DNA of 62,915 nt, counting the filler, from Basidiobolus ranarum (lineage: Eukaryota): the NCBI GenBank assembly GCA_040143965.1. It is 27 parts of 27 records of this genome, joined end to end, with 100 filler letters (N's around TTAATTAATTAA, not from the genome) between each part and the next. Parts side by side here need not be neighbours in the genome. Positions count along the whole stretch, not along the records: positions 30,421 to 32,653 come from JASJQH010010479.1; 26 more parts are not named here. One strand, 5' to 3'. The translations under genes and the position numbers were made by a program. Of this stretch, positions 1 through 62,915 are shown one piece after another. The notes under the pieces were generated by a model. It worked only from the letters and a program-made list of their open reading frames with translations, made no database searches and was not told the origin of the DNA. Positions within the stretch are counted from its first letter, which is position 1. The number at the start of each line of letters is the position of its first letter.

Positions 1-110
1 TTCGCCATAGACTAATTTTAAGGTGCAATTTCTTTTGATAAATTCAATCTGGATCGCGATTTGAAAAGAATTTATAATCTTAAATTGAACATGCCCCCTA
101 ATACTACACA

Positions 111-181
111 GCATACTTGGTTTAGTGGTATAATTACCGCCTGCCACGCGGTAGACCGGGGTTCGATTCCCCGAGTATGCA
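111..181 (+). tRNA. tRNA-Gly(GCC)
   Basis: Acceptor stem GCATACT/AGTATGC, anticodon arm ACCGC-CTGCCAC-GCGGT, T-loop GGTTCGATTCC, T-run terminator ~12 nt downstream. Confidence 0.95.
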
Positions 182-546
182 TTTACAAATCCTTTTTTTA
201 TGTGTTGTGACTCTTTCTTTGGTTCTATTTAGTCATCACTTTATAATATAGGATTATTCTTTCATACACGTAGCTTTGTTAAATATACACTCACAGCACG
301 GAAAGTAGAGTAGGCTACTAGTAGATATACTCTTTATCGACACGTGCAGTCAATTGAATCTTCCCTGCTTCAAATGCCTACCTTTCCTGTTTTCACTCAT
401 CAGACAAAGATTCAGATGTGAATGCGAGATTAGGGTTAGCGAAGAAAAAATTATAAATTGGATGAAGACAGTCACGCCACCAAAAATCATGGCTGGTTGA
501 TATAAAATTTCTTTATAACGCCCATATTATTTATATTTGAATGGAA

Positions 547-621
547 TCCTACGACCGGAGGATCGAACCTGTCTCAGTAGTATCAAATAAGGTACGCCAG
601 AACAAACATCACCATGTAGCT
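547..621 (-). pseudogene. Degenerate tRNA-like remnant (Glu/Asp-like ends)
   Basis: Minus strand GCTACATGGT...GAGACAGGTTCGATCCTCCGGTCGTAGGA retains a B-box and partial acceptor pairing; D and anticodon arms do not fold. Confidence 0.35.
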
Positions 622-845
622 AGTTTTATCAAGTATATATATCTCCGAGAATTTATCTCTATCTTGTTGCCTCACTGCCTATGTTCGAAATATTGGGGTT
701 GTACACTAACTCTGAAAGGTCACAGAATTTTTTTCTGTTGGATCTTTATTCTAAAAATATGCTCCACTTGGAATGCAGTGGCAACAGAATAAAGAGTGCA
801 TGCTTAATTTCAAAATTGTATGCTCAAAGCCTCATAACGAATAAT

Positions 846-918
846 GCCTTCTTGGCTCAGTTGGCAGAGCGTCTGCCTAGTAAGCAGAAGGTCGCTGGTT
901 CAATTCCGGCAGAAGGCA
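846..918 (+). tRNA. tRNA-Thr(AGT)
   Basis: GCCTTCT/AGAAGGC acceptor stem, TCTGC-CTAGTAA-GCAGA anticodon arm, GGTTCAATTCC, downstream T-run. Confidence 0.95.
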
Positions 919-1148
919 ATTTTTGTTGAGCATTCTTTTTATTTTGCTATGTGCTTGCAAAAAGTATACAGGAACTAATGCTGCGCTAGATAAGCGGAAT
1001 TTTAGCTAGTGTACAACATTAGTGAGTCTTAAACCTTCGTCTTATAATTGGATGTTACCAGCAATATGATACTGAATATCTTGCTCGTGGCTTTCCTCTA
1101 CTCAACCATTTTTTATTGAAACAAAAGATGTAGTAAAACTAAAAGTAA

Positions 1149-1231
1149 TGAAGAGAGTGGGATTCGAACCCACGCCTCCGAAGAGATCACGGCCTTAACG
1201 TGACGCCTTAGACCAACTCGGCCATCTCTCC
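1149..1231 (-). tRNA. tRNA-Leu(AAG)
   Basis: Minus strand GGAGAGATGGCCGAGTTGGTCTAAGGCG-TCACG-TTAAGGC-CGTGA, long variable arm CTCTTCGGAG, GGTTCGAATCC. Confidence 0.95.
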
Positions 1232-1478
1232 ATCTACACGAAGCTAGGGCAATTTGACTTTCATATTCCTTTGTGACATTTAACTTTGCCCATAATACTT
1301 ATGGACATAGACTCAGGATCTATCTCGAGTGAAGAGTAGATACCTGAATTTATAAGTTTACTCAGCAACTCTATAACAATTTCCAATTACAATTGTAGTC
1401 CCCCAGGCAAGCTGATGCTAGTAGAGCCTAGTTAACACAAATACTGTAAGCTATGTTTATTGGACTATATATTTGTTG

Positions 1479-1562
1479 CTGATAAGTCTCCATTTATAGA
1501 GCGGAAGACTGTAGTGTCATATGGCAATCTTTAGGTCCCTGGTTCAAATCCGGGTGTTCGGA
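1479..1562 (+). pseudogene. tRNA-Tyr(GTA) with short intron, 5' part degenerate
   Basis: AGAGCGGAAGACTGTAG + ~12-nt intron + ATCTTTAGGTCCCTGGTTCAAATCCGGGTGTTCGGA is Tyr-like; the 5' acceptor strand and A-box do not match the 3' end. Confidence 0.7.
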
Positions 1563-1853
1563 ATTTTTCCCTCTGTGACTCTTTTTCTTACATCAGTTTT
1601 GGCTGAATGTGTGAATAAAAAGTTTATATTTCATGCGAAATTCATGTCAGTGCCTAGGAAGTATACTCCCTTGATATGATATTCCAGACGATGGTTAGCT
1701 CTTTGCGATTAGGATGAACGTTAGATAGTAGATGTCTATTCACAAAAATGAGTGGAATTCAATTTCTAGCCATTCGGTCATCTCCGAAATACTTCATGCA
1801 TGCATGGATTGATTTTCACCGGAAAATGATCAAATGAAATATGTTCAAAAGAT

Positions 1854-1927
1854 CGCTCCTGGGTGGGCTTGAACCACCAACCTCCTGATTAACAGTCAGA
1901 CGCGCTAGCCAATTGCGCCACAAGAGC
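1854..1927 (-). tRNA. tRNA-Asn(GTT)
   Basis: Minus strand GCTCTTGTGGCGCAATTGGCTAGCGCG-TCTGA-CTGTTAA-TCAGG...GGTTCAAGCCCACCCAGGAGCG. Confidence 0.95.
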
Positions 1928-2167
1928 TTCAACTACATTCAATTGGCATTTACTACTGGTTATATCAAGAGAGATGTGTATAGTGGTCCACGACCAAACT
2001 TGGTAGATTGCCCCCTTTGAAGAAGAAACAGCTTGTTGCAAGTGATTAATACGAAATACCTGAACTGCTATTGCTATTCTAGGGGGATAACCTGGAGTAC
2101 AACACATTTTCAAACGGAGAACAAGTATATCTTTGAATAGCATCGTATTGATACTTGGATACATATC

Positions 2168-2240
2168 GCCCGGCTAGCTCAATCGGTAGAGCGTAAGACT
2201 CTTAATCTTAAGGTTGTGGGTTCGACCCCCACGTTGGGTG
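2168..2240 (+). tRNA. tRNA-Lys(CTT)
   Basis: GCCCGGCTAGCTCAATCGGTAGAGCG-TAAGA-CTCTTAA-TCTTA...GGTTCGACCCCCACGTTGGGTG. Confidence 0.95.
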
Positions 2241-2244
2241 ACTC

Positions 2245-2344
2245 NNNNNNNNNNNNNNNNNNNNNNNNNNNNNNNNNNNNNNNNNNNNTTAATTAATTAA
2301 NNNNNNNNNNNNNNNNNNNNNNNNNNNNNNNNNNNNNNNNNNNN
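2245..2344. other. Artificial contig linker (first of 26; recurs every ~2.33 kb)
   Basis: Same N-run/TTAATTAATTAA/N-run block each time (stops in all six frames); contig lengths decrease monotonically. Confidence 0.98.
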
Positions 2345-2641
2345 AACCAATGTTGCTAACCATTATTGGAAATACCTTGAAAATTCCCTGATGACTCATC
2401 TGTGAAACCATCTCAGAATCAGCTGATGATATTGTTAGGCTATACCAAAATACCAACCTTATGTAGGAGGTGCTCTTTTTTCTACAATATCCTTCTCATG
2501 CCACATCACAAACATTTAAAGAAGTCTTGCTATTATTGTCACAAATTCCTTTGCTATAAAAGCCAGAGTCTTCATAGAAAAAATAATTGCAAGCACAGTC
2601 ACTGTACAATGCCACCAGCCACACAAAGCCTGGTGAATACC

Positions 2642-2988
2642 TGTTAAAGTATTTGAGAGCTTGTTGGCAGTGGTTTGGAGAATTAGAGGAATTGGTGGTT
2701 TTGACTTATTGATTTATTGAGTAGAAAGTTGACATTTAAAGTTTGACAAGATGTAAACAAATAAACATGTAGAATGTGTTAAGGAAGGTCCCAGGAACAT
2801 GTGTGAAAAGTTTGGGGCTTCAAGCACAAGTTTGAAAAATTTGTATATCTGAGAACATCTAAGTTGGTAAAAATATTTTAAGTAAATTCCAACTGAGAAT
2901 AATGGGATATATCATAATGAATTATAAGATAACTAAGTGCTAAGCTATATATGACTATGTAGGTGTTTAGGCCAAGCTAATTTCAACA
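2642..2988 (-). repeat. Copia family A 3' LTR
   Basis: TG...CA bounded ~347-bp repeat, also at 38773-39119, 47825-48172, 57912-58268; purine-rich PPT-like tract and RNase H end adjoin it. Confidence 0.85.
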
Positions 2989-2999
2989 CTCACCCTCAA

Positions 3000-4310
3000 C
3001 TAAATAGTCATATAAACCAACCCTAATAAAGGTCTAAATTTCTCAAACTTCTGTCTAGCTAATTGTTTGGTTGATATATCAGAAATCATACCTTCTGAAG
3101 AAAAATAAGTTAAGTCATTAAACTTATTTTCTTAATCTGTCTAATGAATTGAGGCTTAATATCTACATGTTTGCTTTGGTTATGAAATATGGGATTTTTA
3201 GCTATTTTGATAAAACTTTGATTATCTTGAAATATTGTGGTTGTTGAATTTTGAGAATAACCCAAATCTGTTAAAAAGTTTCTTAACCATAATGCTTCTT
3301 GTTTGCTCCACAGGCAGCCACGTATTCAGCTTCTGTTGTTGAAAGTGCTACGGTAGGTTGTTTGTTTGAATTCCAAGAAATAGCTCCTTTACAGCAAAGA
3401 AGTAAGTATCCTGTTGCAGATCTCTTGTCTTCAATATCTCTTCCCTAATTTGCATATGGATATCCCATAAGATCAAAGTTTGATGTACAACATGTGTGTT
3501 TTAAGCATAGATCCACAGTACATTTCAAATATCCAAAAATCTGCTTAACTGCTATGATTTGTTCAGATCCATAATTTTGAAGATATTGGCACATAGCTCC
3601 CACAGCATATGAAATATCTGGCCATGTTCCAACCATAATATACATCAAACTACTAAACATAGATTGATAAGGAATTTTCTGGCTTCCATTTGAATAAAAA
3701 AACATCTGATTTGAGCCATTTTTAGTCATGTTAAGATTTGTCACCATTAGGGTAGATACTGGAATACATCCTTCCATTTTGAACTTCTTTAGTACACGTA
3801 GGATATACTTAGGCTGGTTTAAAGTTATTGTTTTGGTAGTTATATTCATCTAATTTGGATTACAAGATAGTACATTGGTTCACCAAGATTAGTCATTATG
3901 AATTTGGCAGATAGGCTGATTTGGTTTTGTCCAAAGTCTTCCAGTCATTGGTTGCTATAATAAGGTCATCTACATATAAGTCTAATATAACTGGGTTTGT
4001 CTTCTCTGGCCTGAAGTAGTTACTATAGTGAATATTACTCTTTTGGAATTTGAGTGTTTCCAAAAGAGTAGCTGTCATGCCATTCCAAGCTCTCAGAGAT
4101 TGCTTTAAGCCATAGAGTGTTTTCCAGAGTCTGCAAACTTTTTTAGGGTTTTCTGGGTCCATAAATCCATCTGGTTGGTCCATATAGATCTCCTCAGCAA
4201 GCTCACCCTTCAAAAAAGCAGTTTTAACATCCATTTGATGTATAATAAACTGATACTTAGCTGAAATTGCTAAAATTAATCTAATTGAATTCAACTTTGC
4301 TACCAGAGCT
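3000..4310 (-). mobile_element. Ty1/Copia RT-RNase H, degenerate
   Basis: HQMDVKTAFLKGELAEEIYMDQPDGF, LYGLKQS, LYVDDLII motifs; frameshifts and stops. Confidence 0.92.
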
Positions 4311-4316
4311 GAACAT

Positions 4317-4587
4317 ATGAGAAATATAATGAAAAGCAAGATGGTTTTGGGACTGAATTTTGTATTTCCACAGGATCTGGGACTATGTGAAGGTTGCCTA
4401 TATGATAGGGAACACAGACAGCCATTTGTGGGCTCTGGAATCAGCAAAATTGATCAAAAATTGAGTCTGATATGCTCAGATCCGTGTGGCCCAATGCAGA
4501 CAAAATCCTTAGGTGGAAAAAGGTATTTTATGACCCTATTGATGATAAGACAGAGTATACTTAGGTGTACTTTCTGGCCAGTAAGGA
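4317..4587 (+). mobile_element. Copia GAG-pre-integrase/integrase start fragment
   Basis: LCEGCLY..HRQPF and SDPCGPMQTKSLGGKRYFMT. Confidence 0.85.
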
Positions 4588-5264
4588 NNNNNNNNNNNNN
4601 NNNNNNNNNNNNNNNNNNNNNNNNNNNNNNNTTAATTAATTAANNNNNNNNNNNNNNNNNNNNNNNNNNNNNNNNNNNNNNNNNNNNATGGAACTTCCCC
4701 CTCTTCTGAAAAATTGGATGGAACCAATTATCAAGAGCGGGGAGGAGGCCCAAAATACTTTAACAAATATAAGTACCACGAGTTCCGTTGTACAACTTCT
4801 TTTTTAAGAATGAGAAGCTCTTCTGATGGAAATTCTCCCACATTTACCCTAAGAACCTCTGCTTTAGAAAGCCTGTCGCTTCTATGACATACACTACGTC
4901 CATCCAGATTTGAGCAATGGAAACTAAATATTGCTTCTTGAGGGTTTATGTGAGTAGAATGGGTGATGGAAACTAAAAACGTAAATCCAATGAGGGTTAG
5001 AAAACCATTAACTTTATGAGCAGCAAAATACCCTTTACATCATGGTACTGTTTACTGATGACTTTTCCGAAATACGACGGTCATTCTTAAAATGGGTTGC
5101 ACTGATTCATATTGTAGATCACTGATGATCTTCCTCTCTGTATAATAAACAAATACTGCACGATGCAAATCATGATCAGCCAATAATAAAACTTGATCAA
5201 ATTATTGCTAATTAGAGAAGTGGTAATCAATTTGGCAATATTCAAGCTACAAAACTACAATTTA

Positions 5265-5868
5265 GAGATGAGGACCCTGATGCTGATACCTACGCTCTTT
5301 CTCCCTATTGGGAAGGAATCATATCTTCGCTTGTGCGAATCACTGATACTAGCAATAACGAATCAAATGCTCGCACTTCCGCATATAAAGCAATCTCCAC
5401 CCTGCTCAACTATCCATAGCAATTCCTGATAGACTTGACGCTTCTATCGCTCAACAGGGCCAAATCATTAGTATCAATGAGAACAACGATTATTTAAAAT
5501 TGCAATTCAATCTCTGTGCCGTTTTAACAAATATCTCTGGAAAAGCGGGCAAAGAGGTCGCTGTTATATCCAGTTATTATGACCATTATTATTAAACTTT
5601 TGAATAGTTCGGGAAGGCAATCTACCACTCTAGCGGATATCTTTTTATGTGCTAGTACTATCACTACCTCACTCGAAGGAGAATTTGCTCATTATCTCCA
5701 GTCGTTTTTACCTTTTCTTTACTCTACTCTAGAAAATCATAAGGGGCATTAAGTGTCCATTGGATTGCTACATGCTTAAAAGAAGGCAGGTCCAGTCGAC
5801 ATCCTTCCGCTGATACTCGTGAGGTTACTAAATGGGCAAGGGAGATGGTAAAACGCGCTCCAGCTTAA
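5265..5868 (+). pseudogene. KAP95: Importin-beta (karyopherin beta-1) pseudogene with internal deletions
   Basis: Manual translation: ALSPYWEGIISSLVRITDTSNNESNARTSAYKAISTL; LQFNLCAVLTNI; TTLADIFL..LEGEFAHYLQSFLPFLYSTLENH; C-terminal TREVTKWAREMVKR*; broken by stops and frameshifts. Confidence 0.75.
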
Positions 5869-7030
5869 ACCAGCTAACTGTCTCATTTTCCCCCAGCAGT
5901 TGGAGGAAGGATTTCCACTAGATTCCTAATGAGTATCATTTCTACCTTACCTGCCCCCATTCACTTCATACTATGTAGCCCTGGCCTTGGCCATCACTCT
6001 TAAATACATATTGCTAATCAATTTGATTTTTGCCTCCGCCCTTTTCGATGGTTCCAGATGTCGTCTCTGATCAACATCGTACATTAGTATGTTCTCTATT
6101 AATAAGGTCACCGGTCTATAAGTAGACCCCTTCTCACTAATAGAGTACATTAGTTGATCAAGTCTGAGAATACTGGTCCTTAATGATTCCACCGCTGTCT
6201 ATTTTTTTGTGGCTGAACCAAAGAGAATTCGATCAATTACGTGATTGAAGTGACGTCAGATTTCTTGACTGCATTGGATATCTTTTCAATCCAAATTCGA
6301 GAAGGTTGGTCCGTTATTGATAAAGGAAATACCATCAACCCAACCACGATAGAAATCTAATATGAAGTTACAAATTTCATCCCCGCGAGTTCCTTTCACT
6401 CTAAATATTCCTTGTTTCCAAATTATTCGCCATGAGTACAGAAGCAGTGAGGACAGAGGATTGACTTTCACCTGTTGCAAACAATATCTAAAATTGAATT
6501 TTGTTACAGGCTAAACGACTTGAAAAAAGTGATTCTTCGAATACCATTACTACAATACACATAATCAACCAAAGTAAACCTTTTATGTTAAATGTTGGTA
6601 TCAATATTATTTGTTACTCAAGTTGCAGTTCTCTTACAGTATTGAGTGAATTGAGAAATGTCATACCTCAGAAATCTGGAGATAAAAGAACTCTACCTCA
6701 GGCTTCTACTCCACCACCAGCTGAGTTAATTGAATACTTTAAGAATGTACCCGAAGTAGTACACGAAAACACACTTAAAGAATATGCTCGCACAGGATTT
6801 GGGAATTTCCAGGACTCTCGAATCCTCAATGAGTGCCTTGGAACATATAATAAATCTTCGCCAAAAAATGGTAAGCCTATTAATGATTTTTTACTCTCAG
6901 AAATATTTAGTGAAACACCTTTTCTATAATNNNNNNNNNNNNNNNNNNNNNNNNNNNNNNNNNNNNNNNNNNNNTTAATTAATTAANNNNNNNNNNNNNN
7001 NNNNNNNNNNNNNNNNNNNNNNNNNNNNNN

Positions 7031-7115
7031 GGTCAAGAGTAATCCCAATGGGCTTAGCTAAGGCAGAAGTAGCAAGCACGGTCCAAACAGCTAGGTCAGT
7101 CAAGCGAAGTTGCAT
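7031..7115 (-). CDS. N-terminus of a putative secreted protein (cut by contig end)
   Basis: MQLRLTDLAVWTVLATSALA/KPIG signal-peptide-like; TATA-like TATATATA ~50 nt upstream. Confidence 0.5.
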
Positions 7116-9372
7116 CTTAATATTGTAGGTTGGAATAATCCACAGCAACGCGCAAACCATCTATTATATATAGATGAGCTTCCAGTACTTGTTGACTTCC
7201 ATGTAAAGCTTTTCTGATTGATGCTGTTTATGCCTTATCGCTGAGGAAGATTCTACCCTTGTCTTTTCATCTAATTCTGGAACAACCCAATCACTAGCCA
7301 AGTCTTTGTTATCTGATCACCTCTTTCTAGCCAAATATTTGTCATCTTTCTAGTTCCTTCTGGCTAAGCAACCTCCTTCTGACACTATGGCTACACGATA
7401 CACTAGTCAAGTCTTAGCGGCTGTAGAGGACAAGTAGAGTAATTCAGCAGTCTCCTAACGATGCAACTGAAGTAGCAACACAATGTTAATGACTCCAAGA
7501 AGCATGCGGAGTTATTCCTGAAAATGGAATATTCCCATCACTTAACTTAATTTAGCAATTCCAGCAGCTGATTGCTGATGGAATATTTTTGCACCCTACC
7601 TCCCTCCAACTCGCGTACCCACGGAAAGCATATTTATGAACCGAACATTCAATTAGTACCTACTAAATCTAGTGAACCATGCTCTTCGGTAAACAGATGC
7701 ATCCACAGGGTGTACAATACAATATCGTAGATTTGCCAAAAGGGGCATTAGGGGCCAAAAGAGAAATAGATATCAAATGATTTGTTCTGATACACTTGAT
7801 CTATCATTTCATAGCAGCTTTTCTTTTCCGTAGATTTTCCCTATTACAGTCTGGAACTAGGGTTAGTAAATATTATGCCTAATCTTCTTCTGCTTGTCAA
7901 CAAGCTTTTGATGAAATGTTCTTGGAATATGATTGCCTGATTAAGTAACATATCAAGTAATGCATCATGATCATGAAGTTAGGACTTTTATGTGTTTTAA
8001 TATCCGTGATCAAACATAGCCGTACATATTGGGCTGACTTATTTATCATTCTATAAAGGGATGTATTGTGGATCCATAACGGGGTGTAATGTGGAGGGCA
8101 ATGAAAATATTTGTACAAGTTTCTGGATTGAATAGATAGCGCAGCAAACTCTCAAGTGCTAAATTTATTGCAAATAATCTCCGAGTCTTACTTGGGAGTT
8201 TTTAGGAGGTATTGGAAATCATTTGAAGAACTAGACAATTATATGATTTCCATTTAATGATTTAGTAAAGGTATAATGCCTTGACAATAACTGTTGAAGC
8301 ATGTGGGAGTTGTTGGAAGCGGTTAGGAGAACTAAAAGAATTAGTGCTTTTCGCTAATTGTTCTATCTTGTAGAAAGTTATCATTTATCATTTTGGCAAA
8401 GAGTAAACAAAAAAACATGTCAATATGTTAAGACAGAACCCAACTGTTCGAATTAGCTTTAGTCTAAACCCCACATAGTCATATATGTTAAAGCATTTTG
8501 GAAGCCTGTTGAAAGTGGTTTAGGGAAATAGAGAAATTGATGGTTTTCACTTATTGATGAAATTGAATTGAAAGTTGCCATTCATAGTTTTATCTGTATA
8601 CCTTAGCAAGGGTTAGCACTGAGAAGTTCATAAAACCTTTGAATAGTTTCATGAGAAAACTGTTTTTACAAAAAACTTGCAAATTTTCATAATCAAAGTA
8701 TGTCTTATTTTATTATACTTAGAGCTTTCTGTGTACTGCAATGAGTTTGTCAATTGTAAGCAGGGGTTTTAGTTTATAAATTCAACTTACATCAATATAG
8801 TAAATGTAGAATTAGTAATTGTATTCATGACATGTTGAGAACTGTCAACTGTTGTAATTTAGTGTGTTGTCAACGTAATAATCAACAATCTAATACTCGG
8901 TGGAACTTAGCAAAAGTCTTTATTAGATCTCATGCTAGAACTTGTACAAACTGGGCGGTAATTCTATTGATAACACGATCTGGAATATTTACTAAATATT
9001 GAAATATTTGTTGAAATCTTTGTTACCCGTTACTAGTTTTCCCATTTACCCACTGATATATATGCCAAAGCAAGTAGTCTATTCAAGATCAGTCCTAGAA
9101 TTAGAAGCGTGGGTGCTTTATCATCAGATCATTGGCTGTGGATTCGGTAATGAATGGTCCGAAATGTGACTTGCTTAATGATTTTGCTGATATGAAGTTT
9201 ATATCAAAATACGATATGGCATGCACAATTATAATATTTCGATTTACAAATATACTATACTCTAACCATGTTNNNNNNNNNNNNNNNNNNNNNNNNNNNN
9301 NNNNNNNNNNNNNNNNTTAATTAATTAANNNNNNNNNNNNNNNNNNNNNNNNNNNNNNNNNNNNNNNNNNNN

Positions 9373-9951
9373 GCCTAGTACCGTCGAGAATCTAACAAAA
9401 ACTGGAGTCTTGACATCTGGATTGCGTAAAAACCTTGCAGCCGTGATATTTGAGTAGTCGCCATATGACTGAAAATACCCATGGGCTCCAACACCACGAG
9501 CATGAACAACACGTTCAGGGATACGTTCGTGATCTGATTTTCCAAGTATCTGATATTAGCCGATATATGAATGGGATATATTGAATGTTGAATTTACCAA
9601 AATGCATGATTTTTTCACGTAATTGGAAATCCTCCAGGAGTGTAGGGCCTCTTAAACCAGCCTTTAAGCTGTTCGTGTTATTAATCTATGTAAATAGGGA
9701 GTATGTTAGCCATTATCTTCAGCGGTGTAAAATGAAAGTAATCTCTTGAGAAGTGATCTGCATCAAACCTTGAGACCAAAGTTTGTCGTTTCATACGTAT
9801 TGGTATTGTCAATAGTAAACTCGTGTAGCTGCCTCTTTTTCGCGGAACCATCGGCAGAACCAAAGAATCCTTTCTCAAGGGCACACATCTGAGAAGAGAC
9901 CCATTCTGCTCCAGCGAGGAAAGTTAGCAAGACGATAGCTTTTTTCGGCAT
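9373..9951 (-). CDS. Secreted large-subunit monofunctional catalase, 5' part (introns 9686-9768 and 9534-9597)
   Basis: Spliced translation: signal-like N-terminus, [46 protein letters not shown]...[12 protein letters not shown]; both GT-AG introns keep frame. Confidence 0.93.
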
Positions 9952-11865
9952 AGCAAGAGAAACTGATGTGGAGTTGGAGGTCAAGTTAGGCTATATATAG
10001 CCTCATGAGTTCCACTATTACCTGTCCTAAATATTCTTAAAATAGCAAGATGTCATTGAAAATCCACTTTTTTCTACTCCCCATTATCACAGTGATTGTA
10101 TAATTGCTATATATACTTAGCCGATAAGAACTTGGACTGATATTCAATATCAACGTGATCGATCCCCAAGTTAACTTCATATATGTTTGCCATGTTTCTC
10201 GGTGTCGATGATCTGTATTACTGCTGTTACATGAGCTAACATCTTCCGGTTAATTGATTGGTCAGAGCTCCCTCAAACCAAATCAAGGTATTTTATGTAT
10301 TTTCCGATGCGTGAAGACTGCCCTATTTTTCGGTAAATCTGGGTGAGAGGAGTGCAGTTGGTTTTCTTCTTTTTGGGACGACAGAAATTTGCGATATTTA
10401 GACTACGCTTTTAACTGGGTGGAGAGATTCATGCCAATAGAGAGAAACGTTTAGCAATAACCTTGGGTGATGATTCATATGACGTCAATGTGGTTTTCCG
10501 GGGGATTCTGTTATTAAGTAGAATAATGAGCACGTGGAGGTGTTGAGATGCATATGAATGGTCAATTTCAAAGATCTTGATTTCTGGTTTACGTTTCGAA
10601 TCATTTGGATATATCAATATGGAATGCCACAGAATCCCATATAATAAAGACTAGGTCAATAGAGGAAGCTATGAAAACGACGCCCACCACTCTATGAAAA
10701 TTTGGTCACATTGACAGATGCGGTCTTAGTTCACTTAGTGTATAAGCACCGTTTCAAAGTTTATATCTCCAGCCTAGATCAGAATGGTCTGTAACTATGG
10801 TGATTGGCTCTAACTTAGAATGCCATCGTCTTATGTTCGATACCTGGTGTACTAGGCGCTTAAGAACTGGCCATTCCATATATCTGCATCGAATACCATG
10901 AAACAGGCTGTATGTTTCGGATAGTGCCTGAGAGTTTTCTGTCTCAACCTAATACTCCACTATTTTATCTACTCGGCATAGGACATATATGGTGTGATAG
11001 CCTGACCAGGGATTAGCCGGAGAAGGATAGGATAAATGTATACAGTTATTAATGAAGCAAAGGTAAATACAGATAACAAAGCCAGGATCACGCTACCAAA
11101 CAAATCAACTGGACCAAGTATAAGGATGGTTTTCCATTAGAGTCTGGAAGCGATAGAAAACCTGACCCAAAACCTAATTAAAGCTATCCGTCCAATAGGT
11201 ATATATTTATTAATAAAATTTACCCAAACTACAGTAAACGAAACATTGTTTGTCTTTTCGCATTAGATCCAAGCCTGAAATCTATAACTGACTTTCATTT
11301 TATACCATCATTGTACGATCACTGAAAAGGTTCCAAATATTAACAAAATACTCCAGCATTTAAGTTCGGTTTAATTCTCCACTACATTCCAATTCCATAT
11401 GCTCAAAGTCTGTTTAATACAGTGTTTTACTCTAAAATGAGACGATTGGAAATCCAATTGAGATGATCTGAAAGTTCAAATTAGACGATTCACATAGATG
11501 TAACAACAAAATCAGCTTTTATTTTTGAGATAAAATCCGGTTCTTTTTCAGACATTATTGTTGGCATCATTAAACAAAAATAATCAGCTAAAAGACAATA
11601 TATCAGTGATATANNNNNNNNNNNNNNNNNNNNNNNNNNNNNNNNNNNNNNNNNNNNTTAATTAATTAANNNNNNNNNNNNNNNNNNNNNNNNNNNNNNN
11701 NNNNNNNNNNNNNATAAGTGGGGGTAATAAGACATACTTGGTATATAGATATAGAGATATTCCTATTAAGAATATAGGGGCTATAGATACATTGCTTTCT
11801 GTTTCTGATATATATATCATAACTAAAGTTAACTATGATGTTGAATAAAGATTAATTATCCAACA

Positions 11866-13762
11866 GTTTCCAAAAAGGCATCTAACTTGCTATTCCAAGC
11901 TCTTGGAGATTGTTTTAAGCCATAGAGTATTTTCCAGAGTCTGCAAACTGTTTTAGGGTTTTCTGGGTCCACAAATCCTTCTGGCAGGCCCATATAGATC
12001 TCCTCAGCAAGCTCACCATTCAAAAAAGTAGCTTAACAGCCATTTGATGCATAATAAACTGATATTTAGCTGACATTGCTAAAATCAATCTGATTGAATT
12101 TAATGTTGCTATGGGAGCAAAAGTATTGGTATAGTATATTCCTGATGTTTGCGAGTAGCCTTTGGCTGCTAGTCTAGCCTTGTACCTTTCTATATTGCCA
12201 TCAGAGTTGTATTTAACTTTAGACACCCATTGGAAGCCAATTGTTTTTCTAGCATCAGGTAAGTTGGTTAAAATCCAAGTTTGATTATCAATCAAGGACT
12301 GTTGCTCATCAGCCCTTGCAGATTTCCAAATTTTGTGTGAAGGCCATTCAGGGCCTCTTTTACAGTTTGGGGATCATGTATTTGAGCTGTGCAGGCATTG
12401 GCTCAATTTTTGGACTCATTGATATAATAATCAGGGCTATTTCTGATCAAATTTGATCTCCTGGTTTGGGATAAAGGTACTATAGCTTCTGGCATTGTAT
12501 TGGGCACTGCAGTAGGCAAAATTTTGGTTGAAGGGTCCACAGGAATGCTCTTTTCTTCATTGCTTCAGTTTGAAACAATTTGAATGATTTTATCAGGAGA
12601 AAATGGATTTTCTGTCATCATCTGAGGTCATTTTAAGTGAAACTTTTTCATTTTCATTACACAAAACATCCCTGGACTTGACTAACTTGGAAATTTTGAT
12701 ATCATAGAGTCTGTAGGCCTTAGTTTGAGTATAATAACCCAGAAATATGTGTTTCTAACTTTTTGGATCAAATTTAGACCAATTCTTGGTCATAATTTTG
12801 ACATAAACAATGCATCCAAAGATCCTCAAATATTTTACATCAGGTTTAACTCCAAACCAAGCTTGATATGGTGTACAGTTAGACAGACTTCTAGTAACAC
12901 TTCTATACTTCAAATATACAGCTGTAGCAATAGATCCTGCCCAAAAGTTATGTGATAAAATTTGTGCATTTATCATAGATCTTGCCATTTTATCATAGTC
13001 CTGCTAGCTCTTTCAGCAACTCCATTTTGCTGAGGTGAATAGGGAGCAGTAGTTTCATGCTTAATTCCATGAACTTTGCAAAAGTGCTTATATAGTGTTG
13101 AAGTATAGTATCCACCATTATCAGTATGTATTTTCTTGATTTTAGTTCCAGTTTCAGTCTTCACAAGTATTGAAAGTCCCTAAAGATAGAGAGAACTTCT
13201 TATTTTCTTTCCATAAAGTAGATCTAAGTTTATCTTGTATAATCATCAATGAATGTTATCAAAAATCTTTTCCACCTAATGAAAAATTTTGCATAGGTCA
13301 ACACCAATCTGAATGAATTAGATCCAATTTTTTGACAGATTTGATTAAACCAGAGCTCTTGAACAGTTGCCTGGCTTATTTTCCATATATACAACCCTCA
13401 CAAATTTCCATTTTGGTTGGGGGGTTAACTTGAATTCCAGAAATTAGGCAATTTTTGAACATTTTGCTCAAATAATCAAATCCAATATGGCCAAATCTCT
13501 TATGCCATAATTGAATAGTCTCTTGATTGGAGTAACTTATATTTACACATAAACCTCTTGGATTGTTTGTAAGTTTGTATAAGTTCTGATCCTTTTCTCC
13601 CAAAGCTAAATAATACCCATTTTGATCAGTGATGGTACATCCTGACTTATCAAAATTGAATTTTAGCCCTTCTGAGGTGGCCTGGTATACAGATATTAAA
13701 TTCTTGGCAAAATCTGGAACATAGAGTACATCCTTAAAAGTATATACTTTCTCTTCAGAAGC
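11866..13762 (-). mobile_element. Ty1/Copia pol (GAG-pre-IN, integrase, RT start), degenerate; family B LTR pieces at 11714-11865 and 13763-13954
   Basis: LWHKRFGHIG, CEGCIYGK, HTDNGG, TAPYSPQQNGVAER, ERYKARLAAKGYSQ motifs. Confidence 0.93.
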
Positions 13763-14079
13763 TGTTAGAGGATATTGACATAATAGGGTTAGACTTTGAG
13801 TATTAGAAGCAACTTATGATAGTGTGTTTTAGTTAGTTTATTATTAAGAGTATATGGTGACTTATATAGTAGAAAAGTAAATCAATTGTTTGAGATATTC
13901 AGGAGTTTGTGTAATAAGATATAATAGATAAGTGGGGGTAATAAGACATACTTGNNNNNNNNNNNNNNNNNNNNNNNNNNNNNNNNNNNNNNNNNNNNTT
14001 AATTAATTAANNNNNNNNNNNNNNNNNNNNNNNNNNNNNNNNNNNNNNNNNNNNTGAATGTCACTGCTCTAGTTGTGTA

Positions 14080-15489
14080 GTGTGGGATAAAATTAGAGCA
14101 CAGGCTCACGAGCGCAACAGTGTAGTTGGGAGGTGTGCAGACATGTGCCATTCTAGCTTTTTGTTATGGATGAATGCCTATGGGCAGGGACTGACCTACT
14201 GCAATCGTAGAGTACCCAGCATTAGGGCTCTAATCGAGGCACCACGCATCAAGGTGTCACTTATTGGAAAGCCAGCACAAAAAGGGAGTGCCTACACTTC
14301 TAGAAACGACATACCATGGAAATCTGAATTCAATGAGTCAGAGTGGAATACAGTATGGTGCCAGCCAACCTTCTTCTACAGTACTATAGTCTATAATTGT
14401 GGTTTCTTTAGTGGTCCTCATCTCTCTCGTGCGGGCGCTATTGATGGTTTGTTTTACGGGGACTACAGTATGGCTGCAAGTATTCCTGCAACACAGAATG
14501 GCCTCGTAAATGACATTCAAGCTGTACTTACCGAGGTTGGCATGCCGGAAAGTATGAAGGATGTAGCCCTGTGTGGCCTGCTCAACTACACCTATATTGC
14601 ACAGAAGAGCAGATATGAGGACAGGGTATATGAAGCCCTGCGGGGAAAACAGCTGCTGCCAACGATGGCAGTGTGGGAATCTCTGGATGATATGGCCATC
14701 TTCAGTCTGATTGACGGAGCCTTTGGAAAGCAACTGACGGAGATGATGGCGGACTCTAAGTTGATGTATGGGCCAATGGTCGCAAATGTAACTCATCAAT
14801 GTATGGACTACGGATTTGACATAGGATCTGGTGAGCGAGCAAACATGTTTACAACATTGTGCTACAAGGATGGTGCAGTTGACTATGAGCTTGGGTTGCG
14901 CAAGCTACGTGCATGGATGGGATACTACGCGAAAGAAAATCGCTGGTGGGATTCAGACAGTATCATGCTGTCATGGACGTTTGTTTGGGAATGGTGTAAC
15001 ATGAGACATACCCACGCGGTCAATGCCCATTGTTTTCCCAGGGAGTACACTGATTCTGTTTTGGTTCCGGAGTGCATTCAGCTGGGCGAGGATCGTCATG
15101 AACTCTGGAAGATCCCAACAGTTGAAATCTCTACTAGTTTTGGGTTACTCAGAGTCTCCGCACTGAGTGCATGGGCGCGTGAGAAGAGCCAAGAGTTTGC
15201 ACTGATACACGATCTATTGATTGCCAAGTGCGTCAACTGTTGGGAAGCTGGTGAGTGTGGGTGTGATTTATCTCAACTGCGCGCTGAGTTGGCAACAGCT
15301 ATGTTAAGATATCTCAAGCAGGGTTGTTGGCAAGATGCTCAGGCCGGGATCTGGGGCTTAGTCATAGATTTCTGGCTTTTATACAACATGGGCGATGCCA
15401 ATTTTTATGTATCGATGCACGCTGGTGGGCAGGATGCACATCACGACAGAGTTCATGGAAGCGAAGTACCTGTCTGGAAGTGGCAGTAG
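14080..15489 (+). CDS. Hypothetical 469-aa protein; weak class I terpene-cyclase-like motifs
   Basis: Long uninterrupted ORF, visibly more GC- and CpG-rich than surroundings; start uncertain near contig edge. Confidence 0.75.
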   Translation: MWDKIRAQAHERNSVVGRCADMCHSSFLLWMNAYGQGLTYCNRRVPSIRALIEAPRIKVSLIGKPAQKGSAYTSRNDIPWKSEFNESEWNTVWCQPTFFYSTIVYNCGFFSGPHLSRAGAIDGLFYGDYSMAASIPATQNGLVNDIQAVLTEVGMPESMKDVALCGLLNYTYIAQKSRYEDRVYEALRGKQLLPTMAVWESLDDMAIFSLIDGAFGKQLTEMMADSKLMYGPMVANVTHQCMDYGFDIGSGERANMFTTLCYKDGAVDYELGLRKLRAWMGYYAKENRWWDSDSIMLSWTFVWEWCNMRHTHAVNAHCFPREYTDSVLVPECIQLGEDRHELWKIPTVEISTSFGLLRVSALSAWAREKSQEFALIHDLLIAKCVNCWEAGECGCDLSQLRAELATAMLRYLKQGCWQDAQAGIWGLVIDFWLLYNMGDANFYVSMHAGGQDAHHDRVHGSEVPVWKWQ

Positions 15490-16395
15490 TATGAGTCAAA
15501 TGGTGGGTTCGATTGGCATAAATTCCAGTCCTCGGTCATCCATAATAAAGTTGATTAGGTCCAAGATAAAGACATCAATAGAAATTAGTTTTGGCAATAA
15601 TATCAAAAGCGTGCATATTTTTAGTACGTAAAAAATGGAATTTGCGATTATATTAAGCACGACAATGCCTACATATAAGAGTGAGGCTTTCCCAACGCTT
15701 CTGCACCAGTCATTTTTTACCGAATTTTGCTATGCAACTGCTTATCTAGCATTAGTCAAGCAAACGGCGACTTTGAAATGAGATGCCCGGTTATTCAAGG
15801 GGCTATCATGATCCAAGATCTCGCATTGTATCAGATAGATAGAATGAAAGATCTATGGAGTTTAATTACTTCGTGTCACACCTTCGATCTCTTTGCATCG
15901 AAGCAATCGGACGCATTATATAATATTTTGAACACAGTTTCATTTTTGCTATCATTGTGTTGTTTAACTTGAATTACATGTTGCATCATTTGGGGTGGTT
16001 GATCCCAACGCAATATTCAGCAATGGCCCTGAAATGTGGTTTCATGCTTTAGTTGGGATTGCATCAGTGAAATTCTCCTTTTCTCTGAAATTTAACAAGT
16101 AGCCTACACTAGGTAGTAAAACTTTGAGATTTGGTAGAGAAGTATTCGGAGAAGTTTCTACGCCCGTCACGTATAGAGATAGGGGAATTCTTATGCTAAG
16201 AATCAAACAGGGCGATGAAAGAGTTTGGCGATTATTAGAAAATGACTTCTCAGTAATAATGCATTTTGCAAACAGTTACCTCCAAACAGTTACCTNNNNN
16301 NNNNNNNNNNNNNNNNNNNNNNNNNNNNNNNNNNNNNNNTTAATTAATTAANNNNNNNNNNNNNNNNNNNNNNNNNNNNNNNNNNNNNNNNNNNN

Positions 16396-17426
16396 CTCTA
16401 CGACGAGTGTGACTGACGACTGCAGCTGGGGTAGCATCTTGAACCTCAGCGGTGGTCACAACACCAATGGCTGCGGGTCCACCTTGCTTCTTCTCTCTGC
16501 GACGTAGAAGTTCGGCTAAGAGTTCTTGCTTGGGATCATCGAATGGATCATCAGAAGTATCAGCATAGACACCAAGCGCGTTCACAGATGACTTGTGACC
16601 AGTGTTGTAAGCTGAAGCACTGTTGGCAGAATCGGTGATCAATGCATCCAGTCCACATGGAATGACATGGCCGACCTCTTCCATTCTGTCCATTTGCATC
16701 CACTTCTGGAACTTGCCATTGACATTCTTGCGAGAGATGACTCTGGCAGCACTGATCATGGGAGTAGTCATACCATCACCAATGAAGAAGATGACATTCT
16801 TGGCGATACGTTTCTTGAACTGGTTCTTGCGGACCTTCCATAAGGCCTCAGTCTTCTCGCCATTGTTGTAGTTGACGGTCACCTTGAAGTCACCCGAGTG
16901 ACGGAAAGCAGCCTTACGCCACACCTTGGATACGACATTGACTGGAGTGGAGGCCAACTTATCTCCACTCTGGCCCTTCCAGAAGTGAGCAGCGTCTTGA
17001 TAGTAAGTGAAGTTCCAAGATTCCAATGGAACTGGCTTCAAGCGAAGGTACTGAGCCAAGGGAACAGGCTTAGATTCGCTAATGACCTTACCATCATTGT
17101 TCAAGCGAACTTTGGAAATGGTCACCTCGAAATTAGAATTGGGTTGGCCAGCAACTCCTCCAGGGGCTGAAGCTTCATCGTGAACCTCTACTCGTACATC
17201 GAAGTTAGCACCTAAAAGCATCTCAGCACTACAAAGTCAAGAAACAGTTAATATAAGGTTGTCTCAATCAAGTGTTTACTAACGCGTATATGAAGTACCT
17301 AGAGGGAGGGAAGATGCATGCTTTGTCGGGACAACCGGGATGTCTGGTGAATTGCTCTGACTGAGCCTCACTGCAGAAAGCACTAATAGTGGCCAAGAGG
17401 AGAAGAGACTTCGAGTTGAAAATCAT
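16396..17426 (-). CDS. Secreted alkaline phosphatase, 5' part (intron 17229-17298)
   Basis: Signal peptide MIFNSKSLLLLATISAFCSEA; AKNVIFFIGDGM, ITDSANSASA (catalytic Ser), VTTAEVQDATPAA..SHTRRR. Confidence 0.93.
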
Positions 17427-18220
17427 TACAGAGGATTTCAATGGATTAATTGGCTTCCGGTTTGTGAGAACCAGAAGACTTGAAGGCTATTACTTATAGT
17501 TAACTGGAAATTATGAAGTCACCAATCAAAGTAAGTATTATTAGCACACCTCGGTCAAGCCTTTCATAGAAAAATTCTATCTTATTGAGTATTTTTATGG
17601 AAATCTAAGTAATAAGATTGACTTATTTAAAATACATGTCCAATTGCTCATGTACTATAAGACAGAAAGATGGATGTATCTTGCCACATCGGAGCAAATC
17701 CAGTTTTTTAGTCTGGTACCATTTGATATGGTACAAAGAAATGTAGATTAAAGCTTGCTCTTGTACGAGGCGATGGACAAATGAAGTTATTATATTTGGA
17801 CATGACATGGAAATATTACAGTTCAAGAAGTGTGTAGTTCAAAGAGTTAACAAGTTGCAACCTAAAAACTAAAGTATACTAAACGCCTTAATGCTTGCAC
17901 TCAGCAATACTGGCAAAGTACGTCTTAATTAGACTCCAATCCCTTTCGGTTGATATCTTAGTATGCAAAATCGTTGGAATAACACTGTTGTAAGGACACA
18001 AATAATTTTACATCTAGAGTATTAGATATTTTTTATTCCTCTATTATCATACTATTGTCGTTCACATTTCTGTTTCATACAGCATTCCAGTATGTCAATA
18101 AATATATTTTGAAGTTATAAGGAAAACTCGTGTATTTATTTCTATGTGAACAAAACTGACTAACACATTATGATTCATAGCTTCTAAAATTATTATAGTA
18201 GAGTATATAAACAGATCTAA

Positions 18221-18635
18221 TTATTCATCAAGTCCAAGTCCGAGAACTTCGGCAAAGTTAAAGAATACTTCAGTATTGTCCATGACACGTCCAAAGAGAT
18301 GGGCGCCTGGTCCAGTGGCAAATACTGGAACATCTTGGAGTGAGTGAACACCGTTCGATTCACTAACTGGTAGGTTACCATTGCGGTGGAGAGCGCTCTT
18401 AGCTTCATCGGGATTGGCAATGTAGTGATCATAGGTAGGTCCATGAGAGTGCGTACCCTTGTCCAAGATAGCTGGGTTCTTGACACTGGTGGTATTAAGC
18501 TGGTAAGTCTCATGATAGTTAGGGAAGTTAACTGTACCAGCAGCTAAGGTGACTCGGGGTGTCCAGTTATCAGGGAAGCCATCACCATCCTCCTCCTTGT
18601 TTCCAGGCCGGGCCCCAGTCTCATAGATGCCAATG
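18221..18635 (-). CDS. Alkaline phosphatase 3' end (second, upstream copy)
   Basis: GVHSLQDVPVFATGPGAHLFGRVMDNTEVFFNFAEVLGL* is the typical AP C-terminus; frame open to the contig end. Confidence 0.88.
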
Positions 18636-18735
18636 NNNNNNNNNNNNNNNNNNNNNNNNNNNNNNNNNNNNNNNNNNNNTTAATTAATTAANNNNNNNNN
18701 NNNNNNNNNNNNNNNNNNNNNNNNNNNNNNNNNNN

Positions 18736-19907
18736 ACGGCTCTCCAACCTCAACTGGTACTTTTCAAAGTGTCGAAATTAGTCCCAAAGGTAAAGGCAAG
18801 CAAAAAGCCACACAAACACCGCAAAGCACCCTCAGTAGTGTCAAACTACAAGGACGTACAAGATAGTCAAAGTGCTTGAGGAGTATTTTCAAAAGTATGA
18901 AGGGTAAAATGCAGTTCAAGTATGCAGAAAGTGTCTTCAAAAGAAGAACATTCAACTTGACATTCAGTCTGGTGTTGACCATGCAGATATCTGAGAAGAA
19001 CTTAATACAGAGTGGCACAATATTGCAGGGTATCTGCCAGATAGCTGAAAGAATGTTGATTCAGCAACGTTGATACAATGGTAGGCTTTGATGGAGATAT
19101 TGAGACAAACTTGTGTTGGATATAAGCTAAACCTTGTGTATGAAGAACTCTGTAAAAATATTCAGGAGAATATATCAAAGAGACTAGGGATTTTGGAGGT
19201 GACAAATTAGCATTCAAGTGGTAATTGTGCAAAATTTGAGTTACGTTTTTTGCATATGTGTTGATCCGTAGTTTTCTGCAATTTTAGCCAATCAGGCGCA
19301 ACTATTTTGCAAGATCTTGAAATTTCACTCCTGAAACTGAAAAAATTGATTAAAATCAAATCTAACTTGACAATTTTATGACTGTAAGTAAATAGTCAAT
19401 CCCAAATGGATTAAAATTGTGACGGTTTTCCTAAAATAACAATCCTCAAATTTCTGTTAGGGCAATCCTAACTGGTGATTTTCAAAGTTTTGAAATTAGC
19501 CCCAAACTTAAGGCAAGCAAAAAGCCACACAAACATTGCAGAGTACCCTCAGCAGTGGCACACTACAAGGATGTATAAAAATAGTAAAAGTGCTTCAAGA
19601 GTATTTTCAAAAGTATCAAGGGAGAAATGCAAGGGATTTTACAGGTGACAAATTAGCATACAAGTGATAAATGTCTGAAATTTGAGTTATGTTTTAGCAC
19701 ATGTGTTGATCCATAGTTTTCTGAGATTTTAGCCAACCATGTGCAACTATTTTTTGAAATCTTGAAATTTCACTCCTGAAACTGAAAAAAATGATAAAAA
19801 TAAAATCTAACTTGACAATTTTACAATGGCAAGTAAAAGCTCATTTCAAAATGGTTTAAAATTGTGATGGTTTGCCTACAATAACAATCCTCTAATTTCT
19901 GTTAGGG
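18736..19907 (+). mobile_element. CMC-EnSpm (CACTA-like) element end A, two tandem decayed copies (termini 19462 and 19907)
   Basis: Same sequence as 25748-27139; both copies end AATCCTC(A/T)AATTTCTGTTAGGG. Confidence 0.75.
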
Positions 19908-20160
19908 AGGTGAGAAGGCAAAATGCAGCAGCGCAAGTTGATGCTGGCTCTGACCCTTGTTTAAGTGTATCAAGCTTGGCAGCTGAAGTTCTTTCCTTGT
20001 CTGCATTTCCAAATGTTGCTTCTAGTTCAGTAAGGAAGGCAAGGATATTTGAAAGAAGTGGAAATCGACTATCCAACAAACAAGTAAACCAAGACAGAGC
20101 TGTTCCTGACAATAGTGCTCCCACCAGGCTTACTTTTGATTGGTCAGAGGGGTAGTAATG
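19908..20160 (-). mobile_element. Ty3/Gypsy gag fragment
   Basis: KVSLVGALLSGTALSWF...FLTELEATFG...AAKLDTLKQG resembles Retrotrans_gag. Confidence 0.75.
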
Positions 20161-21073
20161 GGAAGTAGTGTCATATTAAGAAACTGGACAAGGATTGGAA
20201 ACAACAACCAGAGGCTAGAAGGCAGCAGAGTACTTGGGTGTAGACAACCAGACAAGACAAAACAAGACTGGACAGGGAAAATACTTTGGCAAGAATCTTT
20301 CGTGATAACTGGCATTTGTCAGACCTCAGTCAGATCAAAGAATACATGGAGCTTATGAAGAAATTGCAGGGTGAGACATAATACACTAAATAGGGAATAT
20401 ACTGTGGCAAGTTCAACCAATACAAAGAGAAATGATATTAGGATAAGGTTGGAATGATTAGGTGAGCTGCCATGGAAGGTCTTGGTGGGAACACACTATG
20501 TGTGAGACAACATGATTGGTTAGGTTCCATGGAATGTTCCAAAGAACTTAACTTATATATAAGGTAACCTGGATGAACTAAAATAGGATTGCCAAGAAAG
20601 AATGGCACAGAGTTATGATGTCATTATCTAATAATAGAAGAGTTCTATTTGCAGTGGATGAGAATGCCAAGATCAGAATCATGAAAGTATCCCCTCCTTC
20701 AGTGATGGCTTCCAGACATCATAGGGACAGGTTTTTCTGGGTATGCATAAGGAAACTCTTCACAAAGTTCCTTAGCAATGGAAACATCTGTTGCTTGCTG
20801 CCATGATTGCTTATTTGTTGAGTATCCCTTTCAGTGCACTTAACATTGCAATTTACATCATTAAATTTGGGAATCTAGAATTTTGCTCACTTCATATTCA
20901 GGGTGCTCTTCAACTGGGATTGCTGAGGGTGGGTAATGGAGCCCTAACAGAAATTTGAGGATTGTTATTGGAGNNNNNNNNNNNNNNNNNNNNNNNNNNN
21001 NNNNNNNNNNNNNNNNNTTAATTAATTAANNNNNNNNNNNNNNNNNNNNNNNNNNNNNNNNNNNNNNNNNNNN

Positions 21074-21532
21074 TAGGATGTTTCACTGCTAACAAGAGGC
21101 CTAGAGGAGGGATACTCACAGAGAGGCAAAAGCTTGATAATGTCATTTTTCACATTTTAGAGCAAGAGTAGAACACAGCTTTGGTTTCCTAAAGATATAT
21201 AGCATTGTAGCAGGAAAGTATAGAGGAAAATCATTTTGTGGGCCTCAATCAAAATTAGGCAAAGTAGTCAAATTCTTGATTTATTCTCAATACATTGATA
21301 CTCAAAGATATCCATTGAGAGCTCTAGAATTAAGACACTATGAATAAAGCTTTCATCATCTTTTGAATGTGCAATAATGTCTAAAAGTACTTTTCTTAAA
21401 TATATCACATAAGTAAAATAAACTGTTTCCAAATTGGTTAATAAGATTGTGCCGGATAGTGCTCAATCATGCCAATTTGTGCTGGCACACTTTTTAGCTG
21501 GCCTGATCTGGCTCAATAAAATGGAATAAGTC
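21074..21532 (+). mobile_element. DDE_Tnp_4 transposon 3' end, second copy
   Basis: Close match to 51566-52060, sharing the terminus AATAAAATGGAA(T/C)AAGTCT. Confidence 0.8.
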
Positions 21533-21559
21533 TATAGTGTTCATTTCCTCTTTCAGTGG

Positions 21560-22350
21560 TCTTATATGCATCCTTTTTCTTTGTAACCCATTTCTTCTTT
21601 GATCTGCAGTAACGTGCTGTATGTCCCAGTTTTCCACATTTGTAACATTTTACAGTGCTCCTTTCTGGTAGACTATTCTGAGAATAAATGCTTGTGTAGT
21701 TTGTGTTTCATCTGCAAGCTGACTTTTGTCTTTCCTTTCAAATTCTTCTTGACATAGATGAGCGATCAGATATTGCTGAGAAAGCTTATCCCCAATTACT
21801 TCCAAAGTGAGTACAAGAGCTAAATATGATTCAGGGAGACCATTGACTATGGTAGGAATTATATCCATTTCAGGTACTTCATAACTCACTGATTCCAGTT
21901 GTGGAGCAAGTTTCTTGACACCATATACATATGTCATAATATTTGAATCCTCTGATGTACAAGAGTTTAAGAATTTTCTTCATAGCATCATCAAGTGAGC
22001 AAGCCCTTTTTACTCATGATGTTCCACTAGGATTTCCCATGCATTCTTGGCAGAGTCAGCATCTCTGACTATCATAAGTTGTTGTGATCCCAGTCTTAGA
22101 CATATTTCCCTAAATGCCAATCTGTCTTTTTCTTTGGAAGCTGCCCTGGCTTCTTCATGTGTTGGCTTCTTTGTTTCAGTGTCAGATTTGGTACTTTCTT
22201 CTTCACAAGTTTCTTCTTCTTCATCTGGTTGAACTACTTCCCAGACACATTTCCCTTCAAGCACAAGTTGCATCTTGAATTTCCATTCATGGAAATCTTC
22301 CCCATTGAATGTTGGAATATTAGTAATTTCCATTTGGGAAGAAGACTCTA
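21560..22350 (-). mobile_element. Copia family B gag, degenerate
   Basis: IPTFNGEDFHEWKFKMQLVLEGKCVWEVV, SAKNAWEIL, NGLPESY, CCHC knuckle near 21600-21650. Confidence 0.88.
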
Positions 22351-22358
22351 ATTCACTT

Positions 22359-22685
22359 GCTGCTACCATGTTGGAGGATATTGACATAATAAGGGTAGAC
22401 TTTGTGTATTAGAAGCAACTTATGATAGTGTGTTTTAGTTACTTTATTCTTAAGAGTATATGGTGACTGATACAGTAGAAAAGTATATCAATTGTTTAAG
22501 ATGTTCAGGAGTTTGTGTAATAAGATATAATAGATAATTGGGGGTAATAAGACATTGTTGTTATATAGATATAGAGATATTCCTATTTAGAATACAGGGG
22601 CTATAGATACATTGCTTTCTGTTTTTGATATATGTATGATAACTAGAGTTAACTATGATGTTGAATAAAGATTAATTATCCAACA
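22359..22685 (-). repeat. Copia family B 5' LTR (22369-22685) with PBS TGGTAGCAGC
   Basis: TGTTG...CAACA ends; on the minus strand TGGTAGCAGC follows directly, then gag. Confidence 0.85.
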
Positions 22686-23310
22686 AAATTTCAAGATCTT
22701 GCAAAGTAGTTGCACATGATTGGCTACAATCTCAGAGAACTATGGATCAACACATGTGCAAAAATGTAACTCAAATTTTACACAATTATCACTTGAATGC
22801 TAATTTGTCACCTTCAAAATCCCTCATCTCTTTGATATATTCTCCTGAATATTTTTATAGAGTTCTTCATACCCAAGGTTTAGCTCATACCCAACACAAG
22901 TTTGTAGCAATATCTCCATCAAAGCCCACCATTGTATTAATGTTGCTGAATCAACATTCTTCCAGCTCCCTGGCTGATACCCTGCAATATTGTGCCACTC
23001 TGTATTAAGTTCTTCCCAGATATCTGCATGGTCAACACAAGACTGAATGTCAAGTTGAATATTCTTCTTCTGAAGCCACTTTTTGCATACTTGCATTGCA
23101 TTTTTCCCTTCATACTTTTGAAAATACTCCTCATGCACTTTGACTATTTCAGTATGTCCTTATAGTATGACACTACTGAGGGTGCTTTGCAGTGTTTGTG
23201 TGGCTTTTTGCTTGCCTTTACCTTTGGGGCTAATTTCAACACTTTGAAAAGTACCAGGTGAGGTTGGAGAGACATGAGTTTTATTTGCTTGTGTTTTGGC
23301 TTGTTGAGAG
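22686..23310 (-). mobile_element. CMC-EnSpm accessory-ORF fragment
   Basis: Reverse-complement match to 18736-19320. Confidence 0.75.
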
Positions 23311-25747
23311 NNNNNNNNNNNNNNNNNNNNNNNNNNNNNNNNNNNNNNNNNNNNTTAATTAATTAANNNNNNNNNNNNNNNNNNNNNNNNNNNNNNNNNN
23401 NNNNNNNNNNCTTCGACCGGGCACGTGGAGACTGCAACCCCACTCCTAGCGTGCTGACCTGCTATGTTGGCAGCGGAGGCTTTGCAAGAGCCCAGACGAG
23501 GCTCTTTCTCACCACCACAACTGACATATCCAATATGAGACAAGCATCCTTACACCAGTCGTTTAGTTTTCCAGCTTCTGCCCTTGGCTGTGACTTTGCT
23601 AGTTTTTTAGGGATCCTGGCAATCCATATGATATCCGAAAGCATGCGGCGCGCGAATCCATCCTCATTGGTGTGGTTTTTTTTAAGATGTATTCGACAAG
23701 AATCAGTTTTAGCTCAGATTGGACCATTCATGGCAGAATCTAATGTTGTACAAAGTCCAAAAGATCGATGTTTTGGCTATTGGCCTTAATATGTTTCAGC
23801 GGTTTTGTTGGTCAAGAAAGGTAGATGCTGACAATGGGGGTTGACTATTAATGAAACAAGTGATCCATCCCTCGTACCAATTAACTCATTATCTATGGCC
23901 ATCTACTAATGCCCATCATGAATGTTACTACATGTATAGAGTTGGCAACAGTAGCCATAACTCATATAAACCTTTTGTGTTGGTTGAGGTATACAGACTA
24001 CCGTTGACATGTTAAAAGAAAGATCTCTGAGCTTGTGCATTGCTTAACATTCTAGAGCCACGCATATTAACAGCAATTCTCACAGTGGATGTAGGACTTA
24101 GGATGCTCTGACATTGCATTACAAAGAATGTGAGTTGTTTGTGTGCTGTACTTTTTAGTGAAATGTAAATAAATATAACAAGCTTCTCTTGCAGTCTTAT
24201 AAATGACATTACACCTAAATTGGCAATCTACTGAATGCACTGGCTGCTGATACATGCCACATATTTAGACATCTGAATCTCAGCTTCTTGGGTTTGAGTT
24301 TCTCTGGCATTGAATTGAGTGTTGGATTATTACTTGGTTAACTAACTCAAGAAGCTACCCAAAAATTGATTATCGAAGTAAGCAAGGATATTGCAGTCGG
24401 CTGCTGTGATCCTCGAGTTAATTGAAAAGAAGTGTATGATTAATCGGGCTTGGTAACATCCAAGGTTAGAAAATTACCCGAATCAGGTATATGGAAATAC
24501 CGGTGGGGTCATGAGGGTAAGCTGGGTAATATTGAGAGAAAAACTGAAAATCCAAGATGATGGAATACAATTAGCCTGAATATTACTATCAGGCGATTTT
24601 GACAGGTAGGCTATATGTGGCGCATGGCAGTGATTTTTGGGGATGATTATAGCATGGGCTCTGCTCCCAACAACTGGGTGGCGGTGTATGGAACTTGTGA
24701 TGAGCGCTCACCTTGCATCCCCAAATGCGGTGGTCAGGGTGCGAGTTTTACATGTACAAAAGTAATCCGAAAAACCAATGGAATGATGTGGTCAAATTGA
24801 TTGAAGCAGCTTGTGAGAAAAACGACCTCAAGCCAGACAGGAATTTGTTCACTCGTGTACAAATTTGGTAAGCAAGGTACACAGCATTATCTCTACCAAA
24901 AAGTGAACCAAGTAATACATTACCCAACTTATCTCTCCGGATGACCATTGGATCACAATAGGAATACAATAAGCTCATCACCCAAATGATGACAACCTTC
25001 ACCTGTCAAATAAAATGCATGCAACATCCATTTATCATTACAAAGCATAATTATGACCTGCGCTTGGATGATGCTATTGAGAACTCCAAGTCAGCTTCTA
25101 GTCACCTACGGTAAAGTCGGACCATGCCAGAGGAACGTAGAAAATGGTACCACATATCACTGCTTTCGTACTTCACAGTGACTCCTGTCCTAGCTAGAAT
25201 CAACTCCACTTGAGGTTTTGTAAATGGCTAACGCTACAGCTGAAACGACATGAATAAGCAACACCAACGCTGTATTGTTTTCGTTTTAATTCTTCATGTA
25301 CCCTGGGAAAAGTCCGTGTCAGCCTTAGATAGCTTATTATGACAACAGATGGAATTACCTTTGAGCTACCTTCCACAAAGCTCGCTCAAGCCAATCGAAT
25401 GGGGCTAGTGTTGGTGAAAACTGAATCAGGGAATCTTCTCACCCGATCATGTCCACTTCAACCCTTACCCCACTTCACTCAGCTTGCACAAATGGATTGG
25501 GGGCTGGAGATATTTTGTGCACCCAATCAGCTATACTAATCCACCATTCGATTATTGGCTTATCCCAGATGTTACGGGTTAGGGAATTTCATGGAAAAGG
25601 TGGCGTCGTATGCTGTGCAGCTCCTCCCTGTCCATTCTTTTTTATAGNNNNNNNNNNNNNNNNNNNNNNNNNNNNNNNNNNNNNNNNNNNNTTAATTAAT
25701 TAANNNNNNNNNNNNNNNNNNNNNNNNNNNNNNNNNNNNNNNNNNNN

Positions 25748-27139
25748 GTTCAACATTTTGGAAACTGTGCAGAATCTTGCCTGAAATCACCTGGATTTGA
25801 GTCAATCGTGGAAAAACCAAAAACCAGGCATTACTCTAAAGGTTCAAGACTTATTTTATGTTGCTTATCTAGGGTTTTTGCAAGAAAATGGCAATTGAGC
25901 TAGTATAGGCCTATTCATGAAACATCTCAAAAATGTATGCAACTATCAACTTGGAAAAGAAAGAAAAGCAGCTAAAGAAGTACCCAAGGAGCAGGAAGTT
26001 AGTAAACCCAAGGGAAAAGCAAAGGTGCGGGTGAGTTTAGGCTCTATTGTCCCTCTTACCAAAATCTTCACACCATTGCCAAGATCTGCATTTCCAGAGT
26101 GAGCTCTACTGGCAAAAAAGCTTAATTTCACCATGAAATCATGTACACCTGTTGGAAGAGTGCTAAATTTGGAAGTTTATCCAAAACCTAGCACCTCTCA
26201 ACAAACCAAAACACCAGCAAATTAAACTCACAGCTCTCCAACCTCAACTAGTACCTTTCAAAGTGTTAAATTAGCACCAAAGTCAAATGCAAGCTACAAG
26301 CCACACAAACACCACAACACACCCTCAGTAGTGTTGCACCTCAAGGACATATGAAAATAGCAAAAGTGCTTGAGGAGTATTTTCAAAACTATGAAGGGAA
26401 AAACGCAGTGCAAGTATGCAGAAAGTGGCTTCAGAAGAAGAACATTTAACTTGATGTTCAGTCTGGTGTTGACCATTCAGATATCTGGGAAGAACTTAAT
26501 ACAGAGTGGCACAATATTGCAGGATATCTGCCAGATAGCTGTAAGAATGTTGATTCAGCAATGTTAATACAATGGTAGGCTTTGATGGAGATATTGGACT
26601 TGTTCCACTGTGCCAGGAATTATCGGACCTTGGATCCATATATTAAAGTAAATGCAATTCAAATTGATCATTCCAGAGGGTGCTCAACAGTGCCAAATTG
26701 TGCTGCATAAATTTTAGAATATATTATCCAATATGATACATACAGCACAATCTGGCATTATCACAGAGAACAAGTCCTTTGATACAAACTTTTATTGGAT
26801 ATGAGCTAAACCTTGGGTGCGAAGAACTATATAAAATATTAGGGAGAATTTATCAAAGAAACTAGGAATTTTAAAGGTGACAAATTAGCATTCAAGTGGT
26901 AAATGTGCAAAATTTGAGTTACATTTTTTGCACATATGTTGATCCATAGTTCTCTGAGATTGTAGCTAATCATGTGCAACTATTTTGCAAGATCTTGAAA
27001 TTTCACCCCTCAAACTAAAAAAATTGATTAAAACCAAATCTAACTTGATGATTTTATGATGGTGAGTAAACAGTCAATCCCAAATGGATTAAATTGTGAC
27101 AGTTTTCCTACATTTACAATCCTTGAATTTCTGTTAGGG
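25748..27139 (+). mobile_element. CMC-EnSpm accessory ORF region and end A, degenerate
   Basis: Repeated in contigs 9, 10, 13, 20, 24; ends CTGTTAGGG. Confidence 0.75.
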
Positions 27140-27984
27140 TGATGGTGCATCTTGACTTATCAAAATGAATTTTAATCCTCTTGAAGTGGCCTTGCATACA
27201 GATATTAAATTGTTGGCAATATCTGGAACATATAGTACATCCTTAAAAGTATACACTTTCTCTTCAGAAGCTCAAGTTAAAATACCTTGAAATGCTCCCA
27301 TTTCAATAGTATCTGATGTGCCGTCATCTCCCATGAAAACCTTTCTGATTGAGATTTCTTCCTAATGCACAAGCCAATGTTTTTCATTTGTGAAATGTTG
27401 GGAAGCTCTGGAATCAATACACCACATATGAGAATCCTTGTTGGTAGTTATACATAGTGCAGATATGAACAAGTGACCTTCTGTTGTAACCACACTGCAA
27501 ATTCAGTATGTTTTTCTTATGCAATTCTTTTAAAGCATTATTTGCTTAAATGCCCAGCTCTTTTAAAGTAATCACAGAATGTGTTAAATTTCTTCTTAAA
27601 GTGCTTTTGACCTATATAGGAAAGTAGCCCACAGCCTATTAAAGCATTTTCTTCATTCTTTTGGTTGGATCCTGATTTTTGTAAGTCTTCAACCAGAAGT
27701 CTGCCAAATATATAATTCAAGGTCAAATTTTTAGTTCTTGTTTCTAGAGCCATTACTAGACTCTGAAACTTGTGTTGCAGGCTATCCAGGACTGTAACTA
27801 TGATATCTTGTTCAATGGTAGGTACTCCAATGCATTCCATTTCATCCACTAAAATAGTGACTCTATTAATTAATGATTTAATGTCTTCTCCTAGCTTCAT
27901 CTTTAAGTTAAAGAATTGTCTTCTTAGAAACATCATGTTGGCTGCAGAACATATTTGGTGGGTGTCTTCCAAGGATTTCCATAC
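27140..27984 (-). mobile_element. Copia gag-protease, degenerate
   Basis: MFLRRQFFNLKM gag motif; WCIDSRASQHFT protease-like motif; VLYVPDIANNLISV. Confidence 0.88.
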
Positions 27985-28084
27985 NNNNNNNNNNNNNNNN
28001 NNNNNNNNNNNNNNNNNNNNNNNNNNNNTTAATTAATTAANNNNNNNNNNNNNNNNNNNNNNNNNNNNNNNNNNNNNNNNNNNN

Positions 28085-30320
28085 AAGCCCACCATTGTAT
28101 TCATGTTGCTGAATCAACATTCTTCCAGCTATCTGGCAGATACCCAGCAATATTGTGCCACTCTGTATTAAGTACTCCCCAGATATCAGAATGGTCAACA
28201 CCAGACTGAATGTGAAGTTGAAAGTTCTTCATCTTAAGCTACTTTTTGCATACTTGCACTGCATCTTTCCCTTCATACTTTTGAAAATACTACTCAAGCA
28301 CTTTGACTATATTTGTATGTCCTTGTAGTGTGACACTACTGAGGGTGCTTTGTGGTGTGTGTGTGGCTTTTTGCATACCTTTACCGTTGGGGCTAATTTC
28401 AACACTTTGAAAAGTACCAGTTGAGGTTAGAGAGCCATGAGTTATATTTGCTGGTGTTTTGGCTTGTTGAGAGGTGCCAGGTGTTGGATAAACTTGCATA
28501 TTTAGCACTCTTCCTACTGGTGTACCCAGTTCCATGGTGAAATTAAGCTTTTTTGCTGGTATATAAGATTCTGGAAATGCAGATCTTTGTAATGGTGTGA
28601 AGAATTTGTAAGTGCAACCATAGAGCCTAAACTCACTGGCTCCTTTGCTTTTCCCTTGAGTTTACTAACTTTCTGCTTGTTCAATACTTTGTTAGCTGCT
28701 TTTCTTTCTTTGCCAAGTCAATAATTGCGTACACTTTTGAGATGTTTCATGAATGGGCCAATACTAGCCCAGTTGCCATTTGCTTCCAAAGACCCAGGAT
28801 AAGCCACATGAAATAAGTCAAGAACCTTCAGAGTAATGCCTGGTTTTTTGTTTTTCCCCAATTGGCTCAAATCCAGATGATTTTGGACAAAATTCTGCAC
28901 AGTTTCCAAAGTGTTAAACCACTCATCATCAGAGCAAGAGATGGTAGCTCTGACATTCAGAGTCTTTTGGTTTGCCAGTTTTCCTATGAGATTTCTACTT
29001 TCATGTGCCCAAGCAATTTTTGGTAGTTTTGTAGGCTTAATGATCCAACTCATATTCTGCTCTGCTAGATTGTCATGGAGACATTAATATGTATGGTGTG
29101 GAATTGATTGAAATCCCATATGAGAATGAATGGAAGAACCAGCATTTTGCTGTAGCTCAGGTACTGCAATCCAAAGATCTTGTAGCATTGTTTAGTGACT
29201 CTCTAACTATTGACTAGTTGCTTCCAAATGCTGCATTAATTGCAATATTGCAGCATTTTTGCTTGTCATGGCCTGTATAGCAACTTCATAGTTTTTACTA
29301 ATGATTGCATACAAATAATTATGGTGTTCAGCCTGCAATTCCCTTATTGTAATAATTCTATCCAAATTTTCTATGGAGGGTTGTTCAATAGTGAGCAAAG
29401 TAGCCATTTTGGAAGTTGATGGTCTTGATGGTGTTTTAGTAGAACTTTGCTCAACAATTGATTTACTAAGTAATTGGGGGATTCCAATCTCCTCACTTGC
29501 ACTATTGCTGGAAAGGAACACATCTGGTAAATTGAATAATGCTTCATCATTACGTGAGCTAGTTTTTGGCATGTTAATGCCTTCCAAAGTGGATAGTGGA
29601 TCACTTGACTGCCCATCAATTCAGTCCTCTATTCTTGCTGGTTTTTTCCTTTTGTGCCAGCAGGCTTTGGCTTGGAAGCCAATTTCGAATTAGACTTTGA
29701 ACACTTTTTGAATGGCATTAAAATTTTCAGATGGTAAACTTGGTGTAATGAAATTGCTTACAAACTGTTTATAATATGCCAAAATTGCCATCCATTACTG
29801 GAAATATCTTGTAAATCTCCTGATGACTCATCTGTGACACTGTCTCAGAATCAGCAGATGATATTGATGGGCTAAACCTAAAATATCACCATTACATGAG
29901 AGGTGTTCTTTTTCTACAATTTTCTTCTCATGTCACAACCCACACATTTAAAGAAACCCTGCTATTATTGTTGCAAATTGTTGTGCTATGATAGCCAGAG
30001 GCTTTATAGAAAAAATAATCACAAGCACAGTCACTGTACAAAGCCACCAGCTGCACAAAGCCTGGTGTATACCAACAGTACCAATGGTTGTATATCAGAA
30101 GTTGAACAAGACAATGGTTTTGTTATGGACTCTTTGTTATTGGCAAACATTAGTCCACTCTTAACACTTACTATGAAAGAAGCAGCTTTGATTATTCAGG
30201 AGAGGAGTATTCAATCCAATCTTAGCAACCAGGTGTTTATTGGTTTTCTTACACTTTTACCACTGTTGATTGGCAACTGTTGCTTGCCACAGACCTGGTA
30301 CAAGTGGAAAACACTTGTCA
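28085..30320. mobile_element. CMC-EnSpm central region: accessory ORF (minus) diverging from a Cys-rich ORF start (plus)
   Basis: Minus part matches 25748-26590 and 45680-46638; plus part matches 2345-2641. Confidence 0.65.
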
Positions 30321-30526
30321 NNNNNNNNNNNNNNNNNNNNNNNNNNNNNNNNNNNNNNNNNNNNTTAATTAATTAANNNNNNNNNNNNNNNNNNNNNNNN
30401 NNNNNNNNNNNNNNNNNNNNACAAAACTATAAATGTCAACTTTCTACTCAATAAATCAATAAGTGAAAACCACCAATTCCTCTAATTCTCCAAACCACTT
30501 CCAACAGGCTCCCAAATACTTTAACA

Positions 30527-31402
30527 CTATCATGCTGGAAATTGATATATGATGATTCTCTTGTTTCTGAGTTAGCTTTACAGCTGCATGAAACAAAACA
30601 GCCTAAAATTGTTGTTATAGAATTCAAGCTAGACCTTTGGAAGGTACATCTTGACTGTAAGACACCATTCTTGATTCCCATTATTCCAGGTTTTTGTCCT
30701 ATTGCCCATCTGTTTTGTGCTGAGTACCTTCCTTTCTGCTTACGACCTTTGCCCTTAACACTATATTTACATCCTCAGAACTGGGTCACATTGGTCATCA
30801 AGTTAAGTATAGATATGATCCAGTATTGTCACAATATCTTAAAAGATTGTTGTCTTGATTGTCACTTTGTTTAGATTTGTATTTAAGCTAAATAAAGTCT
30901 ACACCATCTGGTGCTTTTCATCCCCCCTAAATTTCTAGAAACCTATTAGAAATTATACTTGACAAGGGTGTTGCTGATATTTTCATAGAAGAAGTCAAGG
31001 AACATATTGAATGGGATCTCTTTGATCATACTTTCAGACAGCATATTGACAGCCCTCTTTTTGCACCTTTCTCTTTGGAAATGGAACTCTTAGCAAGATT
31101 TACCAGTTTACTAAAAAACTCTCCCTCTCCTCAAGTCACAAATTTTCCAAGAAATTACTACAGTGAGCAAGCAGTTGAACTTCATTCTCCACTAGACTTT
31201 GACATTCAACATCTATGGGAAATTGCAAACTCTAGGGTTTTCAACTAACCCTAACCCTTCCATACTTCATTGTTTTCTTTATATTTTAACTTAAACTTTT
31301 ATTGTTAGCACATTATGCTACATTGGCTTATTTGTTTAATAGTTGTTTATCCATTTATTAAATAAATATTACACCCTGTGGTGTTTATCATCCCCCTAAC
31401 CC
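30527..31402 (+). mobile_element. Two head-to-tail element 3' ends finishing in telomere-like CCCTAA(CCC)
   Basis: Open frames end at 30874 and 31248; each is followed by AATAAA, CACC-N4-GGTG and CATCCCCCTAA; unit 1 recurs at 37596-37784 and 39120-39380. Confidence 0.65.
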
Positions 31403-31971
31403 AGGCTATGAATCATTATACATTTTATGCATAAATAGAAACAGATCAGAGACTGGAATGTTTACTTCTTTAATAGCTCACCATGTTTGGGATTTCCTGT
31501 TGTATTCCTCTTATCATACAAATATAATTATTGTTTTGAGCAAATTGATATCAGAAATAAGATATGGCAAAAGCTCAAGCAGGAATTCCACAACCTGAAC
31601 AAGAAATCATATGACAAGATGATAGAGCTCTGATCGATTTGTTACAAAGTTGGATTATTGAACAATACAAAAGGGCAATTTTGGAGACAATATATTACCT
31701 CGATCAATTCAATATCTTGCACACGTAGAGCCCATGAATAAACCTCAACCTTCACCCAGTTTGGAGTTAAAGTGAGTTAAGGGTATTTTACCGCATGCTG
31801 AAAAGCACAAATATAGGAAAATGTCACGCTTTTGTAGTTCTTGTATGCTAGTCCTAATCAGTGGCATATCAAAAAAAAATAGTACATACTATGTGAATTC
31901 GTATTCCTTCTGCCTCAGGCATATCAGTGATGTAATTTAATGTAAAAGTTGAAACTTGTTTAGATTGTATC

Positions 31972-32653
31972 GTGCTTTCAAGGTGGTTCGCAAAATCAAA
32001 GTCTCTTGCTTTAAAAGAAGAGTTTCAGTATGTGGAGAAGTTGGGAAGAGAAGAGTTGAAGGCTAGTGTTGGCAAATGTGTGCTAATAAATCCTGGACGA
32101 CGCGATTTGCTGTACTGTATGCACGAAGTACTGCTGAAAACAAAATGGTTTACCGATATAACTACAATCAGACAAACGGCTTGCCAAGAATCTTTGAGAG
32201 AAGTTTGGGAATGATACTATATTAATACTTGGTGACTAGTCGTCTGGAAATGAAAAGTATCATGAACCCAATAGAGGCGTGGTAAGGAGAAAAATGTTAG
32301 CCAAAGAAGGCTTCCAACTATACCTCCTTGACGAGTTTAAAACTTCAAGCCTGTGTCCTACTTGCCAGAATGGTGAACTCGAAAAGCTTCAAAAAGTCAA
32401 AAATCTTAGACCATACAAAAGAGAAAAGTATCCAATTGTATATCGTCACGGCCTTTTAAGGTAAACGCTTTTTACATGCAAGTAAAAAATTCCAACCTAA
32501 TTTCTGTTCAGGTGCAAAAACCAACAGTGTTTAAAGGTCGCGGCCAATACTACTGAAGATTCTCCCCTTTGTCTTTGGAATCGTGACCTGGCTGCTACTT
32601 TGAACTTTAGACATATCCTTTTTAACTTGCGCTCAACTGGGGAAAGACCAGAA
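31972..32653 (+). pseudogene. Fanzor1 (eukaryotic TnpB-like) C-terminal part, degenerate, intron 32461-32511
   Basis: RuvC-I-like VLINPGRRDLLY, RuvC-II LLDEFKTSSLCPTC, HGLLR/CKNQQC zinc finger across a GT-AG intron, RuvC-III WNRDLAATLNF..GERPE. Confidence 0.88.
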
Positions 32654-32753
32654 NNNNNNNNNNNNNNNNNNNNNNNNNNNNNNNNNNNNNNNNNNNNTTA
32701 ATTAATTAANNNNNNNNNNNNNNNNNNNNNNNNNNNNNNNNNNNNNNNNNNNN

Positions 32754-33177
32754 TATTCCTCATTGAACGCATGGGTCGCATCAAGATTCAGTTGATGGGC
32801 TTTGCTTTCCTTACAATCATCTTCATTGTACTCTCAGCTGGTTTCTACAAAATTCAAGATACAGCGGTTGCATTGTTTATTGCCTTGTTCACTTTGGCCC
32901 AAACACCACCACATTCGTACTTCCTTCGGAAGTTTTCCCTACGCGTTTCCGTTCTACAGCTCATGGTATCTTAGCTGCTTCAGGTAAGCTTGGAGCTATT
33001 ATAGCCACATTTGGATTCAACCAATTGGTAGAAATTGGGGGTAAGGATGGAGATCATGCCTTCCTCCCTCAAACACTTGGCATCTTCGCAGCCATTATGT
33101 TCCTAGGATTCCTATCTACTTTCTGGGTTCCAGAAACCAAGGGAAAGTCACTAGAAGAAATTTCTGGTGAATGTTAA
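32754..33177 (+). pseudogene. PHO84: PHO84-like MFS phosphate transporter 3' end, frameshifted
   Basis: MGRIKIQLMGF then, in a shifted frame, GPNTTTFVLPSEVFPTRFRSTAHGILAASGKLGAII...VPETKGKSLEEIS. Confidence 0.85.
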
Positions 33178-34905
33178 TATTGGCGTGATATCTACTTATA
33201 ATATAGTATTCATAACTTGGCGTACATAATTCATTATAAGTTACATAAATCGAAGCAACATCATCCGATAGAACTGGAAGGTAAAGAGAAATTTCAAATG
33301 AAGGAGGGTATTAGTTTCCCTTCCTGGTACTTTCAGACTTAGCTAGACATTCTAAACTTTATGTACAAATGTAGTTACTTGTCTATTCATAAAAAATATA
33401 TATTGTATTGAAACTGTGGTACTTGAAAGTATTAACCATATAGTTTGCGATTATGGTTAGAATAGGTCCTAATCCAAATTTCTTCCATCTAATCGGAATT
33501 CGGGTTATATCGGAGTAATGAAGGGAATTGTTGTTCGGAATGCAATTTATTCATTGATTATAACCTAATCCACCGTAGGTTGAAGTATTGGATGTTTGAG
33601 CAGAAAAGATGTTGCATTCTCTTTCTTCAATGAAGCTTGACTTTCAGTATCATCCTCATTCGATACTCTTAGAACCTGATTATAAATTCGCCCTATTGTC
33701 AGTGGCCTTCATAAATTCATTTATTTAAATTATCCAGTACTTTAGTTCATAGTCTAGATAAAAATCAGTAAATTTTAGCTGAATTACTGATAATATTCAG
33801 TATCCTGCACCAGGAATCCAATTTTCGCTTCTCCGTACCAGAACTGACAGTTTGTCATTTTCCATGTATTACCGAGATACATGCGGAACACATTCCAATT
33901 ACTACTTTCCAAATAATAATTCCATTAACAATAAATAAGAATATTTTAACTTGATATATTGTGTACATATTTAGAGGATGATTTTGTTTTTGTGAAGTGC
34001 CACTTTCACTTTTCCTGATATATTGCCAAGTGTGCATTATGATGGTGAAGGATACCTCAAGAATGGGAATGTACAAATTCTAGACTGAACACCAATTTGG
34101 AAGTAAGTAAGCAAAGGTAAATACAATAGTCCCAGGTGAAGACCTTTTATGACTTTCACATGTTATCTAATTGATGGAATATTTTGTAATCTTGCTAGAT
34201 TCAATACAAAGCGGATTTCAATAGTATCAGTTATCTACGTCATGTTCTGACTTTAACTAACCTACCCTTCTATAGAAAGCTCGGCTAACATATCCCCAGC
34301 ATTACCATAAAGCTCCGAATCCATAAAACTCGGCAAGTGTTATTAACTATATTAAGCCTTACAAGCTATCCTGGAGAGCAGCCATATCTCCCATATTACA
34401 CTACCCTGACTTTAACAATCCTACCCTTGTGCAGAAAGATCGGTAAATATATCCACCACGAACCCCCAACCCCGATCCAGAAATTCGGCCATGATTATTA
34501 ACTAGATTGAATCGGGAAATTCGGAATAGTTACTAACTTGATAAAGTTGACTTACCGTATGCACTTGATCTATCGGGATCAAGACTGTCCAGATACTGCA
34601 AGATCTCTGTGATGAAAAGCGATCGATCCGATACGTGAGGGTTGCCGCCACTCTTAGAATGGATTTTTATTGGATTCTTATAGAATTGATTTTGCTGTTA
34701 AGGTGTTTTTGATCACTGGAAAAAAATTCCGTAAATGCATTGTTTCTCAGTCAAGTCCCAGTTTAGAAATGGCTTTCAAACCACATTACTTGGCCTAGAG
34801 CTGAAATTTATTGAGTGTAGTAGTGGATTCTCGCAAGCCTCAGTTATCATTGACATATATATACTCCGAATAAATCGTCTTATCCCTCATACTTTACCCA
34901 GCAAA

Positions 34906-34985
34906 ATGCGTTATACTACTCTCATCGGAGGTATCATTGCTTTCGCAGCAATTGATGTTCAAGCTGCTCCTGTCCTGAATAAGTC
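34906..34985 (+). CDS. N-terminus of a putative secreted protein (cut by contig end)
   Basis: MRYTTLIGGIIAFAAIDVQA/APV signal-peptide-like; TATATA ~45 nt upstream. Confidence 0.55.
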
Positions 34986-35085
34986 NNNNNNNNNNNNNNN
35001 NNNNNNNNNNNNNNNNNNNNNNNNNNNNNTTAATTAATTAANNNNNNNNNNNNNNNNNNNNNNNNNNNNNNNNNNNNNNNNNNNN

Positions 35086-35458
35086 AAAATCAAATCTAAC
35101 TTGACGTTTTTATGACGGTAAGTAAACGGTCAACCCCAAATGGATTAAAATTGTGACGGTTTTCCTACGATAACAATCCTCAAATTTCTGTTAGGGGATA
35201 GTGTGTTTTTGTTAGTATATTCTTAAGAGTATATGGTGACTTATATAGTAGAAAAGTAAATCAATTGTTTGAGATATTCAGGAGTTTGTATAATAAGATA
35301 TAACAGATAAGTGGGGGTAATAAGACATACTTGTTATATAGATATAGAGATAATCCTATTTAGAATATAGGGGCTATAGATACGTTGCTTTCTGTTTCTG
35401 ATATATGTATCATAACTAAAGTTAACTATGATGTTGAATAAAGATTAATTATCCAACA
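35086..35458. mobile_element. CMC-EnSpm end A (to 35196) abutting a partial Copia family B LTR
   Basis: CTGTTAGGG terminus followed by LTR-B sequence ending ATTATCCAACA. Confidence 0.8.
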
Positions 35459-35949
35459 AATTTCAACATATCCCTCATATTCTTTTCCCCAAATTTAGGG
35501 TCAGGTTTTCCTAAGTGAATCAAGAGTGCAGGGTAGGAGGTATGAAACCTCCTCAAGCTGTTAATTTACATATTTGCTATAAAAGTCAGCATGTTCTCTT
35601 AAGAATAAAGTAACTGAAAAACTATTACAAGTTGCCTCTAATACACAAAGTCTACCCCCATTATGGCAATATCCTCCAACAATATTAAATAAATATCCCA
35701 AGTCAGAGCATAAAATTCAAAGAGAAAGGTGATTTTCCTAGTAAGCTGGGTCTAAGAGTATTCCAGATAGGATGGAGGCAAGAATAGAAAATTCCAGAAT
35801 GGTTGGGGCCCAAGTAGGGTTTTCCAGAATGGTTAGAGCCAGTGGTATAGTATTCACAGTGAGCTAGCCCTAAGGGTTGCTGCTCATCTTAGAGATATAT
35901 AAATCATACACTTTAACGGAATATAGCACAATCAACATTGCTTCTTAAT

Positions 35950-36342
35950 ATGAAATCTTTTGTCAACACCTGTTCTATTGTTGCTACCTTTTGGCTTCTA
36001 TACCAAGTGAATCCTCTTGGTATCAACTGCCATGGAAGTAGTTAGTGTTCAACAACAGGAAACAGCTTGAATCAATTAGTCAATATCATATGGAATCTTC
36101 CAGGTGGTAACGAATATGGCCCTGGAGCTATAATTGCAACTAACTGCCATGTACTTGGAGGGATTACTGCCTTTATACAGAACACGGGCAACCCTATTAC
36201 TGCTTCTAGTGCTTATTTGTTGCTTCATCAGTTGCAAAATCATGATTGTAACATATGTGATAGTGCACCTTTGGGTTTTCCAGGTGATAAAGACATTAGC
36301 CACGGTCAAATTACTGTGAATTTGGTTTCTCAATGCCAATAA
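35950..36342 (+). pseudogene. KP4 killer-toxin-like secreted protein with premature stop
   Basis: Signal peptide + LGINCHGSS*C...HDCNICDSAP...DISHGQITVNLV matches KP4 (LGINCRGS..C; HGC..CGS.P; G.LTVNYV); TAG at 36043-36045. Confidence 0.88.
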
Positions 36343-37161
36343 GTTTTGAAGACTAACCCATTGCTGCAATAGGGGATTGACAACGATTAATGTTCTTCAT
36401 TATGTTTTAGCATAAATGAATCTCATTTTCTCACATCTCATTTTCTCACTAGCAACTGAAACAAAGTTATGATCTGATGAAAAATTTGCCTAGTAAAAGC
36501 TCTCATTGGCTACAACAGCTTGGGTGTATAAAGCTTACATATATTGGATGAAATGCTATCTTTAATAACAGTGTTAGTAATGAAGGTTGAATTGGTGGCA
36601 ATGATTACAGAATAGGCAATTGCACATAGGATAATATGAAGAAATATGTAATTAGCACTTTTTTATAGTTGTGTTAGAGGTGAAGAGAAATATCAATTTC
36701 CTTGTTACATTGTTACTTACTCTTGAGCACGTTGATGATACAAAGGAGAATGATATCAGCAATGACCCTCAGAAAATACTTCTCTTGCCAGGTTTAATGA
36801 GCCAAGATATCTCAACCATGTAAGGTATGAATGATCATTCTAGAGTGCAGAGGTATTTTGCATTTCTACTTGATTATTCCGCATCTAGGATCAAGGCACA
36901 TCTGGGATTGGGTTTATGCTAAGAATATAATTGCAAGTAAAAATTCACTATTTATGCTTCACTACCTCCACACACAAAGAGTAGAATATTGTTAATACAT
37001 ATCTCCGCTAATAGAACCTGTAGGCCCATAATAATAATAAGCTCAGTGTTAATGCTTAAGTGATATGTAATAATATACAGAGTCAAGTCCTTCACAACGA
37101 CTTAGAATATATATCATTCACTTTGTTACTGGCGTGTTCATCTACTGGTGATTGGTATTAA

Positions 37162-37317
37162 CCCTAACAAAAATAAAATCGATTTGATCCAGATCGGATC
37201 CACCCTCCAAAATAGCAAAACCGTCAGAGAACCGTCACAATATCATTGGCTTGCATTCTGCCAGGGATTTTGATGGTGTGACGGTGGTTTCTTGACGGTA
37301 TCTTGGCGGTATTCATA
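37162..37317 (-). mobile_element. CMC-EnSpm end B (CpG-retaining copy)
   Basis: Starts CCCTAACAAAAATAAAATC; also at 40196, 40889, 43016, 43938, 50349, 54480. Confidence 0.8.
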
Positions 37318-37417
37318 NNNNNNNNNNNNNNNNNNNNNNNNNNNNNNNNNNNNNNNNNNNNTTAATTAATTAANNNNNNNNNNNNNNNNNNNNNNNNNNN
37401 NNNNNNNNNNNNNNNNN

Positions 37418-37441
37418 CCCTAACCCTAACCCTAACCCTAA
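37418..37441 (+). repeat. Telomeric repeat (CCCTAA)4 at contig start
   Basis: Four perfect units begin at the contig edge, C-rich strand 5'. Confidence 0.75.
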
Positions 37442-37506
37442 GACTGTGTCCCCCAGCCCCCCTCTTTTGATACTTACCCTCACGTACCCTTACAAGAAAA
37501 TCAAAA

Positions 37507-37784
37507 CCCTAAGTGTTTATCATCCCCCCTAACCCTTTTGTTTAAATTGATAAATAAATATCACACCCTCTGGTGTTTAGCATCTCCCTAACCCCACCTT
37601 TGCCCGTTAACACTATATTTACATTCTCAGAACTTGAATACATTAGTCATCAGGTTAAGTATGGATATGATCCAGTATTGTCACAATATCTTAAAAGATT
37701 AATGTCTTGAATGTGACTTTGTCCAGATTAGGATTTTAGCTAAATAAAGTCCACACCATATGGTGCTTTTCATCCCACCAACCC
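37507..37784 (+). mobile_element. Array of three 5'-truncated telomere-associated element ends
   Basis: Units end at 37535, ~37594 and 37784 in CATCCCCCTAACCC-like motifs shared with 30930, 31402, 39380. Confidence 0.7.
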
Positions 37785-38545
37785 TTTTGCATTGTTTGAG
37801 CACAATAACAGCAACAAAACCCAATTCATGGACTCAGCATAAGTACCTCTATAATTTGGACTAATTGGTTTTTGCGATAATCTGATGGTATTTCTAGGAA
37901 ATCTGCAAGACAGACTTGTTTGTGAGATAGAACAAGATATACAGTATTATTGTTTTAGCCATGGGGTAATCTATTCAAGCAATGATACATCTACTTGTGG
38001 CATGACATTTGTTGACTGCAAATTGGAGTCATTTTGGCTGAATCCTTTACAGAAATTTGCCAAAATCCAAGAGCATATTCTCATTGTGAATGGTAACAAG
38101 AGTGAGCTATTTGTGAAGTATCAGTGCCATTCAACATTTCAGATGTTCAACAGTTTTTCCACCATTAGTTTGTTGGTAAAGCATATTGATGTTGTTGAGT
38201 TATGTCTGATCAGTCAAGTATATGCATATGTAGAGACTAAACACAACAGGATTCTTCAATTTTTTGATTCTCATTATGGCTGAAATACAAAGCCTAAAGT
38301 ATCTAAATGATGGCATGCATATTAATTCAAATTCCTACAGCAGTAAACCCTTTAATTTGCCATTTGAAAATTATATTTTGTGAAAATTGCCAAAAATTAA
38401 ATATTACATGCCAAATATGAAGATCAATATTTTAACATGTATGAATACCATCAAGATACCATCAAGAAGCCACCATCACACCATCAAAATCCCTGGCAGA
38501 ATGCAAGCCACCAATATTGTGACAGTTCTCTATGGTATTACAATA
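37785..38545 (+). mobile_element. CMC-EnSpm distal ORF region near end B
   Basis: ORF 37885-38283 is paralogous to 41174-41614, 50801-51073 and 53754-54194. Confidence 0.75.
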
Positions 38546-38549
38546 AGGC

Positions 38550-39119
38550 ACTTTGTTCTTTTTTGATCTGGAGTAAAACTTTGGTTCTGGATAGTTTTAC
38601 ATTGATTTCTTTTCCTGCAACAGTGTCCCAAAGTCCTTTTTCTTGCAGCAGCATTTTCATTTTGGTTTTGCAAACTTGAAAATTGGTTGCATCCAATTTT
38701 TCAGAGGAGGGTAAAGTTTAATAAATTTGAGAAGGAGCAATAACAGAGAGTGCAAGCTTGGGGTTCATAACCTGTTAAAGTATTTGGGAGCCTGTTGGAA
38801 GTGGTTTGGAGAATCAGAGAAATTGGTGGTTTCACTTGTTGATTTATTGAGGAGAAAGTTGCCAATTATAGTTTTGTCAAGATCTAAATAAACTAATATG
38901 TAGAATGCTTGAAGAAAGGTCCCAGGAACATGTGTGCAAAGTTAGGGGCTTCTAGCACAAGTTTAAAAAATCTTTTCATATGAGAACTTCTAAGTTTATA
39001 AAAATATTCAAAGTAAATTCCAATTGAGAATAATAGATAAATTCTTAGTGGAATATATAACAACTAAGTACTAAGCTAAATATGACTATATAGGTGTATA
39101 GGCAATGCTAATTTCAACA
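38550..39119 (-). mobile_element. Copia family A 5' LTR (38773-39119), PBS GGTTATGAACCC and gag start
   Basis: Minus strand LTR end CA is followed by GGTTATGAACCC, then EKLDATNFQVCKTKMKMLLQEKGLWDTV. Confidence 0.85.
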
Positions 39120-39749
39120 ATTGAATCCTGATTATTTTGGGTTTTTGTCCTATTGCCCATTTGGTTTGTACTGAGTATCTTCCTTTCTGCTTACCACCTG
39201 TGCCCCTTAACACTATATTTACAGCCACAGAACTGCATTACATTGGACATCAAGTTAAGCATGGATATGATCCAGTTTTGTCTCAATATCTTACAGGACT
39301 GATATCTTGATTGTCACTTTGTTTAAATCAGTATATAAGCTAAATAAAGTCCACACCACCTGGTGCTTTCCATCCCCCCAGTGTTAGGGGATATACCAAG
39401 ATTTGCTTTGAATATCAGGGTAGATGGATACTGGCAAACTTTTGATTATCGATCAATACAACATCTAGTAAGCAAAGATAAGGTTTGAACTAACTCTAAC
39501 CCTTAGTGAGTAAAAAGGAAGAATATTGCATGTGACAAAGATATTGTATTGATTAGCTATAAGAGTGGCTCACAATAATTCTACATATCTAGCCCATTTA
39601 GCTAACTTGTTTAGCTAGCTCATCTCATAGCTTTTGCATGTAACTAACANNNNNNNNNNNNNNNNNNNNNNNNNNNNNNNNNNNNNNNNNNNNTTAATTA
39701 ATTAANNNNNNNNNNNNNNNNNNNNNNNNNNNNNNNNNNNNNNNNNNNN

Positions 39750-40195
39750 TCTCCCTCAACTAAATAGTCATATCAATTAGTCCTTGGGAATCTTAAATTA
39801 TCTCAAACTTCTGCCTGGCAATGGTTTGATTAATATATCAGCAACCACTTCCTCTGTCAAACAATACATTTAGTGCATAAACTTATTCTCTATAATCTCT
39901 CTTTTAATATAATGTCGAATATCTGTATATTCACTTTGGGTACAAAACATGGGATTATTAGTAAATTTGATACAACTTGTTATCTTGGAATATTGTAGTG
40001 GGTGAGCTTTGAGAACAGCCCAAATCTGTTCAAAGCTTTCTTCACCAAATTCCTGTTTTTATTGCTTCACAAGCAGCCATGTATTTTGCTTTTGGTGTTG
40101 AAAGTGCTACAGTGGTCTGTTTCTTTGATTTCCAAGAAATGGCTCCATTATAGCAAAGAAATATGTATCCTTTTGTAGATCTCTTGTATTCAATA
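39750..40195 (-). mobile_element. Copia RNase H end with PPT, degenerate
   Basis: AISWKSKKQTTVALSTPKAKY motif; TTGAGGGAGA tract at the contig edge. Confidence 0.85.
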
Positions 40196-41980
40196 CCCTA
40201 GCAAAAATAAAATAGAATTGATCTGGATTGGATCCACCCTTCTGAAGCGCAAAACTATCAGAGGACCATTACAATATTGGTGGCTTGTATTTTGCCAGAT
40301 ATCTTGTTGTGACATGGTGGCTCCCTAATACTATTTTGATGGTAATTGTACATGGTGAAATTTTGATCCTCATACTTGGCATGTGTTATTTAATTTCCTA
40401 CAATTTTTGGAAAAAACCAATTTTCAAATGTCAAATTGCTGGGCTTACTGCTATAGGATTTCAAATTACCATGCATGCCTGTATTTAGATATTTTAGGCT
40501 TTGTATTCCAGCCATAATGAGAATCAAAAAATGTAAGAATCTTGTCATGTTTAGTCTCTACATATGCACATACTTGACTGGTCAGACCTAATTCAACAAC
40601 ATCAATATGCTTTACCAGCAAACTAATGGTGGAAAAAATTGCTAAACATCTGAAATTTAGAGTAGCACTGACATTTGGTGCATAGCTCACTCTTGTTGCC
40701 ATTGGTGATGAGAATAAGCTCTTGGATTCTGGCAAAATTCAATAAAGAATCCAGCCAAACTATCCCTAACTTGCAGTCAACAAATGTCTGGCCACATGTA
40801 GATATGTTATTGCTTCAATAGATTACCTCATGGCTAAGAGGCTAATACCCCATATTTCATTCTTTCTCACCAAGAAGTCTGTCTTGAACCTTAACAAAAA
40901 TAAAATCAATTTGATCAGGATTGGATCCACCCTCTGAAATAGCAAAACTATCAGAGAACCATAACAATATTGGTGGCTTGCATTCTGCCAGGGATTTTGA
41001 TGGTGTGATGGTGGTTTCTTAATGGTATTTTGATGGTATTCATATATGTTAAAATATTAATCCTCAAATTTGGCATGCATTATTCAACATCTGGCAATTT
41101 TTGCAATATATAATTTTTGAATGGCAAATTACTAGGTTTACTGCTGTAGGAATTTGAATTAATATGCTTGCCTTTATTTAGATATTTTAGGCTTTGTATT
41201 CCAGCCATAATGAGAATCAAAAAATACAAGAATCTTGTTGTATTTAGTCTCTACATATACACATACTTGACTAACTAGACATAACTCAACAACATCAATA
41301 TGCTTTACCAGCAAACTAACGGTAGAAAAATTGCTAAACATCAGAAATTTTGAATGGCATTGACACTTGGCAAATAGCTGACACTTGTTACCATTCACAA
41401 TGAGAATAAGCTCTTGGATTTTGGCAAATTTCCATAAAGAATTCAGCCAATATATCCCAAACTTGCAGTCAACAAATGTCCTGCCACAAGTAGATGTGTC
41501 ATTGCTTGAATAGATTACCCCATGGCTAAAGCAATAATACTGTGAATCTTGATATATCTCACCAAGAAGTCTGTCTTGCAGCTTTCCTAAAAATACCATC
41601 AGATTATCACACAAGCAAGTTAGTCTGATTATAGAGGTACTTACTGTGTGACTCTGGATTGGGCTTTGTTGCTGTTATTGTGCTCAAACAATGCAAAAAC
41701 CTGTGAGCACATTGAAAAGAGCCCTCTGTTGGCAGGTTAATATACTCTGGAGTCTCCTTAACCTATTGCATTACATCCGTCACTGATTTTGCTGATACAT
41801 TGTTAATCAGATTAGCATATGGTAATACTGACAACTTCACACAGAGTATCATTTACTGCAGGTGTGCTCCATTGGGAACTCCCAGATTGTATAGCAAGGG
41901 CCTATAATCTCTAAGCATTGTGAAAGATGCAGCAGGGAATGTATTGAATACCAGCATAGATTAAGTCCATCTTGTTTAAC
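40196..41980 (-). mobile_element. Two nested CMC-EnSpm end-B copies (termini 40196, 40889)
   Basis: Repeated terminus plus distal ORF; the first copy is interrupted by the second. Confidence 0.8.
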
Positions 41981-42080
41981 NNNNNNNNNNNNNNNNNNNN
42001 NNNNNNNNNNNNNNNNNNNNNNNNTTAATTAATTAANNNNNNNNNNNNNNNNNNNNNNNNNNNNNNNNNNNNNNNNNNNN

Positions 42081-42868
42081 CCCAAATACATGAGCCCCAG
42101 ACTGTAAAAGAGGCCCTAAATGGCTCTCAAATGAAATTTTGGAGATCTACAATGGCTGATGAGTCTGAGGCAGAAGCTGAATACATTGCTGCCTGTGAAG
42201 CAATGAATGAACTGATATGGTTAAGAAAACTCCTAACAGACTTGAGGTATTCCCAAAATTCACCAACTACAATATTTCATGATAATCAAAGTTGTATCAA
42301 ATTAGCTAAAAATCCCATGTTTCATAATAGAAGCAAACATATAGATGTTAAGCATCACATCAATAGAGAGACTGTAGAGAATAAGTTTTTTAACTTAAGT
42401 TATTGTTCTATGGAGACATGATTGCTGATATATTAAACAAGCCATTAGCTAGACAGATATTTGAGAAATTTACACCTTCATTAAGATTAGTTTATATGAC
42501 TATTTAGCTGAGAGAGAATGTTGAAATTAGCATTGCCTAAGCATCTATATAGTCATATATAACTTAGTACTTAGTTATCTTATAATCCACTTGGATATTA
42601 TGAATTATTCTCAATTGGAACTTGCTTGGATTATACTTACCAACTTAGAAGTTCTCAGATATGTAGATTTTTCAAACTTGGGCTAGAAGCCCCAAACTTT
42701 GCACACATGTTCCTGGGACCTTCCTTAACATATTCTACATGTTTGTTTGTTTGGTTACATCTTGACAAAACTATAAATGTCAACTTTTTACTCAGTAAAT
42801 CAATAAGTGAAAATCACCAATTCCTCTAATTCTCCAAACCACTTCCAACAGGCTCTCATATATTTTGG
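42081..42868 (+). mobile_element. Internally deleted Copia pol end, PPT and family A 3' LTR (from 42519)
   Basis: EAEYIAACEA..DNQSCIKLAKNPMFHNRSKHIDVKHH; CTGAGAGAGAA then TGTTGAAATTAGC. Confidence 0.85.
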
Positions 42869-43015
42869 CAGTTTTTCACTGATTATTTTATTGAGAGGAA
42901 AGTTGGCATTTTTGGTCTGGTCAAGATGTAAACAAACAAACATGTGGAATATGTTAAGCAAGGTCCCAGGAACATGTGTGCAAAGTTTGGGGCCTCTAGC
43001 ACCAGTGTGAATAAA

Positions 43016-44309
43016 CCCTGGCAAAAATAAAATTGATTTGATCCGGATTGGATCCACCCTCCAAGAGAGCAAAACTGTCAGAGAACCATCACAATATTAG
43101 TGACTTGCATTCTGCCAGGGATTTTGATAGTGTGATGGTGGTTTCCTGACTGTATTCTGATGGTATTCATACATGTTAAAATATTGATCCTGAAATTTGG
43201 CATGCGTTATTCAATATCCAGCAATTTTGCAAACTATAATTTTCAATGGCAAATTACTGGGTTTAATGCTGTAGGACTTCAAATTAATATGCATGCCTTT
43301 ATTGAGATATTTTAGGCTGTGTATTCCAGCCATAATGAGAATCTAAAAACACCAGAATCTTGTTCTGTTTAGTCTCTACACATGTACGTACTTGACTGAT
43401 TAGACGTGACTCAACAACATCACTATGCTTTACCCACAAACTAATGGTGGAAAAATTGCTAAATATCTGAAATTTTGAATAGCACTGACACTTGGCAAAT
43501 AGCTGACTCATGTTACAGTTCACAATGAGAATAAGCTCTTGGATTTTGGCAAATTGCTATAAAGAATTCAGCCAATATATCCCCAATTTGCAGCCCACAA
43601 ATGTCCTGCCCCAAGTAGCTGTGTCATTGCTTGAATAGACTACCTCACGGCTAAAACATTAATACTGCATATCTCCACCTATCTCACCAAGAAGTCTGTC
43701 TTGCAGCTTTCCTAAAAATACTGTCAGATTTTCACACAAGCAAATTAGTCCAAATATAGAGGTACTTATTCTGTGTCCATGGGTTGGGCTTTGTTGCTGT
43801 TATTGTGCTCAAACAATGCAAAAACCCATCAGGACATTGAAAAGAGCCCATTGTTGGCAGGTGAATATACTCTGGAATCTCCTTAACCCATTGCATTGCA
43901 TCCATCACTGATTTTGCTGATACATTGTTGATCAGATCCCTAACAAAAATAAAATTGATTTGATCTGGATTGGATCCACCCTCCAAAATAGCAAAACCAT
44001 CAGAGAACCATCACAATATTGCTGGCTTGCATTCTGCCAGGGATTTTGATGGTGTGACAGCGGTTTCTTGACGGTTTCTTGACGGTATTCATACATGTTA
44101 AAATATTGATCCTCAAATTTGGCATGCGTTTTTCAATTGCCAGCAACTTTTGCAAAAATATAATTTTCAAATGGCAAATTACTGGGTTTACTGCTGTTGG
44201 AATTCGAATTAATATGCATGCCTTTATTTAGATATTTTAGGCTTTGTATTCCAGCCATAATGAGAATCAAAAAATACAAGAATCTCGTTGTGTTTAGTCT
44301 CTACATATG
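43016..44309 (-). mobile_element. Two nested CMC-EnSpm end-B copies (termini 43016, 43938)
   Basis: Same arrangement as 40196-41980. Confidence 0.8.
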
Positions 44310-44409
44310 NNNNNNNNNNNNNNNNNNNNNNNNNNNNNNNNNNNNNNNNNNNNTTAATTAATTAANNNNNNNNNNNNNNNNNNNNNNNNNNNNNNNNNNN
44401 NNNNNNNNN

Positions 44410-45398
44410 TTAAGCTTCCAGTAAATATAAATTCAGCTTAGCTGAAGATTTGTAGTGGAATATTAGTCTTTTCATTTTAAAGATTGATAACACACCCCCA
44501 TTCCACACTACAACGTTGCACATCTGCTGCACCTGCCTGAGATCTGCCAATGTGAGTTCAAGCCATAAGAATGTATTAACAATATCCACAAACAACTCCC
44601 AATGTTGCCAATAATTATCAGGCAGAAATCCATTAAAGATTACAGTTCAATATATACAAATCCAATACTTCAAGTCTTTGCATTTGAATAAATGCTAGAT
44701 GAGTGGATATTGTTGAGAGTCCTGATAAGATATGATGTTATCTTGACATTTTCATAAATTTTCCAAATCAATTCAAACTTTGATCTTATCTCAGATGGCT
44801 CATTTATGTTGAGCTTTTTACTATATAGCTGAGTATTTATAACTGGAATGCTGTTGAATAGAAAGTGCATAGAGCCTAATGTGAAGCTCTGGCTTCAGCT
44901 GATTCCATTTAGCAATATAATATTATGCTTATGGCTAATACCAAGTTTGATATTAGACTGACTATTTGATGAATTGATATTAGTGAACAAGTTCAAATCT
45001 GACCCAGCTCTTGATATTAAAATCATGGAGTATAGTTTTGTATTTGGATAGTAGTAATGCAAATTGCTGGTGGAGTGCACTCCTTTGATTTGAGAAAATC
45101 TACATCAAGAGAGTGCATTGTACCCAAGAAAACCTCCAAGTTTACTGATGGCAGGAGTGTCACCAATACATAAAATGATATCAGCTTTCATAAAATACTT
45201 GCATATTTAAACCATATTACATAACTGTTCAAATTCCACAATCAAAGGCTCCAAGAAGTTATCTATAAGCCCTGGTGATTTAGATACAGATATGATGGAT
45301 AGTATCACGATATTATGACTCTTATACTATTCAGAAGGAAGAACATTTAAGTTAGTTAAAATTATTGGCCAGCAAGCCTTTCAAATGGTATATTTGTT
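44410..45398 (-). mobile_element. CMC-EnSpm transposase core, degenerate
   Basis: Manual translation KADIILCIGDTPAISKLGGFLGYNALS..C, HIRLYALSIQ, YWICIY..WQHWELFVDIVNTFL, typical of fungal EnSpm/Transposase_21-like proteins. Confidence 0.75.
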
Positions 45399-46638
45399 CC
45401 ATAACAGAAATTCAAGGATTTTTATTGCAGGAAAACCATCACAATTTTAATCCATCTGGAATTGACCATTAGCTTACCATTATAAAATTTTCAACTTGTA
45501 TTTGCTTTTAATCAATTTTTTCAGTTTGAGAGGTGAAATTTCAAGAGCTTGCAAAATAGTTGCACATGATTCACTTGTAAAATCCCTAATTTCTTCAATA
45601 TATTCTCCTGAATATTTTTATAGAGTTCTTCATACCCAAGGTTTAGCTCACATCAAACACAAGTTGGCATCAATATCTCCATCCAAACCCACCTTTGTAT
45701 TAACATTACTAAATCAACATTGTTCCAGCTATCTGGCAGATACCCTGCAATACTGTGCCACTCTGTATTAAGTTCTTCTCAGATATCTGCATGGTTAACC
45801 CAGACTGAATGTCAAGTTGAATGTTCTTCTTTGAAAGCCACTTCCTGTATACTTGCACTGTGTTTTTGCCTTCATACTTTTGAAAATACCTCTCAAGCAC
45901 TTTGACTATTTTTATATGTCCTTGTAGTGTGTCACTTCTGAGGGTGCTTTGTGATGTTGGTGCCACTTTTTGCTTGCCTTTAAGTTTGGGCTAATTTTAA
46001 CACTTTGAAAAGTACCAGTTGAGGTTGGAGAGCCATGAGTTTTATTTGCTGGTGTTTTGGTTGTTGAGTGGTGATGTTGGATCAACTTCCAAATTTAGCA
46101 CTCTTCCAACTGGTATACCAGGTTCCATGCTGAAGTTAAGCTCTTTTCCCAGTATATCTGACTCTGGAAATATAGATGTTTGTAATAGTGTGAAGAATTC
46201 AGTAATTGGTACAGTAGAGCCTAATCTCACTTGCTCCTTTGGTTTTCCCTTTGGTTTACTAAATTCCTGCTCCTTGAATACATATTTTGCTGGTTTGCTT
46301 TCTTTTCCATATCAATAATTGCATACAATTTTGAGATATTTCATCAATAGGCCTGTACTAGCCCAACTACCATTTGATTGCAAAAACTCATGATAAGCCA
46401 CATGAAATAAGTCAAGTACCTTCAGAGTAACGCCTGGTTTTTGGTTTTTCCATGAGTTGCTCAAATCCAGGTGATTTCAGGCCAGATTCCACACAGTTTC
46501 CATAATGTTAAACCACTCATCATCAGAGCAAGTGACAGCAGCTCTGACATTCAGAGCCTTTTGGTTTGCTGGTTTTCCTATGAGATTTCTACTTTCATGT
46601 GCCCAAGCAATTTTGGGTCATTATGTAGGCTTAATGGT
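45399..46638 (-). mobile_element. CMC-EnSpm end A and accessory ORF inserted in the transposase of another copy
   Basis: CCATAACAGAAATTCAAGG terminus variant, then sequence matching 25748-27139 reversed. Confidence 0.75.
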
Positions 46639-47017
46639 NNNNNNNNNNNNNNNNNNNNNNNNNNNNNNNNNNNNNNNNNNNNTTAATTAATTAANNNNNN
46701 NNNNNNNNNNNNNNNNNNNNNNNNNNNNNNNNNNNNNNTAATTTATGATACATCTATCAGCAACAGCAAGCTACGTTTCTATAGCCCCCATATTCTAAAT
46801 AGGAATATCTCTATATCTATATAACAAGTATGTCTTCTTACCCCCACTTATCTATTATATCTTATTACACAAAACTCCTGAATTTCTCAGACAATTGATT
46901 TACTTTTCTACTGTATAAGTCACCATATACTCATAAGAATAAACTAACTAAAACACACTATCATAAGTTGCTTCTAATACTCAAAGTCTACCCCCATTAT
47001 GTCGAGATCCTCCAACA

Positions 47018-47824
47018 CTTTTGCTCCTGTAGCAAAGTTTAATTCAATTAGATTGATTTTAGCAATTTCAGCTAAAAATCAGTTTATTATACATCAAATG
47101 AATGTTAAAACAGCCTTTTTGAATGGTGAGCTTGCTGAAGAGATCTATATGGACCAACCAGATGGATTTGTCAACCCAGAAAACCCTAAACAAGTTTGCA
47201 GAGTCTGGAAAACACTCTATGGCTTAAAACAATCTCCAAGAGCTTGGAATAGCAAGTTAGAAGCTTTTTTGGAAATACTCAAATTCCCAATGAGTAATGC
47301 TGACTATAGTATCTACTTGGGGCCAGGTAAGACAAACCCAGTTTTATTAGCCCTATATGTAGATGATCTTATTATAGCAACCAATGACTTGAAGACTTTG
47401 GAGAAAACCAAATCCAGCTTATCTGCCAAATTAAAAACAACTGATCTTGGCAAACTGACGTACTATCTTGGAATCCAAATTAAGATAGATAGAACTACCA
47501 AAACAATAACTCTAAGCCAGTCTAAGCATATCCTAGATATACTAAAGAAGTTCAAAATGGAAGAATGTAATCTAGTTTCTACCTAAATGGAGACAAATCT
47601 TAACTTGACAAAAAATGGCTCAAATCAGACGTTCTTGAATTCAAATGAAAGCCAGAAATTTCCTCATCAATCTAAGGTTTGTAGTTTGATGTATATCATG
47701 GTTTAAACATGGCCAAATACTGCATATTCTGTGGGAATTATGTGCCAATATCTTCAAAATCATGGATCTGATCAAGTCATAGCAGTTAAGTGGATTTTCA
47801 GATATTTGAAAGGTACTGTGGATC
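47018..47824 (+). mobile_element. Copia RT fragment preceded by family B LTR (to 47017)
   Basis: TFAPVAKFNSIRLILA, LYGLKQSPRAWN, ALYVDDLII. Confidence 0.92.
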
Positions 47825-48836
47825 TGTTAAAGTATTTGGGAGCCTGTTGAAAGTGGTTTGGAGAATTAGAGAAATTGGTGGTTTTCACTTATTGATTTAT
47901 TGAGTAGAAGGTTGACATTTATAGTTTTGTCAAGATGTAAACAAACTAACATGTAGAATGTGTTAGGGAAGGTCCCAGGAACATGTGTTCAAAGTTTGGG
48001 GCTTCTAGCACAAGTTTGAGAAATCTATATATCTGAGAACTTCTAAGTTGGTAAAAATATTCTAAGTAAATTCCAATTGAGGATAATTGATAATATCTTA
48101 GTGAATTATAAGATAACTAAGTACTAAGCTATATATGACTATATAGGTGCTTAGGCAATGCTAATTTCAACACTCTCCCTCAACTAAATAGTCATATAAA
48201 CTAAGCCTAGTAAAGATCTAAATTTCTCAAATTTCTGTCTAGCTAATGGTTTGGTTAGTATATCAGCAATCATGTCTTCTGTAGAACAATAAGTTAAGAT
48301 AATAAACTTATTCTCTATAGTCTCTCTAATGAAGTGAAGCTTAATATCTATGTGTTTGCTTCTTTTATGAAACATGGGATTTTTAGCTAATTTGATACAA
48401 CTTTGATCATCTTGAAATATTGTAGTTGGAGAATTTTCAGAATAGCCCAAATCTGTTAAGAGTTTTCTTTACCATATTGCTATGTTTGTTGCTTCACAGG
48501 CAGCCATGTATTCAGCTTCTGTTGTGGAAAGTGCTACAGTAGGTTGTTTTGTTGAATTCCAAGAAATAGCTCCATTACAGTAAAGAAATAAGTATCCTGT
48601 TGTAGATCTCTTGTATTCAATATCTCTTCCCCAATTTGCATCTGAATATCCCATCAGATCAAAGTTTGAGTCAGAATAGGTGTATTTTAAACATAGATCC
48701 AGAGTACCTTTCAAATATCTGACAATCTGCTTAACTGCTACAATTTGATCAGATCCATAATTTTGAAGATATTGGCACTTAACTCCCACAGAATATGCAA
48801 TATCTCGCCATATTCTAACCATGATATACATCAAAC
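47825..48836 (-). mobile_element. Copia family A RNase H, PPT and 3' LTR (47825-48172)
   Basis: GYSDANWG, VALSTTEAEYMA, MIADILTKPL; PPT TTGAGGGAGAG directly before TGTTGAAATTAGC. Confidence 0.92.
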
Positions 48837-49267
48837 TATTGGGAAAATATGGGCAGTTTGGAGGAACTTTATAACAGTGGAGTTGTGAATAGCTTTGTGA
48901 GAAAATTGTTTATTGTCCAGAAATAAAGCATATATACTTTTTGATGGAAATACAGAAAACTAACACNNNNNNNNNNNNNNNNNNNNNNNNNNNNNNNNNN
49001 NNNNNNNNNNTTAATTAATTAANNNNNNNNNNNNNNNNNNNNNNNNNNNNNNNNNNNNNNNNNNNNTGATCCATAGTTCTCTGAGATTTTAGCCAATCAT
49101 TTGCAACTATTTTGCGAGATCTTGAAATTTCACTCCTGAAACTGAAAAAATTGATTAAAATCAAATCTAACTTGACGATTTTATGATGGTAATTAAACTG
49201 TCAACCCCAAATGGATTAAAATTGTGATGGTTTTCCTACAATAACAATCCTCAAATTTCTGTTAGGG

Positions 49268-50348
49268 AAAGGTATATCCAGTGATAGATCTTCTGTCCTC
49301 TATATCACATCCCCAATCTGCATTACTAAACCCAATTAGATCCTTATTCTCATAAGAATATGTGTATTTCAATCCCATATCAATTGGCCCCTTCAAATAT
49401 ACAAGAATCCACTTAACTGCTGCATAATGCTCAGATCCTGGGTTTTGCACATGTTGGCTAACTACTCCCACTGCAAAAGAGATATCTGGCTGGATTCCAG
49501 TCATAGCATAGATCACACTACCTACCTTAAATTGATAAGGGAACTCAGGGCTTTCAGATGACATGTTTTGAGCCACATTTGGCTGATTTTCATCATTTTT
49601 GATGGGATTTATGACTAGTTTCACACCTGGCTCCATAGGAGTTGCTACTGGCTTACAATTCTCCATCCTGTAATGTCTGAGAATGCCTGAGATGTATTTA
49701 GATTGATTCAGAGTTATGGATTTGCTCAATATATCTGTATGGATTTGCAGGCTTAAAAAATACATATGTTCACCTAAATCAGTCATCTTGAATTGGACTG
49801 ATAGATCTCTTTTGGTGTTCCTGAGAGCTTCATCATTATTGGTAGCTATAATCAGATCATATACGTATAAGGCAGGTAGCACCTTACTGGCCTTATCTGT
49901 CTTAAAGTAGATCCCAAAATCCGCTGTATACTTTTGGAAATCAACTGATTCCAAGTATGTGTCTATCTTAGTGTACCAGGCCCAGGGGAGTTTTTAAGTC
50001 CATAAAGTGATTCTTAAGGCTTACACACATCCTCAGGGTGCTCAGGATCCACAAAACCATCTAGTTGATCCATGAATATATTCTCTTCTAAGTCTCCTTT
50101 CAAAAAAGCAATTTTAACATCCATTTGATGGATTTTTAAGCTGTGTTTTGCTGCTACTGCAAGTACAGTTCTGATGGAATTAAGCTTTGCTACAAGAGCA
50201 AATGTTTCATTGTAGTCCACTCCTTCCATTTGTGAGTATTGTTTAGCCACAAGTCTGGCTTTTTATCTTTCTACAGATCCATCAGCTTGCTGTTTAACTT
50301 TAAATACCCACTTGCATCCAATTGATTTTTGGTCATCAGGTAACTTAG
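49268..50348 (-). mobile_element. Copia RT fragment between two CMC-EnSpm termini
   Basis: [33 protein letters not shown]; end A at 49267, end B at 50349. Confidence 0.9.
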
Positions 50349-51293
50349 CCCTAACAAAAATAAAATCAATTTGATCCAGATTGGATCCACTCTCCAATAG
50401 AGCAAAACCATCAGAGAACCATTACAATATTGGTGGCTTGCATTCTGCCAGGAATTTTGATGGTGTCATGGTGGTTTCTTGACAGTATTCTGATGGTATT
50501 CATACATGTTAAAATATTAATCCTCAAATTTGGCTTGTACTATTCAATATCTGGCAATTTTGCAAAATATAATTTCCAAATGGCAAATTAATGGGTTTAC
50601 TGCTATAGGAATTCAAATCAATATGCATGCCTTTATTTAGCTATTTTAGGCTTTGTATTCCAGCCATAATGAGAATCAAAAAATTCAAGAATCTTCTTGT
50701 GTTTAGTCTCTACATATGCACATACTTGACTGATTAGACAGAACTCAACAACATAAATATGCTTTACCAGCAAACTAATGGTGGAAAAATTGCCAAACAT
50801 CTAAAATTTTGAATAGCACTGACACTTGGCTAATAGCTGACTCTTGTTACCATTCACAACGAGAATAAGATCTTGGATTTTGGCAAATTTCCATAAAGAA
50901 TTCAGCCAATATATCCCCAACTTGCAGTCAACAAATGTCCTACCACAAGTAGATATGTCATTGCTCAAATAGATCACCCCATGGCTAAAACAATAATACT
51001 GCATATCTCCATCTATCTCACCAACAAGTTTGTCTTGCAGCTTTCCTAAAAATACCATCAGATTATCACACAAGCAAATTAGTCTGATTATAGAGGTACT
51101 TACTCTGTGTCCAAGGATTGGGCTTTGTTGCTGTTATTGTGCTCAAACAATGCAAAAACTTGTGAGCACATTGAAAAGAGCCCTTTATTGGCAGATTAAT
51201 ATACTCTGGAGTTTCCTTGACCCATTGCATTACATCCATCACTGACTTTGCTGACACATTGTTAATCAGATTAGCATACAGTAATACTGACAA
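50349..51293 (-). mobile_element. CMC-EnSpm end B and distal ORF
   Basis: CCCTAACAAAAATAAAATC terminus; ORF paralogous to 41174-41614. Confidence 0.8.
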
Positions 51294-51393
51294 NNNNNNN
51301 NNNNNNNNNNNNNNNNNNNNNNNNNNNNNNNNNNNNNTTAATTAATTAANNNNNNNNNNNNNNNNNNNNNNNNNNNNNNNNNNNNNNNNNNNN

Positions 51394-52060
51394 TGTGTAA
51401 AGTTCCAGGCTTTGACAGATTTGGAAGGAAACATCATTTGGTTTAGTGGGCCACATCCAGGGAGACACCATGACAAAAGGCTTTGGGTTGAGAGGCATGC
51501 ACCAATTGTAAGATATGAGAAGACTATCGCTGATTTGGCATTTATTGGGGAAGAATGCAAAAGGCTAGGATGTGTCACTGCTAACAAGAGGCCCAGAGGA
51601 GGGATACTCACAGAGAGGCAAAAGTTTTATATTGACATTTTTGCCCATTTTAGAGCAAGAGTAGTACATAGCTTTGGTCTTCTAAAGAAATATAGCATTG
51701 TAGTAGGAAAGTATAGAGGAAAATCATCTTGTGGATGTCAATCAAAGTTAGGCAAAGTAGTCAAAATCTTGATTATTCTCAATACACTCATACTCAAAGA
51801 TATCCATTGAGAGCTCTAGACTTAAGAAACTCTGAATAAAGCTTTCATTGTCTTTTGAATATGCAATAATGCCTGAAAGTACTTTTTGTAAATGTACCAC
51901 ATAATGTCTAAAAGTACTTTTCTTAAATATACCTCATAAGTAAAATTAACTGTTTCCAAAATGGTAAATAATAACATTCCAGATAGTGTTCAATCATGCC
52001 AATTTGTGCTGGCACACTTTTTAGCTGGCCTGATCTGGTTCAATAAAATGGAACAAGTCT
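51394..52060 (+). mobile_element. DDE_Tnp_4 (IS5/ISL2-, PIF-Harbinger-related) transposase C-terminus and element end
   Basis: KFQALTDLEGNIIWFSGPHPGRHHD...IADLAFIG...KRPRGGILTERQK...FRARVVHSFGLLK. Confidence 0.82.
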
Positions 52061-52712
52061 TATGTAAAATGGTTGGTGCACATTGAGATGTTTCTGTGGC
52101 AGTGGGAACTGTCTCCCAGTATCTCAAAAGTCCAGGATCTGAGCATAACACTGCAGTAAAACAAAGATTGAGTTATTTGGGAGGAACTGCAGATATAGTT
52201 CTGGAATACTCTGGCACTCCTGATGCACAAAATCTGAAGGCTTCAGTGATACAGACTGGGGAAGAAGTCTTAGCAATAAAAGAACAACAACTGGGTACAC
52301 TTTTCTCTATAGTAAAGGAGCCATATCATGGAGTAGTAAAAAGCAACCAACAATGGCACTTTCCACTGCAAAAGCAGAGTACAAGGCTTCCTCTGCTACT
52401 ATACAAGAGGTTATATGGTTAAAGAAGTTACTTATAGACTTAGTATACATGCAAGAATGTGCTATTACTGTATTTGAAGATAAGCAAAGTTGTGTTTCAT
52501 TAGCTAAAAGCCCTACATTTCATCATAGAACCAAACAAATAGGTATTAAGCTTCATTTTGTCAGAGAAGCAATTGAGAATGACATAACTGAACTTGTCTA
52601 TTGCCCTACTGAAGAAATGATTGCTGACATAATGACAGAACCTTTAGCTAGAGCACAATTTGAATTATTCAGATATAAGTTAGGTTTTAGAGAAATACAA
52701 AATAATTGGTAA
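52061..52712 (+). mobile_element. Copia RNase H (further family), degenerate
   Basis: ALSTAKAEY, FHHRTKQIGIKLHFVRE, EMIADIMTEPL. Confidence 0.88.
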
Positions 52713-53719
52713 AGTGGGAATACTGAAAATAGATAAATAGCAACTCATTAATTAGCACTTAGTTTTTTCATATTCTGATTATGTAGCACTCAGTTTTGCA
52801 AGCAAAAATGTGCATTTATTGCTTTAATTGACAGAAACATCAATTAGATTACTATTACCAATTTTCACTATTTTTCATAATTACCTCAAATTTCACCTAA
52901 GCTTGACAGGCATGTTAATTATGATCTAAGCACATTAAATAGTTAAATTTCATAGTAAGCTATAAATCAGAAATATTCAATTCAATTAAACCTAAGTGTC
53001 TAAGTTGCAAATCCAAATCTTGCCTAAAACACTTCCAAATTCCCTAAATACTGTGATCAATGATACAAGACCTTCAGAGTGCTGTACTTGAGCTACAGCA
53101 ACATGCTGCACCATCTGTCCATTCTCATACAAGAGATGCATCCATCTAACACCTCACATAAGAATATCATGGTGACAATCTAGAAGAGCAGAATATAAGT
53201 CCAACCACTAAGCCTACACAATGACTTAAAATTACTTGGGCACATGAAAGTAGAAATCTAGTAGGAAAGCTAGCAAACCAAAAGACTTCAAATGTTGGAC
53301 ATGAAATATCTCAAAAATGTACACAATTATGAACTTGGAAAAGAGAGAATAGCAGCTAAAGATGTACTCAAGGAGCAGAAAGCTGGTAAATGCAAGAGAA
53401 AAGAAAAGGAGACAGTGAGTTTTGACTATGTTGTCTCACTAATCAAATTTTTAAACAATTAAACAATCTGAATTTCCAGAGTCAGTAACACCAACACATA
53501 TAGTGACAAAAAGGCTTAATTTAACCATGCAAACAAATAAACTAACTGCAAGAGACCAAAAGTGGTAAGTTTATCTAATACCTGGTATCTCTCAACAAGC
53601 TAAGACACTAGCAACTAAANNNNNNNNNNNNNNNNNNNNNNNNNNNNNNNNNNNNNNNNNNNNTTAATTAATTAANNNNNNNNNNNNNNNNNNNNNNNNN
53701 NNNNNNNNNNNNNNNNNNN

Positions 53720-54480
53720 CAGAGTAAGTACCTTTATAATTGGACTAATTTGCTTGTGTGATAATCTGATGGTATTTTTAGGAAAGCTGCAAGACAGACT
53801 TCTTGGTGAGATAGATGGAGATATGCAGTATTATTGTTTTAACCATGGTGTAATCTATTCAAGCAATGACACATCTACTTGTGGCAGGACATTTGCTGAC
53901 TGCAAGTTGGGGATATATTGGCTGAATTCTTTACAGAATTTTGCCAAAATCCAAGAGCTTATTCTCATTGTGAATGGTAACAAGAGTCAGCTATTTGCCA
54001 AGTGTCAGTTCTATTCAAAATTTCAGATGTTTAGCAAATTTTCCACCATCAGTTTGCTGCTAAAGCATATTGATGTTGTTGAGTTATGTCTAATCAGTCA
54101 AATATGTGCAAATGTAGAGACTAAACACAACAAGATTCTTGTATTTTTTAATTCTCATTATGGCTGGAATACAAAACCAAAAATATCTAAATAAAGGCAT
54201 GCATATTAATTCAAATGCCTACAGCAGTAAACCCAGTAATTTGCCATTCAAAAATTATATTTTTGCAAAAATTGCTAGATATTAAATAATGCATGCCAAA
54301 TTTGAGGATCAATATTTTAAAATGTATGAATACTATTAAGATACTGTCAAGGAACCACTGTCACACCATCAAAATCCCCGGCAGAATACAAGCCAGCAAT
54401 ATTGTGATGGTTGTCTGATGGTTTTGCTATTTTGGAGGGTGGATCCAATCCAGATCAAATCAATTTTATTTTTGTTAGGG
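53720..54480 (+). mobile_element. CMC-EnSpm distal ORF and end B
   Basis: ORF 53754-54194; ends ATTTTTGTTAGGG. Confidence 0.8.
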
Positions 54481-54842
54481 TAAAAGGGTTGCAAAAGATG
54501 AAAAATGTGTTGCATCTGGAAATGTGGTTACAACAGAAGATCACTTGTTCATATCTGCACTATCTATGACTACCAACAAGGATTCTCAGATGTGGTATAT
54601 TGATTCTGGAACCTCTTAACATTTCACAAATGAAAAACATTGGTTTGTGGATTATGAAGCAATCCCAATTAGAATGGTTTCATGGGAGATGACTGCAAAT
54701 TGGATGCTATTGGAATGGGAACAATACAAGCTTATTTAACTGGAGCTTCTGAAGAGAAAGTGTATCCTTTTAAGGATGTACTACATGTTCCAGATATTGC
54801 CAAGAATCTAATATCTGTATGCAAGGCCACCTCAGAAGGGCT
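54481..54842 (+). mobile_element. Copia protease region fragment
   Basis: WYIDSGTS*HFT, DVLHVPDIAKNLISV; matches 27180-27500 reversed. Confidence 0.82.
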
Positions 54843-54849
54843 ATAATAC

Positions 54850-55457
54850 CTAACATTAATAAAAATAGATTCAGTCTGTCTTCTTTAAACCTGTAATAAA
54901 GTTTTTCATATTCAATAATAAAATCTTTACGCAGTTGCTGTATCTGCCTGAGATCTGCCAATGTGAGTTGATGCCATAACAGTATATTAACAATATTCAC
55001 CAACAGCTCCCATTGTTGCCAGTACTGATCAGGCAGAAATCTTTTCAAAATTCGACTTGAATATATACAAATCCAATACTTGCAGTCTTTGCATTTGAAT
55101 AAATGCCTAGATGAGTGGATATTTAAGGGAGTCATGTAAAATATGATGGTATCTTGATGTTTCCAAGCATTTTCCCAACTGATTCAAACTTTGATCCTAT
55201 CTTGAATGGCTTATTCAAATTTAATTTTCCACTATATAGCTGAGTAGGTACAACTGGAATGTTGTTTAAAAGTAAGTGCATAGTGCCTAATGGGAAGCTC
55301 TGGCTCTAGCTGATCACTTTTAGCAATATAATCTTAGGCTTACTGCTAACACCAAGTTTGATGTTAGACTGACTATTTGGTGAATTGATATCAGTGATCA
55401 TGTTGAAATCTGACTGGGCTCTTGATGGTAAAATCATAGAGTTTAATTTTGTATTTG
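54850..55457 (-). mobile_element. CMC-EnSpm transposase fragment, interrupted by another end A at 55458
   Basis: FKCKDCKYWICIYS..LPDQYWQQWELLVNIVNILL...FIIEYEKLYY. Confidence 0.78.
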
Positions 55458-56045
55458 CCCTAAAAGAAATTTGAGGATTGTTAGCATAAGAAAACCATCA
55501 CAATTTTAATCCATTTGGGAATGACCGTTTAATTATCATCACAAAATCGTCAAGTTAAATTTGATTTTAATCAATCTTTTCAGTTTCAGGAGTGAAATTT
55601 CAAGATCTCTCAAAAAAATGCAAATGATTGGCTAAAATCTCAGAGAACTATGGATCAACACATGTGCAAAAAATGTAACTCAAATTTTACACAATTACCA
55701 CTTGAATGCCAATTTGTCACCTTTGAAATCCCTAGTCTCTTTGATATATTCTCCTGAATATTTTTATAGAGTTCTTCATACCCAAGGTTTAGCTCATACC
55801 CAACACAAGTTTGTGTCAATATCTTCATCAAAGCCCTGTTGAAGTTTATTCTCTTTATCATATTTGTTATCTCTATCTTTATACACCTAACTATTTCATA
55901 TATCACATATAAGTTAGTTAACATTACTTAGTCAAATATCACTTANNNNNNNNNNNNNNNNNNNNNNNNNNNNNNNNNNNNNNNNNNNNTTAATTAATTA
56001 ANNNNNNNNNNNNNNNNNNNNNNNNNNNNNNNNNNNNNNNNNNNN

Positions 56046-58268
56046 AAAAAAAAGCTTAAATATTCATCTAATGGATGTAGAAAATGCTTTTTTGAATGGG
56101 GACTTGGAAGAGGATATATTCATGGATCAACCAGATAGTTTTGTGGATCCTGAGCACCCTAAGGATGTGTGTAAGCTACAAAAATTGCTTTATGCACTTA
56201 AACAATCAGCTTGGGCCTGGTACACTAAGATAGACATATACTTGGAATCACTTGATTTCAAAAAGAGTACAGCAGATTTTGGGATCTACTTTAAGACAGT
56301 TAAGGACAGTATGGTGATACTTGCCTTATTTACAGATGATCTGACTATAGCTACCAGTAATGATGAAGCTTTTAGGAACACCAAAAGAGTTCTATCAGTT
56401 GAATTCAAAATGACCAATTTAGGTGAACTTGCATATTTTTTGGGCCTGCAGATCCATATGGATATAATAAGCAAATCTGTTACTCTGAATCAATCTATAT
56501 ACTTCTCATACATTCTCCAATGCTACAGGATAGAGAATTGTAAGCCAGTAGCAACTCCCATAGATCCAGGTGCAAAACTAGTCTCAAATCCCATCACATA
56601 GGATGAACATGAGCCCGATATGGCTCAAAATATGTTGTTAGAAAGCCCTGTGTTCCCTTATCAATCTGTAGTAGGTAGTTTGATATATTCTATGACCAGA
56701 ACCTGGTCAGATATCCCTTTTACAATCCAAGTAATTAGCCTACATGTGCAGAACCAGGGATCAGAGCATTATGCGGTATTTGAGTGGACTGTCAAATATT
56801 TGAAGGGGACAATAGATCTGCAATCAAGATACATATATTCTAACCTACCTATGTGACAATAGAAGATAAATTGGTTGCCACTAGATGCTTAAAGTTAAAT
56901 ACAACTCTGATGGCATATAGATAGGTACAAGAATAGATTAGTAGCCAAATGCTATTCCCAAATTTGAGGAATAATTATACAGAAATGTTTGCCCTTGTAG
57001 CAAAATTTAATCAATCAGAATGATTTTAGCAATATCAGCTAAATATCAGTTTATAAACTTCCAATGGATGCTAAACTGCTCTTTTTAATGGTGAGCTTGT
57101 TGAGGAGATCTATATAGACCAGCCAGATGGATTTGTGGAACCACAAAAACTTAAACAAGTTTGCAGACTCTGGAACACACTCTATGGTTTAAATAGTCTC
57201 CCAGGGCTTGGAATAACAAGGTAGATGCTTTTTTGGAAACACTCAAATGCCAAAAGAGTAATGCTAATTAAAGTATCTACTTAAGGTCAGATAAGACAAA
57301 CCTGGTTTCATTATTAGCCTTATGCTTGATAATCTAATTGTAGCAATCATTGACTTGAAGACTTTAGAGAAAACCAAATCCAGCTTATTAGACAAATTCA
57401 AAATGACTGATATTGGTCAACTGGCATACTATATTGAAATCCAATTTAAGATAGATAGAGCTAGCAAAATAATAGCTTGACACCAGTCTAAGTGTATCCT
57501 AGATATCCTAAAGAAGTTTAAAATGTAAGAACACAATCCAGTATCTACCTCAATGAAGACTTTCTTAACTAGACCAAAAATGACTCAAATCAGACATTTG
57601 TGAGTTCAAATGAAAGCCAGAAGTTACCTTAACCACCCATGGCTGAAAGTTTGATATATACCATGGTTGGAACATGGCCAGATATTGCATATACAGTGGG
57701 AGCTATGTGCCAATAGCTTCAAACTTGTAGCTCTAATCAAATTGTGGCAGTTGAGAGGATTTTCAGATATTTCAAAGATACAGTTAATCTGTGATTATAA
57801 TACACATGTTCAGGTTCAAACTTTGATCTGATGGGATATTCAGATGCAAATTGTGGAAGACATATTGAAGACAGGAGATCTTCAACAGGATACTTATTTC
57901 TCTGCTGTAATTGTTGAAATTAGCATTGCCTAAACACCTATATAGTCATATATAGCTTTGTACATAGTTGTCTTATCATTCACTCAGATATTATCCATTA
58001 TTCTCAATTGGATTTTACTTGCAATATTTTTACCAACTTAGAAGTTCTCAGAAATATAGTTTTTTTCAAACTTGTGCTAGAAGCCCCAAGCTTGGCACAC
58101 AAGTTACTGGGATCCTGGGACCATCCTTAACACATTATACATGTTACTTTGCTAACATCTTGTCAAAACTATAAATTTCAACTTTCTACTAAATAAATCA
58201 ATCAGTCTACACCACCAATTCCTCTAATTCTCCAAACTGATAACAATAGCCTACAAAATACTTTAACA
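56046..58268 (+). mobile_element. Two consecutive degenerate Copia RT segments and a family A LTR (57912-58268)
   Basis: MDVENAFLNGDLEEDIFMDQP; second decayed RT from ~56860; TG..CA LTR. Confidence 0.88.
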
Positions 58269-58369
58269 GNNNNNNNNNNNNNNNNNNNNNNNNNNNNNNN
58301 NNNNNNNNNNNNNTTAATTAATTAANNNNNNNNNNNNNNNNNNNNNNNNNNNNNNNNNNNNNNNNNNNN

Positions 58370-60568
58370 CATTAGTGGGGCAGCATACTCCCATCTGGAT
58401 CTAATAAATGTTCTAAAGAGATGAAGCCTGATTAAAGGAGGCCAACAAGAACCTTTGAGCTGTAGCAGCTTTAAAGTACGGGATGCTTTAGCTGTGCAGC
58501 TTTCAATATAGCTTGGCCAATCAATCCCATGCTTGGTAATGGGAAGTCCCAAGTAGTGATACATTGTTGGCGTTGGGATGTTGATACCATATAAGCAGAG
58601 TTTCCATTCCTGAGAGGGTCCAACAAAGCCTGACTTTGCGATATTGATTTCCATAATATTATCTGAGCACCATCTTGTAATGCATTCCAGTAGTTGGTTT
58701 GCATGTCCCAGGCTCTCTGGAAGAAGCATGATATCATCGGCAAATAACAATGCTGAGGGGACTGGGCTATCAGTGTTATGAGAAGCTAGTTCTTGAGCCA
58801 GATCTTCAATATAAGCATTGAATAGGAATGGTGATAGAAGTGAACCCTGAAATAGGCCACGAAATCTTGGAAATGGCAGAGATGTAGCCCCATTGACACT
58901 GATGGTTGAGTAACAGGAAGAAAATAATGTGAAGATTAATCTCACTAGCTGAGATGATGCTCCAAGATTTCTAAGCTTCTTTAAGAGTATTGATATTACC
59001 ACTCGATCGTATGCCTGCTTAAGATCTATAAATACTCTATTTGGCCTCTGATGAAGCCTTGACAAGTGGCAAGCATCATATGAAATTATTGAGTGGGAAA
59101 TAGTTGAGTAGCCCTTTCTGAAGCCTGCCTGAGAGTAATGAAAGCTTGAAAGCTCAAGTGAGTTCATATACTGGAGTAAGCAAGCCTCAAATATTCGTCT
59201 AAACATTGGTGTTAGAGCCACAGGCCTAAAGTCATTGATAGTTGCTGCCGAAGATTTCTTTGGTATAGGATGAATATGTGAGATATTCCATTGTGAAGGG
59301 GTACATCCCAATCGTAAGCAAGAGTGAAATAATTTCAACAAATCTTCTAGAAACTTTGGGCATCTAGCAAGAACTTTCACAACTTTTATATGTAACGGAT
59401 CAGGCCCAGCAGACTTGGAAGAGGGATAGCCTAAGATTGCAGCAAGGAGAGACTTTGATCTGAACCATTTTGAAGTAGAGAGAAAGTCTTGAAATTCTAT
59501 GTGTGCATTCTGTTCACAGGTGTTTGTGGAGGTTGGGACAAATGGTCTTGCAAAAACCTCCTGGAAAAAGAGAACCGCATCATCCAGGGCAGATATGCTA
59601 TAATCTCGAGAGTTTATAAGATTCTGTGAGTGTTGGAACTTCTGTGCATTCTTGAATATCATAATGGCTTTCTGTGCAGTAGACATTTTGTTGAGGGGAT
59701 CAAGTAGATATTTCTCAGCCTTTCTTGGTTTAGCTTTCACTCTTAGGACTGAATATGTTCCAAGATAGTATTCACTAATTGCTACAAGTATGGAATAAAA
59801 TATTGTATAAGCTGCATCTACTTCGGCTGATATTGTCTCAATTGGACTGCTTGCATTGATGGAATCTAGATGGCTCCAGACTGCTTGCAATGTGGAAGAC
59901 TCAAACATGTAGTGAGAGCACATCATGTTCTGAATCACTGGCTTATTCAATGGTTGAAGATACAGCTTTGTTGCACCAGAGTTTACTGTAGAGGTCAATA
60001 TTTTATCACCAAGATAAATCTCAGCCAGCATGCAGGCGTGATCGGAGAGATTATTTAGTGTATTATATTCAAATGACCATTTACCTTCCATATTGTTGCT
60101 TAAAAATATGTGATCTGGTGTGTTATGTGGGGGTGCTGGGACAAGATGATTCAATCCCAGTTGCAAAGCAAAATGGTCAAATAAATCAATTCGATTTCTT
60201 GGGCCAATCCTTGTTGAGCCATAGGTGCTCCCAAAGTGAGTGTTGATATCTCCAATCAATGCACTGATTGGAATAGAAGGCAAGTATTGAGCTAGTCTTG
60301 AACAAGTCATAGTAGGAGGAAAGTAAACTGCCATGATACTGATAGAAAGCAAAGTAATTGTTAGTGTGTAATCTGTGATGATAACTGTGGATATATGATT
60401 TCGTAAATGAGGGGATATCAGGCAAAGCAGACCAGCTCTGTGATGTCCCCTCTCTGGCTTTGGGCCAACCTTTTTTGAAGAGGCAAGAAACAATGGATGT
60501 GAAATATGTAAGGCATGATCCACAAACCATGTTTCAGCTAAAAAGACCAAGTCAAAAGACTCTGTCAT
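58370..60568 (-). CDS. Non-LTR retrotransposon (LINE) ORF2: APE endonuclease + reverse transcriptase, 3'-truncated by contig end
   Basis: LVFLAETW, GDIN, PDH, SDH (APE); KSAGPD, FRPVALT, QAGFRKG, FIDLKQAYD, GLFQGSLLSPFLFN, FADD, YLG (RT); no stops over ~730 codons. Confidence 0.95.
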
Positions 60569-60692
60569 TATGTCTAGAACTTTATACCACTTNNNNNNNN
60601 NNNNNNNNNNNNNNNNNNNNNNNNNNNNNNNNNNNNTTAATTAATTAANNNNNNNNNNNNNNNNNNNNNNNNNNNNNNNNNNNNNNNNNNNN

Positions 60693-61466
60693 TATGGTCA
60701 CATCGGTTCTCAGCTCAGTGTGTTGGCAGAATCCATGGGTATGTCAGTATACTTTTATGATGTGTTGCAACTGATGCCTCTGGGTACCGCGAAAACCTGT
60801 GAATCTCTCGATGAGCTTCTGGAGAAATCCGACTTTGTTACTCTTCACGTACCCGAAACTTCAGAAACCAAGAATTTGATAGACAAAGCAGAACTTTACA
60901 AAATGCGTAAAGGCTCCTACTTAATTAACGCTAGTCGTGGAACTGTCGTTAATATTCCAGAATTGGCGGCGGCTTTAAGATGCGGACATTTATCCGGTGC
61001 TGCTGTCGATGTCTACCCTCAAGAGCCCGGTGCTAATGGTGAAGGGTTTGTCAGTGAACTTCAGGGTTGTCCTAATACTATACTCACACCCCATATCGGT
61101 GGTTCTACTGAAGAAGCTCAGTCTATGATTGGCATCGAAGTGGCTGGTGCTATAATCAAATACATCAACTATGGCACTAGTCTGGGCGCTGTTAACTTTC
61201 CACAAGTTAATCTTCGTGCCATCAATGCCAATGAATCCAAAATTATCCGAGTTATTCATACTCACCACAACGTTCCAGGTGTGTTGAAGGAAGTTAATAA
61301 CATCTTGGCTAAGCACAATGTAGAGAAGCAGATTTGCGACTCCACTGGAGATATTGCCTATCTTATGGCTGATCTGACAATTAGTGAAGGTGAAGAAGAT
61401 TTACACAAGCTTTACCAGAGAATAGGGGCCATACCTGAAACCATTATGACCCGCGTTTTATATTAA
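60693..61466 (+). CDS. SER33: D-3-phosphoglycerate dehydrogenase (SER3/SER33-like), 3' part
   Basis: YGHIGSQLSVLAE, DFVTLHVP, LINASRG, ILTPHIGGSTEEAQ, ACT domain HHNVPGVL..TRVLY*. Confidence 0.93.
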   Translation, partial: YGHIGSQLSVLAESMGMSVYFYDVLQLMPLGTAKTCESLDELLEKSDFVTLHVPETSETKNLIDKAELYKMRKGSYLINASRGTVVNIPELAAALRCGHLSGAAVDVYPQEPGANGEGFVSELQGCPNTILTPHIGGSTEEAQSMIGIEVAGAIIKYINYGTSLGAVNFPQVNLRAINANESKIIRVIHTHHNVPGVLKEVNNILAKHNVEKQICDSTGDIAYLMADLTISEGEEDLHKLYQRIGAIPETIMTRVLY

Positions 61467-62915
61467 TTATGATTTCAACTCTTTATAGTTTTTGCCGATT
61501 TCTCTCTACCAGCTTAATGCTCAACTGGTTTATATCTTGTATAGTCACATAATGAATAGTAAATCCACTTCGGTCGCTACTATCTGTCCCTGTGGTAACG
61601 CGTATCTACGTTTCATCGACTCCTACCCATTCACCTAATATAGAACATAGTGTATGTTATCCAGGAACATTACACCGGAGCCTCTCAATAAATATTTAAC
61701 CTAATGTACTCAAGATCTTATCCCAGTCTAACCTCTATATCTGTCAGTCCTGGCTTCAACCGCCCCGATGGCACCATCCATGACTAAACTTTCAAGAGCT
61801 ACAACACAACTTGTGAAGTGTTTCCAGATTCAAAAACGGACAAACTCCTCATTCCTACAACCTTTCCGCTGCTCCTTTTCGGGAGCAATCCAATATTATG
61901 GCAAAATGGGGATGCTATTATTATCCTTGTATCTGGAAAGTAATCCTTAAGTCTCGAATAAATGTCCACAGTACTTCATCTAATTGAATTTGAATTTTTG
62001 TCAGAAGTTCAATTAACTGAATGATGATAGATTGAGCCAACGAAACAAAACAAGTCTCAACACTGAATTGAGCCTTTAGTGATTAGTTATGGATAAAAGA
62101 TGCTGTATAATCTTGACACATCATCCAATTCTAGCTTCTACCAGCGGTTTTCATTTGCCTCTGTATTCGACATGAATTGGTCCTCTTGTATGGTAAATGT
62201 ATCACGGACTAATGTTTCTTTTGATGGTGTAAAGTGGTACGACGAGGTAGATGGTGTAAGAGGTCAGTAGCTGAGCAATCTATTGTGTATTAGCGTAGGC
62301 CAATGTGGATGGTGATACATTACCTTTCAAACTATTTGATCCAAGTAATTAACTAATTGCCATTTTTGGTATATCAATCTGCGATGCTTGAGATATATCT
62401 ACCTAACCCTAAGTAATTGAAGATGGATATCACCCTATCACCATCTTGTTTCTATACGTTTGGTATACTTCATCTGACAGTAAATTCTCAGATTCTGCAA
62501 CCCATTGTATGTCATTCACTGAAGAATAGGTGACAGTGCTTTCACATTATTAACTTCAAAAAGGATAAGGTCAGAAGAATCCAGTGCCTGATGGTAACAA
62601 GGTAGGAGCCAGGCACATACTATCACCGTCTTTCCTCACGAAGAGGAATGAGTAATCAAGTGGAAACATTCATCATGATTGTTGAACTTCTTAATAGAAG
62701 GACATTAACAATGTTCAAGTTTCGAATCCTTGACATTTTGATGAATTTGTTCATTTATGGGATTGGTTGATTTAGTAGTTGATTTTGATTTTGATCAGTG
62801 TCGTCATTGGCTTAAGAATACTCGTGAAACGAGGAATTTCAATAGTTTCTACTTCTAAATCCCATAAAATAGCAGGAGGTATAAAATGAAAGGGATGGCA
62901 TTATGAAACTTTGTT

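Follow-up and report, generated by a model that had tools for sequence, protein, structure and literature searches.

The window analysed here is a 62,915-nucleotide stretch of Basidiobolus ranarum DNA (GenBank assembly GCA_040143965.1), drawn from a genome of 65 Mb in 13,754 contigs, and positions are counted along this whole stretch. The 2233-base contig at window 30421-32653 carries one two-member stack, with a family A element in front of a family C element (Table 1). Both units were assigned by homology, unit 1 as the 3' end of the ORF2 of an APE-type LINE (family A) and unit 2 as a 5'-truncated copy of a 1.2-kb RT-less element that codes only for a LINE-ORF1-like protein (family C). The open frames and termini described in the sequence-only reading were recovered: a frame of 135 aa (30467-30874) and a terminus with CACCATCTGGTG (30902-30913) and CATCCCCCCTAA, ending at 30930, in unit 1; and a frame of 105 aa (30931-31248, ISRNLL...SRVFN*) and a terminus with ACACCCTGTGGTGT (31371-31384) and CATCCCCCTAACCC, ending at 31402, in unit 2. 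The first of these frames exists as an open frame to 30874 but does not end there as a protein. It is a chimera: up to 30526 it reads through the end of a reversed LTR, and a 1-nt deletion near 30752-30756 then throws it off the ORF2 frame; the real ORF2 stop is the TGA at 30856-30858. Similarly, CTAACCCTAACCC does lie over the unit-2 stop but is private to the present copy (1 of 13 copies) and not a general feature. The LTR has TG..CA ends and in another locus (L130) adjoins copia-like pol sequence, and the same LTR end adjoins or breaks up many clan copies. CpG observed/expected was 0/12.7 in unit 2 and 8/17 and 17/25 in the flank. Downstream on the same contig (32267-32650, + strand) lies an apparently intron-split TnpB/Fanzor-like C-terminal zinc finger with the final nuclease motif, which gave a weak Cas12f1-like_TNB match (E 0.009). 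Elsewhere in the window, five tRNA genes are clustered on the first contig (111-181, 846-918, 1149-1231, 1854-1927, and 2168-2240), and a small cysteine-rich frame of secreted type (about 35990-36340, + strand) presumably resembles KP4-like antifungal proteins.

Table 1. Clan elements and adjoining features in the window.
Feature	Position	Strand	Basis or remark
LTR end, later insertion, sets the 5' edge of unit 1	30421..30526	-	putatively copia-like
Family A ORF2 C-terminal part, decayed, stop TGA 30856-30858	30525..30858	+	89% to L026 positions 910-1312
Unit-1 hairpin P1, AATAAA inside	30864..30898	+	fold z -3.24
Unit-1 hairpin P2, CACC/GGTG	30902..30913	+	predicted fold
Unit-1 C-run and TAA tail, junction with unit 2	30922..30930	+	
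Family C, last 105 codons of 269-aa LINE-ORF1-like protein, 5'-truncated	30931..31248	+	90.5% to full copy L003
Telomere-repeat replacement at unit-2 stop codon, in register, 8-nt	31245..31258	+	1/13 copies
Unit-2 hairpin P1	31330..31367	+	fold z -3.83
Unit-2 hairpin P2, ACACC/GGTGT	31371..31384	+	predicted fold
Unit-2 C-run and TAACCC tail, 3' junction to CpG-containing DNA	31392..31402	+	CpG counts
Family E internal fragment, without terminus	35686..35882	-	
(CCCTAA)4 at start of another contig, immediately 5' of second chain	37418..37441	+	
Second chain: family F end, 20-nt terminus stub, family E end, family A end, one strand	37442..37781	+	
Additional family A 3' end	39131..39378	+	86% to L026

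Longer copies of family A contain the RT motifs FDITKAFD, QGSVLGPLLF, and FADD upstream of the region represented by unit 1. A sister family, B, was traced from its terminus (L063) into contig C10302, where the end of an ORF1 is followed by an APE-RT frame; there are at least two RT families, and not the one RT that had been suggested. The family B protein matches RVT_1 in Pfam (E 1e-26), its best solved relative is human L1 ORF2p (E 1.6e-11), and its N-terminal APE-like domain matches Exo_endo_phos_2 at E 3.7e-5, which is below the curated cut-off. The residues N, YxPP, GDxN, D, and SDH can be aligned in the clan endonuclease, as shown in family B. For family A an APE domain is indicated by way of L105 and the protein P0027: L105 is probably the 5' part of family A, linked to it through P0027, the 5' and 3' parts of A having been assembled apart. 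The end of an ORF1 lies immediately upstream of the endonuclease in both L104 and L105. The glutamate of the ETW motif, which binds metal in the L1 endonuclease, is replaced by D in all four clan sequences that span the site (IDVQ, IDVK, IDVK, and LDVK); seven of eight other fungal LINEs aligned there have ETW, and one decayed copy has KTW. Because GDxN, D, and SDH are retained, the clan endonuclease may still cut. The ORF2 C-termini contained no zinc knuckle, CCHC, or PD-(D/E)xK restriction-like endonuclease (RLE) by eye and had no Pfam match of these kinds. The clan LINEs start at varying 5' positions, as expected of 5' truncation, and have no LTRs of their own. Among the best 120 of 1261 matches, the family B protein had six close relatives at 44-90% identity, one of them from B. 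meristosporus, followed by other fungal LINEs at about 30%. In a tree built without named clade references, the clan RTs grouped apart from Mucorales-type LINE RTs with support of 89/95. For A ORF2, omega was 0.07 for shared and 1.73 for private variants. APE-type LINEs of other families, whose motifs are ETW-type and whose 3' ends differ, are present at window 58370-60592 (- strand), L107, and L108; L107 and L108 retain CpGs (249 and 186, respectively), whereas the clan is almost without CpG.

The bodies of the two units had been taken as unrelated. In fact, unit 2 is homologous to the ORF1 of the LINE lineage whose ORF2 is unit 1. The full copy of family C (L003) opens at its 5' end with tandem repeats of 105 nt, continues with a 269-aa ORF (P0002) and a 150-nt UTR, and closes with the terminus. 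It has no RT, and a protein identical to its product is found in the database under the label Basidiobolus ranarum. P0002 matched a second protein, P0007, at E 1.1e-15 (one of the 16 matches being a spurious coiled-coil repeat), and P0007 in turn shares 32/39 residues with the ORF that precedes the family B APE-RT; the family C protein also matched the ORF1 of an ordinary LINE in the same genome (E 5e-6). In the predicted structure of the family C protein, a disordered linker separates a coiled coil from an RRM-like domain, which is followed by a helical end. The RRM-like call is based on a best Z of 8.8 (rmsd 3.0, 74 aligned) with many RRM rows at Z 6-7.4; L1 ORF1p was absent among the structural matches listed for this model, Foldseek searches with it returned nothing at E<=0.001, and a Pfam scan of ORF1 gave weak coiled-coil matches only. 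Matches in an Atlas search were Mucoromycota clusters without names. The ORF1s of related elements (P0009-P0012) have an N-terminal CxxC...CxxC zinc ribbon, which is missing from family C. Family D is a paralogue of C with 47% identity, and its stop leads into the shared terminus; its 5' end was not found. The ORF1s of C and D branch outside the clade formed by the partner ORF1s of the clan, which argues that they are old lineages and not recent deletions. Omega for shared and private variants was 0.46 and 0.66 in C (p 0.31) and 0.42 and 0.87 in D (p 0.027), so that shared variants of both appear to be under weak purifying selection, not significant in C. Family E, about 550 nt without a long frame, is a non-coding member. 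Family C thus has the make-up of an ORF1-only LINE, with a single ORF homologous to LINE ORF1, no RT, and the 3' end of a partner LINE, and the sharing of this terminus by RT-less members would imply mobilisation in trans. A split LINE, in which C would be the ORF1 of A, was also considered and is unsupported: ORF1s directly precede the endonuclease in L104 and L105, of which L105 is tied to A only indirectly, and C and D lie outside the clade of those ORF1s.

The five families (two with RT, two ORF1-only, and one non-coding) have a common two-hairpin 3' end followed by a C-run and TAA(CCCTAA)0-2. The terminus pattern had 243 exact matches genome-wide against 0 for the reversed pattern, and a count of the body families upstream of the motif, as proposed in the sequence-only reading, gave several: the 189 sites in the loci collected for this count comprise A (116), E (20), C (18), D (15), B (11), and 9 without family. 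The terminal hairpin and telomere-complementary tail that had been singled out are indeed shared, but the description was incomplete, because in each family a long A/U-rich hairpin with AATAAA (P1) precedes the CACC/GGTG hairpin (P2). P1 is formed in 149 of 168 ends (95/107 in family A and 16/18 in family C) and P2 in 141 of 168; the fold z of the terminus, -3.24 and -3.83 in the window units, was -1.25 in family D. Tails carry 0 (64 sites), 1 (97), 2 (19), or 3 (6) TAA/CCCTAA units, counted over 186 sites after removal of three false matches without family. When the suggested covariation analysis of the CACC/GGTG stem was run, its core proved never to vary and is uninformative, whereas about two independent compensatory changes occur outside it (A-U/C-G in P1 and A-U/U-A at the base of P2). 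The covariation score was reached by 0/500 shuffles, with relatedness uncontrolled and family A rows misaligned in P1, and RNAalifold recovered P2 alone. The RT presumably recognises these hairpins. No hammerhead was detected in Rfam scans of the window (gathering cut-off) and of eight loci (E<=1), the predicted fold being two hairpins. The LINE-type RT (RVT_1) with its APE-like domain and the missing hammerhead rule out a Penelope-like identity, and the elements are LINE-type rather than terminon-like as first proposed. A further repeat, F, is without P1/P2, ends in CCCTAA, and yet joins stacks in the same orientation, which suggests that stacking tracks with the tail and not with the hairpins. 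Repeat F (window 37442-37512; L097, L057, L012, L033, and L077) has several GC hairpins, ends in CCAGAACATCTATACCCTAA, and is the end of a longer CpG-poor repeat; at L097 112-152 (- strand) a fragment of 5S rRNA lies between an F tail and a family A fragment.

A same-strand member begins within 25 nt after 50 of 185 tails (2 of the 50 being 18-nt matches), compared with 0 on the opposite strand, and the downstream members are 5'-truncated. The stacks show 18 upstream-downstream class combinations, one of them with an upstream site without family. That the bodies are separate repeat families, as had been supposed, was confirmed by matches that cover either positions 105-510 or positions 508-980 of the query (40 of 1779 candidates scored). 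One fixed A+C unit is ruled out by these separate copies and the 18 combinations, and ordinary host genes are ruled out as the bodies are repeat families found apart and in many orders. Junction ambiguity with the telomere repeat was 1.43 nt over 44 junctions against a null of 0.74 (sd 0.15). Target-site duplications gave no clear signal in 42 junctions (mean shared word 5.7 vs 5.3); a natural 5' junction to unique DNA is present in few copies. Among 35 pairs, decay was significantly lower in the upstream member in 12 and higher in 1, and downstream members had 47 stops and frameshifts in 3287 codons compared with 9 in 1619 for upstream members. The contig end cuts the upstream member in 27 of 49 cases and the downstream member in 5. 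However, the age difference is gone when the upstream member lies away from a contig end (9:8), so that the difference in decay order is partly one of ascertainment. An initial age test (31/42, p 6e-5) was discarded as inflated by this contig-end bias. Decay within single stacks is nevertheless unequal (0/288 vs 16/173 in one and 5/288 vs 39/252 in another).

TTAGGG is the telomere repeat of the B. ranarum genome. Its arrays terminate contigs (18 units on C7746 and 12 units on C13172), and a telomerase RBD match was found on C493, where an intron-split telomerase reverse transcriptase-like gene is located (L311). The 12-unit array directly caps a 5'-truncated copy of family A, as (CCCTAA)4 caps the second chain in the window; overall, two of six contig-terminal repeat arrays adjoin clan members and four adjoin other DNA. 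At L178 (contig C3947), the tail of a family B element has four to five telomere units; after it come a LINE-like fragment and then an intronless TPR frame that we take to resemble the C-terminal half of PEX5, possibly a capped gene truncation.

The orientation of family A was determined with an internal 24-mer, 335 nt from the family end, which avoids selecting tails; 100 of 105 matches were listed and the first per contig was used. Among the matches listed, the 5' side faces the nearer contig end in 55/58 contigs of at least 3 kb, in 41/42 of at least 5 kb, and in 23/23 of at least 10 kb; in the 42 contigs of at least 5 kb, the 24-mer lies >2 kb from both ends in 2. A control LINE family for this polarity gave 8 matches only. 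The genomic context is one-sided as well: the flank is unique on the 3' side in 147/213 chains and on the 5' side in 20/113 (a set enriched for tails), CpG observed/expected rises from 0.03-0.08 5' of the elements to 0.31-0.58 3' of them, and gene-like DNA forms the 3' flank of 46/93 termini, compared with 3/29 DNA-transposon ends and 1/18 LTR ends. At the opposite ends of large contigs (n=20) no outward member and one inward-pointing C copy (C243) were found; a second inward-pointing case is C8564. At unselected large-contig ends (n=64) there were 4 outward and 0 inward members, one motif match being a proline-rich false positive, which over all 84 large-contig ends is an outward:inward ratio of 4:1 that is not significant (p 0.375). 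Other repeats also end large contigs (about 13/64). The geometry of contigs in this fragmented assembly, which is without assembled chromosome ends, suggests that the clan is located at chromosome ends with the 5' end outward. An abundant DNA-transposon-like repeat with CCCTAACA...TGTTAGGG ends occurs at window 27128-27139, 35185-35196, and 37162 onward and at L204-L233, and one of its ends has 129 exact matches, mostly in CpG-poor DNA. Of 30 unselected LINE 5' ends, only 2 abutted a DNA transposon at its TTAGGG end, which was read as later transposon insertion.

The reading that we favour, at a probability of roughly 0.55, is RNA-templated end attachment, i.e., repeated addition of clan elements at telomerase-seeded chromosome ends. 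The mechanism that we infer is the following. In a Basidiobolus-specific clan of APE-type LINEs, the autonomous families A and B (ORF1, then EN-RT) would mobilise C, D, and E. All clan RNAs would end in one module of P1, P2, C-run, and UAA/CCCUAA. The RT would bind the P1/P2 hairpins, and the CCCUAA stub would pair with the TTAGGG 3' end of an eroded telomere or a telomerase-seeded break. The cDNA would then extend this TTAGGG end, mostly as a 5'-truncated copy, be recapped with repeats, and later receive the next element. The outcome would be polar head-to-tail stacks in which the tails point to the genes and the younger copies lie further out; the outer zone would afterwards be filled by LTR elements and DNA transposons, and some stacks may become internal relics. 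The single orientation within stacks (50:0), the polar contig geometry, the one-sided flanks, the telomere-capped copies, the telomerase RBD match, the lower decay of upstream members, the junction ambiguity, the lack of a clear target-site duplication signal, and the change in the endonuclease were counted in favour of end attachment. Counted against it were the dependence of the location on contig geometry, the adjoining of clan members by only two of six arrays, the inward copies, the non-significant 4:1 ratio at large-contig ends, the lost age difference, the possibly active endonuclease, and the small size of the control LINE family. The several hundred termini would also call either for chromosomes in very high number or for many relics that have become internal.

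The same elements could instead be a dispersed LINE system of the stringent type, inserting inside chromosomes by ordinary endonuclease priming, with CCCTAA as a microsatellite tail and with stacks and polarity arising from insertion near kin in methylated repeat islands and from assembly breaks. The mostly retained endonuclease fold motifs, the occurrence of inward-pointing copies, the other repeats at about 13/64 large-contig ends, and the failure of the age order in the contig-end control all agree with such a system. It would, however, predict old copies within large contigs, where 2/42 were observed, and about equal numbers of contig ends at 5' and 3' junctions, where 1 vs 41 were observed, and it leaves unexplained the 50:0 orientation, the restriction of gene-like DNA to the 3' side, and the telomere arrays on truncated 5' ends. 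We consider dispersal unlikely on these grounds. Somewhat less likely still is a telomere-repeat-specific endonuclease acting in the manner of SART/TRAS or MoTeR, in which the altered APE would cut TTAGGG tracts in telomeres or older tails and new copies would go in there. MoTeR arrays are described as same-oriented and head-to-tail with spacers of partial to several repeats (PMC7367193), the clan endonuclease is divergent in a conserved manner, and the junction ambiguity fits repeat pairing. Insertion into a short older tail should make the downstream member the younger one, whereas the significant pairs are opposite (12 vs 1). Selection of pairs could not give a later insert a much greater age than that of its host, and this speaks against both insertion into short tails and jumping in a single event. 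Clan tails were also found on 0/49 CCCTAAC ends of the abundant DNA transposon, which may itself be younger. Insertion into the true telomere, distal to an older copy, fits the data as well as end attachment does.

Very improbable, in our estimate, are stacks produced by template jumping of the RT between RNAs in one event, or centromere-flanking clusters like those of Grem-LINE1 in Mucor. Chains on the same strand and short junction ambiguity would suit template jumping, but the strong differences in decay within stacks indicate members that were not copied together. Grem-LINE1s are reported as pericentric and as occurring at scaffold ends that are not telomeric, where they point away from the end (bioRxiv 10.1101/706580); as described there they have a poly(A) signal, zinc fingers, and zf-RVT, whereas the clan has telomere-repeat ends and no C-terminal zinc knuckle.

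Returning to end attachment, the fuller picture is somewhat short of an even chance: an APE-type LINE lineage of an early-diverging fungus with very many small chromosomes would have turned end-attaching, with an altered endonuclease, a double-hairpin and telomere-complement RNA end, and a fleet of ORF1-only and non-coding partners, and would border many chromosome ends on the inner side, with telomerase still present. In the sources consulted, the fungal telomeric non-LTR elements MoTeR, FoTeR, and Cnl1 are those with a restriction-like endonuclease, and the ORF1-only LINE partners described are animal. If end attachment is true, the clan would represent convergence on this route by fungal APE-type LINEs that have ORF1-only partners and a telomere-pairing 3' module, with telomerase retained, and a natural case in which to ask whether endonuclease-independent LINE insertion at telomeres can become the normal route of a lineage. 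The tails would then serve as marks of chromosome ends, present or former, in this genus. If the copies are dispersed, what remains is a modest new set of LINE, half-LINE, and SINE-like families.

A literature search returned no paper on Basidiobolus LINEs or telomeres, nor on this clan, which may be described in subscription literature, Repbase, or supplements outside the scope of that search. In stringent LINE/SINE pairs, such as that of eel UnaL2, a common 3' stem-loop and repeat tail are used in trans, and the clan is like these pairs in sharing a 3' stem-loop plus a repeat tail. Family C is like HAL1 (L1) and Ag-Sponge (CR1), in which ORF1p is the sole product and the LINE 3' end is kept (PMC5786205); these are reported from animals, and that account, as far as it was available, makes no mention of telomere-repeat tails or polar stacks. 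HeT-A/TART/TAHRE of Drosophila (Jockey clade) likewise include an ORF1-only element reliant on an RT-bearing relative and form head-to-tail arrays, the RNA 3' end being attached at chromosome termini there (PMC6581046), as it may be in the clan. The clan differs in its fungal host with a telomerase gene match, in a tail of telomere repeat and not poly(A), and in an ORF1 of coiled coil and RRM type; furthermore, HeT-A gag nests with TAHRE gag, whereas the C and D ORF1s lie outside the ORF1 clade of their partners. SART1/TRAS1 (R1 clade) are APE LINEs whose 3' UTR motifs are required and anneal to the target (PMC4700185), but SART/TRAS are described as cutting telomere repeats with an intact APE and lying full length at telomeres, whereas clan copies are mostly truncated and their APE has the E-to-D change.

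Among fungi, MoTeR1 is the case named in a review of telomeric elements (PMC10088271). MoTeR1/MoTeR2 (Magnaporthe), FoTeR (Fusarium), and Cnl1 (Cryptococcus) are telomeric non-LTR elements whose layout resembles the clan stacks, with the 5' end outward, head-to-tail order, short TTAGGG spacers, truncated copies newly capped by telomere repeat, a defective partner with the same 3' end, and internal relics (PMC7367193, PMC12857005). According to these accounts they have a C-terminal restriction-like endonuclease, unlike the clan, in which two ORFs and an APE-like domain at the N-terminus go together with protein-coding ORF1-only partners, and neither an RLE nor a zinc knuckle is present. Terminons/Athena, which are EN-deficient Penelope-like elements, carry, behind an RNA fold at the 3' end, telomeric repeats in reverse complement for pairing with the G overhang (PMC6431247), and are like the clan in this 3' fold and telomeric stub, in 5' truncation, and in head-to-tail arrays. 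They are described with a Penelope-type RT and a hammerhead ribozyme, in contrast to the LINE-type RT, APE-like domain, and two plain hairpins of the clan. If end attachment is true, the clan would combine the priming strategy of terminons, a gag-only partner as in HeT-A, and a LINE enzyme in one system.

What the first reader, a model, noticed from the sequence alone, without database searches (positions are those of the whole stretch)
37418..37784. Telomere-capped array of 5'-truncated elements ending in CCCTAACCC: candidate telomere-extending retroelement
Seen: (CCCTAA)4 at the contig start, then three same-orientation units of ~25, ~60 and ~190 bp. They share only the right end: AATAAA, CACC-N4-GGTG palindrome, CATCCCCCTAACCC (the shortest unit keeps only the last part). 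The last unit joins the middle of a broken CMC-EnSpm copy. Known: endonuclease-less Penelope-like elements (Athena, Coprina) carry reverse-complement telomere repeats at their 3' end, prime on the G-rich overhang and leave head-to-tail 5'-truncated chains capped by telomere repeats in this polarity. Inference: repeated retro-addition or end-healing by an uncharacterised telomeric element. No RT for it is visible in this window.
Basis: partly seen in the sequence, partly recalled or inferred. Interest (0 to 1): 0.8.

Follow-up and report, generated by a model that had tools for sequence, protein, structure and literature searches.

The report
Telomere-tailed LINE chain capping chromosome end
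A short stack of cut-off jumping-gene ends in a gut fungus belongs to a lineage of LINE retrotransposons that end in telomere repeats and seem to attach themselves to broken DNA ends, here probably at a real chromosome tip, which would be a fungal parallel to the fruit-fly telomere elements working beside telomerase.

Summary
The array is real and has four units, not three. It is not Penelope-like. Unit 3 is the 3' end of an APE-endonuclease plus RT LINE (family A). Units 1-2 carry the 3' end shared with ORF1-only partner elements; a fourth, non-coding unit (F) follows the cap. All end in 0-2 extra CCCTAA repeats instead of poly(A). The host is Basidiobolus ranarum by one 100% protein match; TERT is present. 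In the genome, 30 of 95 sampled 3' ends run directly into another same-strand family copy, none antisense. Tails join targets with 1-5 nt microhomology (39 of 55; control 31%). No TSD was found in 23 chains. Three of seven contig-terminal telomere arrays cap a truncated family copy in this polarity; four do not, and most copies are uncapped. Best reading: the LINE RT primes on free DNA ends, jumps between templates, and telomerase sometimes caps the chain. No reads were available, so the chromosome-end position is likely (about 75%), not shown. The scan noted this family before on other DNA (e1-7323045); the capped cases, polarity, junction statistics and ORF1-only partners were tested here.

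The parts
37418..37441 (+). (CCCTAA)4 at the first base of the contig; probable telomere cap (about 75%), otherwise the long tail of an unassembled upstream copy
37442..37512 (+).
   Evidence: 86% to F copy on C6504, E 1e-18; alignment A2 with four F copies
37513..37535 (+). Unit 1: last 23 nt of a D-type end (D1 or D2; D1 is an ORF1-only element), with tail
   Evidence: 100% over 16-17 nt to D1 and D2 ends; too short to assign further
37536..37594 (+). Unit 2: last 59 nt of family D2 (AATAAA, CACC-N4-GGTG hairpin, tail); no ORF seen in the 336 nt of D2 recovered
   Evidence: 93% over 58 nt to D2 on C2189
37595..37784 (+). Unit 3: last 190 nt of LINE family A: end of ORF2 (stop 37708-37710), AATAAA 37743-37748, hairpin 37754-37765, decayed tail
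   Evidence: 90% over 182 nt to the RT-bearing copy on C10372
37785..38539 (+). Interior fragment of a CCCTAAC-ended DNA transposon (CMC-EnSpm-like, lead only); upstream part absent, and it stops about 66 nt short of its terminus
38540..39119 (-). Copia-type fragment in reverse, with its LTR at 38772-39119; the outer LTR end abuts the next LINE copy (LTR and PBS assigned from a recalled copia motif and neighbouring pol fragments)
39121..39380 (+). Second 5'-cut family A copy, same polarity as the array
   Evidence: 86% to C10372 copy
30525..31402 (+). Independent chain on another contig of the window: Copia LTR end, family A (30525-30926), then ORF1-only family D1 (30928-31402)

Best explanation
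The array is a chain of reverse-transcribed 3' ends from a lineage of APE-type non-LTR retrotransposons of Basidiobolus. Shown: two autonomous families (A, B: ORF1 then APE+RT ORF2), two ORF1-only families (D1, D3) and two families with no ORF found (D2, F) end in short CCCTAA tails; A, B and D also share an AATAAA + CACC-N4-GGTG hairpin. Inferred mechanism: ORF2p primes on a free DNA 3' end (a break, often inside another transposon or a gene) by pairing 0-5 nt of the RNA's CCCUAA tail with it. It copies a short stretch, and the new end is extended again by another family RNA, by a template jump or a later event. The last end is capped by telomerase, joined to another element's terminus, or left unassembled. 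At this locus the order would be A onto the broken DNA transposon, then D2, D, F, then telomere repeats. ORF1-only and non-coding partners use ORF2p in trans through the shared 3' module.
For: Family A tiles from APE to 3' end over six contigs (overlaps 90%/52 nt, 79%/71, 99%/154, 98%/415, 95%/794). Family B ORF2 on C10302 has RVT_1 E 1e-26 and Exo_endo_phos_2 E 4e-5, the latter under the curated cut-off; the N, D, Y, GDxN, D and SDH motifs are kept in alignment A1. Candidate counts fall 425, 55, 18, 3 from the 3' end inward. Tails: 130 ends, 0-13 nt of perfect telomere phase after the first TAA; 1 of 189 hairpin ends has an A8 run. Chains: 30 of 95 ends directly followed by a sense family copy, 0 antisense; 109 of 109 adjacent family-end pairs share polarity. 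Microhomology at tails: at least 1 nt in 39 of 55 (control 935 of 2970), at least 2 nt in 24 of 55 (control 377 of 2970), p about 1e-8. No TSD of 8 nt or more in 23 two-flank chains, none convincing in 22 hand-picked, partly the same, cases, and no clean empty site among 70 two-flank chains. Tail-into-transposon junctions lack the upstream half: 44 'tail, interior, terminus' against 2 reciprocal pairs. A 5S rRNA fragment (32 bits, E 0.002, under the gathering score) lies in sense between an F tail and an A body on C6504. Telomere arrays cap truncated copies on C10482, C13172 (12 units) and C9095 (about 100 nt, degenerate). ORF1-only: D1 on C2740 is a 269-aa ORF followed by UTR, hairpin and tail, homologous to ORF1 of another LINE of this genome (E 2e-8).
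Against: No reads could be laid, so no junction or cap is confirmed outside a fragmented assembly. Four of seven terminal arrays have no family sequence on their contigs; without this finding the count is 2 of 6 (p 0.006-0.03 for an assumed background of 2-5%). Element tails can reach four perfect units (1 of 11 tails with three or more units, C3947), so the cap could be a tail. The APE domain looks intact, which an end-priming element would not need. 125 of 237 5' sides end at a locus or contig edge and cannot be judged. My control 550 nt downstream also hit family sequence in 15 of 89 cases, all sense, so adjacency is partly clustering. The sample was drawn mainly by 3'-end searches. Transposon-terminus-to-LINE junctions show no microhomology (18 of 25 with none, like the control), so they are not explained by the same pairing step.
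Confidence: 0.52

Rival explanations
1. Telomerase first: a break is seeded with one to three TTAGGG units by telomerase, and the LINE then primes on, or inserts into, that new telomere. The tails are telomere remnants, as described for MoTeR relics, and each copy marks a present or former chromosome end.
For: TERT with T, A and B' motif exons is present. In Magnaporthe 19 of 24 de novo telomeres used 1-4 nt seeds, and relics are 3' termini with a short telomere stretch (PMC7367193 passages); this matches the microhomology here. G follows TAA in 38 of 62 element tails and also at all three capped junctions and at the 18-unit array on C7746, which hints at one enzyme. The species is reported to have 60 to many hundreds of small chromosomes (PMC3281927 passage).
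Against: Tails are very short (48 of 130 stop at the first TAA, longest perfect extension 13 nt), against 3-8 repeats for FoTeRs (PMC12857005 section 19); insertion along a grown telomere should leave longer tracts. Tail-to-LINE junctions inside chains would each need a telomerase step.
Confidence: 0.2
2. Ordinary dispersed LINEs with a microsatellite-like tail. Chains come from template switching during one internal insertion and from nested insertion in repeat-rich regions; the (CCCTAA)4 is the tail of an upstream copy at which the assembly broke.
For: At least 144 strict 3' ends and 425 candidates for family A; APE motifs kept; 11 of 28 arrays with three or more units are element tails; LINE template switching is known in a fungus (PMC2104539 abstract).
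Against: All 11 tail arrays were assembled with at least 100 nt of sequence upstream, while this array starts at base 1. No TSDs or empty sites, whereas the Magnaporthe tripartite chimera has a 14-bp TSD. Reciprocal halves are missing: 44 against 2, and 15 of 19 against 2 of 25 in RT-selected loci (p 3e-6).
Confidence: 0.19
3. Assembly or amplification chimeras stitched repeat fragments together.
For: 13,754 contigs for 65 Mb against a published haploid estimate of 350 Mb, so repeats are collapsed; unit 0 and the F unit on C9095 carry extra mismatches at contig edges; reads unavailable.
Against: Junctions fall at non-homologous positions, always use the natural 3' end of the element, and keep one polarity in 109 of 109 pairs; units differ 7-15% from other copies, so they are not recopied neighbours.
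Confidence: 0.07
4. Endonuclease-less Penelope-like element (Athena or Coprina type).
For: Same polarity and reverse-complement telomere repeats at the 3' end as described for EN-minus PLEs (PMC8557442 passage).
Against: Unit 3 tiles into an APE+RT non-LTR ORF2; L1 ORF2p is the best PDB match and no TERT chain is among the 8 hits; no hammerhead in Rfam scans of 47 loci.
Confidence: 0.02

Closest known systems
Drosophila HeT-A / TART / TAHRE
   Same: APE-type non-LTR elements plus an ORF1(gag)-only partner; head-to-tail arrays with the 3' end toward the centromere; thought to add onto ends without nicking despite a conserved APE, and found at broken ends (PMC5537684 and PMC4700185, passages).
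   Different: Here telomerase is present, the tail is CCCTAA not poly(A), units are 20-1500 nt, most copies are not at capped ends, and no relationship to the jockey clade was shown.
MoTeR1/2 (Magnaporthe) and FoTeRs (Fusarium)
   Same: Fungal non-LTR elements with 5' end toward the tip, 3' end on TAACCC repeats, truncated copies capped by new telomeres, internal relics with short telomere stubs, no TSD identified (PMC7367193 passages; PMC12857005 sections 18-19).
   Different: Those are restriction-like-endonuclease elements of the CRE/SLACS group, intact only inside telomeres, with 3-8 repeat tracts; these have an N-terminal APE, 0-2 extra repeats and join non-telomeric DNA.
TRAS / SART (R1 clade, Bombyx, Tribolium)
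   Same: APE-type LINEs tied to telomere repeats in a telomerase-bearing genome (PMC5537684 passage; PMC7265360 abstract).
   Different: SART needs at least three target repeats and a poly(A) tail and inserts within telomere tracts; here targets are non-telomeric and there is no poly(A).
EN-minus Penelope-like elements (Athena, Coprina)
   Same: Attach to ends through reverse-complement telomere repeats in the RNA (PMC8557442 passage).
   Different: TERT-related RT, no endonuclease, hammerhead motifs; none of these holds here.
HAL1 (half-L1) elements
   Same: ORF1-only derivatives of a LINE that keep a 3' end for mobilisation in trans (recalled; search listing only).
   Different: HAL1 partners are poly(A)-tailed L1s (recalled); L1-clade membership was not tested here.
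Magnaporthe MGL / WEIRD / Mg-SINE chimeras and endonuclease-independent L1 insertion
   Same: Fusion of several transcripts by template jumps during LINE reverse transcription (PMC2104539 abstract); L1 priming at breaks and telomeres (titles in a reference list only).
   Different: Those chimeras are rare (33 bipartite, 1 tripartite with a TSD); here 76 of 203 sampled chains with an intact end have two to five units and no TSD was found.
Grem-LINE1 (Mucor)
   Same: APE+RT LINE of an early-diverging fungus (10.1101/706580 passages).
   Different: Centromeric, zinc fingers in ORF1, zf-RVT domain and poly(A) signal; no such domains were found in families A and B.

Membership tests
APE-type non-LTR retrotransposon (LINE) | ORF2 with N-terminal APE then RT | tested here: met
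   RVT_1 over cut-off; Exo_endo_phos_2 E 4e-5 (B), 8e-5 (A), at cut-off in P0005; motifs kept, with D at the usual metal-binding E (motif positions recalled)
APE-type non-LTR retrotransposon (LINE) | ORF1 upstream of ORF2 | tested here: met
   ORF end directly before ORF2 on C13735 and C10302; only the last 77 aa of A's ORF1 seen
APE-type non-LTR retrotransposon (LINE) | fixed 3' end, variable 5' truncation | tested here: met
   candidates 425/55/18/3
APE-type non-LTR retrotransposon (LINE) | target-site duplication (usual, not universal) | tested here: not met
   0 of 23 with 8 nt or more; many 5' flanks are other transposons' termini, which weakens the test
APE-type non-LTR retrotransposon (LINE) | membership of a named clade (L1, Tad, Inkcap, Deceiver, RTE...) | tested here: inconclusive
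   quick tree of 69 RT rows: A, B and P0001-5 form one long branch (SH-aLRT 100); no curated clade references were available
EN-minus Penelope-like (Athena/Coprina) | no endonuclease domain | tested here: not met
EN-minus Penelope-like (Athena/Coprina) | TERT-related RT | tested here: not met
   PDB best hits L1 ORF2p, then group II intron RT and R2; non-LTR motifs in A1
EN-minus Penelope-like (Athena/Coprina) | hammerhead ribozyme near the telomere repeats | tested here: not met
   no hammerhead family in Rfam scans of 47 loci; loose core pattern absent from 3' ends
EN-minus Penelope-like (Athena/Coprina) | reverse-complement telomere repeats at the 3' end | tested here: met
MoTeR / FoTeR (CRE/SLACS group) | C-terminal restriction-like endonuclease | tested here: not met
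   ORF2 ends about 230 aa after the RT core with no zinc-finger or nuclease family hit
MoTeR / FoTeR (CRE/SLACS group) | 5' end toward the chromosome tip, truncated copies capped by telomere | tested here: met
   3 of 3 capped contigs
MoTeR / FoTeR (CRE/SLACS group) | intact copies only inside telomeres | not testable with these tools
   no full-length copy is assembled; no long reads
TRAS / SART (R1 clade) | insertion inside multi-repeat telomere tracts; poly(A) tail | tested here: not met
   tails join non-telomeric DNA after 0-13 nt; 1 of 189 with A8
HeT-A / TART / TAHRE | ORF1-only partner sharing arrays with autonomous elements | tested here: met
   34 alignment rows reach the D1/D3 ORF end; 28 match the hairpin pattern within 230 nt, the other 6 show the same UTR with a changed or cut hairpin, none runs into ORF2; D units sit in chains with A and B
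HeT-A / TART / TAHRE | telomerase lost; elements confined to telomeres | tested here: not met
   TERT on C493; 4 of 7 terminal arrays lack the family
CMC-EnSpm (the interrupted element) | Transposase_21-type DDE transposase, CMC termini, short TSD | tested here: inconclusive
   Atlas 0.97, PF02992 on 11% of members, RAG1-type clusters close behind; termini begin CCC; TSD not tested

The most novel reading that the evidence does not exclude
Basidiobolus runs a HeT-A/TART-like end-healing consortium beside an intact telomerase: autonomous APE LINEs, ORF1-only partners and non-coding riders have all replaced poly(A) with telomere-complementary tails, add serially to broken chromosome ends, pick up free transposon termini on the way, and hand over to telomerase. 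Most of the hundreds of copies would then mark present or former ends of this fungus's many small chromosomes, and the system would help make them.
Probability: 0.25. Interest if true: 0.85.

Novelty: new variant of a known kind. Interest (0 to 1): 0.6.

Why it matters
Fungal telomere-associated retroelements in the papers read here are restriction-like-endonuclease elements (MoTeR, FoTeR, Cnl1) or EN-minus Penelope-like elements. An APE lineage with telomere tails and gag-only partners would be an independent arrival at the Drosophila design, in a genome that kept telomerase. That makes the hand-over between retrotransposon and telomerase testable in one organism. It could also bear on why B. 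ranarum has so many small chromosomes. A second, distant LINE lineage in the same genome (families E and G) also ends in telomere-like tails, which suggests selection for this tail rather than one accident.

Tried and rejected
Reads were not available for this window, so junctions and the cap rest on the assembly. A scan of metagenome contigs with alignment A1 gave only distant LINEs (best segments 23-35%), so the DNA ends of the five close relatives P0001-P0005 were not seen and their tails are unknown. The profile search of 1.84 billion representatives showed few close members (scores 1419, 1260, 782, 566, 412, 338, then under 290; the first two are in the query) and no names. An intact allele of the chain-truncated PEX5 was looked for: one 95% match over 129 nt at a contig end and a 69% paralogue, inconclusive. 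Helitron 3' end, LTR end with PPT, and piggyBac were considered from the motif and dropped once the ORF2 end was found and no TTAA flank was seen at the CCC termini. Telomerase-RNA-derived copies were dropped because the units are coding LINE ends. Folding supports the hairpin for A (z -2.8) and B (z -3.5) but not clearly for D1, D2 (z about -1.7) or D3 (z 0.3); covariation was not tested. The careful tree did not finish; only the quick tree is reported, with 4 rows dropped for lack of the RT core. Nine paper searches returned no description of telomere-tailed APE LINEs in Basidiobolus or other early-diverging fungi; the library lacks most subscription papers and Repbase, so this is weak evidence of novelty. 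No supplements were read.

Full report
Setting. The window is a string of 27 unrelated contigs of about 2.2 kb separated by artificial spacers. The finding is the first 367 bases of G000:C10482; the assembly has 65 Mb in 13,754 contigs. A PEX5 fragment on C3947 is 100% identical to a protein that NCBI labels Basidiobolus ranarum, with the next hits at about 52%, so I take the host to be that species. A paper on it gives a haploid estimate of 350 Mb and cites 60 to many hundreds of small chromosomes (PMC3281927, passages). TERT is present on C493 with exons for the usual motifs.

Observation. Confirmed with corrections. (CCCTAA)4 occupies 37418-37441. It is followed by four same-strand units: 37442-37512, 37513-37535, 37536-37594 and 37595-37784. 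A strict pattern for the shared end has 144 matches in the genome, 65 forward and 79 reverse, and 0 for the control.

What the units are. Unit 3 matches 425 candidates. Copies share a fixed right end and extend left into an open frame. Walking left gave 55, 18 and 3 candidates, the gradient expected of 5' truncation. Six contigs tile family A from the end of ORF1 through an APE domain and the RT to the 3' end; the weakest overlap is 79% over 71 nt. A sister family B has a 746-aa unbroken ORF2 piece on C10302 with RVT_1 at E 1e-26 and an APE hit at E 4e-5, under Pfam's cut-off; it tiles to the B-type end through C6891. Five unnamed database proteins are 51-90% identical and the next are near 30%. 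In alignment A1 the APE motifs are kept. Human L1 ORF2p is the best solved relative. In a quick tree of 69 RT sequences the seven form one long branch next to other LINEs of this genome; no named clade could be assigned. Units 1 and 2 carry D-type ends. D1 and D3 encode an ORF1-like protein followed directly by a UTR, the hairpin and the tail: 34 alignment rows reach the ORF end, 28 match the hairpin pattern, the other 6 show the same UTR, and none continues into ORF2. The whole D1 ORF on C2740 is 269 aa and matches ORF1 of another LINE of the genome (25% over 204 aa, E 2e-8) and weakly the end of A's ORF1 (E 0.001); Atlas neighbours are unnamed proteins mostly of Mucoromycota. No ORF was found in the recovered parts of D2 or F. 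Unit 0 is family F.

Tails. Of 130 ends, 48 stop at the first TAA, 56 add 1-5 nt and 26 add 6-13 nt in telomere phase. One of 189 hairpin ends has an A8 run. When a tail stops at TAA the next base is G in 38 of 62 cases (about 21% expected). Where the target is a repeat with a readable empty site, tail and target share at least 1 nt in 39 of 55 and at least 2 nt in 24 of 55, against 31% and 13% for mismatched pairs.

Chains and polarity. I examined 95 ends in 90 loci taken from the 100 listed of the 144 matches. Thirty are followed within 25 nt by another family member on the same strand and none on the other strand; several come from the same locus, and a control 550 nt downstream gave 15 of 89, also all sense. 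Over all loci, 109 of 109 adjacent family-end pairs share polarity, and 76 of 203 chains with an intact end have two to five units (approximate binning). No TSD of 8 nt or more was found in 23 two-flank chains (5 of 506 in the control). Among 70 two-flank chains no clean empty site appeared; one had a 21-nt gap and six others had single scattered gaps. Tails often join the interior of a copia LTR or of the DNA transposon, and the upstream half is missing: 44 such pairs against 2 reciprocal ones, though 5' sides are visible only about half as often. A short 5S rRNA piece sits in sense between F and A on C6504, the one sign of a jump onto a cellular RNA in 47 loci scanned.

Unexplained. The 5' side of family copies often abuts the exact terminus of a copia LTR or of the DNA transposon. 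In 30 loci chosen by the RT region, this held for 15 of 19 visible 5' sides and 2 of 25 visible 3' sides. These junctions have no excess microhomology. Later insertion at random would be symmetric. Two readings fit: insertion near a chromosome end with loss of everything distal, or blunt capture of linear transposon DNA at the new free end. I cannot tell them apart.

Is the cap a telomere? Twenty-eight arrays of three or more units were examined (27, one more): 7 at contig ends, 11 tails of family copies, 10 unrelated and internal. Tails have three perfect units in 10 cases and four in one, and all were assembled with 100 nt or more upstream. Three of the 7 terminal arrays directly cap a truncated family copy in this polarity: this one (F), C13172 (12 units, A) and C9095 (about 100 nt of partly degenerate repeats, F). 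The other four contigs hold no family sequence. Leaving out this finding, 2 of 6 has p 0.006-0.03 for an assumed background of 2-5%. I put the chance that this cap is a true chromosome end at about 75%.

Mechanism. Shown: element class, shared 3' module, tails, polarity, microhomology, absence of detected TSDs, three caps. Inferred: ORF2p primes on free ends with the RNA's CCCUAA tail, adds units serially, and telomerase caps some chains (0.52). The main rival has telomerase lay a short seed first (0.20); it gives nearly the same products and is favoured by the shared TAA|G rule, disfavoured by the very short tails. An ordinary dispersed LINE with an unassembled tail gets 0.19, artefact 0.07, a Penelope-like element 0.02.

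Comparison. It works like HeT-A/TART (APE elements plus a gag-only partner, head-to-tail at ends; PMC5537684 and PMC4700185, passages) and leaves products like MoTeR truncations and relics (PMC7367193, abstract and passages; PMC12857005, abstract and sections 18-19). It is a member of neither. It fails three defining tests for EN-minus Penelope-like elements (PMC8557442, passages) and the target and tail tests for SART (PMC7265360, abstract). Template jumps by a fungal LINE are in print (PMC2104539, abstract). HAL1 is recalled, seen only in a search listing. PMC2246262 was seen as an outline only and 10.1101/706580 as passages.

Novelty and score. It is a LINE, so the kind is known; the combination of APE, telomere tail, ORF1-only partners and polarised chains in a telomerase-bearing fungus was not found in nine searches of the held library. 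The scan noted the same family on other DNA and judged end-healing not shown (e1-7323045); my data raise that reading but do not prove it. New variant of a known kind, interest 0.6.

Noticed in passing
L125/L133/L193/L250 (family E) and L152/L279 (family G): A second LINE lineage of this genome, about 25% identical to A/B in ORF2, also ends in AATAAA plus telomere-like CCTAA(A)CCC tails (four E sites, two G sites) and occurs in chains with A, B and F. Two other LINE families (L124, L127) do not.
   Followed up: partly
L131 = G000:C3947:833-2000: A PEX5 gene lacks its 5' part and is joined to a 78-nt internal piece of family A ORF2 and then a B tail of about five units; an intact allele could not be shown.
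   Followed up: partly
L095:112-170 (G000:C6504), minus strand: Short 5S rRNA fragment in sense between an F tail and an A body.
   Followed up: partly
many loci, e.g. L208, L217, L156, L080; window 39119/39121 and 30525: Copia LTR ends and DNA-transposon ends sit exactly at the 5' cut of LINE copies far more often than at 3' cuts, without microhomology.
   Followed up: partly
window 37160-37166 and other copies: The DNA transposon's termini begin CCCTAAC, so its 3' ends read TTAGGG like a telomere end.
   Followed up: no
L245 minus strand 1-210 (G000:C2740 end): The ORF1-only D1 element starts with 102-nt tandem repeats that hold telomere-like motifs; possibly a promoter array.
   Followed up: no
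junctions at window 37441/37442 and 37512/37513; genome-wide: G follows TAA at 38 of 62 tails and at four of the seven terminal arrays; a G next to the template of either the LINE RNA or the telomerase RNA could explain it.
   Followed up: partly
alignment A1, columns 28-36: The APE domain has D where L1-type enzymes have the metal-binding E (position recalled) in all four sequences covering it.
   Followed up: no
L076:2231-2303 minus strand: A tRNA match lies 26 nt upstream of a truncated family B copy, same strand.
   Followed up: no
L382:610-685 (G000:C9095): A further, diverged AATAAA + CACC-N4-GGTG + CCCC end not in my family set.
   Followed up: no
window 2205-2244: The first contig ends in what looks by eye like the 3' half of a tRNA gene.
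   Followed up: no
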